From Candidatus Dormiibacterota bacterium (lineage in GTDB: Bacteria; Chloroflexota; Dormibacteria; Aeolococcales; Aeolococcaceae), in contig OY970355.1 in the NCBI GenBank assembly GCA_963718525.1, positions 2,976,001 through 3,040,000 of the forward strand: 64,000 nt of DNA. The letters are read 5' to 3'. Under the pieces are notes generated by a model. That model ran no database searches and was not told the DNA's origin. It saw nothing but the letters and a program-made list of their open reading frames with translations. Made by a program: the position numbers and the translations under genes. Of the stretch, positions 1 through 64,000 are shown piece by piece; position 1 is the first letter of the stretch, and each line of letters opens with the position of its first letter.

Positions 1-658
1 ACCCGTCGACGATCACACCAGGAATGCCGTATCCCTTGGCGCGGTCGGCGACATCCTGCGTCGGCATCTGCTTCTGCCACGGGACGCTGATCGCAAAGCC
101 GTTGTTCTCCACCAGGAAGATCACCGCGAGCTTGTGGATCGCCGCAAAGTTGAGCGCCTCGTGAAAGTCGCCTTCGCTCGTCCCGCCCTCGCCGATCGAG
201 GTCAGCGTGACCGCGTCCTCGCCGCGCATGCGCGAGGCGAGCGCGATTCCCGCTGCGTGGAGCAATTGCGTCCCGACCGGCGACCCGGTGGTGATGATGT
301 TCAGGCGCCGGCATCCGTAGTGCGCGGGCATCTGCCGGCCACCGCTGTTCGGGTCGGCGGCGCGTTGCAGCACCGACAGGATGTGGTCCTTGGGGGTCAT
401 GCCCAGCACGAGCGTCAACGCCAGGTCCCGGTAGTACGGGGCAATCCAGTCGTACGCCGGCCGCAGGTTCATGCCAAAGGCGACCTGAACCGCCTCATGA
501 CCTTCGGCCGAGATCCAGAACGGCGCCCGACCCTGGCGGTTGAGCACCCACAGGCGCTCGTCGAGCAACCGGGAACGGAGCATGTGCCGGTACATGAGCC
601 GGAGCGTCTCCGCGTCGAGCCCGGCGCGAGCGTTCGTCTCGGTCCGCGTCATTGCCAC
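1..658 (-). CDS. bkdA: 2-oxoacid (likely branched-chain, 2-oxoisovalerate) dehydrogenase E1 alpha subunit, runs off the left edge
   Basis: Not in the ORF track. Manual translation: (V)AMTRTETNARAGLDAETLRLMYRHMLRSRLLDERLWVLNRQGRAPFWISAEGHEA...SGGRQMPAHYG...GEGGTSEGDFHEALNFAAIHKL...ENN (TPP-binding motif). Lies next to lpdA. Start GTG 658 or ATG 652. Confidence 0.88.
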   Translation of the reverse strand, partial: MAMTRTETNARAGLDAETLRLMYRHMLRSRLLDERLWVLNRQGRAPFWISAEGHEAVQVAFGMNLRPAYDWIAPYYRDLALTLVLGMTPKDHILSVLQRAADPNSGGRQMPAHYGCRRLNIITTGSPVGTQLLHAAGIALASRMRGEDAVTLTSIGEGGTSEGDFHEALNFAAIHKLAVIFLVENNGFAISVPWQKQMPTQDVADRAKGYGIPGVIVDG

Positions 659-719
659 GTGTCGATCATGCCTCCGAACCGAGCTGGCGCCACTGGCTAC
701 TCCGACGTTCCACAGCGGC

Positions 720-2122
720 TCAAATGTGGATTGCCTCACCACTCACGGCAAGCGCAGCTTCTGAGAGCACCTCACTGAGTGTAGGGTGCGGTGCCACCGC
801 GTGGCCCATCTCGAAAGCGGTCGTCTCGAGGAGTCCCCCAGCGCGGGTCCCCAGATGAGCTCGGTCACCTCGTGCCCGATGATGTGCACGCCGAGGACCG
901 TCCCGTCCGCCTTGTCCGCAACCACCTTGCAGAACCCCCCGGTCTCGCCCCAGATCAGCGCCCTGCCGTTGCCGCGGAACGGCACGACGCCGGTGGCCAC
1001 CTCGTACCCGGCGGCCTGCGCCTCGGTTTCGCTGAACCCCATCGATCCGATCTGTGGCGTGCAGTAGGTCGTGCGGGTCACCAGGCGGGGATCGAGTGGG
1101 TGCGGATCTCGTCCGGCAATCGCCTCGACGGCGAGCACGCCTTCGTGGAGCGCCTTGTGGGCAAGCTGGAAGCCGCCGACAACGTCACCGACGGCGCTGA
1201 CCCCGGGCTCGCCGGTGCGCAGCATCGGATCGACCGCGATGACCCCGCGATCGACGACGACGCCGGTGCCCTCGATGCCGATGTTCTCGACGTTGGCCGC
1301 CCTGCCCACGGCGACGAGCAGGACCTCCGCCTGGAGGCGCTGCTCCTTGCCGTCCTCACCCGCGACGGTCACCCCGACGCCGCCCTCGTTGCGCTCGACC
1401 GAGCCGAGGTCGAGGCGATGCCCGGTCAGGCAGGTGATGCCCCGCGCCTCGAACTGGCGCCGGAGTTCGGTGCCGACGGCGGCATCCTCGAGCGGGACCA
1501 GGTTCGGCAGCATCTCGACGATGGTCACCTCGGCGCCACAGGAGCGATAGAGCGAGGCGAACTCGACGCCCACGGCACCAGCGCCGAGCACGATCGCCGA
1601 CGCCGGCACACGGTTCATGAAGAGCGCCTCGTCGCTGGTGAGGATGACATTGCCGTCGGCTGCAACCCCTGGCAGCTGCTTGGGGCGTGACCCGGTGGCG
1701 AGGATCACCGACCCGGCCTCGAGCTCGACGGCGTCGCCGCTCGGCGGCTCGACCGTGAGCCGGCCGGCGCCATCGAGGCGACCTCGCCCGCTGACGACAC
1801 TCACCTTGTTCTTGCGCAGGAGGAACTGCACGCCCTTGTGCAGCTGGCTCACCACCTGGTCGCGCCGGCGCCCCGCGACTGCGTAGTCGAAATGGACGTC
1901 GCCGGTGGTGACTCCGAAGGCATCAGCGTGCCGCAGCTCGTCGAGCAATCCCGCGCTCTGCAGCAGCGCCTTGGCCGGGATGCAACCGCGGTGCAGGCAG
2001 GTGCCGCCGACCTTGTCCTCCTCCACCAGCACCACGCTCAGCCCGAGCTGGGCCGCGCGGATCGCTGCCGGGTAGCCGCCCATCCCGCCCCCGAGAATGG
2101 CGATGTCAAATCGTTCGGCCAC
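720..2122 (-). CDS. lpdA: Dihydrolipoamide dehydrogenase (E3); one base missing near 835-839 shifts off the C-terminus
   Basis: GGGMGG FAD motif, GGTCLHRGCIP redox disulfide and GAGAVGVE NAD motif. The catalytic tail ...LLETTAFEMGHAVAPHPTLSEVLSEAALAVSGEAIHI* (stop 720-722) is in the neighbouring frame. Start GTG 2122, 8 nt after TATACT. Confidence 0.92.
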
Positions 2123-2203
2123 GGGCCTTGAGTATATCGGCGGGGTCGACCGCGCCATCCGCGGTGATCGAATTCGTGGGACCGGCGGGCGTCGCCCTCG
2201 GCG

Positions 2204-3097
2204 TCACGCGGAGAGGAAGCGGCGAACCCCGAGGAAGCTGCCGAACGCTCCGACGGCGACGCCGCCGACCAGCAGCACCACGAGCAGGGTGATCGTGTAC
2301 CGCGTGTCGAAGGGCACGCTCAAGAGGTTGCCCTGAGCTGCCTGGACGAAGAGACGGTAGGCGCCGAACACCACCGCTCCGGAGAAGATCGCGGCCAGCA
2401 GCCCCCCGAGCATCCCCTCGAGGATGAACGGCCAGCGAACGAACCAGTCGGTTGCGCCGACGAGCTTCATGATCTCGATCTCGGTTCGTCGTGAGTACAC
2501 CGCAGTTCGGATCGTGTTCATGATGATCACGATGCTGATGGTCAGGAGAATGATCGCGATGATCGCCCCGACCCACTCGATCACCGTGATCACCGTGTTG
2601 AGCTTGCCGATGACGTCCGAGTTGTAGTCCGTCGGGGTCGTGCTGTCGACGATCGGCGTGGCCTTGGCCTCGGCGTTGAACTGACTGAGGTCGGTGAGCT
2701 TGCGGACGTTGAGGTTCAGTGACGCCGGCAGGGGGTTGCTGCCGAGGACGGTGAGCGCGCTGGCGATCGACGGGTTCTGTGAAGCCTGCTGCGCTGCCTG
2801 ATCCTTGGTCTCGAAGCTCACCGAGATGACGCGGGGATCGTGCTTGAGGCGGCTCTCGAAGTTCGTGATCGCCGCCAGGGACGCGTTGTCCGACAGGTAG
2901 ATCTTCAGGTGGCTCGCGTTCTGCTCCTGCCCCTGGAGCACGGAGTCGACCGAGTGTGTGAAGAGCAGCGATCCGCCGACCAGAAAGATGATCAGACCCA
3001 TGGTGAACACGCCCGCGAGCGAGACACCCAGGTTGCGGCGAAAATTCTGTCCGGCGCTGTGAAGCGCGAACCACAGCGAGGCGAGGATCTGCCTCAC
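2204..3097 (-). CDS. ftsX: Cell division permease-like protein FtsX
   Basis: NPLPASL and IMNTIRTAVYSRRTEIEIMKLVGATDWFVRWPF motifs; 4 TM segments; GTG start overlaps the ftsE stop (GTGA). Confidence 0.93.
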   Translation of the reverse strand: MRQILASLWFALHSAGQNFRRNLGVSLAGVFTMGLIIFLVGGSLLFTHSVDSVLQGQEQNASHLKIYLSDNASLAAITNFESRLKHDPRVISVSFETKDQAAQQASQNPSIASALTVLGSNPLPASLNLNVRKLTDLSQFNAEAKATPIVDSTTPTDYNSDVIGKLNTVITVIEWVGAIIAIILLTISIVIIMNTIRTAVYSRRTEIEIMKLVGATDWFVRWPFILEGMLGGLLAAIFSGAVVFGAYRLFVQAAQGNLLSVPFDTRYTITLLVVLLVGGVAVGAFGSFLGVRRFLSA

Positions 3098-3849
3098 AGG
3101 GTTGCGGTTCCTTCGCGCAGGTAGCTGCCCTCGGCCTCGTCTCTGACGACGCGCCCGTTGTCGATCGCGATGACACGGCGGCGGACGAGGTCGACGACCT
3201 CGCGGTTGTGGGTCGCCATCAGCACGGTTGTGCCGCGGTGATTGATCTGGAGCAGCAGTTGCACGATGCCCCACGACGTGTCGGGGTCGAGGTTGCCGGT
3301 CGGCTCGTCGGCGAGGAAGATGCGTGGCCGGTGCACCAGGGCTCGGGCGATCGCCACGCGCTGCTGCTCACCACCGCTCAGCTCGTCCGGGAACTTGTCG
3401 AGCTTGTCCTCGAGACCGACGATCCAGAGGACCTCCTCCACCTTCTCGCGCAGGTGGCGCTGGCCGGGCCGGGTCACCTGAAGCGCGAACGCGACGTTCT
3501 GCGCCACGGTTCGCCGGGTCAGAAGCTTGTAGTCCTGGAACACGATGCCGAACTTGCGCCGCAGCTTGGGGAGCTTGCGGTGCGACATCCGGCTCACCTC
3601 CTGGCCGTCGATGAAGATCCGCCCTGTCGAGGGAGCCTCGTCGCGAATCAGGAGACGCACCAGGGTCGACTTGCCGGCGCCGCTCGGGCCGACCAGGAAG
3701 CAGAAGTCGCCTTGATGGATCGCCAGATCAACGTCGCGCAGGGCCTCCGTACCGTTCGGGTAGACCTTGCTCACGCCGTGAAACGAGATGACGGGGCGCA
3801 GTGCGTGCTGAGGGGGGGCCGCAGATCGTTCGGCGACCGCCACGCTCAC
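3094..3849 (-). CDS. ftsE: Cell division ATP-binding protein FtsE
   Basis: Walker [35 protein letters not shown]; directly upstream of ftsX. Confidence 0.95.
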
Positions 3850-3987
3850 CAGGCTGCCCCCTGGGGCGATGTCTTCATAAGATGGTTTCTGGGATCGCTA
3901 CTGAGTCGGCGGCCAGTATAGACCGGGGTCCCGGCGGACTCCCGCGATATTTCACAGATTGGTCACTTCCGTAGTGGGATTGGCCGA

Positions 3988-5107
3988 TCAGGATGCCTTC
4001 GATTCTGGACCCTCGCGCGCCGCCCAGTGCAGGTATCCCTCGATGAACGGGTCGATGTCCCCGTCCAGCACGGCCTGGGCGTTGCCGACCTCGACCCCGG
4101 TCCGGTGGTCCTTCACCATCGTGTACGGCTGGAGCACGTAGGAGCGAATCTGGCTCCCCCACTCGGCGGCGATCAGCTCCCCCTTGAGATCGGCGACCTT
4201 CTGCGCGTGGGCGGCCTGCTGCAACGCGAGGAGGCGGGAGCGCAGCACCCGCCAGGCCACGTCGCGGTTCTGCTGCTGCGATCGCTCGTTCTGACACGTG
4301 ACCACGACGCCCGTCGGGATGTGGGTCAAGCGAACGGCCGACGAGGTCTTGTTGACGTGCTGGCCGCCCGCACCGCTTGATCGGAACACGTCCGTGCGCA
4401 CGTCGTCAGGATCGATCTCGACGGTCACGGTGTCCTCGATCTCAGGCGTGACCTCGACGAGCACGAACGACGTGTGCCTCCGATGGGCAGCGTCGAATGG
4501 GCTGATCCGGACCAGGCGGTGCACGCCGTGCTCCCCCTTGAGCAGGCCGTAGGCACGAGGGCCGGACACGCGAATGGTCGCGGATTTGATGCCTGCCTCA
4601 TCGCCCACCGACTCCTCGAGAAACTCAACCGGCATGCGGTGCTCCTCCGCCCAGAGCAGGTACATGCGCAGGAGCATCTGCGCCCAATCCTGGGAATCGG
4701 TGCCACCCGCACCCGCGTGGATCCCGATCAGCGCCACATGGTCGGTGTACGGATCGCTGAACAGCAGATCGATCTGACGGCGACCGATCTCCCTCTCGAG
4801 GGCTGTCAGCTCATTCTCGATGTCGAGAGTCATCGCATCGTCCGGCTCGGCCTCGACCATTGCGACAAGCTCGCGCGTGTCACGGGCGCGCTGCGACAGC
4901 GATTCCCACGTGCTGAGGTCGTCGCGGATGCGCGAGGCTTCCTGGTTGAGCGACGCCGCATTCTTTGGGTCGTCCCAGAGGTCCGGCGCTGCGATCTCCA
5001 GGTCGAGCTCGATCAGGCGGCGGCGTTTCCCGTCGAGGTCAAAGATGCCCCTGGAGCTCGGCAATGCGGGCGGCGACGTCGGTGGCGCGGTCTGCAAGCT
5101 CGCTCAT
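3988..5107 (-). CDS. prfB: Peptide chain release factor 2, with programmed +1 frameshift
   Basis: SPF (RISPFD) and GGQ motifs. True start ATG 5107 gives MSELADRATDVAARIAELQGHL, then CTT-TGA-C and +1 continuation DLDGKRRR. Confidence 0.96.
5038..5052 (-). promoter_or_regulatory. RF2 programmed +1 frameshift cassette
   Basis: Minus strand reads AGGGG-CAT-CTT-TGA-C: internal SD-like sequence, CUU slippery codon and UGA-C stop, matching the canonical prfB signal. Confidence 0.95.
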
Positions 5108-5132
5108 CTGCCGAGTATTCCACAATGATGTG

Positions 5133-6155
5133 ATGCAAACCGCTGCAACGGTCACGTCTGAGGCGATCGGGGAGCTGTTCCCCGACATGCCCCGCGCGTT
5201 CGACTTCGACGATGTGTCGCTCGTGCCCCGCGTGCGATCGACGCTTGCGCACCGGACCGAAGCCGTGCCGGCGCTGGAGTTCGGACCTGCGCGCCTGACG
5301 ATTCCGCTGCTCGGCTCGCCGATGCCGGACGTTTGCGGCGTCGACATGTGCATCGCGCTGGGGCAGCATGGCGCGCTCGGAATCCTGCCTCGTTTCCAGC
5401 CCGTCAGCGAGCAGGCGGAGGAGCTTCGCGAGGTCGCCGCCGCGGGCGGCGCCGTTGCTGCGGCGCTCGGTGTCACCGGCGACTATCGCGAACGGTTCAC
5501 CCGCATCATCGAATCGGGGTGCCGGATCGTCTGTCTCGATACCGCCAATGGCGCGCACGAGCAGGTGGCCCACGCGGTCCGCTGGGTGCGCGACCAGGAC
5601 GCGAGCGTGTTTCTCATTGCGGGCAATGTCGCCACGGCCGAGACCTTCCGGTGGCTCGAGGACCAGGGAGTCGACGCGATTCGCGTGGGGATCGCGGGCG
5701 GCTCGGTGTGCGAGACACGGACGGAGACCGGCGTCCACGCGCCGACGCCGTACAGCGTCTACGAGTGCGTCCAGGTGCGCCGGCGGGCGCTGATCGTCGC
5801 CGACGGCGGCGTTCGCAGCCCGGCCGACATGTGCAAGCTGCTCGCGTTCGGCGCCGACTGCGTGATGGTCGGGTCGGCGCTGGCCGGGACGTACGAGGCT
5901 CCGGGACGGGTCATCGTCGTGGACGGGAAGAAGTTCAAGATCATGCGGGGGGCGGCTTCGTTCTCGGTGCAGCAGGAGTTCGCCGGCGAGGATCCCGAAT
6001 ACATCGAGGGTGCTGAGTCGATCGTCCCGTACAAGGGCAGGGTCGCGGACGTGATTCAGCGTTACGTGGCAGGGCTTCGCAGCTCGATGTCGTACATGGA
6101 CGCGCGCACGCTGACCGAGTACCGGAGCAACGCCAGCTTCATCCGGATGCGATAG
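5133..6155 (+). CDS. IMPDH/GMP reductase family protein lacking CBS domains
   Basis: FDFDDVSLVP, SPMPDV, DTANGAH, IAGNVAT, catalytic loop GIAGGSVCETR, IVADGG, EGAESIVPYKG, GLRSSMSY. Confidence 0.85.
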   Translation: MQTAATVTSEAIGELFPDMPRAFDFDDVSLVPRVRSTLAHRTEAVPALEFGPARLTIPLLGSPMPDVCGVDMCIALGQHGALGILPRFQPVSEQAEELREVAAAGGAVAAALGVTGDYRERFTRIIESGCRIVCLDTANGAHEQVAHAVRWVRDQDASVFLIAGNVATAETFRWLEDQGVDAIRVGIAGGSVCETRTETGVHAPTPYSVYECVQVRRRALIVADGGVRSPADMCKLLAFGADCVMVGSALAGTYEAPGRVIVVDGKKFKIMRGAASFSVQQEFAGEDPEYIEGAESIVPYKGRVADVIQRYVAGLRSSMSYMDARTLTEYRSNASFIRMR

Positions 6156-6166
6156 GCGCTCCTGCG

Positions 6167-6772
6167 CTAGCCGAGTTCGGCGATGAGCTCGGCCGACGTC
6201 ATCGGTTTGGAGAACATCGGGTAGTCGTACTTGAGGGCGTTGTCGTGCTCCTCTTCTGACGTGGCAGCAACGCAATCGCTGAGCGTGATCACCTCGTAGC
6301 CGTTCTCGTAGCCACTGCGCATGGTGGATTCGACGCAACAGTTGGTGAGGAACCCGCCCAGGACGATGGTCGAGATTCCCTTGCTGCGCAGGATGAAATC
6401 GAGATTCGTGCTCGCGAAGGTGTCCAGCCCGCGCTTTCCCTCGATGACGATGTCCCCCTCCTGCGGGTCAAGCTCCTCGGTGATCGCTGCGCCCCAGGTG
6501 CCCTTCACGAAGGCGTTGCCGTCGACGACCCCTTTGAGAATGCCGTAGGGGTGCGCGCTGATCTCGTTGTAGCCCTTGGCGAACATGATCGGCGCGTGCA
6601 TGATCGTCGCGCCGGCTGACCGTGCCGCTTCGACCACGCGTTCCGTGTTGCCCAGCATGTCCGTCTTCTCCATCACGGGTTGGACGGCCCCGTGCAGGAC
6701 GCCACCCTCGGATGTGAAGTCGTTCTGGTATTCGATGAGCACAACGGCGGTCTTGGCTGGGTCGATCGACAT
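6167..6772 (-). CDS. Isochorismatase-family cysteine hydrolase
   Basis: IEYQNDF, K in EGKRG and TNCCVEST catalytic motifs; AGGAGG upstream of ATG 6772. Confidence 0.9.
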   Translation of the reverse strand: MSIDPAKTAVVLIEYQNDFTSEGGVLHGAVQPVMEKTDMLGNTERVVEAARSAGATIMHAPIMFAKGYNEISAHPYGILKGVVDGNAFVKGTWGAAITEELDPQEGDIVIEGKRGLDTFASTNLDFILRSKGISTIVLGGFLTNCCVESTMRSGYENGYEVITLSDCVAATSEEEHDNALKYDYPMFSKPMTSAELIAELG

Positions 6773-6811
6773 GCGTCCTGTCCTCCTCGGGTTCGGGTTG
6801 ATCAACGCTCG

Positions 6812-6827
6812 TTTGACCGGAGTCACA
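6812..6827. promoter_or_regulatory. Possible CRP/FNR-family binding site
   Basis: TTTGA-CCGGAG-TCACA is a 9/10 match to TGTGA-N6-TCACA, in the divergent gap upstream of the cysteine hydrolase. Confidence 0.35.
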
Positions 6828-6978
6828 TAGCGGATCTGATGGTAGTCCGGCGGTTGGTGGTGGGTTCGACGGCTCCAGATGCGCTCTTCGTCTGTCCAGA
6901 TCGACACCGAGCCTTTCGATTCCGTAACCTCACGGGCGGATCTCAGCGCTCCGGGGCGAATACGCTGATTTCACGGCC

Positions 6979-9363
6979 ATGCGGCGGCCTGTGGCCACCG
7001 TGAGGATCACACCAGGCAGTGCACCCGGCGCGCTCGTGCTGCCGGAGGGCTCAGCCTTGCGCCGACTCGCCCCGCGGATCCCGGCCAATCGACGCCGCTG
7101 GCCCCGGGGAGTGATGGTCCTCGGGCTGGTCACCGGCGTTCTCACCCTGCTGTATCTCGGGTCGACGGTCCTTCGCAGGCCCGGCACGTCCGATTACTTC
7201 TTTGATGTCTGGGTCGCCAATCTCGGGTACGCGGGGTGCGCGACCCTGTGCGCCTGGCGGGCGATCGCTCGACGTCGCGGGCGCTGGGGCTGGGGGGCTC
7301 TGGCGGTCGGCCTCTGGTTCTTCACCGCGGGATCGGTCCTCTGGACCGCCTGGGTGCAGTACTTCGTCCCTCTCCCGTACCCCTCGATCTCCGACGCCTG
7401 CTTCCTTTCGTTCTTCGTGTTCGCGTTCCCGGGCATCGGCCTCCTGGTCCGCGAGACCGTCCCACACACCTCGAAGACCATCTGGGTCGACGGTCTGATC
7501 GCCGCTCTCGGGGTCGCCGCACTCGAGTCCACCCTGGTGATCGGTCCGATCATCAACGCGAGCACTGCGGGTGGCTTCGGAACCCTCGCGACGAACATCG
7601 CGTATCCGATCGGCGACATGGTCCTCGTCACCATGGTGGTCGCGGTCTTTGCCGTTCGAGGCTGGCGGCCGGGACGCCTCTGGTGGACGCTCGGCGCCGG
7701 ACTCGTTGTGTTCGCGGCCGCAGACAGCATCTTTGTGCTGCGCGTGACCTCGAACAACTACGTCACGGGAACCCCACTGGACAGCCTGTGGCTCATCGGC
7801 GCCTTTCTCATGGCCTTCGCCGCCTGGCAGGGCATGGGGATGTCGGCTGCACGGAGCACGACGATCATTCGGCCAACCAACGTCGTTCCGGTCCTGTTCC
7901 TGCTCAGCTCGCTGGGAATCGTGGTGTATGCGGCTGGACGATCGATCTCCCTCGGCGTGGTCCTCGCCGTCGCAACGCTCCTGATCGCCATCGCCCGGTC
8001 CGCATATGCGTTTCGACAGCTGCGCGCGCTCGCCGACAGCCGGCGCGAGGCCCGAACGGACGAACTGACCGGCCTGCCCAACCGCCGGCTGTTCTTCGAG
8101 AGTCTCGCCGCATGCCTCGAACTTGGGGCCTTGGAAACGACCGCGGTGCTCATGATCGACCTTGATCGCTTCAAGGAGATCAACGACAGCCTCGGACACC
8201 ACGTCGGTGATGACGTGCTGCGCCAGCTCGGCCCGCGTCTCACCGCCGCGGTGGGCAGCACAGCGACGGTGGCACGCCTGGGAGGGGATGAATTCGGCTT
8301 GATCCTCTCCCCACTCGTCAATACCGCCGAGGCGACCGGGGCCGCGGAACGAGTTCGTGAGGCCCTGCGGCAGCCGTTTCAACTCGAGGGCATGAGCCTT
8401 CGAGTCGATGCGAGCATCGGGATCGCTCTCGCGCCCGACCACGGCACCACTCCAGAGAGCGTGCTGCAGAAGGCGGATGTCGCCATGTTCGCCGCAAAGC
8501 ACGCGCATGTCCCGTGGGAGATCTACTCGTCAGAGCATGACCAGAATGCGCTGAACCGGCTCGAGCTCATGGAAGACTTGCGCGATGCGTTGCGTCGTCA
8601 CGAGATCGTGCTGCACTACCAACCGATCCTCGACCTGACATCGGGCACCGTCACGGGCGCAGAGGCGCTGGCGCGATGGCAGCACCCCTCACGCGGACTC
8701 CTTCCACCGGGCGTGTTCCTCGGATTGATCACGGATGCAGGGCTCATGGGTCCGTTCACCATGGACGTGCTCGATCAGGCATTGGTCCAGCAGGCCACCT
8801 GGTCTGAGCGGGGATATGACCTCGGTGTCTCGGTCAACATCTCCGCGGCCAGTCTTCGTGACGAGGATCTCCCCGACAAGATTGCCGCGCGAATCGCCGC
8901 GCGCCACGTGAGACCCGCGCGCATCACGCTCGAGATCACCGAGGACTGCTTCATCGCAGACCCCGAGCAGGCGATGCTTGTCCTGGAGCGGTTGCGCGCT
9001 CTTGGCGTCGAGCTCTCGATCGACGACTTCGGTACCGGCTTCTCGTCGCTCACGTACATCCGCCGGCTGCCGGTCAGTGAGCTGAAGCTCGACCGAACCT
9101 TCCTGACCGGCGCACCGCAGGATGCTCGGGCTGTGGCGGTGATTCGCTCCACGGTCGGCCTGGCTCACGCACTCGGATTGCGCATCGTCGCCGAGGGCAT
9201 CGAAACGCTCGATGCACTCGAGCTGGTCGACCGCTTGGGCTGTGACGCAGCGCAGGGCTACCTCATCGGCCGACCCGCGCCCGCCGAGGACTTTGATGTC
9301 AGTGCCGCTGCCCAAGAGGCACGGGTTGACGCGGAGTACGTCTCCGCCACGGTCACTTCATAG
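6979..9363 (+). CDS. Membrane-bound diguanylate cyclase/phosphodiesterase (multi-TM + GGDEF + EAL)
   Basis: About 10 TM helices; DELTGLPNRR, RLGGDEF, AEALARW, DDFGTGFSSL. Start uncertain (possibly 7000 or 7111/7114). Confidence 0.92.
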   Translation: MRRPVATVRITPGSAPGALVLPEGSALRRLAPRIPANRRRWPRGVMVLGLVTGVLTLLYLGSTVLRRPGTSDYFFDVWVANLGYAGCATLCAWRAIARRRGRWGWGALAVGLWFFTAGSVLWTAWVQYFVPLPYPSISDACFLSFFVFAFPGIGLLVRETVPHTSKTIWVDGLIAALGVAALESTLVIGPIINASTAGGFGTLATNIAYPIGDMVLVTMVVAVFAVRGWRPGRLWWTLGAGLVVFAAADSIFVLRVTSNNYVTGTPLDSLWLIGAFLMAFAAWQGMGMSAARSTTIIRPTNVVPVLFLLSSLGIVVYAAGRSISLGVVLAVATLLIAIARSAYAFRQLRALADSRREARTDELTGLPNRRLFFESLAACLELGALETTAVLMIDLDRFKEINDSLGHHVGDDVLRQLGPRLTAAVGSTATVARLGGDEFGLILSPLVNTAEATGAAERVREALRQPFQLEGMSLRVDASIGIALAPDHGTTPESVLQKADVAMFAAKHAHVPWEIYSSEHDQNALNRLELMEDLRDALRRHEIVLHYQPILDLTSGTVTGAEALARWQHPSRGLLPPGVFLGLITDAGLMGPFTMDVLDQALVQQATWSERGYDLGVSVNISAASLRDEDLPDKIAARIAARHVRPARITLEITEDCFIADPEQAMLVLERLRALGVELSIDDFGTGFSSLTYIRRLPVSELKLDRTFLTGAPQDARAVAVIRSTVGLAHALGLRIVAEGIETLDALELVDRLGCDAAQGYLIGRPAPAEDFDVSAAAQEARVDAEYVSATVTS

Positions 9364-9515
9364 CCGGAGGTATTCCCCTGGCTGCCGGCCGCAATCCACG
9401 CGCGGCCGGTCGCACAGGACACGACGTTCAGCCCCGATGCGTACTGTGTGCCGATCGGATTCGGGGTCGGCTGGATCCGCCCGAGAGGTGCCTCGCCGCC
9501 CGACCCGCCTACTTA

Positions 9516-9533
9516 CCGTGGCAGAACTTGTAC
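9516..9533. repeat. att site (distal copy) containing the displaced original secA 3' end
   Basis: CCGTGGCAGAACTTGTAC; minus strand 9532-9509 reads TAC AAG TTC TGC CAC GGT AAG TAG = YKFCHGK*. Confidence 0.92.
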
Positions 9534-9583
9534 ATCCGTCAGTCGGCCCAAAACAACAGGACTAGCAGCACTTTCTCCGCCTC

Positions 9584-9603
9584 TACCCTCATCAAAACCC
9601 TCA
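9584..9603 (+). repeat. Integrase arm-type site pair (left end)
   Basis: TACCCTCA-TCAA-AACCCTCA, 12-bp period, 50 bp inside the att core; the same pair occurs at the other end. Confidence 0.8.
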
Positions 9604-10371
9604 AACCGGCCGCACCCCGCGCTCCACAATCTCGCGCAAGGCGGACACCTTCCAGACAAACCCCAAGTCAGACTCCTGATTCACACGCCCCGAGTAAACC
9701 CCAAGCAGTCGCTCGACAGAACCGGCGAACACGGCGACACCGCCGCTGCGCATTGCAACAGCGCCACCTCCGCTGTAGAAGATCACCGGCGACCCGGACT
9801 GTCCCGCCCGGGTCCGGCTGTCCACCAGATACAGCGGCAACCCATCGAATTCGACAGCAGGCTCAGTAGCAATACTCCCGCGCGACCAAATTCCTAATGA
9901 CCCGCCACCGCTCAGACCAAACGGGAACCCAATGATGAACACCCCCTCCGCAACACCTGCAGCAATTTCCGGCTCGACAGTCCAGGGATCGTGTCGGTAG
10001 AGCTCCACATCGTCCATCGAGGAGAGCGGCAACGCGACGACGTCCACGCGGCGCCCAAAATCAGGGTGCTCCCGCCACAAAGGCTGACCCGCGCCATTGT
10101 ATAGCGGGTCGGCGACCTCCCTCCACTGTCCGAGACGATCCTTCACATTGTGCATCGTCCTCAGTTCGCTCGGCACCGCCCCAGACGAGTGAAGCGGCTG
10201 ATTGGTTCGCGGATCCCTCCCACTGACAACGTGCCAGTTCGTTATCAGGTAGTTCACACCGTTCCAGCCTACTGCGAAGCCCGTTGCGCTACCAAGTACA
10301 TTGGAACCCGCTATCGCACGGATTAACAACGACGCCACCGAGGGGCGGGCGATCGCGCTGTCTGCCGTCAC
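9601..10371 (-). CDS. Trypsin-like serine protease, no signal peptide (element cargo)
   Basis: Catalytic triad motifs ITNWHVV (His), VDVVAL (Asp), GQSGSPV (Ser); IGFPFG. Confidence 0.85.
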   Translation of the reverse strand: MTADSAIARPSVASLLIRAIAGSNVLGSATGFAVGWNGVNYLITNWHVVSGRDPRTNQPLHSSGAVPSELRTMHNVKDRLGQWREVADPLYNGAGQPLWREHPDFGRRVDVVALPLSSMDDVELYRHDPWTVEPEIAAGVAEGVFIIGFPFGLSGGGSLGIWSRGSIATEPAVEFDGLPLYLVDSRTRAGQSGSPVIFYSGGGAVAMRSGGVAVFAGSVERLLGVYSGRVNQESDLGFVWKVSALREIVERGVRPV

Positions 10372-10405
10372 GCGCTAAGCCGGCTCTGAGCGAATGGGCA
10401 TGTCG

Positions 10406-11488
10406 TCACTCTGCTGCCACCACCACACGAACGGCCGGGCCGAAGCGAGCGTTGATACGGTCCACCATTGCCGCCGTCCCCGACGCGTCAGCATGCGCAT
10501 ACGTGTTGTACGTGAATCCCGGCGACGCATGGCCTAGCATCTTCGAGACTAACTGAATCGGCACCCCATCGCCGATCGCGAGGGTAGCAGCCGAATGCCT
10601 AAGATCATGAAAACGGACACGTCGGATTCCTGCCCGTTCGCACATCACGAGCCATCGTTTGTAGAACGTCGACCGCGCCATCGGTTCCGCGTCTGTCCCC
10701 GGCCAGATCAATGCCCCACGGCGAGGCGTCCGCCTAAGCGCGCTAACGCATCGATCCGACAGCTCAAGAGTCCGCCGCCCCGTCGCCGTCTTGGGCGATG
10801 TGACCACCCGACGCCCCTCCTCATCCACGGTCGCCGTGCCGGCCACGCGGAGCGTACGCCGCGCCAGATCTACATGCTCCCACCGCAGTCCAAGAAGCTC
10901 GCCCTCACGAAGGCCATGCAGCGCCGCGAGCGCGTACGCGGCCTCGAACGGATCACCTTCAGCAGCGTCAAGCAACCGCTCAACTTCAGCCCAGCTAAGC
11001 GTCGTAATCTCGTGCTTAGTGCTCCTCGGTTTATCAACGGCCTGAAGTGCGGAGCTAACCCGGTATCCACGCTTGCGCGCAGAGTTAAGAGCGATCGCCA
11101 ACGTCCGCTGAATCTGGCCCACTGTGTTGCCCGTCACCCGGCGTGCCGCGGTTGCGTGGAGCTTGTCGATGTGGTCGGGCTTCAGTACGTCAAGCCGCAC
11201 ATCACCTATTGCGGGAACGATGTGTATTCGGCCGTGCCGCTCATATGTTGCCCAGGTCGAAGCCGCCACAGTCCCTCGGATGAGATCAAGCCATCGCGCG
11301 AACCAATCGCGGACACTTGGTGACTGGGACGCGACGAACCGACGCTCCCTCTTTGCCTGGTCCGCCTTCGCCTGCGCCTCGGCCTGCGTCCGCCCGTAGA
11401 CGCTGATCTGCTGACCGGCCACCCTTACGCGGCACTCCCAGCGGTTACCTCGCCGCCGCATAGTTCCTGTCCCGCGACGCTGCCGCAT
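10406..11488 (-). CDS. int: Tyrosine recombinase/integrase with N-terminal arm-binding domain
   Basis: GLREGELLGL (R), SPKT (K), FHDLRHS (HxxR), LGHA (H), TYAH (Y) all intact. N-terminus GTGTMRRRGNRWECRV...YGRT is typical of ICE/phage integrases. ATG 11488 (ORF open to 11539). Confidence 0.95.
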   Translation of the reverse strand: MRQRRGTGTMRRRGNRWECRVRVAGQQISVYGRTQAEAQAKADQAKRERRFVASQSPSVRDWFARWLDLIRGTVAASTWATYERHGRIHIVPAIGDVRLDVLKPDHIDKLHATAARRVTGNTVGQIQRTLAIALNSARKRGYRVSSALQAVDKPRSTKHEITTLSWAEVERLLDAAEGDPFEAAYALAALHGLREGELLGLRWEHVDLARRTLRVAGTATVDEEGRRVVTSPKTATGRRTLELSDRCVSALRRTPRRGALIWPGTDAEPMARSTFYKRWLVMCERAGIRRVRFHDLRHSAATLAIGDGVPIQLVSKMLGHASPGFTYNTYAHADASGTAAMVDRINARFGPAVRVVVAAE

Positions 11489-11502
11489 GATTGCCGCCGA
11501 TC

Positions 11503-11727
11503 CTAGCGCCTCACCCGCACCCACGTCCTGGCCGGCCACGGCACCCCTTCGACTGGATCGGTCGCGTGATCTACATAGGCGTTCAGGTCGGCCAAACGAT
11601 AGCGGACGAGCCGACTGCTGATCTGAGTCTTTGGGATGCAGCCCGATCGAACCAGGCGCTTCAGCGTACTAGTGCTACACGCCAAATACAGGGCGGCCTC
11701 ATCAACCCTAAGGAGTTCCGAGCGCAC
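11503..11727 (-). CDS. xis: Excisionase-like HTH DNA-binding protein
   Basis: LLRVDEAALYLACSTSTLKRLVRSGCIP...VRYRLADLNAYV (HTH_17/MerR-like), between rep and int. Start GTG 11727 or 11751. Confidence 0.8.
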   Translation of the reverse strand: MRSELLRVDEAALYLACSTSTLKRLVRSGCIPKTQISSRLVRYRLADLNAYVDHATDPVEGVPWPARTWVRVRR

Positions 11728-11747
11728 CGCGGGGCCACCTTCTAGAT

Positions 11748-12839
11748 TCACGATGCTCCCACGCCAGCGCCATCGCTAAGGATGGCGGCCGGCTCGCCCG
11801 AGGCCCCGTCGGGAGCAAGGCCCGCGAGCAGCCGCAACTGCCCCACCGTAAGCCGACGAGCTCCGGAGTTGAGCAGCTCACGCACAAACTCAACCCCATA
11901 CCCGAGCTCGACAAGCGCGAGCGACGGTGCAACTTGCTTATAGAGCCACATTGCTATTTGCTCCAGCCCGTCCTCCTTCGACGGCAACCGCAGCATCGCG
12001 CGCTCGGCATCCCCAATGATCGACGCCCACCAATCGAGAAGCTCGGCGCGATCCCCCCGCGACCCGTCTTTCCGCTGCGTGAAGTCCACGAGGCCCCGGA
12101 TCGTTCCGAGCACGTGATTCCCTAGCCTCTCGCCCGCTGCCACGGCGCCCTGGAGAAACGAACCGGCACGCTCATCCCGGAGCTGTACCTCCCACCGTAC
12201 GCCCGCCCCTGCGACGCCCGACTCGGCAGCTTTGTCGTAGACGCGGATCAGGGCCAGCGACTTGACCGAACCAAGATATGTGCTTGCTCCAGCGGCTTCT
12301 AATGCTCCCGGACCTCGTCTCACAAACGTCTGTACTTCGCGGACACGAGTTAGATGCGTAAGTGTGAGTCGCTTACGGAAGGCGTCGGCCACTGTCCCAG
12401 GCTCTGCGCGCCGCAGCCGGTCGTCGTAGTAGCCGTCCACCCGTGTTACGTGCGCCTCCAGCCCGACCACCTGCCTAGCCAGCTCAATGCCAGCCTTTCC
12501 GCCCAGGACGTCGAACCCCGACTGCCGAATCTCCAGGTACGTCTCTTTGGCACCTGGCCGTGTCCGCGGCGACCACGCGAGGAACGCCCAATGGCCCACT
12601 TCGGCGGACGATCGATACCAGCGGTTTCCACCATCCCGGTCTTCCGGCATGGAGCCGAACGCACCACCCACAAGGGCGGCAACGTCAGGAGAGCTCATGC
12701 TCCGTATCGTTGCCTGAAGCCATCCAAGTCCTACGGTTGTCATTTCCACCCCCGTGTTACCCATCGGGGGTTCTGCTTTTGTCGGCTCTAAAGGCACAGG
12801 CCGAAGCCTAGCACAAGGAGATGCTTTTGTCCGCTCCAA
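11748..12839 (-). CDS. Rep_trans-family rolling-circle initiator / MOB_T-type relaxase
   Basis: VTRVDGYYDD, STYLGSVKS, IRVYDK (catalytic Tyr), VRWEVQLR; N-terminal PPMGNTGV overlaps the nic hairpin. Start uncertain (12839, 12764 or 12743). Confidence 0.85.
   Translation of the reverse strand: MERTKASPCARLRPVPLEPTKAEPPMGNTGVEMTTVGLGWLQATIRSMSSPDVAALVGGAFGSMPEDRDGGNRWYRSSAEVGHWAFLAWSPRTRPGAKETYLEIRQSGFDVLGGKAGIELARQVVGLEAHVTRVDGYYDDRLRRAEPGTVADAFRKRLTLTHLTRVREVQTFVRRGPGALEAAGASTYLGSVKSLALIRVYDKAAESGVAGAGVRWEVQLRDERAGSFLQGAVAAGERLGNHVLGTIRGLVDFTQRKDGSRGDRAELLDWWASIIGDAERAMLRLPSKEDGLEQIAMWLYKQVAPSLALVELGYGVEFVRELLNSGARRLTVGQLRLLAGLAPDGASGEPAAILSDGAGVGAS
12748..12771 (-). other. Putative nick site (dso/oriT) hairpin
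   Basis: Minus strand ACCCCCG-ATGGGTAACA-CGGGGGT: perfect 7-bp stem and 10-nt loop ending TAACA, the same architecture as the ICEBs1 oriT hairpin within nicK. Confidence 0.78.
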
Positions 12840-12843
12840 AGCA
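12774..12843 (+). repeat. Two imperfect ~22-bp direct repeats beside the nic hairpin
   Basis: TGCTTTTGTCGGCTCTAAAGGCA (12774-12796) and TGCTTTTGTCCGCTCCAAAGCA (12822-12843). Confidence 0.75.
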
Positions 12844-12914
12844 TCCTGGCCTGGCCTCGTCCGGGCAGCTCGCGAGACCTTTCCTCCTCGCGGATCAAAC
12901 CTTTCGTGCGATCG

Positions 12915-13295
12915 TCAGTAGGTCGCTCGTGCCGCGCTGTCGGGGCCGGTCTCGACGCGTCCTGCCAGACGCGTCGTACCCGAGCCGACCGCTCGCCGCT
13001 TCCGCGGCCGGACGACGACCTCGACCTGATCTGGATCCTCTAGAAACACTGTCAGCATGTCCTTCGCATCGAGCTCCAGGAGCAGCATCTCAATGGCTAG
13101 ACGCACGATCTTGCCCATCGGCACGTCGCGCCCCTGGGCTTTCGCCCCCTCCGCTGCGTTCTTAAGCTTCGCGTGAAACTCGGGCGAGACCCGGATCGTC
13201 AGGCGCTCCAGCCCATTAACGCTAACCGGCCGGCCGCCCTTCTTACCCGCGGCTACCTTCACCGGGTCCTTCTCGCGCTGATCCTTGTTAGGCAT
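12915..13295 (-). CDS. Ribbon-helix-helix (CopG/Arc-like) DNA-binding protein
   Basis: RLTIRVSPEFHAKLK...MGKIVRLAIE beta-alpha-alpha pattern; first gene of the rep-xis-int direction. Confidence 0.6.
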   Translation of the reverse strand: MPNKDQREKDPVKVAAGKKGGRPVSVNGLERLTIRVSPEFHAKLKNAAEGAKAQGRDVPMGKIVRLAIEMLLLELDAKDMLTVFLEDPDQVEVVVRPRKRRAVGSGTTRLAGRVETGPDSAARATY

Positions 13296-13320
13296 CTGCT
13301 TATGAGCCTACCAAAGCAGA
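13295..13320 (-). promoter_or_regulatory. Extended -10 promoter overlapped by an inverted-repeat operator
   Basis: TGgTAGGCT 9 nt before ATG 13295, flanked by the TCTGCTT...AAGCAGA inverted repeat; 17/22 identical to the repeat at 12822-12843. Confidence 0.6.
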
Positions 13321-13458
13321 GGGCTTAGGTGAGTCACGTTTTGTGATCGGTGCCTAATTTCAGCGTGACAATGCACGGGGACGCGACCCGCACTCATAGC
13401 GCCTCACTCCTGGTCTCCGCCGCCGAGCGCTTCCCCTGGGCGCATAGAATCGATTGGC

Positions 13459-13923
13459 ATGGACCGGTCCAGAGGCCCCTACCTCATCCACGCTGTGGTG
13501 TGCGAGCGAGTGCTCCAAGAGCAAGACGGCGTGTTGAGCCTAATCCGGGTCATTGATCGAATCACAGCGCTGACGATCCAATACGCTGGCCCCGGCGCCC
13601 CGGCGTTCTCTCCTCCTCCGCCACCTGCCTCGACTTCCGTGACATTCGCTCTCGGCTTCCGCTCCGGAGACTTCCAGGGGACCCTCCCGCTTCGCCTAAG
13701 AATCGACACCCCCTCGGGCTTGAAGCTACCCGAGGTTCAATTGTCGGTCCTCTTCGAAGGAGCCGATCGGGGCGCTAACGTGATCCTCCCCATGCAGTTC
13801 CCCTTGCAGGAGGAGGGACTCCACTGGTTTACCGTAGAGCTTGGCGGCGATGCGGTCACCCGAGTCCCATTGAGAGTCATCCGACAGACTGCGATCCAGA
13901 CCGTCCCCCCGCAGATTGGATAG
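13459..13923 (+). CDS. Hypothetical protein, DUF6941-like
   Basis: AVVCERVLQEQDGVLSLIRVIDRI N-terminus and beta-rich C-terminus (EEGLHWFTVELGG); TAGAAT 8 nt upstream. Confidence 0.65.
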   Translation: MDRSRGPYLIHAVVCERVLQEQDGVLSLIRVIDRITALTIQYAGPGAPAFSPPPPPASTSVTFALGFRSGDFQGTLPLRLRIDTPSGLKLPEVQLSVLFEGADRGANVILPMQFPLQEEGLHWFTVELGGDAVTRVPLRVIRQTAIQTVPPQIG

Positions 13924-13937
13924 GGAAACGCCTGCCT

Positions 13938-14216
13938 TCAGGCCGCAATCGCCACAGGCGACAGGTATTCATCGAGAACCCGTGGCGTTGCGATCACTCC
14001 CGTCCTGACCTCCCCACGATCAAACCACAGCGATTGCGCTAATAGTTCGTGCCCCGAAAGGGTCCATTTGCCCGCGCGGTCAACTAGGGAGAGGTCATCG
14101 GTTGCGTCGGCTCCTTGGTCCAAGGCCAAGCTCCGCAGCCATCCCATGGCGTCATCGACCATCGGAAAGACGGCTAGCCGGTTCCGGCTTAGCAGACCCC
14201 ACACTTCATATCTCAT
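13938..14216 (-). CDS. Small hypothetical protein (candidate antitoxin/partner)
   Basis: 92 aa; start overlaps the upstream gene by 11 nt (translational coupling). Confidence 0.6.
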   Translation of the reverse strand: MRYEVWGLLSRNRLAVFPMVDDAMGWLRSLALDQGADATDDLSLVDRAGKWTLSGHELLAQSLWFDRGEVRTGVIATPRVLDEYLSPVAIAA

Positions 14217-14550
14217 CGTCTAACGGTACCTCATGAACGGCCCAAACGCTGCGAACGGCCCCCAGGAGCTGATCTGGGGCAACCCCGTGAAGTCCAACGT
14301 GCCCGGTTTCCTCATCGTAACTGTTGATCAGATCCTCTGCGATCTCCATCCGCGCAATGAACCCACCTAGCCTAGGTAGCAATTGCGCCATTTCCATGCC
14401 TCGCCGCGCCGTGTCGAACGTGCTGACCTCCGCCCAGTGGACACGGTCTTCATCGGTCAGGGGCCTACGCGGCTTCGCACCCAGCGCCTCCTGGCTCTTC
14501 ATATCCTCTTCGATAGGCGGATTGTTCTGACAGATCCGATAGACGTGCAT
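14206..14550 (-). CDS. Small hypothetical protein, possible ADP-ribosyltransferase-fold toxin
   Basis: 114 aa with VYR ... VSTF ... GHV pattern; TATCCT 7 nt upstream of ATG. Confidence 0.6.
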   Translation of the reverse strand: MHVYRICQNNPPIEEDMKSQEALGAKPRRPLTDEDRVHWAEVSTFDTARRGMEMAQLLPRLGGFIARMEIAEDLINSYDEETGHVGLHGVAPDQLLGAVRSVWAVHEVPLDDEI

Positions 14551-14675
14551 CGTATCGAGGATATCTAACCGTCTGGATGCTGTACGCCGCCAGTCGCGCC
14601 TCCCCTCGCTCGCCCATGTCTAGCCGCACGACTCAGTCCCGGTAATCTTGGCCATGACCTCGGCGCTCGCAGCTA

Positions 14676-14695
14676 TACCCTCACAGGAACCCTCA
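14676..14695 (+). repeat. Integrase arm-type site pair (secA-proximal end)
   Basis: TACCCTCA-CAGG-AACCCTCA, 12-bp period; weaker third copy TAGCCTCG at 14701. Confidence 0.8.
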
Positions 14696-14770
14696 TTCTC
14701 TAGCCTCGGGTGCCTCTCTCTGGCCGTCTATGACACCTCCACGAATTCGGCGCCCCAAAGAGCGACTACG

Positions 14771-17716
<2,946 letters not shown>

Positions 17717-17746
17717 GGTCCATTCCATTCTGGCAGCCCTGGCCAC

Positions 17747-18385
17747 TTACGGCACCACGGCCGCCACCACGACGTCGACGAGCGAAGCGCCCGCCTGAAC
17801 CAGTGCTGAGGCGGCGGCCGCGGCGGTTGCCCCGGTCGTCAAGACGTCATCGACGAGCCAGAGATACCCGCCCTGGAGGTCGTCGCCGGACCAGGCGAAC
17901 GCTCCGTTCACGTTTCCGCGCCGGGTCGCCTCGTCTCGGGCGCTCTGCGGCGGTGTGTCGCGGATCCTGACGAGGTCATCAAGCACGAGGACGTCTCGGG
18001 CCTCGCCAATGACCTCTGCGATCACCAGGGACTGGTTGTAGCCGCGCTGCCGACGCCGGCGCGCGCCCAGCGGCACGGCCACCACGGCGTCTGGCGTGAA
18101 GAGGCGCGGGCCGCCCAGACGGCTCGAGGTCATGGCGGCCAGTTCCCGCAGCACCTGGCGGTCGCCGCCGTACTTGCCCCGATGGAGCGCGGCTCGGATC
18201 GGTTCGACGAACTCGAACCCCGCGAAGGCGCTACCGGCCTCCATCCGGCGCGCCGCCGGGATCGGCATCGCGGTCAGGGCGGCGGCGCACCCGGGGCAGA
18301 TCGGTTGATCGGCGACCGCCTCACACCCGGCGCAGCGCCGCGGGGCAACCGCGTCGAGCAGGAGCCTGGCGAGGGCGGCGAGCAT
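17747..18385 (-). CDS. comF: ComF-family phosphoribosyltransferase-like competence protein
   Basis: N-terminal CAGC...CPGC, RGYNQS, LVDDVLTTGAT. Confidence 0.88.
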   Translation of the reverse strand: MLAALARLLLDAVAPRRCAGCEAVADQPICPGCAAALTAMPIPAARRMEAGSAFAGFEFVEPIRAALHRGKYGGDRQVLRELAAMTSSRLGGPRLFTPDAVVAVPLGARRRRQRGYNQSLVIAEVIGEARDVLVLDDLVRIRDTPPQSARDEATRRGNVNGAFAWSGDDLQGGYLWLVDDVLTTGATAAAAASALVQAGASLVDVVVAAVVP

Positions 18386-18452
18386 GGGTTCAGGTATGCG
18401 GGGTCGGGGGCGACGCCGCCGGGACAGTGCCGCCTGAAAGCGTCGTCAGTCG

Positions 18453-18710
18453 TCAGCTGTCCTCACCGAACGCGTCGAGGGCCGTCTGCATGCAGGAGAT
18501 CAGCTCGCGCGCCGAGGCAATGCTCAGCTCCAACGCGACACGCTCACTCACGGGACGATCCGCATTGACGAAATCGACGAGCAGCGCGTGGTCCAGGGTC
18601 GCGTGGGAGGGATGGTCCACGGAGACGACAGCCGTGCTGATTGGGGTCCAGGCGCCGGCCGCCTTGGCGCTGCCTGTGAGCGCCGCCTTCTCAACGATGT
18701 ACGAGCACAT
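18453..18710 (-). CDS. Small conserved hypothetical protein (DUF6295-like)
   Basis: MCSYIVE..GSAK...DHPSHA..H...DF...RVALEL pattern; follows the dienelactone hydrolase. Confidence 0.7.
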   Translation of the reverse strand: MCSYIVEKAALTGSAKAAGAWTPISTAVVSVDHPSHATLDHALLVDFVNADRPVSERVALELSIASARELISCMQTALDAFGEDS

Positions 18711-18720
18711 GAATCGTCTC

Positions 18721-19461
18721 CTAGCTCAGCAGTCGGCCGAAGAAATCGAACACGAGCCGCCAGCCCTGGGCCGCAGCCTCAACCCGGTAGCTGGGACGAT
18801 CGGCGGCGAAGAAGCCGTGCCCAGCGTTGTCGAAGGTGTGGAAATCGTGCTCCTTGCCCAGCCGGGTGAGTTCGGCATCGATCTGCGCGACCTGGTCCGG
18901 CGACGGGTTCTTGTCCTCAACACCGAAGAGCCCAAGGATCGGGCACGAGATCTTTGGCGCGCGGTCGATGACTGGTTCCATCCGGTACGGCAGCTCCGGC
19001 GGTGAGGGGCTGACCACGAAGGCCCCATAGCAGTCCACCGCTGCATCGATCGGGAGCTCGCACGCGGCGAGAAACGACTGACGGCCCCCCGAGCAGTACC
19101 CGATCGTGCCGATCTTGCCATTGCTCACGGGGAGCGCCCGCATGAAGCGCAACGCACCCCCGGCGTCGCCGAGAAACTGGTCCGTGGTGATCCAGCCACC
19201 GGCCCGCGCCGCTGCGGCGGCGTCATCCGCGGAGAGATCCGGCCCGAAGCGGTGATAGAGATTCGGGCAGAGCGCGATGTACCCGTGGTGCGCGAACCGC
19301 CGAGTGATCTCCTTGGTGGCGGCGTCCCACCCGGGCGCGTGGTGGATCACCAGCACTCCGGGGTACGGCCCCGGACCCAGCGGCCGGGCAAGATAGGCGG
19401 CGATTTCGTCGTCGCCGTTACCCGTGATCGTCACAGTTTCGGCGAGCATTCCTTCGTACAC
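18721..19461 (-). CDS. Dienelactone hydrolase family protein
   Basis: GYCSGG nucleophile motif, EDKNP, AGHGFF; GGAGG upstream. Confidence 0.9.
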   Translation of the reverse strand: MYEGMLAETVTITGNGDDEIAAYLARPLGPGPYPGVLVIHHAPGWDAATKEITRRFAHHGYIALCPNLYHRFGPDLSADDAAAAARAGGWITTDQFLGDAGGALRFMRALPVSNGKIGTIGYCSGGRQSFLAACELPIDAAVDCYGAFVVSPSPPELPYRMEPVIDRAPKISCPILGLFGVEDKNPSPDQVAQIDAELTRLGKEHDFHTFDNAGHGFFAADRPSYRVEAAAQGWRLVFDFFGRLLS

Positions 19462-19598
19462 GGCGTTCCTCCAGTCAGCGATGGGCGGAGGCGACCGTAT
19501 CGAATCAGGACATCGTCAGGCGTCTCGAACAGCGCCCGCCCTTGACCGCGGCCCCCGCCGGGCTGACCCAGCCCGCCCCCGCCGGAGGCCTCGACGCG

Positions 19599-19961
19599 CT
19601 AGCTCGGCAGAGACAGGCGGTCGCCGACCTGAACCCCCGCCGCGGCCAGGCTGCCGGGCGGAAGCTCTATACAGGACTTGGCCTTTCTCACCACACGCGT
19701 GACCCGCCAGGGGCGCAGCGAATGGTAGATCCGGACCACCACACCGTCCTTGTCGAGGAAGACCGCGTCGACCGACATCCTCATGAAGAACATGTGGATG
19801 GAGCTGCACGGACGCAGGCAGAGTCCCGCGTCAGCAGCGAGCTCGCGGCGGCCCATCAGACCCATGAATCGCTGCCAGGGAGTGTCTGCCATCGACACCG
19901 CACGGGCCACGGTGGTGCCGGTCGATGTCGTCAGGCGGAAACTTCGCTGCGTCGTGGACAT
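19599..19961 (-). CDS. DUF192-family protein
   Basis: ADTPWQRFMGLMGR, CSSIHMFFMR, DAVFLD, IELPPG. Confidence 0.85.
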   Translation of the reverse strand: MSTTQRSFRLTTSTGTTVARAVSMADTPWQRFMGLMGRRELAADAGLCLRPCSSIHMFFMRMSVDAVFLDKDGVVVRIYHSLRPWRVTRVVRKAKSCIELPPGSLAAAGVQVGDRLSLPS

Positions 19962-20005
19962 GACCGGGATCCTACCGGGCGATCGCCGGCGCGCTGCGAT
20001 CGTCG

Positions 20006-21110
20006 CTAGGTCGTCGCTCGGCCGTCAGGGATGGTGACTCGGACCTCGGTGCCGAGCCCCAGACCGCTGCGCACCTGAACACGCCCGCCGACGAGTGCAG
20101 CCCGCTCGCGCATCTGGATCAGACCCAGTCCGGCGGTGCGTCCCAGGCGTGCGTCGGTGGCACCGACGTCGAAGCCGTCGCCGTCGTCCTTGACCACACC
20201 AACCACCAGTCGCGGCAGGAACGAGAGGATCGCGTCCACCCGCTGAGGCCGCCCGTGCGCCAGGGCGTTGTCGAGAGCCTGCTCGAGGATCCGGTACATC
20301 GTGATCTCGGCGAGCGTTGGCATCCGGCGTTCGGAGCCGAGGATGTGGAGCAGCACGGTGCCTCGCTCACCCCAGGCGGCGAGCAGATCCCGGATGGCTC
20401 CGACGAGGCCTCGATCCTCGCTCAGCGGCAGCAATCCGGCGATCACCTCGCCGAGCTGTTCCGACGCTTCAGACGCGGCGGTTCGGCACCGCGAGCTCGC
20501 GCCGATCGCCGTGGCCGGTTCGCGGACGAGGCTCCTGCCGATGAGCTCGGCCTCGAGGGCCGCATCGGCAAGGCGCTGCATGGGTCCCTCGAGGATGAGT
20601 TCGCGCGGTCTCCGCATGCTCCACATCCGCGATCTCGTAGATCTGGCGCGCCGCCTGGCTGTAGCGGCTCGCTCGCTGGTTCGGATCGGCGACCGACTGG
20701 CCGGGAACCTGGGCGAGCTGGCGGCTCATCTTGCGAAGCACGGCCTGCTCCGCCATGACGTCACCGAGTTGGATGCGGATCCCGTCAGATCGAGTTTCAA
20801 GGCGGGTGAGCTCGGTGCTCATCTCGAGGCCTTCGGCAAAGGTCGCGGCGATGTCGGGCACGATCGCCGGTGAGGCCAGCCCCGGGAGCACCTCGAGCGC
20901 CTTCTGCCGGGACTCCTCCGAGCGGCGCAGCTTGATGAGCAGATTGGCGCGCCGGGCGCCGACGTCGATCAGCTGACGCTCGAGGTCCACCGCGAGCTCG
21001 TCGAGATCAGCGGCTCGCGCATCGAGGTGAAAGCGCAGTCCGACGAGTGGGGCGCCGGCGACCCGGACATCGATATGACCCGACGTCGTGGCTCGCGGCG
21101 CGGTTCTCAC
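20006..21110 (-). CDS. Soluble DegS-like histidine-kinase homolog lacking the phospho-His; one extra base at ~20600
   Basis: Coiled-coil N-terminus (ORF 20469..21185, start GTG 21110) joins the HATPase_c half (YRILEQALDNALAH, DDGDGFD, GLGLIQMRERA) if one T at 20600-20601 is removed. The H-box then reads ETARLILEGPMQ. Confidence 0.7.
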
Positions 21111-21117
21111 TCCGCGA

Positions 21118-21822
21118 TTATCGCCGGACGATGAACCGAAGACGCACCAGGTCGTAGAGAGTGCCAATGGAGTCGCGCATCGCACTCACACGGGAGTCCT
21201 CCTTGTGCTCCCATCGGACCGGCACCTCCGCCACCGTCCAGCCGAGCCTTCGAGCCCTGAGCAGCACCTCGGCATCGAACCCAAAGCGCAGCGTTCGGAG
21301 TGGGGTGAAGCACGCCACCGCCGCCTCGGCGGTGAATGCCTTGAAGCCACACTGGGTGTCATGCAGTCCACGAAGCGCGGCCAGACGGAGCAACCGGTTG
21401 TACGTGCGCCCCATCACCTCCCGCCGTCCCGGCTGATGGACGTCGATCTGCGACCCCGGGAGGGCGCGCGACGCGATGGCCACTGCGCAAGTCCCCTGCA
21501 GTCGCGCGCGCAAGCGCTCAACCTCCTCGATCGGCGTGCTCAGATCGGCGTCGCTGAAGACACGATGCTCTCCCATGGCACGGAGCATGCCCAGACGTAC
21601 CGCCGCACCCTTGCCGGTGTTGCGCTCGAGCGCGTGGACCTGTAACTGCGGCCAGCCTTCCGCGATGGCGCGCGACATCGCGAGGGTGTTGTCACTGCTG
21701 CCGTCGTCCACGATCAGCACCTCGTAGGGCTCGTCTCGCGAGTCCAGGTAGGAGCGCATCCGCTCCAGCGTTGCCGGCAGGCGCTGCTCCTCGTTGTAGG
21801 CAGGAACGATGATGCTGAGCAT
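21118..21822 (-). CDS. GT2 glycosyltransferase (polyprenol-phosphate glycosyltransferase-like)
   Basis: SIIVPAYNEE, VDDGSSD, NTGKGAAVR, FSDADLS, DTQCGFK. Confidence 0.9.
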   Translation of the reverse strand: MLSIIVPAYNEEQRLPATLERMRSYLDSRDEPYEVLIVDDGSSDNTLAMSRAIAEGWPQLQVHALERNTGKGAAVRLGMLRAMGEHRVFSDADLSTPIEEVERLRARLQGTCAVAIASRALPGSQIDVHQPGRREVMGRTYNRLLRLAALRGLHDTQCGFKAFTAEAAVACFTPLRTLRFGFDAEVLLRARRLGWTVAEVPVRWEHKEDSRVSAMRDSIGTLYDLVRLRFIVRR

Positions 21823-21829
21823 CGGCCGA

Positions 21830-22603
21830 TCAGCGAGCGGCTCGATGGGCTGCGGCCTCGCGGCGCTCGAGCCACCAGAAGACCGGGAGCACCGACTGCC
21901 GCCGCAAGCGCCACGGCTGGATGGCGAGCCGCCACGCCCACTCGAGGCCGATGCGGCGGACGGCCGAAGGCGCGCGGCGCACCCTGCCTGCGAGGAAATC
22001 GAGAGTGCCGCCGACGCCGATCCCCGACGCGGCCCCGATGGGGACCAGGTATCGATCCAGGAAGAGTTCCTGCCGGCCGGCGCCGAACGCTGCCAGCACC
22101 ATCTCGGGACGCGATTGCTCGACCTCATGCGCCGTCGCCCTTCCCGGTGGCCCGTCACTCACCGCCACGACCTGCAACCGCGGGTGCATCGCCACCATGC
22201 GATCGCGCGCGGCACCAGCGACGCCCGGCGCTCCCCCGACCAGAGCGATGCGGTGAGCGTGGCGTTCCGCCATCGGGAGGTACGCGCCGATGAGGTCGGC
22301 GCCGCCGATGCGCTCCACCTCCGGATGGCCGCGGCGGCGCAGTGCGCGCACCAGGCCGATGCCATCCGGTACCACGAGGGCTGCGGACTCGAGCGCTGAG
22401 CTGAACGGCTGACTGCGCCGCGCCATCATCACCATCTCGGGGTTGAGGGTGACCACCACACCCGGATGCGCCGTCTCGCCCGCCCGGCGTCGCTCCACGA
22501 TCTCAACGAGTGTTTGCACGGCGGTCGCCATGTCGACGATGTCAACCGGGCACCCGAGCACACGAGCCCGCACCGTCGTTCGCGTGGCGCGCCGGACGTC
22601 CAC
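21830..22603 (-). CDS. WecB/TagA/CpsF-family glycosyltransferase
   Basis: VTLNPE, VVPDGIG, GVGGTLDF, RAP..VRRIGLEWAWRL. Confidence 0.9.
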   Translation of the reverse strand: MDVRRATRTTVRARVLGCPVDIVDMATAVQTLVEIVERRRAGETAHPGVVVTLNPEMVMMARRSQPFSSALESAALVVPDGIGLVRALRRRGHPEVERIGGADLIGAYLPMAERHAHRIALVGGAPGVAGAARDRMVAMHPRLQVVAVSDGPPGRATAHEVEQSRPEMVLAAFGAGRQELFLDRYLVPIGAASGIGVGGTLDFLAGRVRRAPSAVRRIGLEWAWRLAIQPWRLRRQSVLPVFWWLERREAAAHRAAR

Positions 22604-22604
22604 C

Positions 22605-23006
22605 CTACCGCTTGGTGTACTGCGGCGCCTTCCGTGCTCGCTTCAGACCGTACTTCTTGCGCTCTTTCTCACGCGAATCGCGGGTGAGCAGCCCCGCCGT
22701 CTTGAGCACCGCGCGCAGCTCTGGATCGGCGGCGATCAGTGCGCGAGCGATCCCGTGGCACACGGCACCCGCCTGCCCTGCGATACCCCCACCGAAGACC
22801 TTGACCGAGACCTCGAAGCGTCCGGTCGTGTCGGTGACGCGCAAGGGCTGCGTGACCACGGTCTCGAGGTCACGGCGTCCGAAATACTCGCTGGGTGGTC
22901 GGTTGTTGACGACGATGACGCCGTCGCCGGGGACGATGCGCACGCGCGCGACGGCCGTCTTGCGACGGCCGGTGGCCTGCTTGTATGCCTCAACTGGTGC
23001 GGGCAA
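22605..23006 (-). CDS. rpsI: 30S ribosomal protein S9
   Basis: [40 protein letters not shown]. Confidence 0.98.
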
Positions 23007-23463
23007 CGATGATCTCCCCTAGTTCGCCGAACGTGATCGGCTGCGGTCGCTGCGCCTCGTGTTTGTGCTCCGAGCCCGCGTAGACGCGAAGATGGGTGAG
23101 CTGCTCGGCACCGAGGGTGTTGTGCTGCAGCATTCCGCGAACGGCATGCGTGATGGGGAATGTCGCGTCCACGGCCATCGCCTCGTCGAACGTGCGCACG
23201 CGGCGTCCGCTCGGATATCCCGAGTAGCGGTCGTACTGCTTGAGGGTGCGCTTGCGTCCGGTCACCACGATGTCACGGGCATTGATCACGATGACGTGCT
23301 CACCGGTGTTGATGTGCTGCGTGAACTGCGCGCGATGCTTGCCGCGCAGGATGCGGGCGATGTTCGCTGCGAGCCGGCCGAGCGTCTGCCCCCGGGCGTC
23401 GACGAGGAACCAGCGCTGTTCGAGCTCAGCAGGCTTGGCCTGATAGGTCAGCGTGGTGGTCAT
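22990..23463 (-). CDS. rplM: 50S ribosomal protein L13
   Basis: [26 protein letters not shown]. Confidence 0.97.
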
Positions 23464-24272
23464 GCCGCGAGCTCCTGGTTGTTCGAGGGTGATTCGTAGC
23501 GCACCGACCACTGGTGCAGTCCGCGAGCCGGTGCAACGGACACCGACGGGTCACGCGTGGTGGCGGTGTCCACCAACGAGGCAAGCCACTCCGGAGCCGC
23601 CCGGCCCTGGCCGACCTTCACGAGCGCACCGGTGAACGATCGCATCATGCCGCGCAGGAATGCGTCGGCGTGCACGGTGATGACGATGGTCTCGAGGACC
23701 GGGTGGCCCTGGTGCGCTGCATCATCGCTTCCGAATGCGCCACGTTCGACGCCGACCGTCGTCACACGACGAACGGTGCTGCCACCCGGACGCGGCGAGC
23801 TCCCGAACGCGGCGAAATCGTGCCTGCCGACCAGGTGTGCGGCGGCAGCTCGCATCGCGTCGAGGTCGAGCGGACCGCGCACCGTCCACGCGGTGCGGCG
23901 CAACACTGGAGACCGGCCGTCACGGCAGACGATGAGGTAGCGATAGGTGCGGTCGACCGCGTCGCGGCGCGCATCGAAGCCGTCGGTCCGGATCGCGACG
24001 TCGCGCACCGCGAGGTCGGCGGGCAGCGTCGCGTTGAGCGCGCCTCGGAGCTCCTCCGGTGGCCAGCCTCGATCGAGCGTGCACCCCACCACCTGTCCGT
24101 GCGCATGCGCGCCGGCGTCGGTGCGTCCGGCCGCGGTGAGGGCAGGCGTCTCGGAGGTGACGGCGCGGAGCGCGTCATTGAACACGCCCATCGCGGTCCG
24201 CACGCTCGGCTGGATCTGCCAGCCGGCGAAGTCGGTGCCGTCGTACTCGAGGGTGAAGCTGTAGGTGGGCAT
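23460..24272 (-). CDS. truA: tRNA pseudouridine(38-40) synthase
   Basis: YDGTDFAGWQIQ, AGRTDAGAHA, GRHDFAAF, AFLRGMMR. Confidence 0.96.
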   Translation of the reverse strand: MPTYSFTLEYDGTDFAGWQIQPSVRTAMGVFNDALRAVTSETPALTAAGRTDAGAHAHGQVVGCTLDRGWPPEELRGALNATLPADLAVRDVAIRTDGFDARRDAVDRTYRYLIVCRDGRSPVLRRTAWTVRGPLDLDAMRAAAAHLVGRHDFAAFGSSPRPGGSTVRRVTTVGVERGAFGSDDAAHQGHPVLETIVITVHADAFLRGMMRSFTGALVKVGQGRAAPEWLASLVDTATTRDPSVSVAPARGLHQWSVRYESPSNNQELAA

Positions 24273-24286
24273 GAGTCTTCGCCTGC

Positions 24287-24640
24287 CTACTCGACCAGCT
24301 CGATGATCGCCATCGGCGCGGCGTCGCTGTGCCGTGGGGGCAGCTTGACCACGCGGGTGTAGCCGCCGGGCCGCTCCTTGTAGCGCTCGAGATACGTGGA
24401 GAAGAGCTTGTTCGACACCTCGCGGTCGTTGACGTACAGCGCGACCTTGCGGCGTGCGTTGAGGTCGTCCGGCTTGGCGTCGGTGATGACACGCTCGACC
24501 CAGCGCCGCAGCTCCTTGGCTTTCGCCTCGGTGGTCGTGATCCGGCCGTAGCGCAGCAGGGAGGTCACCTGGTTGCGCGTCATCGACTGGCGATGCGCGG
24601 CGCTGCGCCCGAACTTCCGACCGGCAATACGATGTCGCAT
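24287..24640 (-). CDS. rplQ: 50S ribosomal protein L17
   Basis: MRHR, ITTTEAKAKE, RPGGYTR. Confidence 0.98.
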   Translation of the reverse strand: MRHRIAGRKFGRSAAHRQSMTRNQVTSLLRYGRITTTEAKAKELRRWVERVITDAKPDDLNARRKVALYVNDREVSNKLFSTYLERYKERPGGYTRVVKLPPRHSDAAPMAIIELVE

Positions 24641-24652
24641 GAGTGGTGCCGG

Positions 24653-25627
24653 TTACCTCGCCATCGGCTGGAAGAGCGTGTCCAGCTCTTCCGGCGTGAC
24701 CAGCTCGCGCTGCACGAGCTTCTCGCGAATCTCATCGAGCGACTTCTGACCGAAGTTGCGCAACGTCAGCAGCTCCTCCTGCTTCATCGCGACCAGCTGA
24801 CCCACCTTGGTGATGTCATTCGCCTTGAGGCAGTTGAGCGCCCGGACGCTGAGCTCGAGGTCCTCGATCGGGACATCGGCGAGGCGGCTCGGGAGGTCGT
24901 TGCCGCGCGCCTGGCGCTGCTGCGGCGCCGCCAGGTTGTCGCCGAACCGGACGAACAGGCCGAGGTGTTCAGTGAAGAGCCCGGCGGCGCGGCTCACGGC
25001 CTCGACCGGCGCCAGCGTCCCATCGGTCCACACCTCGACGACCAGCTTGTCCCATTCCGTCTCCTGACCGACGCGGGTCTTCTCGACGAAGAAGTTGGCC
25101 TTACGCACCGGGGTGAAGATGGCGTCGATCGGGATGACACCGATCGCCTGACCTTCCTTCTTGTTGCGCTCAGCGGTGACATACCCCTTGCCACGCTCGA
25201 CCATCAGGTCCATGCGGAGCTGCGCCTTTGGCGAGTCCAGGGTGGCGATGTGCTGGCCGGGGTTGCGGATCTCAATGTCGCTGGTCGTCTCGATATCGCC
25301 GGCGGTGACGTCTCGGGGGCCGTGGACGTCAAGGCTGATGCGCACCGGGTCGGCGCTGTGCGAGAGGACGTTGATCTCTTTGATGTTGAGCAGGATCTCG
25401 GTCACGTCTTCCTTGACGTTCTCGATCGAGCTGAACTCGTGGGCGATGCCTTCGATCGATACCGAGGTGATCGCGGCGCCGGGGAGCGAGGACAGGAGCA
25501 CGCGGCGAAGCGAGTTGCCGAGCGTGACACCGAATCCGGGCTCGAGCGGCTCGATTTCGAACTTGCCGTAATCGGCGCTGCTCTCGATCTCTTTGACCGC
25601 GGGGGTGGTCATCATGTCAATTGCCAT
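24653..25627 (-). CDS. rpoA: RNA polymerase subunit alpha
   Basis: EPLEPGFGVTLGNSLRRVLLSS, LELSVRALNCLK, NFGQKSL. Confidence 0.98.
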   Translation of the reverse strand: MAIDMMTTPAVKEIESSADYGKFEIEPLEPGFGVTLGNSLRRVLLSSLPGAAITSVSIEGIAHEFSSIENVKEDVTEILLNIKEINVLSHSADPVRISLDVHGPRDVTAGDIETTSDIEIRNPGQHIATLDSPKAQLRMDLMVERGKGYVTAERNKKEGQAIGVIPIDAIFTPVRKANFFVEKTRVGQETEWDKLVVEVWTDGTLAPVEAVSRAAGLFTEHLGLFVRFGDNLAAPQQRQARGNDLPSRLADVPIEDLELSVRALNCLKANDITKVGQLVAMKQEELLTLRNFGQKSLDEIREKLVQRELVTPEELDTLFQPMAR

Positions 25628-25683
25628 TCAGGACTCCTCAACAGGGAACGGGGATGTAGCGCCGACCCTGGCGCGGAGCATGG

Positions 25684-26313
25684 TCATCTCGAGTACCACT
25701 CCACGATCAGCTGCTCTTCGATTTGTTGTTCCATCTCATGGCGCTCGGGTAAACGTGTGACCGTTCCCTTGAGCGCGGCGGCGTCGAGGGTCAGCCAGTC
25801 GGGGACCGACCTGCCGGACACCAGCGACTGCGCGTTTTCGAGCACGAGCATCTTCCGGCTCCGCTCGCGCACCTCGACCACATCCCCGGGACGGAGCTGC
25901 GCGGACGCGATGTTCAGCGCCCGGCCGTTGACCCTGAAGTGGCGGTGACTGACCAGCTGACGCGCCTCGCGACGCGAGCTGGCGAGCCCGAGCCGGTAGA
26001 CGACGTTGTCCAGCCGGCGCTCGAGCTGCTGGAGCAGGACCGTGCCGGTGACGCCCTCAGCACCCTCGGCGCGCTCGAAGTAGTGACGGAACTGGGTTTC
26101 CAGGACGCCGTAGATGCGCCGCGCCTTCTGCTTGGCGCGGAGTTGCAGGCCATAATCGCTGGCCTTGCGCCGGCGCGCGAGGCCGTGCTGACCCGGCAGC
26201 AAGCCGCTGCGCTTGTCGAACGTGCAGTTGGTCACGCATTTGGCGCCCTTGAGATAGAGCTTGGCGCCCTCGCGGCGGCAGAGACGGCAGACGGGACCGG
26301 CTTGATTGGCCAT
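25684..26313 (-). CDS. rpsD: 30S ribosomal protein S4 (Zn-binding form)
   Basis: CRLCRREG...C...C, LERRLDNVVYRLG, LIVEWYSR. Confidence 0.98.
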   Translation of the reverse strand: MANQAGPVCRLCRREGAKLYLKGAKCVTNCTFDKRSGLLPGQHGLARRRKASDYGLQLRAKQKARRIYGVLETQFRHYFERAEGAEGVTGTVLLQQLERRLDNVVYRLGLASSRREARQLVSHRHFRVNGRALNIASAQLRPGDVVEVRERSRKMLVLENAQSLVSGRSVPDWLTLDAAALKGTVTRLPERHEMEQQIEEQLIVEWYSR

Positions 26314-26322
26314 CAACTCCGC

Positions 26323-26718
26323 CTAGACCCGGCGCCGCTTTGGCGGGCGGCATCCGTTGTGAGGAATCGGGGTGACGTCGGAGATGGCGCTCACGTCCAG
26401 CCCGCTCGCCTGGAGGCTGCGGATGGCGGCCTCGCGGCCGGCGCCAGGCCCCTTGACGAAGATCTCGATGGACTTCAGGCCGTGCTCCATAGCACGCCGA
26501 GCGGCCGCCTCTGCGGTGACCTGCGCGGCGAACGGGGTGCTCTTACGCGACCCCTTGAATCCCTGTGCACCCGCCGACCCCCAGGCGATGACGTTACCCT
26601 CCGGGTCGGTGAGGCTGACGATCGTGTTGTTGAACGTCGCCAGGACGTGGGCCTGCCCAACCGCGATGTTCTTCCGCTCGCGGCGACGGGTTCGGACGAC
26701 TTTCTTCTTCTTTGCCAC
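26323..26718 (-). CDS. rpsK: 30S ribosomal protein S11
   Basis: [34 protein letters not shown]. Confidence 0.98.
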
Positions 26719-26721
26719 GAT

Positions 26722-27108
26722 CTACTTCGTCGCCTTCTTGCGGCGCACGCCGACGGTCTTTTTGGGGCCGCGCCGCGTGCGGGCATTGGTGCGGGTGCGC
26801 TGCCCGCGAACCGGGAGACCACGCCGATGGCGCAGGCCGCGGTAGGTGCCGATCTCGGTGAGTCGCTTGATGTTGAGGGCGATCGTCCGGCGGAGGTCGC
26901 CCTCGACCCTGCCCTGGAGCTGCTTGGCGATGACGTCGCGCAATTTGCCGACCTGCGCGTCGCTCAAGTCCTTGGTGCGCGTGTCCGCGGGCACGCCGGC
27001 GAGCGACAGCATTCGCTTTGCAGTCGTCGCGCCAATCCCGTAGATGTACGTCAGGGCAATCTCGATCCGCTTGTCCCTGGGGACGTCAACGCCGGCGATA
27101 CGTGCCAT
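26722..27108 (-). CDS. rpsM: 30S ribosomal protein S13
   Basis: [24 protein letters not shown]. Confidence 0.98.
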
Positions 27109-27117
27109 TGCTCGCCG

Positions 27118-27231
27118 TTACCCCTGACGCTGCTTGTGTTTCGGGTTCTCGCAGATCACTCTGACTGCCCCGTGGCGCTTGATGATCTTGCAGTGATCAC
27201 ACAGGCGCTTGACCGATGCTCTGACCTTCAT
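27118..27231 (-). CDS. rpmJ: 50S ribosomal protein L36
   Basis: Manual translation [37 protein letters not shown] (below the ORF-track size cutoff). Confidence 0.97.
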
Positions 27232-27377
27232 CCTGGTGGCGAATTCCTCTTGGTTGGCGGCGTAGGGAGCCGATGGCAATGTGCTCGATGCGTCCCGGGG
27301 CGATCCGTGACGCTGGTGCCGGCGGTACCCCGTTGCGTGCGCGCCGAACCAGGCTCATGCGAGAGCCCGAGGTGATG

Positions 27378-27407
27378 AGTATAAACCGCGTTCGAGCCGC
27401 CAGGCAA
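27378..27407 (-). promoter_or_regulatory. Sigma70-type promoter for the rpmJ-alpha operon
   Basis: TTGCCT-N18-TATACT on the minus strand, ~140 nt upstream of rpmJ. Confidence 0.65.
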
Positions 27408-27418
27408 ATCGGGGGGGC

Positions 27419-28213
27419 TCACGCCTTGACTTCCGCCAGGACCGGGTCGGGCCGCAGGGTCAGCACCTCGGGGCCGGACTCGGTGATCGCGACCGTGTGC
27501 TCGAAGTAGCAGGAGAGCTTGCCGTCGGACGTCACCACGGTCCAGTCGTCGTCGAGGACGCGGGTCTCCGGGCGACCGACGTTGACCATCGGCTCGATGG
27601 CGATGACATAGCCGGGCTTGATGAGATTGCCCGTTCCCGAACGGCCGTAGTTCGGTATCTGGGGGAGCTCGTGCATGTCCCGTCCGATCCCGTGGCCGAC
27701 GTACTGGCGGACGACGGAGTACCCCTTGAACTCGACGTACTTCTGCACGGCGGCGCCGATGTCACCGATGTGATTGCCCGGTCGGGCCGCTGCGATGCCC
27801 AGGTTGAGCGCCTCGCGGGTGGTGTCGATCAGGCGGCGCACCTCGGGCGAGCCCTCGCCGCACGCGACCGAGAGGCCGCTGTCGGCCCACCAGCCGTCAC
27901 GTATCAGTCCGCAGTCGAGCGAGACGAGGTCACCGTCCTCGATGACCTGGGGGCCCGGAATGCCGTGAACGACCTGCTCGTTGATCGAGACGCACAGCGA
28001 GTTCGGGAATCCCTCGAACCCGAGGAAGCCCGGGATGCAGTTGTGGTCGCGGATGAATGTCTCGGCCTCGCGGTCGAGATCGAGTGTGGTGATCCCGGCG
28101 CGTACCGAGCCGGCAAGCTGGGCGAGGCAGGCTCCGAGGATCTTTCCGGACGCCCGCATCTTCTCGATCTCATCAGGACGCTTCAAACGGAAGCTGACTG
28201 TCTGCATGTTCAT
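27419..28213 (-). CDS. map: Methionine aminopeptidase type I
   Basis: SINEQVVHGIP, SLDCG, WWADSG, GHGIG..MHE, AIEPM, FEHT. Confidence 0.97.
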   Translation of the reverse strand: MNMQTVSFRLKRPDEIEKMRASGKILGACLAQLAGSVRAGITTLDLDREAETFIRDHNCIPGFLGFEGFPNSLCVSINEQVVHGIPGPQVIEDGDLVSLDCGLIRDGWWADSGLSVACGEGSPEVRRLIDTTREALNLGIAAARPGNHIGDIGAAVQKYVEFKGYSVVRQYVGHGIGRDMHELPQIPNYGRSGTGNLIKPGYVIAIEPMVNVGRPETRVLDDDWTVVTSDGKLSCYFEHTVAITESGPEVLTLRPDPVLAEVKA

Positions 28214-28800
28214 GCCGTCTCCACCATGACACCGTTGCGCTTGAGAGCTTCGATGATGCGTTCGGTAATCGCGTCGATGTCACCGACACCGTCGATCGCA
28301 ACGATCGACGTGCCGGCCACGCGATAGTGCTCGAGGACCGGCGCGGTGTCCTGGCGATACACGACCAGGCGCTGAGCGAGGCCTTCGATGGTGTCGTCGC
28401 TGCGCCCCTCGGTATTCGCGCGCTTGAGGATGCGCCGACGTAGCTCGTCCTCGGGCACTTCCAGCGAGATCACCTCAGCCACGCGATCGTTGCGCTTCTC
28501 GAGCATGGCGTCCAGTGCGACGGCCTGGGGCACCGTGCGGGGAAAGCCGTCGAGGAGCGCTCCGTTCTTCGCGTCCGGCTGGTTCAGGCGGTTCTCGATC
28601 ATGCGGATGACCAGTTCATCGGGGACGAGCCCACCGGAGTCCATGATCGGTTTCGCCTCGCGCCCGAGCTCGGTGCCCTGCACCACCTCGTCGCGCAGCA
28701 TGTCTCCCGCCGCGATGTGCGGGATGCCGAGGCGCACGGCGACCCGCGATGCCTGGGTGCCCTTGCCGCTGCCGGGTGGGCCGAACATCAAGGCGATCAT
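28210..28800 (-). CDS. adk: Adenylate kinase (short-LID type)
   Basis: GPPGSGKGTQ, GGLVPD, LDGFPRT, GRSDD. Confidence 0.97.
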   Translation of the reverse strand: MIALMFGPPGSGKGTQASRVAVRLGIPHIAAGDMLRDEVVQGTELGREAKPIMDSGGLVPDELVIRMIENRLNQPDAKNGALLDGFPRTVPQAVALDAMLEKRNDRVAEVISLEVPEDELRRRILKRANTEGRSDDTIEGLAQRLVVYRQDTAPVLEHYRVAGTSIVAIDGVGDIDAITERIIEALKRNGVMVETA

Positions 28801-30131
28801 TTGATGAATCCCTTGTACTGGCGCATCAACAGCTGCGTCTCGATCTGTTTCATCGTGTCGAGGGCCACGCCGACGACGATGAGGATCGCCGTGCCGCCGA
28901 GGTAGAGGCTGGTCGATGGGACGCCGGTGAGGACCGCGGTGAGCAGGGGCAGAATCACCGTGATGAGCGCAAGGAAGAGCGCGCCGGCCAGCGTGATCCT
29001 GCCCATGACCTTGCCGAGATACTCGGCGGTGCTCCTGCCGGGACGGATGCCGGGGATGAACGTCGACTGTTTCTTCAGGTTGTCGGCGACATCGACGGGA
29101 TCGAACACGATCGCCGTGTAGAAATACGTGAAGCCCATCACGAGCACGAAGTAGATGGCGTTGTAGACCACGTTCAGAATGATGTTGCCGCCAGTTGCCT
29201 GCCAGTTGTTGGTGATCCACATGGCAACGCTCTGGGTCCACCCGCCGCTGCTCTGGAAGAGGTTGGCGAAGATGGTCGGGAACGTCATGATCGAGATCGC
29301 GAAGATGATCGGGATGACGCCCGCGGCGTTGACTCGGAGGGGTAAGAAGTTCCGGCGTCCCTGGGACGCCTGCCCGGTTCGCACGTTGAGGACTCGTTGC
29401 GCCGATTGCACCGGTATCTTCCGCTGAGCCTGCTGCACCTCGATCACGCCGGCGGTGACCGCGATGGCGATGACCGCCATGGCGAAGATCTGAAGGATGT
29501 GTCCCGTGCCGCCCGTGCCGCCGTAGCTCACGATCGCCGCCGGCAGCCGCCCGATGATCCCGACGAAGATGATCAGCGAGACGCCGTTGCCGACGCCGTA
29601 CTCCGTGATCAGCTCACCGAGCCACATCGCGATGATCGTGCCTGCGGTGAGCGTGAGGATGATGCTGATCTCGGTCGCGCCAGACGGATTGGCGAGGATG
29701 GCCCCGTCCTTGGTCACCGACGGGTTGGTGAACAGCGCGAGATACCCGAACGCCTGCAGCATCGCCAGCGGCACGGTGAGCCAGCGCGTGTAACGCGTGA
29801 TCTTCTTGCGACCGATCTCCCCTTCCTTGCTCAACTCCTTGAGCCGGACGGAGACCACCGTCATGAGCTGCATGATGATCGTGGCGTTGATGTAGGGATT
29901 CAGGCCCAGAGCGACCAGCGTGAAGCGCTGCAGTCCACCACCGCTGAAGAGGTTGAGCAGGCCGAGCAGGGTGTTGCCCGAGAACAGATCGTTGAGGGCC
30001 CGCGGATTGGTCCCGGGGATCGCGATCGCCGCGAGGATGCGAAACGCTGCCAGCAACCCGAGGGTGAAGAGCAGCTTGCGTCGCAGCTCCGGGATCCGGA
30101 TCGCCTGACCGAGCGCCTCGAGGAGATTCAC
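28797..30131 (-). CDS. secY: Preprotein translocase subunit SecY
   Basis: LFSGGGL, LGLNPYINATIIMQL, GVGNGVSLII, AGVIPIIFA, FIPGIRPG. Confidence 0.98.
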   Translation of the reverse strand: MNLLEALGQAIRIPELRRKLLFTLGLLAAFRILAAIAIPGTNPRALNDLFSGNTLLGLLNLFSGGGLQRFTLVALGLNPYINATIIMQLMTVVSVRLKELSKEGEIGRKKITRYTRWLTVPLAMLQAFGYLALFTNPSVTKDGAILANPSGATEISIILTLTAGTIIAMWLGELITEYGVGNGVSLIIFVGIIGRLPAAIVSYGGTGGTGHILQIFAMAVIAIAVTAGVIEVQQAQRKIPVQSAQRVLNVRTGQASQGRRNFLPLRVNAAGVIPIIFAISIMTFPTIFANLFQSSGGWTQSVAMWITNNWQATGGNIILNVVYNAIYFVLVMGFTYFYTAIVFDPVDVADNLKKQSTFIPGIRPGRSTAEYLGKVMGRITLAGALFLALITVILPLLTAVLTGVPSTSLYLGGTAILIVVGVALDTMKQIETQLLMRQYKGFIK

Positions 30132-30886
30132 TCCGCGTCCTCGGTCTCCGCCTCGTTGTCCTGTGCTGGCTCCTGCTCGACGTCGGGTTCGGTGACGCGG
30201 TCCTCGCGGGTTTTTCGCTTGGTGCCACGCTCGGCGCGACCCTGTGCGGTGGGCTTGGATTCCGAGGTTGACTCGGCGCTCGCTCCGCTCGCTCCCTTGG
30301 CGCGCTTCTTGCCGTCGCCTTTGGGCGCCGGCTCAGCGGGCGTGGCTGGGCGGCTGAGCAACTCGGCACGGGCCACGACCGCGTCAGCTCTGCGCTGGGC
30401 TCGCTTGCCCACCGGTTCCGCATCCTCCGCCGCGGGCTGCGGCCCGAGCAACTCAACCGACCCGCCCGCGGACTCGACGGCGGTACGCGCGGCGGCGGAG
30501 ATCCGGTGGACCCGGAGGGTGAGCGCGTGACGCAGGCGTCCGGCCGCGAGCACCTTGACCGGCGACGAGGCCCGTGGGATCAACCCGGCTTCGGTGAGCA
30601 CGTCGGGATCCACCACCGTGTCCTTCTCGAATCGAACCAGCTTGCCGAGGTTGACCACGACGTACTCGTGCCGCCAGCGGTTGTGGAAGCCACGGAGCTT
30701 TGGCAGACGCTGCTTGAGCGGCATCTGCCCGCCTTCGAAACCGGTGGGAAGCCCCACGCTCGAGCGGGAGCCCTGGCCCTTCTGGCCGCGGCCGCTGGTC
30801 TTACCCTGGCCGGCACCCTGGCCTCGACCCACGCGTTTGCGCGGCTTGCGGCTGCCCTTCGCCGGGCTCAGCTCGTGGAGCTTCAC
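30128..30886 (-). CDS. rplO: 50S ribosomal protein L15 with ~105-aa C-terminal extension
   Basis: [29 protein letters not shown]. Confidence 0.96.
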
Positions 30887-31128
30887 GCCGCAGCCTCCGG
30901 CGCCGATGCAAGTTCCTGGAGGAGGGCGACGCCGGCCGGGGAATCCGCGGGCTCGCCGTTGACGGCAACCAGGTGGCGAACCTTGTGGACCATCCCGCGG
31001 ATCGAGGGCGTGGCCTCGTGCTCGACCGTGTGGTTGAGCTTGCGCAGGCCGAGCGCCGCGAGCGTTGCCTTCTGGTCCCAGGCGTAGCCGATGGCGCTCT
31101 TGCGATAGGTCACGCGAACGGTGCTCAC
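30883..31128 (-). CDS. rpmD: 50S ribosomal protein L30
   Basis: [28 protein letters not shown]. Confidence 0.96.
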
Positions 31129-31715
31129 GGCGCCACCATCTCGGCGGCCGGAGTCTCGGGCACGGCCGGCGTCCTGCCGAGCATGCGGTCGGCCATCTTC
31201 CGACTGCCGACGATCTGCTCCGGGGTCCGGCCCCGAAGCTCGGCCACGGAGGCGAGGGTTCGGAGGCTGGCGAGCGCCGACACGGTTGCCCGCACGACGT
31301 TGATCGGATTGTCGGTCCCGAGGCTTTTGGTGAGGATGTCCTTGATCCCCGCGGCCTCGACGACTGCGCGCATCGAGCTGCCGCTGATGACTCCGGTGCC
31401 CGGAACGCCCGGCTTGAGCATCACCTTGGCAGCGCCGAGCTTGTAGCGCACCTCGTGCGGGATCGTGGTCCCGACCATCGGCACGGTGATCATGTGTTTC
31501 TTGGCATCGTCCACACCCTTGCGGATGGCGTCCGGCACCTCGCCGGCCTTCCCCAGGCCCGCGCCGACGCGCCCCTTGCCGTCACCGACGACGACCAGCG
31601 CGCTGAACGAGAACCGGCGCCCGCCCTTGACCACTTTGGCGACACGGTTGAGCGAGACGATCTTCTCCTGAAACTCGCTGCTGCGATCATCGCGACGATC
31701 CATGCGCATGCCCAT
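31125..31715 (-). CDS. rpsE: 30S ribosomal protein S5
   Basis: [39 protein letters not shown]. Confidence 0.98.
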
Positions 31716-32089
31716 CAGAACTTCAACCCGCCCTCGCGGGCTGCCTCTGCGAGGGCCTTGACCCGCCCGTGGAAGAGATAGCCGGCGCGGTCGAACACCA
31801 CGGTGTCCACGCCGGCCGCCTTGGCGCGCTCCGAGATCGTCTTGCCGATGGCGGCCGCTCCCGCGGTGGTGCACGCATTCGCATCACCGAGCACCGAGCG
31901 GAGTGCCGGCTCGGTGGTGGAAGCGGCAACCAAGGTGCGACCGTTCTCGTCGTCGACGAGCTGTGCGCCGATGTGCCTGAGGCTGCGGAACACCGCGAGG
32001 CGCGGACGCGCGGCCGTGCCGGACACGTGCTTGCGCACGCGACGGTGGCGTCGGGCGCGAGAGGCGCGTCGATCGTGCTTGGTGAACAT
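31715..32089 (-). CDS. rplR: 50S ribosomal protein L18
   Basis: [26 protein letters not shown]. Confidence 0.98.
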
Positions 32090-32127
32090 GGTGTCAGCCT
32101 TCTACTTTCTTACTTCGATCTCGTTAC

Positions 32128-32682
32128 TTACTTGGTCTTGCCGGCCTTCCCGGACTTGCCCGCCTTGCGCCGGATCTTCTCGCCACGGTAGAGGATGCCT
32201 TTTCCCTTGTACGGCTCGGGCTTCCTGAAGGATCGAATCTTGGCGGCCACCTGGCCGACGACCTCTTTGTCAGACCCACTGACGCTGATCTGCGTGGGGA
32301 CCGGCACCTCGATCGTGATCCCCTCCGGCGGCGTGTACCGGATCGGATGCGAGTAGCCGAGGGTCAGGATGAGGTCTCCGCCCTGGCGGGCCGCCCGGAA
32401 GCCGACGCCGACCAGGTCGAGGTCGCGGGTGAAGCCGCCGCTGACGCCCTGCACCATGTTCGCCACCAGCGTGCGGGTGAGCCCGTGCAGCGAGCGATGG
32501 ATGCGCGCATCGGAGGGGCGGTTGACCGTGATCACGCCAGTCTCGACGTTGATGAGCATCGACGGCGCAAAGGTGCGCTGCAGCGTTCCGCGCGAGCCGG
32601 TGACGCTGAGGCGGTTGCCCAGTTCGAGGGCAACCTCAACTCCATCGGGGACGGGGATCGGAAGCTTGCCGATGCGCGACAT
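32128..32682 (-). CDS. rplF: 50S ribosomal protein L6
   Basis: MSRIGKLPI, RKPEPYKGKGI. Confidence 0.98.
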   Translation of the reverse strand: MSRIGKLPIPVPDGVEVALELGNRLSVTGSRGTLQRTFAPSMLINVETGVITVNRPSDARIHRSLHGLTRTLVANMVQGVSGGFTRDLDLVGVGFRAARQGGDLILTLGYSHPIRYTPPEGITIEVPVPTQISVSGSDKEVVGQVAAKIRSFRKPEPYKGKGILYRGEKIRRKAGKSGKAGKTK

Positions 32683-32689
32683 CAGACAA

Positions 32690-33085
32690 TCACCACACGA
32701 ACGCGACGACTTCGCCGCCCAGGCCGGCCCGCTGCGCGGCGCGCCCGGTCATCAATCCGCGCGAGGTCGAGATGATCGCCACTCCGAGGCCTCCGAGAAC
32801 CCGAGGGATCTCGGACTTGCGCGCGTAGACGCGCAGTCCCGGCCGGCTGATCCGGCGCAACCCGGAGAGCGCGCGACCGCGCGGGCTTCCCGGCTTGAGC
32901 GTGACCGTGAGCACCTGCATCGGCGCTTCACCCGAGACTTCGTACCCGTCGACGAAGCCTTCCTCGGTGAGCACGCGCGCGATCTCAACCTTCATCTTCG
33001 ACACCGGGATCTCCACGGTGCGGTGATGGGCCTGGTTGGCGTTGCGGATGCGGGTGAGCATATCCGCGATGCTGTCACTGGTCAT
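32690..33085 (-). CDS. rpsH: 30S ribosomal protein S8
   Basis: [32 protein letters not shown]. Confidence 0.98.
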
Positions 33086-33088
33086 GGA

Positions 33089-33274
33089 TCACCACGAACT
33101 CTTCTGGACGCCAGGTATCTGTCCGATGCTGGCGAGTTGACGGAAACAGATCCGGCACATGCCGAACTTGCGCATGTAGGCCCGCGGGCGACCGCACACA
33201 CCGCAGCGGTGGTGCGCCTGCGTCGAGTAGCGAGCTGGGCGATTCGCCTTGGCGATCAGCGACTTCTTTGCCAT
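33089..33274 (-). CDS. rpsZ: 30S ribosomal protein S14 type Z (61 aa, Zn-binding)
   Basis: RCGVCGRPR...[14 protein letters not shown]. Confidence 0.97.
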
Positions 33275-33277
33275 CGT

Positions 33278-33844
33278 TCAGTTCTTCCTGAAGGGCATGC
33301 CGAGCCCCGTGAGGAGCGAGCGGCCCTCAGCGTCTGTACGAGCGGTGGTCACGATGCAGACCTCGAGCCCGCGAAGCTTGTCGATCTTGTCGTAGTCGAT
33401 CTCCGGAAACACGAGTTGCTCGCGCAACCCGAGGGTGTAGTTGCCATGGCCATCGAACGCCTTCGGATCGACGCCGCGGAAGTCTCGAATGCGTGGGAGC
33501 GCAACGTTGAGCAACTTGTCGAGGAAGTCGAACATGCGCCGCCCCCGCAGGGTGACTTTGACACCGATGGGCATTCCCTCGCGCAACTTGAACGCGGCGA
33601 CGGACTTGCGTGCCCGGATGACGATCGGCGCCTGGCCGGTGATCAACTTCAGGTCGGCAATCGCCGCGTCGATTGCGCGGGCATTGGTGATCGCCTCGCC
33701 GAGGCCGATGTTGATCACCACCTTCTCGACGGACGGCACCTGCATCGCATTCAAATACCGGAACTCGGCAACCAGTGCAGGCACGATCTCGTCGATGTAC
33801 CTGCGCTGCATGCGCGGCAGCTCGGCGACGGTCTGGACAGCCAT
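33278..33844 (-). CDS. rplE: 50S ribosomal protein L5
   Basis: [38 protein letters not shown]. Confidence 0.98.
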
Positions 33845-34245
33845 CAGACTTGCGCCCTTTCGTAGGTCTCGCCGCACTTCTTGCACACGATCACGCGACG
33901 TCCGAGCTCATTCACCGTATGCGCGATCCTGGTGCGTTTGTCGCAGCGGTTGCAGACGAGCATGACGTTGCTGTACGCGACGGGACCGTCGAAGTCGACG
34001 ATGCCACCCTGAATGTTGCCCTGGACGCCAGACTTGGTGTGCCGCTTCAGGATGTTCACACCACTCACCGCGATGCGCTGCTGGTCCGGCAGGATGCGCT
34101 CGACAACGCCGCGCTTGCCCTTGTTCTTGCCGCTGATGACTTCAACGTTGTCGCCCTTGCGGATATCCAGCGGGCGCAGATGCCCGCTGGCCCAGCCCTC
34201 GTGAATGAGCGTGGAGCGGCGCCGGCGTTCGACCCTCGTCGCCAT
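33844..34245 (-). CDS. rplX: 50S ribosomal protein L24
   Basis: [22 protein letters not shown] motif; C-terminal CNRC...CKKC. Confidence 0.96.
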
Positions 34246-34246
34246 C

Positions 34247-34615
34247 TCAGATCACCTCGGGAGCGAGGCTGACGATCTTCATGAAGTTGCGCTCGCGCAG
34301 CTCGCGGGCCACCGGGCCGAAGATGCGCGACCCACGCGGGTTGTTCTGAGGCGTGATCAGCACCGCGGCGTTCTCATCGAAGCGGATGTTGCTGCCGTCG
34401 GGCCGCTTGTACTCCTTGGTGGTCCGCACCACGACCGCGCGAACCACGTCGCCCTTCTTCACCTGGGCGTTCGGTTGCGCCACCTTGACGGTGCCGATGA
34501 TCACGTCACCCACCGAGGCGTACTTGCGATAGCTGCCGCCAAGGACACGGATACAGAGCAGCTCGCGCGCGCCGCTGTTGTCCGCCACCTTGAGCACGGA
34601 TTCCTGCTGGATCAT
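34247..34615 (-). CDS. rplN: 50S ribosomal protein L14
   Basis: [35 protein letters not shown]. Confidence 0.98.
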
Positions 34616-34616
34616 C

Positions 34617-34892
34617 TCAGCGAGCCTTCTCCAGAACTTCGGCAACACGCCAGCGGATCTCCTTCGAGATCGGACGCGTCTCGACGATCCGCACTCGGTC
34701 ACCGATGCCGCAGCTCTCGTCGTCGTGCACCTTGAAGCGCGTGCTGTGTCGCACGACCTTTTTGTAGAGGGGATGCGGTTTGCTGATCTGCACCAGCACG
34801 ATCACCGTCTTCTCCATCTTGTCGCTCACGACGACACCGTCGCGCACCTTGCGGCGTCCGCGAGCTGGCGAAGTTGCCGTCACGTCACTCAT
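34617..34892 (-). CDS. rpsQ: 30S ribosomal protein S17
   Basis: [31 protein letters not shown]. Confidence 0.97.
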
Positions 34893-35289
34893 CGACATTC
34901 TCCTGGGCGTCTGCGGTGTCCGCGACCGGTTCGGCCGCTTCGGAGGACTCGGCGACGGGAATCGCAGCGGGAACCACTGCCGGCACCTCGAGGCGCGCGG
35001 GCTTGGGCTCGCGCGGGGCACGAGCGGGCTTGGGTTTCGGCCGGACCGGGCGAGCGGCGACCGCCTCGATGAGCGCCGGGCGCAGGCCGCGTTCGATCTC
35101 GATCTTCACCGTCATCGCCCGGGCGATCTCATGGCGGATCTCGCGGACCTGGCGGTGGTTCTCCACCTGTCCGGTCGCCTGCTGGAAGCGAACCTCGAAC
35201 AGTCGCCGGCGCTGCTTGCTCAGATGATCGTCGAGCTCGGCAACCGTCATCCGGCGGAGTTCGTTGAGTGCATCAGCCGTCTTGGTCAC
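34885..35289 (-). CDS. rpmC: 50S ribosomal protein L29 with ~70-aa C-terminal extension
   Basis: [10 protein letters not shown]...[15 protein letters not shown]...IARAMT. Confidence 0.95.
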
Positions 35290-35726
35290 AGCGTTGCAGC
35301 CTCCAGGTCAGAGCCCGTCTCTTCGCGAATCAGAAACCGCGTCTTGATGGGCAGCTTGAACGCGGCGAGGCGCATCGCCTCCTGCGCGGTCTCGCGGGTG
35401 ACGCCGGCCATCTCGAAGAGCACACGACCGGGCAGCACCACGGCGACCCAGCCCTCGGGCTGACCCTTACCGCTTCCCATGCGTGTCTCAGCCGGCTTCT
35501 TGGTGAAGGCGTGATCGGGAAAGATGCGAATCCAGATCTTGCCGCCACGCTTGACGTGACGGGTCATGGCGCGCCGGGCTGCTTCGATCTGCCGGTTGGT
35601 CATCCAGCACTGCTCGGTCGCCTGGAGACCGTAGGTCCCGAAGTCGAGCTTGTTGCCACGTTGCGCAGCACCGGTCCGGCGCCCGCGATGGAGCTTGCGA
35701 TGCTTGGTTCGCTTCGGCATCAGCAT
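35286..35726 (-). CDS. rplP: 50S ribosomal protein L16
   Basis: [25 protein letters not shown]. Confidence 0.98.
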
Positions 35727-35728
35727 CG

Positions 35729-36742
35729 CTATTCCTCCTCTTCTTCGGGGCCGTCGACCGGCGCATCCGCTTTCTTGACGAGCTTCTTGGGTGCGCGCGA
35801 CACCGACGCCGGCTTCTTCGCGACGACCGGCTTCCGGCGTGCGGGAGCTCGCTTGGGTGTGAGCTTCTCGACCTTGTCGCCACCGGCGGCGGGATCGACA
35901 CCGGTGGCAGCGATCACTGCCTCATCCTCATCGATCTCGACCACGTCATCGGTCGGGACCTCCTCGGTATCGGCGTCGGGAACGTCGACGGTCTCGATGA
36001 CAGCCGCCACCTCTTCTGCCGGTGCCTCGGCGACGCGTGCGGCGGGCACGGGGACGCGATCCTCGAGCCCGCGGTCTTCCGCGCGATCCTTGCCGGGTGC
36101 GATCGGCTCGCCGGTCGCGGTCACGAAATCGCCGAGGTACAGCCAGCACTGGACGCCGATGCGGCCAAATGTGGTGCGCGCCTCCGCTTTTCCATAGTCG
36201 ATGTTCGCGCGCAGCGTGTGGAGCGGTACCCGACCGTCGCGATCCCACTCGCGACGTGACATCTCGGATCCACCGAGCCGGCCGCTCACCTGGATCTTCA
36301 CGCCCTTTGCGCCCGCCCGCATGCTCCGCATCAGCGTCTGCTTGAGCGCCCGGCGGAAGGCGATGCGCTTCTCGAGCTGCGAGGCGACGTTCTCGGCAAC
36401 GAGCGTGGCGTCGAGCTCGGGTGTCTTGATCTCGTGGATGGTGACCCGCACCTTCTTGCCGGAAATCCGCTCGAGCTCGTCGCGAAGCGCGTCGACCGAT
36501 GCACCCTGCTTGCCGATGACAATGCCGGGTTTCGCGGTCTGGATGATCACGGTGAGCTGGTTGGCGCTGCGCTCGGTCTCGATGCGCGCCAGGCCCGCAT
36601 TGCGCAGGCGGCTGCCGATGAGGCGCCGCATGGCGATGTCCTCATGCAGGAGCTTCGTGTATTCCTTGTCGGCGTACCAGCGAGCGTCCCAGTTCCGGTA
36701 GACGCCGAGCCGGAAACCGATCGGATTGACCTTCTGACCCAT
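35729..36742 (-). CDS. rpsC: 30S ribosomal protein S3 with ~125-aa C-terminal extension
   Basis: [31 protein letters not shown]. Confidence 0.98.
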
Positions 36743-37243
36743 CTACTCAGCCTCTTCCGTGGTGGGCTTGGGTGCACGGCGGCGCACCGGGCGTGGCGTG
36801 GCTGCGCCACCCGCGGCCGGCGTGGTTGCCGCGGCCGGCGTGACGACTGGAGCGGGCAGGACGGTCCGAGGCATCTTCACGGCCCGGCGTTGACGCACGT
36901 TCGTGGGCGCCTCATCGTCGGTGACGAAGGCGCGCAGGTGGCTCGTCCTCTTGAAGATGCTACCGGCCATGCCGCGCGGCTTGGCTCGCCAGCGCTTGAT
37001 GATCATGGCGCCATCGACCTCAACGCGCGCGACCCGCAGCGAGGACGCATCGAGGTTGTAGTTGTGCTCGGCATTCGCGGCCGCCGACTTGATCACCTTG
37101 GCAATGTCCACAGCGGCTGAGCGCGGCGAAAACTGGAGCACCACCAACGCCTCGGCGACCGGCAGGCCGGTGACCATGGCGGACACGAGCCGAGCCTTGC
37201 GAGCGGTGGTGCGAACCCATTTCGCGGTTGCGACAACTTCCAT
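36743..37243 (-). CDS. rplV: 50S ribosomal protein L22 with C-terminal extension
   Basis: RKARLV, SAAANAEHN, KRTSHL. Confidence 0.97.
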   Translation of the reverse strand: MEVVATAKWVRTTARKARLVSAMVTGLPVAEALVVLQFSPRSAAVDIAKVIKSAAANAEHNYNLDASSLRVARVEVDGAMIIKRWRAKPRGMAGSIFKRTSHLRAFVTDDEAPTNVRQRRAVKMPRTVLPAPVVTPAAATTPAAGGAATPRPVRRRAPKPTTEEAE

Positions 37244-37249
37244 CTCTCT

Positions 37250-37534
37250 CTACTTCAGCGCCGTGCTGCGTTCGGTGTGGTGCCCGTGTCCGCGGTAGCG
37301 ACGGGTGTGCGCGAACTCACCGAGCTTGTGGCCGACCATCGTTTCGGTGATGAGCACTGGAACGTGCTTGCGTCCGTCGTGCACCGCGATGGTGTGGCCG
37401 ACCATCTCCGGAAAGATGTCGCTGCGACGCGACCAGGTCTTGATGATCCGCTTCTCACGCGACATGTTGAGCTGCTGCACCTTCTTGAGGAGGTGGTCAT
37501 CGCAGAACGGCCCTTTCTTGAGCGAGCGACCCAT
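37250..37534 (-). CDS. rpsS: 30S ribosomal protein S19
   Basis: [24 protein letters not shown]. Confidence 0.98.
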
Positions 37535-37536
37535 GG

Positions 37537-38361
37537 TTACTTGTCCCGCCGGCGCACGATCAGCCGATCAGTGCTCTTGTTGTGACGGGTGCGATAACCG
37601 AGCGCGGGCTTGCCCCATGGGGTCTGCGGGTTGCCACCCGCGCCGCTCCGTCCTTCGCCGCCGCCGTGAGGATGATCGAATGGGTTCATGGTCATGCCAC
37701 GAACCGACGGACGAATCCCCCGCCATCTCGACTTCCCGGCCTTGCCGACGACTTCGTTCTCGTGATCGACGTTGCCGACCTGTCCAATCGTGGCACGGCA
37801 GCGAACGTCGATGAGCCGGACCTCGCCGCTGGGCATGCGGACCTGCGCGTAGGCGCCTTCCTTTGCAAGCAGCTGCGCCGCGGTTCCGGCGCTGCGAACC
37901 AGCTGAGCGCCACGCCCGAGCTTGACCTCGAGATTATGAATCGTGGTGCCGAGCGGGATGTTCGTGATCGGCAGCGCGCAACCTGGACGGATCTCGGCGG
38001 ACTCACCGGAGCTGACCACGTCGCCGACGTTGAGCCCGTGCGGCGAGAGGATGTAGCGCTTGTCGCCGTCGGCATACACCACCAGGGCGATGCGCGCGCT
38101 GCGATTCGGGTCGTACTCGATCGTCTTCACCTTGCCGGGCACGCCGTCCTTCTGGCGCTTGAAGTCGATGAGGCGATACGTCTTCTTGTGACCGCCGCCC
38201 TGGTGACGCACCGTGATGCGTCCGGACGCGTTGCGTCCGCTGTGCTTCTTGAGGTGCTCGACCAGCCGGCGCTGCGGTGCGCTCTTGGTCACGCCCTCGA
38301 AGCTGCTCACCGACATGAATCGGCGGCCGGGGCTCGTCGGCTTGTATTTCTTAGTGGGCAT
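37537..38361 (-). CDS. rplB: 50S ribosomal protein L2
   Basis: [25 protein letters not shown]. Confidence 0.98.
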
Positions 38362-38681
38362 CAGACGCCTTCAAACAATCCTTCGATCTTCTGGCCTGCG
38401 CCGAGAGTCACGATCGCCTTCTTCCAGTCTGGGCTCTGGCCGATCACGCGCGTCTGGCCCCGCGAACGGCGGCGCTTCTTGCCACGCACGTTGATCGTGT
38501 TGACGTCGATGACGGTGATCTTCTGATCCACGAACGCCTCTTCGAGAGCGCGCCGGATCTGGATCTTCGTCGCCGACGGATGGCAGCGGAACACGTAGCG
38601 CCCCGACGCCATCGACGCGTACGACTTCTCGCTGATCACGGGCAGGACCAACACCTGCTCGAAGCTGCGCGCGGAGGTCAT
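38361..38681 (-). CDS. rplW: 50S ribosomal protein L23
   Basis: [22 protein letters not shown]. Confidence 0.97.
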
Positions 38682-39301
38682 GCGAACGCCTCCTCGATGT
38701 GCTCGATGGCGTCACGCGTGACGATCACCGTATCGGCGCCGATGATGTCGCGCACCGACAGGTTGCCGGCAAGCGTCAGACGCACCTCGGGGATGTTGCG
38801 GGCGCTCTTCTCGAGCATCTCGTTGTGCGACCCGAGGACGACGAGCACCCGGCGAGGCCCGTCGACGCTGCGGATCAGCTCGGCGACAGCCCGGGTGCGC
38901 GGCGCCTCGAGCTCGAAGCTTTCGAGCACGAGCAAACCGCCGTCCTGGGCCTTGGCCGACAGCGCGCTGCGCAGCGCAAGGCGGCGCTGCTTGCGCGGCA
39001 TCTCGATGCGGTAGGAGCGTGGATGCGGACCGAAGACGATGCCGCCACCCTCCCACTGCGGGGAGCGAGTCGAACCCTGGCGAGCACGCCCGGTCCCCTT
39101 CTGGCGATATGGCTTGCGTCCTCCGCCTCGAACATCGCTGCGGGTCTTGGTCGACGACGTGCCCTGGCGACCGTTGGCGAGCTGACGGATCAGGGCCTGG
39201 TGCATCACGGACTCGTTGGGCTCGATCCCGAAGATGGCCTCGGGGAGCTCGACCGTTCCGGTCTCGACGCCCGTCTGATCGACGACGCGCGCAGTGCTCA
39301 T
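38678..39301 (-). CDS. rplD: 50S ribosomal protein L4
   Basis: [26 protein letters not shown]. Confidence 0.98.
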
Positions 39302-39939
39302 GCCTGCGCTCCGATGACCGCTGAACGGTCGCTGTCGCGGATCATGACCACCTGGTTCTTGTGACCGGGAACGGACCCGTGGACGAGGAGCAGGTGGCGC
39401 TCCGTGTCGACGCGCACGACCTCGAGATTGCGCACCGTGACCTGGGTTGCTCCGTGCTGACCGGCCATCTTGAGGCCCTTGAACACGCGCGCCGCGTCGG
39501 TGGAACCGATCGAGCCGGCCTGCTTGATGTTGTGCGATCCGTGCGACACGGGACCGCGGTGGAAGTTGTGGCGCTTGTGCTGCCCAGAAAACCCCTTGCC
39601 CTGGCTCACGCCGGTGACGTCGATGCGCTGCCCGGCGGTGAACATGTCGACGCTCAGCAGCGTGCCCGGCGTGGCGTCGCCGGCGTCGCGCAACTCCTTC
39701 AACCGCGACAGCGGCTGGAGCCCGGCGCGCTTGAAGTGACCGCGCATCGGCTTGGAGGTCCGCTTCACGGCCTTGTCGCCAAAACCGAGCTGGAGCGCGT
39801 CGTATCCATCGGAGCCGACCGTCTTGCGCTGCACGACACGGCAGGTGTCCGCCTCCAGGACCGTCACCGGGACCGACGTCCCCTGCGGCGTGAAGATCTG
39901 CGTCATGCCCACTTTGCGGGCGAGAATGCCTTTGCTCAC
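39298..39939 (-). CDS. rplC: 50S ribosomal protein L3
   Basis: [34 protein letters not shown]. Confidence 0.97.
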
Positions 39940-40241
39940 AGCTTGATCTCGATGTTGACGCCGCTCGGGAGGTTGAGGCGCATCAGCGCGTCGACCACCT
40001 TGGGATTGGCGTCGAGGATGTCGAGGATCCGCTTGTGGGTGCGCATCTCGAACTGCTCCCGCGAGTCCTTGTCGATGAACGGCGAGCGCACCACGGTGTA
40101 CTTGTTGATGGTGGTGGGCAGGGGCACCGGGCCAGCAACACGTGTCCCCGTGCGCGTAGCCGTCTCCACGATCTTCGACGCGGCCTGGTCGAGGACGCGA
40201 TGATCGTAAGCCTTGAGGCGGATGCGAATTTTCTGGGGCAC
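39936..40241 (-). CDS. rpsJ: 30S ribosomal protein S10
   Basis: [29 protein letters not shown]. Confidence 0.98.
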
Positions 40242-40279
40242 GGTGTTCCTAGGGTTCCTCTGCTCTTTTCAGCGAGTGT

Positions 40280-41470
40280 CTATTTTTCGATCGATGTGAC
40301 GGCGCCGGCACCCACGGTACGGCCGCCCTCGCGAATCGCGAAGCGCATGCCGTCCTCGACCGCGATCGGGGTGATCAGCTCGATGCCCATCTCGACGTTG
40401 TCCCCGGGCATGCACATCTCCTGGCCTTCCGGGAGCGCGATGGTACCTGTCACGTCGGTGGTCCTGATGTAGAACTGGGGACGGTAGCCTGTGAAGAACG
40501 GGGTGTGACGTCCGCCTTCGTCCTTGCTCAGCACGTAGACCTGGGCCTTGAACTTGGTGTGCGGCGTGATCGTTCCGGGCTTGGCGAGCACCTGTCCGCG
40601 CTCGACATCCTCGCGCTTGACGCCGCGGAGAAGGCAGCCGACGTTCATGCCCGCTTCACCAGCATCCAGCAGCTTGTGGAACATCTCGACACCGGTCACC
40701 ACCGACTTGACGGTGTCCTTGATGCCCACGATCTCCACCGGTTCGTTGACCTTGATAATGCCGCGATCGATGCGGCCGGTGACCACGGTCCCGCGACCTT
40801 CGATCGAGAACACGTCTTCGATCGGCATCATGAACGGACGCTCAACAGGACGCATCGGCACCGGGATGTAGGTGTCGACGGCCTCCATGAGCTTGAGCAC
40901 GCCGTCGACGGCGTCCTTGTCGCCTTCGAGCGCCTTGAGCGCAGACACGCGGACGACGGGGATGTCGTCACCGGGGAAGTCGTAACGGCTGAGGAGCTCA
41001 CGGACCTCGAGCTCGACAAGCTCGAGCAGCTCCTCATCGTCGACGGCGTCGCACTTGTTGAGCGCGACGACGATGTACGGGACACCGACCTGGCGTGCGA
41101 GCACGATGTGCTCCCGGGTCTGGGGCATCGGACCGTCGGTCGCGGCGACCACCAGGATCGCGCCGTCCATCTGGGCGGCGCCGGTGATCATGTTCTTGAT
41201 GTAGTCGGCGTGCCCGGGGCAGTCGACGTGCGCGTAGTGACGCGTCGCTGTCTCGTACTCGACGTGCGCGGTCGCGATGGTGATACCGCGGGCTTTCTCT
41301 TCAGGAGCGTTGTCGATCTTGTCGAACGAGACGAACGCGTTATCGCCTCCGACGTTCTCGGAGAGGACCTTGGTGATCGCAGCCGTGAGCGTGGTCTTGC
41401 CATGGTCGATGTGACCGATGGTTCCGACGTTCACGTGCGGCTTGGTGCTCTGGTACTTCTTCTTGCCCAT
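40280..41470 (-). CDS. tuf: Elongation factor Tu
   Basis: [33 protein letters not shown]. Confidence 0.99.
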
Positions 41471-41512
41471 TTCGTGCCTCTACTTAACTCCTGCGCTCTC
41501 CGATGGTCTCAA

Positions 41513-43600
41513 TTACACCCTGGCTTTGGCGACGAGCTCTTCGGCGAGACTCGCTGGAAGCTGTTGATAGTGATGGAATTCCATGCTGTAGTTGGCCCTG
41601 CCCTGGGTCATGCTGCGCAGGTCCGTCGAATAGCCGAACATCGCCGACAGCGGCACTTCGGCATGCACGATGTGCGATGCGGCGCGACCCTCCATGCCAA
41701 GGATCTGTCCACGCCGTCCGGAGAGATCGCCCATGACGTCGCCCATGAACTCCTCCGGCATGAACACGTCGACGCGCATGATCGGCTCGAGGAGCACCGG
41801 CTTCGCCTTGCGAACCCCGTCCTTGAAGCCCATCGACCCGGCGATGGAAAAGGCCTGTTCGGACGAGTTGACGTCATGGTAGGAACCGTCGACGAGGGTC
41901 ACCTTGACGTCGACGACCGGGTAGCCCGCCAGCACACCGTTGGAGAGCGAATCCTGGATGCCTCGCTGCGTCGGAGCGATGTATTCCCTCGGGATGGTGC
42001 CGCCGGTGATCTTGCTGACGAACTCGAAGCCCTTGCCGGGGTTGGGCTCGATCTCGAGCTCGACGTGGCCGTACTGGCCATGGCCGCCGGACTGGCGCAC
42101 GAAACGCCCGGTGCCGTGCGCTTTCTGGGTGACCGTCTCCCGGTACGAGACCTGGGGCTTGCCGACCGTTGCGTCGACCTTGAATTCACGGAGCATGCGG
42201 TCGACGATGATCTCGAGGTGGAGCTCGCCCATTCCTGAGATGACCGTCTGCCCGGTCTCCTCGTCGGTGCGAACCCGGAACGTGGGGTCCTCCTCGGCGA
42301 GCTTCTGCAGCGCGATGCCCATCTTGTCCTGCTCGGCCTTGGTCTTCGGTTCGACCGCGACTGAGATGACCGGCTCCGGGAAGGTGATCTGCTCGAGGAC
42401 GATCGGGTACTTCTCGTCGCAGAGCGTGTCCCCGGTGGTGGTCTTGCGCAGCCCGATCGCCGCCGCGATGTCGCCGGCGCGAACCTCCTCGATCTCCTCG
42501 CGATGGTTCGCGTGCATCTGGAGGAGCCGCCCGACGCGCTCGCGCTCGCCCTTGGTCGCGTTGTAGACGTACGAGCCGCTGCGCAGCACGCCGCTGTACA
42601 CGCGGAAGAAGGTGAGCTTTCCGACGAACGGGTCGGTCGCGATCTTGAAGGCGAGCGCCGCGAAGGGCTCGGAGTTGCTGGCGTTGCGCACCACCGCCTT
42701 CTCTCCCTCAGCAGTCGCGCCTTCGACCGATGGACGGTCGAGCGGCGACGGGAGGAAGTCGACGACCGCGTCGAGCATCGGCTGGACGCCCTTGTTCTTG
42801 AGCGCTGAACCACAGAGCACCGGGACGAGCTTGGTGCCGACCGTGCCGGTTCGAAGCCCGCGGACGATGTCGGCGGTCGTCAGGGTCTCGCCGTCGAGGT
42901 ACTTGATCATCAGCTCGTCATCGGCCTCGGCGACCGCCTCGAGGAGATCGTGGCGGTACTGGGCGACCAGTTCGCGCATGTCCTCCGGGATCTCCGAGCG
43001 CCGCAGGCTCGTGCCGAGGTCGTCGGTGTAGATGATGGCTTCCTCGGTGATGAGGTCGATCATCCCCCTGAACTCCGACTCGGCGCCGATCGGGAGCTGG
43101 ATGGGCACGGCATGGGCTCCGAGGCGCTCCTTGATGGAGGTCACCGCGGCGTAGAAGTTCGCGCCGATGCGGTCCATCTTGTTGATGAAGCAGATGCGCG
43201 GAACCTCGTACCGATCGGCCTGGCGCCACACCGTCTCGGACTGGGGCTCGACCCCGGCGACGGCATCGAACACGGCGACCGCTCCGTCGAGCACGCGAAG
43301 GCTGCGCTCCACCTCGACGGTGAAGTCCACGTGCCCGGGCGTATCGATAATGTTGATACGGTGGCCGCGCCACTCGGCAGCCGTTGCAGCCGATGTGATC
43401 GTGATGCCGCGCTCCTGCTCCTGGACCATCCAGTCCATGGTCGCGGCGCCCTCATGGACCTCGCCCATCTTGTGGATACGGCCGGTATAGAAGAGGACGC
43501 GCTCGGTGGTCGTGGTCTTGCCCGCGTCGATGTGGGCCATGATCCCGATGTTCCGGGTCTTCTCGAGGGGGAAGGCGCGCGCCGCCACTGCAACCACCAT
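41513..43600 (-). CDS. fusA: Elongation factor G
   Basis: [41 protein letters not shown]. Confidence 0.99.
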
Positions 43601-43601
43601 G

Positions 43602-44072
43602 TCAGTACCGGAAGTGCGAGAACGCTTTGTTCGACTCGGCCATCTTGTGGGTGTCTTCCTTGCGCTTGATCGAAGCGCCGACGCCATTGGCCGCGTCCAT
43701 CAGCTCGCCGGCGAGCTTCTCCGACATGCTCTTGCCGCCGCGGCCCCGCGCGTAGCGGATGATCCAGCGCCGGGCAAGCGCCTGGCGACGGTCATGGCGG
43801 ATCTCCACTGGCACCTGATAGGTGGCGCCGCCGACCCGCTTCGGCTTGACCTCGAGGATCGGGGTCACGTTGCGGATCGCCTGGTCGAACACATCGAGCG
43901 GCTCCTTGCGGGAGGAGCGGCGGATCTTCTCAAACGAGTCGTAGACGATCTTCTCGGCAATGCTCTTCTTCCCGGCGAGCATGATGCAGTTCACGAATTT
44001 CGCCAGTCCCACACTCCCGTAGATCGGGTCGGGCAGGATGACGCGTTTCTGGACGCGGGCGCGACGTGGCAT
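43602..44072 (-). CDS. rpsG: 30S ribosomal protein S7
   Basis: [28 protein letters not shown]. Confidence 0.98.
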
Positions 44073-44078
44073 GGATCC

Positions 44079-44459
<381 letters not shown>

Positions 44460-44539
44460 GACCGTCCGTTTATTGAGAATTGCGCTCTGCCACGAAACAG
44501 CGCGCGCGAATACGAGGAAAGCTCGTGGAGCGAAGCGAA

Positions 44540-44569
44540 AGCCTACCAGACGTCGAGTTCACACGTCAA
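44540..44569 (-). promoter_or_regulatory. Promoter of the str/S10 superoperon
   Basis: TTGACG-N18-TAGGCT with TGn extension on the minus strand. Confidence 0.6.
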
Positions 44570-44618
44570 ACCTCAGTACCACCCGTGACATCGGCGCTCG
44601 CGGCAATTGGCCTGTGCC

Positions 44619-44627
44619 TGTTACGCT
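44619..44627 (+). promoter_or_regulatory. Extended -10 promoter of rplJ
   Basis: TG-t-TACGCT, ~40 nt upstream of the L10 leader core. Confidence 0.5.
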
Positions 44628-44664
44628 GTCGCCCTTCCAGAAAGACGACTCGCCGTCGTCCGTT

Positions 44665-44720
44665 CGCCGAAGACCGCAGGCGCGGGGCCGCTCCCGCTCA
44701 ATTCTCCTGCGCAGGTGGGC
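44665..44720 (+). ncRNA. Ribosomal protein L10 leader (cis-regulatory RNA)
   Basis: CCGAAGACCGCAGG...CTCAATTCTCCTGCGCAGGT upstream of rplJ matches the L10-leader kink-turn pattern (AGAC-GCAGG / CCTGC-AGGT). Confidence 0.75.
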
Positions 44721-44803
44721 AACGCTGCCGGAGCGCACCCGCGAGTGCGGACCGGGCCGTCGTCCCGCCGTCGGCACGGGCGCGGCCACCGACGGAGGCA
44801 GCA

Positions 44804-45355
44804 ATGGCAACAACCAGCACCGGCAAGCCGGAGGTGAGGGCGGGTTCGCGCAAGGTCGCGGCCGTGACCAATCTCACCGAAAGGCTCTCGAGGGCAACCT
44901 CGGCCGTCGTGACCGACTACCGGGGACTGACGGTCCGCCAGCTCGAGGATCTGCGCGGCCGGCTCCGGGTCGAGGGAATCGACTACATCGTCGTCAAGAA
45001 CACCCTTGCCAGGCGTGCGGCCGTGGAAGCGGGCACCCCCGCCTTCGCGGACGTCCTCGGTGGCCCGGTCGGACTGGCTATCGGATACGGGGACCTCTCC
45101 GCGCCGGCGCGGATCCTCTTCGAGCACTTCCGGAGCACACGCACGCTGCCGCTCGTGGCGGGCCTCGCCGAGGGTCGGGTGCTGAACGGCGACGACGTGC
45201 GCACCCTCGCCGAGCTCCCTTCCAGGGACGTGCTGCTCAGCCGCCTCGCAGGAGCGCTGCTCGGACCCCTCTCCACCCTCGCGGGCGCCCTCGATTCGCC
45301 CCTGTCCACCCTCGCGGCCACCCTCGAGGCGTACCGCGACAAGCTCGCCGCCTAG
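44804..45355 (+). CDS. rplJ: 50S ribosomal protein L10
   Basis: TDYRGLTV..LR..LR, VVKNTLARRA, LAELPSRD; GGAGG RBS. Confidence 0.97.
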   Translation: MATTSTGKPEVRAGSRKVAAVTNLTERLSRATSAVVTDYRGLTVRQLEDLRGRLRVEGIDYIVVKNTLARRAAVEAGTPAFADVLGGPVGLAIGYGDLSAPARILFEHFRSTRTLPLVAGLAEGRVLNGDDVRTLAELPSRDVLLSRLAGALLGPLSTLAGALDSPLSTLAATLEAYRDKLAA

Positions 45356-45397
45356 CCCGGCCACCCCCACACAAGACAACTTATTTAAGGAGAAGCA

Positions 45398-45784
45398 ATG
45401 GCCACCAAGACACTCACCCCCGAGGAGTTCGTTGACGCGCTCGAGTCCTGGACCGTCCTGGACGTCGTCAACGCCGTGAAACTCATGGAGGACAAGCTCG
45501 GTATCAAGGCCGCAGCCCCAGTCGCCGCCGCAGCCGCCCCGACCGCGGCAGCCGATGCCCCCGTCGAGGAGCAGACCGAGTTCACGGTCGTCCTCACCCA
45601 CCCCGGCGACGCCAAGATCAATGTCATCAAGGCCGTCCGTGAGATCACCGGGCTCGGCCTCAAGGAAGCCAAGGACCTCGTGGACGCGGCCCCGAAGGCC
45701 ATACGCGAAGGCGTCCCCCGGGCCGAGGCCGACAGCACCAAGGCGAAGCTCGAAGAGGCGGGCGCCTCCGTCGAGATCAAGTAG
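45398..45784 (+). CDS. rplL: 50S ribosomal protein L7/L12
   Basis: [34 protein letters not shown]. Confidence 0.98.
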
Positions 45785-45814
45785 CGCGGTTCGAGCCGCA
45801 CCGAGCGAGGCGAA

Positions 45815-45834
45815 TCCGGCTCTCCGGAGCCGGA
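45815..45834 (+). terminator. Hairpin between rplL and rpoB (possible attenuator)
   Basis: TCCGGCTC-tccg-GAGCCGGA 8-bp stem; weak U-tail. Confidence 0.4.
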
Positions 45835-46015
45835 CGCTTCAAAACGGGCGCGCACGGGTAGAGTTCTATTCCCGAGATCAAGCCCGGATGAAAGGCGCGC
45901 CAAACGCTCCGAACGGGCAGTGAAGGCCGTTTTACGCCGGTTTTTGCTACGATACGGGATTGTGCCCGTCGCCGCGCGTGCCCGCGCGCATTCCTTCTCG
46001 GGGGAACTTTAGCAT

Positions 46016-49402
<3,387 letters not shown>

Positions 49403-49426
49403 CAGCAATCGGTAGTTAGGACACAC

Positions 49427-53797
<4,371 letters not shown>

Positions 53798-53823
53798 GCG
53801 GGCGTCGGCAGCGCATACAGACA

Positions 53824-53863
53824 CACGATCCGGTGACGGCTTCACTGCTGTTACCGGATCGTG
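53824..53863 (+). terminator. Strong hairpin after rpoC
   Basis: CACGATCCGGTGAC-N12-GTTACCGGATCGTG, 14-bp stem with one G-U pair. Confidence 0.6.
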
Positions 53864-53900
53864 AACTGTTGCGTCGCGGTGGCGGGCTAGGCTTTCTCCG

Positions 53901-54224
53901 ATGCTCCTTCTCCTCGCAGCTGCCGCGCACGCCTCAAAGTCCAGCTCCATTCCGGGAGACGTCTACCTCGCCGCCACCGGTGCCCTGGTCTGCTGGGTGG
54001 TGGTCTACCTCATCTACAAGGTGGTGATGACCGGTCGGAAGGACTTCGGGATGCCGGTCAAGCGCCGCCTGCTCTGCAAGCGTCTTCGCGTCGACCACGA
54101 CCAGAGCGCCGAGGTGCCGATCTGGTGGACCGATCTCCAGGTGCAGCGCGCTGTTCGGGCCCACTGGCGGCACACGCTGCGACTGCCGTTCGGGACGGCA
54201 TCAGAGGCGCGGCCTCAGTTGTAG
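53901..54224 (+). CDS. Small hypothetical membrane-anchored protein
   Basis: 107 aa with one TM segment (LAATGALVCWVVVYLIY), host-like codon usage, TAGGCT 7 nt upstream. Confidence 0.6.
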   Translation: MLLLLAAAAHASKSSSIPGDVYLAATGALVCWVVVYLIYKVVMTGRKDFGMPVKRRLLCKRLRVDHDQSAEVPIWWTDLQVQRAVRAHWRHTLRLPFGTASEARPQL

Positions 54225-54277
54225 CGTTCTCGCACAGGAGTGTGACGAGGACCTCCGGATCGATCTGATCAGGGACC

Positions 54278-55438
54278 ATGGCCGTCTGGTCGCAGTCGAT
54301 CACGGGCTCGGAGAGGGCACGACGCGGAGGTAATCACCAGGTGGCTCGGGTACTCGTCGCTGAGGACGATGCGCTCACGCGACGCTTCATCGAGGAGACG
54401 CTCGAGTTCGCCGGTCATGACGTGACCAGTGCCTCCAACGGCGCGGAGGCGATCGGCGCCGTTGATGCCCCGGGCTGTTTCGACGCGGTGATCACCGACT
54501 ACGCGATGCCGCATGCCAACGGCGTCGACCTCATCACCCACGCACAGCGGGTGGATCCGATGATCTCGTGCATCGTCGTGACCGCGTTTCGCGATCTGGA
54601 CCTCGCCATGCAGGCGATGCAGGCAGGCGCGGTTGCGTTCATCCCGAAGCCATTCAAATCGATACACCTGCTCACCGTGCTCGATCGCGCACTCGAGCGT
54701 CGCGAGCTGGCCGACGAAGCGCTGCGTCTGCGCTTTCTCGCGCCGATGCTCGAGCGCTTCACGATGGTCCTGGCCAACGCCCTCGAGTCCAAGGACTACG
54801 AGACCCAGGAGCACTCGACGCGGCTCGTCGGCATGTCCGATGCGATCGCGCGCCACATCGGCATCGGCGACGGCATGCGCAGCATCATCCGCTTCGGCGC
54901 CTGTCTCCACGACATCGGCAAGGTCGCAGTCCCCGAAGCACTGCTGCGCAAGCCGGAGGCGCTGACCGCCGAGGAGCGCAAGGTGATGCAAACCCACCCG
55001 GAGGTCGGGGCGGCGATTCTCGCGGACATCGACACCTGGGAAGACGTCCGGCTGATCGTCAGGCACCACCACGAGCACTTCAACGGCGCGGGGTACCCGG
55101 ACGGTCTCCGCGGCGAACAGATCCCGCTCGGTGCTCGCATCGTCTCGGTGGTCGACGCCTTCGATGTCATGCGCACGGGGCGGCCGTATCAACCCGCCCG
55201 CTCGTACGAATGGATCCTCGATGAGCTGCAGCGTGAGAGCGGGCGCCAGTTCGATCCCGACATGGTCGCGGCACTGATCGCCGTGATGCCCGTCGAGGGC
55301 ACCGCGATCGCGGTACCACCCCTGGACTTTCAGCCGGAGCGTCGAGCCGCGGTCGGGCGCCGCCAGAATGACGCCGCCATCGCCGCCTGGTTGCAGGGAG
55401 ACGGCGCGCTCCTCCGGGCCCCGATCCTCCCCAGGTAG
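54278..55438 (+). CDS. Response regulator with HD-GYP phosphodiesterase domain (RpfG-like)
   Basis: REC (VAEDD, TDYAMP, KPF) plus LHDIGK, HHEHFNGAGYPDGLRGEQIP, VDAFD. Start may be GTG 54341. Confidence 0.92.
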   Translation: MAVWSQSITGSERARRGGNHQVARVLVAEDDALTRRFIEETLEFAGHDVTSASNGAEAIGAVDAPGCFDAVITDYAMPHANGVDLITHAQRVDPMISCIVVTAFRDLDLAMQAMQAGAVAFIPKPFKSIHLLTVLDRALERRELADEALRLRFLAPMLERFTMVLANALESKDYETQEHSTRLVGMSDAIARHIGIGDGMRSIIRFGACLHDIGKVAVPEALLRKPEALTAEERKVMQTHPEVGAAILADIDTWEDVRLIVRHHHEHFNGAGYPDGLRGEQIPLGARIVSVVDAFDVMRTGRPYQPARSYEWILDELQRESGRQFDPDMVAALIAVMPVEGTAIAVPPLDFQPERRAAVGRRQNDAAIAAWLQGDGALLRAPILPR

Positions 55439-55442
55439 CTCG

Positions 55443-56144
55443 CTAGCCCCTGAGCGGGCTCAGCGCCGTGAGCGCTCCGAGGTCCCCGGCGAGCAGAGCT
55501 GCCGCCAGTGTCTGAACTCCCCTCCCGTTCGGCTCCGTGAGGACCACGTCAGCCCGAGCCTTCAGGGCGTCGACCGCATTGGCGACCGCAACCGACACGC
55601 CCGCGACGGCAAAGAGCGGGATGTCGTTCTCCCCGTCGCCGACGGCGACGGTCGCGGCCGGGGACTCGTCCATGTTCCGGAGTGCCGCCTCGAGCCCGGT
55701 TCGCTTGCTGATGCCCGGGGGCAGCACCATCGCCGAGTCGCGGTTGCGGACGACCTGACGGTCAACACCAAGCTTGGCGATCGCGGCCGAGAGCTTTGCT
55801 TCCTGCGACCAGTTGGTCGAGCAGAGCACGCGACCGACGATCAGCGGGCTGACCCCGGTTCGCTGGAATTCGGCCGCCAGCGCACTCGGAATTCGAGGTG
55901 CCAGGAGGTGCTCTGCCCCGGTGGTCGCATCGACCACCACAGCGCCGTTCTCGACCACGATTTCATCGAAGAGGGTGCCGGGATCGAACACGTCGGCGAG
56001 CTCCTCCCGGGTTCGCCCGGTCACGAGGATCAACCGGATGCCGGCCGCTGCGACGCGCTCCAGGGCCTTGATCGTCTCGTCCGCCCACACCCCCTCGACG
56101 GCGAGTGTCCCGTCAAAGTCGCATGCCAGTACGCGATGCCGCAT
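55443..56144 (-). CDS. HAD-superfamily hydrolase (Cof/IIB type)
   Basis: DFDGT, VTGR, SKRTG, GDGEND. Confidence 0.88.
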   Translation of the reverse strand: MRHRVLACDFDGTLAVEGVWADETIKALERVAAAGIRLILVTGRTREELADVFDPGTLFDEIVVENGAVVVDATTGAEHLLAPRIPSALAAEFQRTGVSPLIVGRVLCSTNWSQEAKLSAAIAKLGVDRQVVRNRDSAMVLPPGISKRTGLEAALRNMDESPAATVAVGDGENDIPLFAVAGVSVAVANAVDALKARADVVLTEPNGRGVQTLAAALLAGDLGALTALSPLRG

Positions 56145-56203
56145 CCACTCCATTGTCGGGGGGACGTACCGATCCAGGCTTCGCGCCTCGTGAATCGGGG
56201 CAC

Positions 56204-57277
56204 TCAGAGATCGAATGTCGCCCGGACCTCCGTTCCCCTGCCGAGCTGCGATCTGATCTCGAGGTGGCCCTTGTCGCCGTCAGCGCGCTCGCGCATGGTG
56301 AGCAGCCCGAAGTGTCGGGTTCGATCCACGGTTGCCTCGGTCGCCTCGACGTCCATGCCCACGCCGTCGTCGCGGATCACCGCGTTCACCTGCTTCGGCA
56401 GGAACGTGATCACCACCTCGACGTTCGACGCCTTGGCATGCTTGCGCGCGTTGTTGAGGGCCTCCTGCACGATCCGGAAGAGCGTCTGCTCGAGACCACC
56501 GCCCATACGGATCTCCTCGCCGACCACGCGCAGGTGCGCGGTGATGGAGTTGCGCTCCCCGAACTCGGCGACGAATTTCCGGAGCGTCGGCACCAGGCCG
56601 AGGTCGTCCAGGGTCATCGGGCGGAGGTCGAAGATCAGCCGGCGCGTGTCATCGAGAACGCTTCGGACGCCGTTCTTGAAGTCCGCCAGCTCGGTGACCA
56701 CCATCTTCGGGTCGCGGGCGATGAGCCGCTCGATGATCTCCGCCTGGAGCACGAGGTTTGCCATCGACTGCGCAGGCCCGTCATGCATGTCCCGGGCGAT
56801 GCGCATCCGCTCCTCCTCGATGATCTGGAACGTCTGCCGCGAGGCATCGCGAAGCCGGGCAGTGCCATTGGTCGGTCCGGCGTTGGCGGCGAGAAGATCG
56901 TCGAGGCTGCGGTAGACAGCACGGAGCACCTCCTGCTCTGCCCGGATACCGGTGAGCCGGGTGCCGAGCTCGACCTGACGCTCCTCCGTCGCCGCAAGGT
57001 CCGCCCTGATCTTGGCGAGGGTGCGGAACGCACTGTCGATCTCGTCGACATCGCCGGCGGGCAGCACGCTCAGGAGTGCGCCCCACCGCCCCTCCGCCTC
57101 GTGCTGTGCGGTCCGCAGCTCCTGCAGGCGAAGGGCCACCGCCGCGAGCTCGTCATCGAGCGATGCCGCCGTCGCATCGAGATCCTCGATGCGCTTGGTC
57201 ACCAGGAATCGGACACCTGACAGCGCCGAAGGGTTCATGGTGGGGGCAGCTTCGACTTCACTCACCATCGTCATCAT
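56204..57277 (-). CDS. Soluble DegS-like sensor histidine kinase (HisKA_3)
   Basis: EERMRIARDMHDGPAQ, DLRPMTLDDLGL, FRIVQEALNNARKHA, DDGVG, FGLLTMRERA. Confidence 0.92.
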   Translation of the reverse strand: MMTMVSEVEAAPTMNPSALSGVRFLVTKRIEDLDATAASLDDELAAVALRLQELRTAQHEAEGRWGALLSVLPAGDVDEIDSAFRTLAKIRADLAATEERQVELGTRLTGIRAEQEVLRAVYRSLDDLLAANAGPTNGTARLRDASRQTFQIIEEERMRIARDMHDGPAQSMANLVLQAEIIERLIARDPKMVVTELADFKNGVRSVLDDTRRLIFDLRPMTLDDLGLVPTLRKFVAEFGERNSITAHLRVVGEEIRMGGGLEQTLFRIVQEALNNARKHAKASNVEVVITFLPKQVNAVIRDDGVGMDVEATEATVDRTRHFGLLTMRERADGDKGHLEIRSQLGRGTEVRATFDL

Positions 57278-57411
57278 GTCACCGCAGAGTCGCACCCTGC
57301 CCGTACTTCACAAATGGCTGTGACAGGCCTGTTGCACGACGGGCCGCGAGTAGCGCCGAGGGTATAACCAGATCGCAGTTGAACCACCCGATCAGGGAAA
57401 TCTCCACGCTC

Positions 57412-57849
57412 ATGAGGCACGGCGACCCACCACGCATTCTCGTCGCGGAAGACGATGACTCGCTTCGCCGCCTTCTTGAGTTGCGGCTCGCCAGTGACGG
57501 GTTCGACGTGCGCTGTGCCGAGGATGGCATGGAGGCGCTCGAGATCGTCATCAAGGGCTGGCTCCCGGATGCGGTCGTCTGCGACGTGATGATGCCGCGC
57601 CTGAGCGGGCTGTCGGTGAGTCGCGAGCTCCGTGCTCAGGCCAAGACCGCGTCGGTTCCGATCATCCTCCTCACCGCGCGCAATTTCGACGAAGACATTC
57701 AGGCTGTCATGGATCTCGGCGGGATCACATACATGGGCAAGCCGTTCGAGTTTGCGCATCTGCTGAAGATGCTCTGGTCGGCGGTCGGGCTCGAACAACC
57801 GGGCGCTCCGTCTGCGGCCCATGTGATCTCGGGAGCATCGCAGAGCTGA
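57412..57849 (+). CDS. Single-domain response regulator
   Basis: ILVAEDD, CDVMMP, LTA, KPF; no output domain. Confidence 0.88.
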   Translation: MRHGDPPRILVAEDDDSLRRLLELRLASDGFDVRCAEDGMEALEIVIKGWLPDAVVCDVMMPRLSGLSVSRELRAQAKTASVPIILLTARNFDEDIQAVMDLGGITYMGKPFEFAHLLKMLWSAVGLEQPGAPSAAHVISGASQS

Positions 57850-57871
57850 CGGCCGGGTAGCTGGCGGCGTA

Positions 57872-59530
57872 ATGAGCAGCGTGGCGGCTGAGGCGGTGCA
57901 CGAGCAGCGAAGTGGATTCCGCGCGCGCCTCGATTCAATGACCGCGCCCAGCGGACTCTTCATCGCGGCGGTGCTGGTCATCATGGCGCTGCCGGTCACG
58001 CGCACCATCCAGGATCCTGACTTCTGGTGGCATCTTCGCGCCGGTCAGCTGATCATCCAGCACGGTGGTCTGCTCGGCAACGACCCGTTCACCTATACGG
58101 TCGCGAACCACCACTGGACCATGCACGAGTGGCTCAACGAGGTGCTGTTCGCAATCGAGTTCACGGTCGGCGGACTCGAACTCATCGTTCTGACGCTCTC
58201 CGCGGTGACCTGGCTCGGACTTCTTGCGATCATGCAGAAGGCGCGCCTCCGGAATCCCGGTCGCGGTGTCCTCGGCATCGGCATTCTCATTGGGGTGATT
58301 GCCGGATTCCCGATCTGGGGACCGCGCGTGCAGATGATCACGTTCGCCTTCTCTGCATTGACGCTGTTGCTCGTCGAACGCCATCTGGTGCGTGGCGGCA
58401 GGGCGATGTGGTTGCTCGTTCCGTTGTTCGTGTTGTGGAGCAATTTGCATGGCGAATTCGTCATCGGACTCGCGTTCATCGCGCTCATCCTGGTCGCCGA
58501 GGTCGTCGGTCAGCGCCTCCACCTGCCCGACCCGGCGCCGCGCGCACGCCTCATGCCGGTGCTGTATCTGCTGATCGCCTGTACCGCGGTGAGCATGATC
58601 AACCTCAACGGTCCAACCATCCTGTTCTACGCGGCCGGCACGCAGGCATCGGGCCCGCAGCAGTCACTGATCGAGGAGTGGTTCTCGCCGAGCTTCCACG
58701 ACTGGGAGGTGCTCGTCTACGGCGCCATGATGCTCATCCTCGCAATGCTGATCGTCTTCAACCGGCGCATCCGTGCGCGCGATGTCGCGCTCGTGGTGGT
58801 GACGACTGCGCTGTCCCTGCAGTCCGCACGCCACATCGAGCTGTTTGTCGCGGCATCGACACCGGTCTTCATCGACCAGCTCGAAATGGCGACACCGCGG
58901 ATGCGGACCGCCCTCCGGCGCTTGCGACACGCGCAGCCCGCAGCGCCTGCGCGAACCCGGGTGCGGCCGCCGCTGCTCTTCCGCCTCACCGCGTTCGCAA
59001 TGCTGATGGCAGGACTCGGCGGCATCTACGTCGCATGGCTGGTGCCGAAGATGCAGCTGCAGCCGTATTCCCTGGCGTACGCGCAGGAATTCCCGGTGTG
59101 TGCGGCGCAGTGGCTGGCCGAGGCGCCGGAACCATTGAAGATCTTCAACCAGTACGGCGAGGGCGGCTACCTCACCTACGCGCTGTCCTCGCGTGGCGAC
59201 AAGGTGTTCATCTTCGGTGACGCCGCGCTCATGGGTGACCAGATGCTCGAGACCTACGCGTCGGTCGAGACGGTCACGCCGAACTGGGACGCGATCATCC
59301 GACAGTACGGCACCGACATCGTGCTCTACGACATCAACACGCCACTCGCCGACGTGATGGACCACGCCACGGACTGGACCAAGGTGTACCAGGATGGTCT
59401 GAGCGTCGCGTTCGTGCCGACGGAGAGGCTCTCGACGCTGCAGCTGCCACCCGTGCCTCACTGGGTACCCGGCAGCGTCTGCGCTCAGCAGGCGAAGGCG
59501 AGCGCAAACGCGGGAGCGCCGGCGCAGTGA
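57872..59530 (+). CDS. Multi-TM membrane protein, probable GT-C-fold glycosyltransferase-like
   Basis: DPDFWWHLRAG...DPFTYT...HEWL loop after TM1, LWSNLHG, IEEW, soluble C-terminus FNQYGEGGYL. Confidence 0.7.
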   Translation: MSSVAAEAVHEQRSGFRARLDSMTAPSGLFIAAVLVIMALPVTRTIQDPDFWWHLRAGQLIIQHGGLLGNDPFTYTVANHHWTMHEWLNEVLFAIEFTVGGLELIVLTLSAVTWLGLLAIMQKARLRNPGRGVLGIGILIGVIAGFPIWGPRVQMITFAFSALTLLLVERHLVRGGRAMWLLVPLFVLWSNLHGEFVIGLAFIALILVAEVVGQRLHLPDPAPRARLMPVLYLLIACTAVSMINLNGPTILFYAAGTQASGPQQSLIEEWFSPSFHDWEVLVYGAMMLILAMLIVFNRRIRARDVALVVVTTALSLQSARHIELFVAASTPVFIDQLEMATPRMRTALRRLRHAQPAAPARTRVRPPLLFRLTAFAMLMAGLGGIYVAWLVPKMQLQPYSLAYAQEFPVCAAQWLAEAPEPLKIFNQYGEGGYLTYALSSRGDKVFIFGDAALMGDQMLETYASVETVTPNWDAIIRQYGTDIVLYDINTPLADVMDHATDWTKVYQDGLSVAFVPTERLSTLQLPPVPHWVPGSVCAQQAKASANAGAPAQ

Positions 59531-61080
59531 AGCGCAACGATCTGCTGGTGATTGCCGGCGCCGCTGACGACGAGCGACGCGCGACGGTACGCCGCACTGC
59601 ATGGATCGCGGCTGCGGCGATCGTGGTGCTCGTGCTGACGGTCCAGCCGTTCAGCAACACCGACGTGTGGTGGCATCTCGCCCTCGGGCGCCTGATCACG
59701 ACCAGCGGGATTCCGGCGCATGAACCCTTCAGCTTCCTGCCCGCCGCGCATGCATGGATCGGGCAGCAGTGGCTCTACGAGGTAACCCTCGCAGGGCTCG
59801 TGGGCGCGGGCGGTGCGGGCCTCGCCTCCCTGGTCATGGGCCTCGCTGCGGTTGCCGCGGTCGTGCTTGCTGGGCTCGCCGTGCCGCACTCAGCGCGCGT
59901 GAGCGGCCCCTGGATCGCCGTATCGATGGTGATCACAGGGATCGTCCTCAACACCGTGGTGGGCGTCACGAGCGCCGTGATCTCCATTCTCGGGGTCGCG
60001 ACCGTTCTCTTCGTCATCAGTCGCTGGCGCGACGGGCGGACCTCGATCGTCTGGGGATTGCCCGCGCTCTTTCTGCTCTGGGCAAACATGGACGCCGGTT
60101 TTGCTGCGGGCCTCCTCATCGTGCTCGCGGCGCTGCTGATGATTCCCAGAACCACATCGAACCAAGGCAGCAGGCGCCAGCTCGCGATGGCGCTGGGGAT
60201 CAGCGCCGTTGCGGTGCTGGCCAATCCGCTGGGGCCGGGGATCTACGCGTCGGTGCTGTCCGGGGTCTTCAACCCGGGAATCGCCCAGAGCCTGGCGAGC
60301 TTCGGATCGCCGAACTTCCACGACTGGTGGGCGCGGCTGTTCGAAGCCGAGATGCTGCTCGTCGTCGTGCTCTGGACAATCTCGGGAGGGCCCGACCGGT
60401 TCAGCGCTGTCACCGGTTTCGGACTGCTCGTGGCCACACTCTATGCACAGGAGAACCTGGGACTCTTCGCTGTGTTCATGACGCCACAGCTCGCGATCCA
60501 CGGGTCGCGCGCCTGGAACCGGCACGTGGCTCCGCGCATCACCCGAGGTCCGCAGTATGTGGGCCGCCACCTCCACCCACTCGCGATCGGCGCAGTCCTG
60601 CTGGCGCTCACGGCAGCGATGGCGGTGGCAGTGGTGCCGCGGGTCAGCACATCGGCGGCCGCTTCATATCAGGCGACCCAATACCCCGAGGCGGCGGCCA
60701 CGTATACCGGGACCAACTTCCCGGGACAGCGGGTCTACACCATCGATGCCTGGGGCGGATACCTTGCATACCGTTTCCCGTCGGGTCGCGTGGTGTTCCT
60801 GTACGACGAGCCTGCCGTCTTCGGCAACGCCGCGCTGCAGCTGTACGACACCATCGATCAACTCGATCCGAACTGGGTCCACGTGCTGACCGGTGAAGGC
60901 ATTCACCATGCAATCCTTCCGTCCGATGCGCGCGAGGCGGCAGCTCTGCATGTCCTCGGATGGACGGTCAACTGCTACGACCCGGCGAGCAGCAGCGTCG
61001 TGATGTCGTCACCCCCAAACGGTGGAGGGGCGCCTCCCGCGCCCGGACCTGTCATCCCGCCTGGGGCCTCGGACTGCTGA
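59527..61080 (+). CDS. Second multi-TM membrane protein, paralog of the upstream gene
   Basis: NTDVWWHLALG...EPFSF...QQWL, LWANMDAGF, SPNFHDW, WGGYL; GTGA overlap with the upstream gene. Confidence 0.7.
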   Translation: MKRNDLLVIAGAADDERRATVRRTAWIAAAAIVVLVLTVQPFSNTDVWWHLALGRLITTSGIPAHEPFSFLPAAHAWIGQQWLYEVTLAGLVGAGGAGLASLVMGLAAVAAVVLAGLAVPHSARVSGPWIAVSMVITGIVLNTVVGVTSAVISILGVATVLFVISRWRDGRTSIVWGLPALFLLWANMDAGFAAGLLIVLAALLMIPRTTSNQGSRRQLAMALGISAVAVLANPLGPGIYASVLSGVFNPGIAQSLASFGSPNFHDWWARLFEAEMLLVVVLWTISGGPDRFSAVTGFGLLVATLYAQENLGLFAVFMTPQLAIHGSRAWNRHVAPRITRGPQYVGRHLHPLAIGAVLLALTAAMAVAVVPRVSTSAAASYQATQYPEAAATYTGTNFPGQRVYTIDAWGGYLAYRFPSGRVVFLYDEPAVFGNAALQLYDTIDQLDPNWVHVLTGEGIHHAILPSDAREAAALHVLGWTVNCYDPASSSVVMSSPPNGGGAPPAPGPVIPPGASDC

Positions 61081-61084
61081 AAGG

Positions 61085-62438
61085 TCAGGCTCGTTCGCCT
61101 GATCCAGGGAGGTCGACGACGGACCGCGCGGCCTCGAGGCCGGCTTCCAGCCGCTCGGTTCGCGCCTCCGAGGCTTCGCCCGGGACGGGGGATCCACCAG
61201 ACAGCACCTGGACCAGGTCCTCACGCTCGAGCAGCCGGTAGATCTCGGCTGCGCCATCCTGCGCGGGCTTTCCGACATCGTCGAGTCCGGCTCGCCTCGC
61301 CTCGGCAGCAACGAGCAGCAGCGTCGCGGCACACGCTTCGAGATCGTCCTGCCCCATCGAGAGGATCACCGCCTGCTCGGCGTAGCCAAGCGCGCGCAGG
61401 AGTGCGCCACGCCTGATCGCCACCTCGGCGAGCGCTCGTGAACCCGATGCGGCCAGTGAGTTCGAGCCCGAGGCTCCGTGCGATCACCACACTCTCGGTG
61501 AGCCGCCGCGCGGCGTCGTCCACCGCGCCTGCGAGCAGTGCGATCCTGCCGAGGTCGTGGAGTGCTTCCGCGGCCAGAGTCAGGTCGCCGCCTCGACGTG
61601 CGCTGTCGAGGAGCTCCTCGCCGTAGCCCGCGGCCGCCGCGTAATCATTGCGAGCCCGGGCGAGGCCGCCGAGCGCCGCGAGCGTCCGCTCGCGGATCTG
61701 CCGCTCGGTGCCGCCGCTGAGGGTGAGCGCCTGCTCGAGGCAGAGCTCCGCATGCGCTGTGTCCCCGGAGTGGAACGCCTCGGCAGCGACGTCGATGAGC
61801 AGGCCTGCGGTGGCCGCCCGAAGCTCGCCACGCTGGTCGCGTGCGAGCGCCTCGCCGATGTTGCGCATCGCATGACCGCCTCGGCCGGCGTCCAGCTCGA
61901 CGCGCGCAAGGTTGACAAGAGCCTTGGCCACGATCGCGTCGTCACCTGCGCGGCGGCCGAGCTCGGCCGATTTTTCGAGCAATGCGACAGCGCTGACCAG
62001 ATCACCCGCGTGCGCGGCGTGACGCCCCCACTCGCCTGCCACAGCAGCCTGGAGCACCACGTTGCCGCTGCGCTCGGCGAGGCGAAGCGCAGCTTGCCAG
62101 TACGCGTCCGCGGCCGCATCACCTGCATTCGACAGCGCGGCGGCGAGGTCCGACATCGCGCTCGACGCCCACTCCGGGCGTGCGAGCGACCATACGTTCA
62201 GTGCGGTGAGAACGTCTGCCGAGGCTCGAGAGCTATCGCCGGTAAGTTGATACGCGAGTCCGCGCGCGAGCAGCGCACCGCCGCGTTGCTCGGGTGCTCC
62301 ATCTGGCGAGAGCCGGTCGAGAGCGCGGTCATATGCGGCGATCGCATCCGCGAGGCGACCGTCCCTGAGGGCGGCCGCGCCGGCTGCGAGGTCATCCGGA
62401 CGATCCGGCTGCAAAGCGGCGATTGCTGGTGGTGACAC
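61085..62438 (-). CDS. TPR-repeat protein; one extra base at ~61461
   Basis: Repeated helical units (ARRGGDLTLAAEALHDLGRIALLAG). ORFs 61221..62438 and 61085..61423 join if one base is removed from CTCGAACTCA, giving ...IARSLGLDSLAASGSRALAEVAIRRG. Confidence 0.7.
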
Positions 62439-62599
62439 GGCTGACCTGAAGTTTCCAGGACCGGGGCATGCATGCGTTCGCCTGTAACAGTGGGTGGTGC
62501 GGCATCGTTACGAGACCTTCGTCTGGCAACCGCGAACCGCCATTAGGCTCACCAGAGTGAGCGAGGCGATCCGCGGCCGTACACGCGGGCCAGACAACC

Positions 62600-63985
62600 G
62601 TGGCTGAAGCTGTGACCGGGGAGCTGACGCAGTCGGCCCACGCACGCCCGATGACGAACTCACCCGACCGTCCGGCGGGTCGCCTGCCGACCAAGCGACC
62701 CCGCAGCGAGTCCAGCACCATGCCGGCTCGAGACCGCCGAGCCGGGATCGAGCGAACCATCGAGCTCAGCCGCTGGATGGTGCTGATCTTCGCGGCCGTC
62801 GCCAACAACTTCCCAGGGCTGGCCACCGGCCAGTCGACGGCGGCTGTCAACCTCGTGCTCGGCGCATGGGGGGTGTTCAACCTCGCCGCTACGGTCATGC
62901 TCCTCGCCCATCGCATCCCGGGTCGCCGCCTTCAGGTGGCGACCATCGTGCTCGACCTCGCCGTCGCCAGCGGACTTGTCTACCTGACCGGTGGCTACAA
63001 CTCCGACCTCGCGGTCACGTTCTTCATCGTTGTGATCGCCAGCAGCCTTCGCTTCGGACTCGTCGGGAGCCTGGTGTGTGCGTTCGTTGCCGGCGTCGCA
63101 TATTTCGTGGTCGGATTCGACGTCGCCAATCATCACCTCGACACGACGCTCATCGATGCGCTGGTGTCACGCCTGTTCCTGCTCTTCGTGGTGGCGCTGA
63201 GCAGCAACCTCCTCGCCCGGGAGCTGGTCGGCGAGCGCGACGCCCAGGTGCGCAGGTCCATCGAGCTCGAGCACGCGGCGTTCGCGGAGCTGCGCGAGGT
63301 CGACCGCATCAAGAGCGAATTCATGATGCTCGCCTCCCACGAGTTGCGGACACCATTGACCAAGATCAAGGCGTGGCTGACACTCATGCATGACGCGGGC
63401 GACCGGCTCCCTCAGGATGCGCGCGACGAGGGCCTGCACGAGCTGCGCCTCGAGGCCGAGCACCTGGCGCGTCTGACCGACAACCTGCTGTGCATCGCCC
63501 AGCTCGAATCTGGTGAGATCCGCCTCAAGACGGCGGCCGTCGACCTCGAGAACGTGTTCCGCGAGGTCATCGCGCGCTTCGTCGAATCCGCCGACCACGA
63601 TCGCTTCGCGATCACCGTCGCCGCCGACGCGCAGCGCGTGCTCGCGGATCACGAGCGTCTTGCACTGGTCGTCGCGTGCCTCATCGACAACGCGCTGAAG
63701 TTCTCCCCCGACTCCGAGCCGGTGCGCGTCACCACGTACCGTGCGGTGAACAAGGTGCACGTCGAGGTCAGGGACAACGGGCGGCGTATCCCGGACAGCG
63801 ACGTCGACCGTGTCTTCGCGTCCTTCTATCAGGTCGAGTCGCCACTGCTCCGACAGCGAGGAGGATTCGGCGTCGGCCTCTATCTCGCGCGACAGCTGGT
63901 CGAGCGAATGGGCGGCAGGATCTGGATCGACAACTCACGCGCGCGTGGCAACACCTTTGTCGTGGCGCTGCCGGTGCACGTCTGA
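62600..63985 (+). CDS. Membrane sensor histidine kinase (HisKA + HATPase_c)
   Basis: About 6 TM, ASHELRTPLT, LIDNALKFS, DNG, GFGVGLY. Start may be ATG 62719. Confidence 0.92.
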   Translation: MAEAVTGELTQSAHARPMTNSPDRPAGRLPTKRPRSESSTMPARDRRAGIERTIELSRWMVLIFAAVANNFPGLATGQSTAAVNLVLGAWGVFNLAATVMLLAHRIPGRRLQVATIVLDLAVASGLVYLTGGYNSDLAVTFFIVVIASSLRFGLVGSLVCAFVAGVAYFVVGFDVANHHLDTTLIDALVSRLFLLFVVALSSNLLARELVGERDAQVRRSIELEHAAFAELREVDRIKSEFMMLASHELRTPLTKIKAWLTLMHDAGDRLPQDARDEGLHELRLEAEHLARLTDNLLCIAQLESGEIRLKTAAVDLENVFREVIARFVESADHDRFAITVAADAQRVLADHERLALVVACLIDNALKFSPDSEPVRVTTYRAVNKVHVEVRDNGRRIPDSDVDRVFASFYQVESPLLRQRGGFGVGLYLARQLVERMGGRIWIDNSRARGNTFVVALPVHV

Positions 63986-64000
63986 TGCGCGGTGATCGGG

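What the first reader, a model, noticed from the sequence alone, without database searches (positions are those of the whole stretch)
9509..14798. Integrative element that targets the SEC-C motif of secA and rewrites the SecA C-terminus
Seen: 18-bp direct repeats at 9516-9533 and 14781-14798 (1 mismatch). The distal copy continues on the minus strand as YKFCHGK*, an orphan secA ending. The current gene ends YKYCHGRA* using element DNA, so the Cys/His zinc ligands are kept. Known: tyrosine integrases use tRNA/tmRNA genes and some conserved ORF ends (guaA, rpsI, rplL, prfC, dusA) and supply replacement sequence. I do not know of a described secA-targeting family. Inference: this is a new site specificity, and other SEC-C-motif genes might serve as secondary sites.
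Basis: partly seen in the sequence, partly recalled or inferred. Interest (0 to 1): 0.85.

Follow-up and report, generated by a model that had tools for sequence, protein, structure and literature searches.

The report
Mobile element inserted in secA's tail
A small, apparently still mobile 5.2-kb DNA element sits inside the last codons of the essential secretion gene secA of an uncultured soil bacterium and supplies replacement codons, so the gene stays whole; the mechanism is ordinary, but I found no printed report of secA as a target.

Summary
An 18-bp direct repeat (9516-9533 and 14781-14798, 1 mismatch) frames a 5.2-kb element. The element carries an intact tyrosine integrase, an excisionase, a Rep_trans protein, a small regulator and a few cargo genes. 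secA (14771-17746, minus strand) now ends YKYCHGRA*. The displaced native tail (YKFCHGK*) lies at 9509-9535.

The strongest evidence is from soil runs of one study (all four are from it). One contig joins 9525 directly to 14791, which is the empty site. Two other runs hold the occupied form. The empty site carries A at the mismatch, so the crossover lies in the 8-bp ACTTGTAC. Element DNA therefore encodes the last Cys and His zinc ligands.

A congener (G004) has a 68-80% identical integrase in a 20-kb element at the same site. It has the same paired TACCCT motifs in both arms. A third congener (G015) has a 4.6-kb island without an integrase at this site. The nearest paralogs (47-54% identity) all abut tRNA-Leu(CAG), which suggests a target switch.

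No other SEC-C gene exists in this genome, so the secondary-site idea finds no support here. Four text searches and four reviews or surveys gave no secA att site. Earlier notes of this scan report secA-tail insertions on other DNA. Verdict: a real, new member of a known kind.

The parts
6979..9363 (+). Chromosomal flank gene (GGDEF-EAL protein), convergent with native secA
   Evidence: Pfam GGDEF and EAL. The ortholog lies directly downstream of secA in G010, G011 and G007, and beside the distal core copy in G004.
9509..9535 (-). Orphan native secA tail, reading MYKFCHGK* with a TAG stop at 9509-9511
   Evidence: The flank GCCTACTT matches the native secA ends of G007, G011, G006, G001 and G005.
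9516..9533 (.). attL core copy (chromosome on the left, element on the right)
9526..9533 (.). Inferred overlap/crossover segment ACTTGTAC (partner at 14791-14798)
   Evidence: The empty-site contig joins 9525 to 14791, with 8 letters that fit either side. The assignment as overlap region is inferred.
9585..9601 (+). Paired arm-type motif in the P' arm (ACCCT-N7-ACCCT)
   Evidence: The same pair occurs at the equivalent place in G004 and beside two tRNA-Leu paralogs.
9601..10371 (-). Cargo: trypsin-like serine protease, 256 aa
   Evidence: Pfam Trypsin_2 5e-10; phrog_7688; PADLOC candidate PDC-S45 8.7e-15, partial.
10406..11539 (-). Tyrosine integrase, 377 aa, open frame
   Evidence: PF00589 3e-25 and PF14659; phrog_1 2e-69. 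R211, H311, R314, H337 and Y347 are visible in the sequence.
11503..11751 (-). Excisionase-type HTH protein, 82 aa
   Evidence: PF12728 HTH_17; TIGR01764 excise, 35.1 bits against a cut-off of 28.8.
11748..12839 (-). Rep_trans rolling-circle initiator or relaxase-like protein (the true start may lie further downstream)
   Evidence: PF02486 3.9e-21. The MobT match is weak: 26 bits against a cut-off of 600.
12772..12846 (.). Two TGCTTT-N10-AAAGCA-type palindromes upstream of rep; candidate operators or origin
   Evidence: (D1, I5). Function is inferred.
12915..13295 (-). Small regulator candidate, 126 aa
   Evidence: Only weak matches below cut-off: HicB 18.1 bits against a cut-off of 21 and phrog_876 repressor 0.0045. 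Function is inferred.
13297..13322 (.). Third palindrome copy, between the divergent regulator and DUF6941 genes
13459..13923 (+). Cargo: DUF6941 protein, 154 aa
   Evidence: PF22091 1.5e-7.
13938..14550 (-). Two small ORFs (92 and 114 aa) with no family match
14677..14693 (+). Paired arm-type motif in the P arm
14771..14790 (-). Element-encoded end of secA: second base of codon 986 through C987, H988, G989, R990, A991 and the TGA stop
   Evidence: Homology to relatives' secA stops at 14779-14781.
14781..14798 (.). attR core copy (element on the left, secA on the right)
14771..17746 (-). secA, 991 aa, intact
   Evidence: Six SecA-related Pfam families, including SEC-C at residues 972-990.

Best explanation
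This is a 5.2-kb site-specific integrative element. It consists of a tyrosine integrase, an excisionase, a Rep_trans protein, a small regulator and cargo genes, and has no conjugation or virion genes. It integrated by recombination between its attP and an attB in codons 983-986 of secA.

Proposed mechanism:
- The integrase binds paired TACCCT arm-type motifs on both sides of the core, and core sites that flank an 8-bp overlap, ACTTGTAC.
- Strand exchange places the element between the body of secA and its last codons.
- The P-arm side of attP carries a look-alike tail, (Y)CHGRA-stop. SecA therefore keeps its C-x-C...C-H zinc motif and changes only F986Y and K990R, and gains one alanine.
- The excisionase would reverse the reaction.
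- The Rep_trans protein would replicate the excised circle or nick it for mobilisation by a helper.

Shown: the anatomy, the intact genes, the empty and occupied alleles, and a second related element at the same site.
Inferred: the role of the arm motifs, the exact overlap, excision as a circle, and the mode of transfer.
For: 1. Repeat and gene ends.

2. Gene content: integrase PF00589 and PF14659, excisionase HTH_17 and TIGR01764, and Rep_trans.

3. Empty site. Run X4 has a 1959-nt contig at depth 16.2 that joins 8500-9525 to 14791-15395, with 0 and 4 other letters on the two sides. Depth is 0 in 19 of the 20 bins between 9720 and 14599 (1.18 in the other). X3 shows the same joint weakly (side 50, depth 2.4). 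X1 has one 6639-nt contig across 8500-14808, and X2 has element pieces.

4. Relatives. secA homology starts at window 14779-14781 in 11 of 12 congeners. 5 of 8 readable relatives end CHGK* followed by the same flank letters as the orphan copy.

5. Second element. G004 has a 29-bp repeat 20 kb apart, the GGDEF-EAL ortholog beside the distal copy, and an integrase of 68-80% identity with an HTH_17 gene.

6. Arm motifs. ACCCT-N7-ACCCT occurs once in each arm of the window element. It also occurs once in each arm of G004, where 0.02 and 0.01 matches are expected by chance.

7. Third case. G015 has a 4.6-kb island between the secA end and a second core copy.

8. Conserved target. The 17-mer occurs with at most 1 mismatch in 37 of 42 genus genomes.
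Against: - No attP circle junction was seen. The runs are held as contigs, which drop rare forms, so excision is not shown directly.
- All four runs are from one study, and X1 may be the source of this DNA.
- Only 2 integrase-bearing elements at secA were found. These came from 42 genus genomes, 401 phylum genomes, and the metagenome and viral collections.
- The G004 integrase reads in three frames. secA of the same assembly is also frame-shifted, so I read this as sequencing error, but decay is not excluded.
- GGDEF-EAL synteny holds fully in only 3 of 9 element-free loci within the 1.5 kb held.
- The arm motif was defined on this element before it was counted, and the window has 2 further matches elsewhere, at 30803 and 45308.
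- The G015 island has no integrase and no such motif.
Confidence: 0.92

Rival explanations
1. The element is a dead remnant: a deletion derivative of a larger conjugative element like the 20-kb one in G004. It is fixed in place and no longer able to move. On this view the presence/absence difference reflects an old insertion in one lineage.
For: The element is only 5.2 kb and has no translocase or coupling protein, whereas G004's element has a TrwB/DUF87-type ATPase. No circle junction was seen. An island without an integrase at the same site in G015 shows that decay happens here.
Against: The integrase, excisionase and Rep_trans frames are open, the catalytic residues are present, and both arms keep the paired motif. 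The empty-site strain has 0 differences in the 1026 nt to the left of the site. That argues for a recent gain or loss.
Confidence: 0.12
2. It is a small phage satellite or cryptic prophage that is packaged by a helper phage, not an element mobilised by conjugation.
For: The integrase, excisionase and protease match phage protein families (phrog_1, phrog_66, phrog_7688). The layout of integrase, excisionase, replication gene and regulator is also that of satellites (recalled, not tested).
Against: No capsid, terminase, packaging or helper-interference gene was found among the 8 ORFs. No relative was found in the viral contig collection. Rep_trans proteins are typical of small plasmids and mobilisable elements (PMC5704250, passages read).
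Confidence: 0.1
3. The repeat is a chance match or a local duplication of the secA tail, and the genes between are ordinary chromosome.
For: Short imperfect repeats are common in this G+C-rich DNA: one search lists 48 direct-repeat families in 7.3 kb.
Against: 0 of 100 shuffles give two copies. An empty-site contig ends exactly at the repeat. Homology with relatives breaks at the repeat. The interval carries an integration module.
Confidence: 0.01

Closest known systems
[quoted passage not shown]
   Same: Small size, a single tyrosine integrase, a Rep_Trans-family protein and no mating machinery. Insertion is in the 3' end of a conserved protein gene, and one flanking repeat restores that gene.
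   Different: The target is secA, which has 0 occurrences in that review and in PMC5357655. The host is an uncultured soil lineage, not Firmicutes. The Rep_trans protein does not reach the MobT model's cut-off. Mobilisation is untested.
[quoted passage not shown]
   Same: Modular layout of integration/excision, replication and regulation genes. The gene order is rep, xis, int. Closely related integrases can use different targets.
   Different: The AICEs described there sit in tRNA genes and carry an FtsK/TraB-type transfer gene. The window element has none, although G004's relative has a coupling-type ATPase. The host is not an actinomycete.
e14 and phage 21 at the 3' end of icd in Escherichia coli; ICESt1/ICESt3 at fda; islands at guaA, trmE and yicC (e14, phage 21 and fda are recalled; guaA, trmE and yicC are from Table 1 of PMC5704250)
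   Same: The element brings a substitute 3' end, so the target gene stays functional with a few changed residues.
   Different: The integrase lineages and target genes differ. Here the replaced codons include two metal ligands of a zinc motif.
tRNA-Leu(CAG)-adjacent integrases of the same genus (loci L002, L007, L008, L009, L011)
   Same: Identity to the window integrase is 47-54%. They form one clade with it at 100/100 support. Two tandem arm-type motifs lie between the integrase gene and the core, and 2 of 5 loci have the very same TACCCT pair.
   Different: Their core lies in a tRNA gene, whose 3' end faces the integrase gene. In the secA elements, cargo genes separate the integrase gene from the arm motifs.

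Membership tests
Tyrosine-recombinase site-specific integrases with arm-type sites (lambda type) | Catalytic domain with the R..H-x-x-R..H/W..Y residues | tested here: met
   PF00589 at 3.2e-25. R211, H311, R314, H337 and Y347 were read in the translation. Assigning them as the catalytic residues rests on recalled motif knowledge.
Tyrosine-recombinase site-specific integrases with arm-type sites (lambda type) | Element flanked by direct repeats of a short core shared with the target | tested here: met
   The 18-bp repeat matches at 17 of 18 positions. The empty site ends exactly in it.
Tyrosine-recombinase site-specific integrases with arm-type sites (lambda type) | Arm-type binding sites distant from the core, on both arms | tested here: inconclusive
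   Paired ACCCT-N7-ACCCT motifs lie about 50 nt (P') and about 85 nt (P) from the core. They are conserved in place in G004 and beside 2 of 5 tRNA-Leu paralogs. Binding is not shown, and no N-terminal arm-binding Pfam domain was detected.
Tyrosine-recombinase site-specific integrases with arm-type sites (lambda type) | Reversible integration and excision | tested here: inconclusive
   Both empty and occupied alleles exist in near-identical strains. No circular junction was seen, and contigs cannot show rare forms.
Integrative and mobilisable elements (IMEs) | Own integration/excision module and no complete conjugation machinery | tested here: met
   The integrase and excisionase are present. 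There was no coupling protein, translocase or secretion gene among 8 ORFs.
Integrative and mobilisable elements (IMEs) | Relaxase or oriT that allows use of a helper's mating pore | tested here: inconclusive
   Rep_trans PF02486 scores 3.9e-21, but MobT NF041493 scores only 26 bits against a cut-off of 600. No oriT was identified.
Integrative and mobilisable elements (IMEs) | Transfer shown to depend on a helper element | not testable with these tools
   This needs mating experiments, and the organism is uncultured.
[quoted passage not shown] | FtsK/TraB-type DNA translocase for double-stranded transfer | tested here: not met
   None was found in the window element. G004's 20-kb relative has a TrwB/DUF87-type ATPase.
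[quoted passage not shown] | Integration in the 3' end of a tRNA gene of an actinomycete | tested here: not met
   The target is secA. The one named record that carries the related integrase is titled Candidatus Dormibacteraeota.
Prophage | Virion structural and packaging genes | tested here: not met
   PHROGs matched only the integrase, the excisionase, one family of unknown function, and weak replication and repressor families.

The most novel reading that the evidence does not exclude
The DNA that encodes the SEC-C zinc motif at the end of secA is a recurrent landing site, taken up independently by unrelated integrases in distant phyla. This Dormibacteraeota clade reached it by switching its core specificity from tRNA-Leu(CAG) to a protein-coding sequence while keeping its arm-site recognition. 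If so, the clade would be a natural before-and-after pair for studying how a tyrosine integrase acquires a new core target.
Probability: 0.45. Interest if true: 0.62.

Novelty: new member of a known kind. Interest (0 to 1): 0.45.

Why it matters
The result adds secA to the list of housekeeping genes whose 3' ends serve as attachment sites. It does so in an uncultured soil phylum for which I know of no described mobile elements (recalled, not searched).

It is one of the better-documented cases that sequence alone can give. Both the empty and the occupied alleles are seen in nature, a second related element sits at the same site, and the arm motifs are conserved.

The integrase clade has two sister lineages at tRNA-Leu(CAG) with the same arm motif. 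That makes it a compact system for asking how core specificity changes.

In practice, an integrase whose 18-bp target is nearly invariant across a genus (37 of 42 genomes) could serve as a genetic tool for these bacteria.

The SecA changes (F986Y, K990R, one added alanine) lie within the natural variation of the genus, so no effect on secretion is expected.

Tried and rejected
- Wider search for close integrase relatives. Genome contigs gave only the G004 record. Metagenome contigs gave 2 hits at 28% identity. Viral contigs gave none. A sample of 401 phylum genomes gave only 48-51% paralogs.

- Degenerate SEC-C-tail pattern over 401 phylum genomes. 52 genomes matched, and only G000 has two copies on one contig. 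G062, G087 and G121 have two copies on different contigs, which I did not examine.

- Secondary sites. The genome has a single SEC-C motif. The nearest core look-alikes, at 2 and 3 mismatches, are not in a SEC-C context.

- Second end of the tRNA-Leu paralog's element in G000. No repeat of the tRNA was found: up to 3 mismatches within 120 kb either side, and no exact match of 12 nt or more in the 80 kb upstream.

- I saw no obvious similarity between the tRNA-Leu core region and the secA core (by eye).

- The promoter and terminator scan of the element gave nothing above the shuffles.

- In the alignment, G003 was given in the wrong orientation and is unusable.

- Literature. Mageeney et al. 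2020 (NAR) is not held, and the TIGER/Islander data file is external. One search was set too loosely and gave nothing useful. The secA mentions in three papers were irrelevant.

- No attP junction appeared. The runs are contigs only, so this says nothing either way.
Full report
**1. The observation**

CCGTGGCAGAACTTGTAC lies at 9516-9533 and CCGTGGCAGTACTTGTAC at 14781-14798. With up to 3 mismatches these are the only two matches in the window. The chance expectation is 0.02, and 0 of 100 shuffles reached two. In the whole 3.34-Mb genome the next-best sites have 2 and 3 mismatches.

On the minus strand, 14771..17746 is a 991-aa ORF with all SecA domains and a SEC-C motif at residues 972-990. 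It ends ...[16 protein letters not shown]. The minus strand at 9509-9535 reads MYKFCHGK*.

**2. What lies between the repeats**

All genes are on the minus strand except one:
- Trypsin-like protease, 9601-10371. It also gives a partial match to the PADLOC candidate PDC-S45.
- Tyrosine integrase, 10406-11539 (PF00589 3e-25, PF14659, phrog_1 2e-69). R211, H311, R314, H337 and Y347 are present.
- Excisionase-type HTH protein, 11503-11751 (HTH_17; TIGR01764 above its cut-off).
- Rep_trans protein, 11748-12839 (PF02486 4e-21). Its MobT score is far below the cut-off.
- A 126-aa protein with only weak regulator-like matches, 12915-13295.
- DUF6941 protein, 13459-13923, on the plus strand.
- Two small ORFs with no family match.

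No conjugation or virion genes are present. Three TGCTTT-N10-AAAGCA-type palindromes flank the 126-aa gene. I take them as candidate operators or an origin, which is inference only.

**3. Proof of insertion**

laid Logan contigs of four soil runs of one study on 8500-15800.
- X1, which may be the source sample, has one 6639-nt contig running from 8500 into the element and out to 14808.
- X2 has pieces along the element.
- X4 has a 1959-nt contig at depth 16.2 that joins 8500-9525 directly to 14791-15395. It has 0 other letters on the left part and 4 on the right. Depth is 0 in 19 of the 20 bins between 9720 and 14599, and 1.18 in the other.
- X3 shows the same joint weakly (side 50, depth 2.4) and also holds element pieces.

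A repeat of 8 to 18 letters is, as far as I recall, shorter than the assembler's word length, so I do not think it can create such a join by itself. The empty site is therefore real.

The join keeps A at 9525 and not T at 14790, with 8 letters that fit either side. It follows that:
- native SecA of this strain ends YKFCHGK*;
- the exchange took place inside ACTTGTAC (9526-9533 and 14791-14798);
- everything from the second base of codon 986 to the stop, (Y)CHGRA*, is element DNA, including the Cys987 and His988 ligands.

Both F and Y occur natively at this position among species of the genus. Tails ending in K* or R* both occur among relatives. The changes therefore look neutral.

**4. Relatives**

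The secA 3' end matched 16 of 21 genomes. In 11 of 12 congeners the match begins at query base 80-82, which is window 14779-14781. The exception is G004, which starts at base 70 and has its own element.

In the alignment, 8 of 9 relatives were readable, because G003 was given in the wrong orientation. Five end ...CHGK* with the same following letters as the orphan copy. Three end ...CHGR*.

The GGDEF-EAL gene to the left of the orphan copy lies directly downstream of secA in G010, G011 and G007. It is partly within reach in G008. It is not within the 1.5 kb held for the other five loci. Synteny is therefore only partly conserved in the genus.

**5. Other elements at the same site**

Across 42 genus genomes, 37 hold the 17-mer with at most 1 mismatch. 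Three have two copies on one contig: G000, G004 and G015. G009 has a second hit with 1 mismatch, on a 1.8-kb contig with no secA similarity.

*G004.* A 29-bp repeat frames 20 kb. The GGDEF-EAL ortholog sits beside the distal copy, and secA begins at the proximal one. The element carries an integrase of 68-80% identity, an HTH_17 gene, a TrwB/DUF87-type ATPase, an M48 peptidase, an MmeI-type enzyme and other cargo. Its integrase reads in three frames. secA of the same assembly is also frame-shifted, as are those of G011 and G006, so I read this as sequencing error.

*G015.* 4.6 kb lies between the secA end and a second core copy with 1 mismatch. By eye from the translations, not by a family scan, it holds a transporter and chromate-resistance-like ORFs. 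It has no match to the window's integrase or other element proteins and no arm motif.

**6. attP architecture**

ACCCT-N7-ACCCT occurs at 9585-9601, about 50 nt from the core, and at 14677-14693, about 85 nt from it. It occurs twice more in the window, at 30803 and 45308; I did not follow those up.

G004 has exactly one match in each arm, at equivalent distances. The expected numbers there are 0.02 and 0.01. The motif was defined on the window, so the G004 hits are the independent test.

The same pair lies between the integrase stop and tRNA-Leu(CAG) in 2 of 5 paralog loci (L002, L011). The other three loci have a different tandem pair at the same place.

**7. Integrase relationships**

Within the genus, only G004 exceeds 55% identity. 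The other hits at E of 1e-85 or better are 42-55% identical.

All 5 inspected loci at 47-54% identity abut tRNA-Leu(CAG). Four loci at 37-40% abut tRNA-Met. Others abut tRNA-SeC or tRNA-Lys, and one abuts no tRNA.

I built a tree of 12 rows, using the N-terminal open frame alone for G004. It puts the two secA integrases (100/99) in a 100/100 clade with the two tRNA-Leu groups, as an unresolved three-way split. A switch from tRNA-Leu to secA is the simplest reading, but the tree has no proper root.

**8. Scope and limits**

No close relative turned up in the 401-genome phylum sample, the metagenome collection or the viral collection. No further same-contig duplicate of the SEC-C tail was found in the phylum sample.

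The one named record that carries the related integrase is titled a Candidatus Dormibacteraeota MAG.

Genomes flagged as unpublished are G027 and G036, G032, and G230, G328 and G202. They enter only the tallies of those surveys, and no specific claim rests on them.

**9. Literature**

Four full-text searches found no secA attachment site: secA with attB and integrase; 'end of secA' with integrat-; secA with genomic island, integration site and tyrosine recombinase; and secA with integrative and mobilizable.

'secA' has 0 occurrences in the IME review PMC5704250, the streptococcal IME survey PMC5357655, the AICE survey PMC3218068 and the AICE review PMC2440964. I saw passages only of these four.

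PMC5704250 states that IMEs with one tyrosine recombinase use the 3' ends of tRNA and housekeeping genes without disrupting them. It lists Rep_Trans-bearing IMEs at rpsI and rpmE. PMC12424338 (whole text) reports about 1.75 million mapped islands, 43% of them in coding sequences. That table and Mageeney et al. 2020 could not be read, so secA cases may be on record there.

**10. Earlier notes of this scan**

Earlier notes of this scan report secA-tail insertions in gut Bacilli, Patescibacteria and other uncultured gut bacteria. I did not test them. They suggest the site is hit repeatedly on other DNA.

**11. Verdict**

This is a real integrative element, probably still mobile, of a known mechanistic kind. 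Its target is new to the literature I could search. It is well documented here, with a neat hint of a change in target specificity. Interest is moderate.

Noticed in passing
G000:C1:2827649-2828887 (locus L002): A 47%-identical paralogous integrase lies beside tRNA-Leu(CAG) in the same genome, with the same paired TACCCT arm motif. No second repeat of the tRNA was found: up to 3 mismatches within 120 kb either side, and no exact match of 12 nt or more in the 80 kb upstream. Its element boundary is therefore unknown.
   Followed up: partly
window 30803-30819 and 45308-45324: Two further exact matches to ACCCT-N7-ACCCT lie outside the element. They may be chance; the stated expectation of 0.02 looks low to me.
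   Followed up: no
L030 (G015:C152) about 3760-8360: A 4.6-kb island without an integrase lies at the secA end of a congener. By eye it holds a transporter and chromate-resistance-like ORFs (two ChrB-like and one ChrA-like). The GGDEF-EAL neighbour is reduced to a 33-aa match.
   Followed up: partly
L028:4790-19001 and L029:1-5741 (G004:C5): The 20-kb secA element of G004 carries an MmeI-type restriction-modification enzyme, a T5orf172/MUG113 protein, a helicase fragment, a UDG-superfamily protein, DUF4209 and an M48 peptidase. This looks like defence-type cargo.
   Followed up: partly
L029, L022, L023 (secA of G004, G011, G006): The essential secA gene reads in two or three frames in these assemblies. 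That points to indel errors, so frameshifts in their other genes should not be read as decay.
   Followed up: no
window 12772-12846 and 13297-13322: Three copies of a 22-nt unit with TGCTTT...AAAGCA palindromic ends flank the 126-aa gene. They are candidate operators or a replication origin.
   Followed up: partly
G000:C1:1044113-1045267 (locus L003): A 33%-identical integrase frame with one in-frame TGA lies beside tRNA-Lys(TTT).
   Followed up: no
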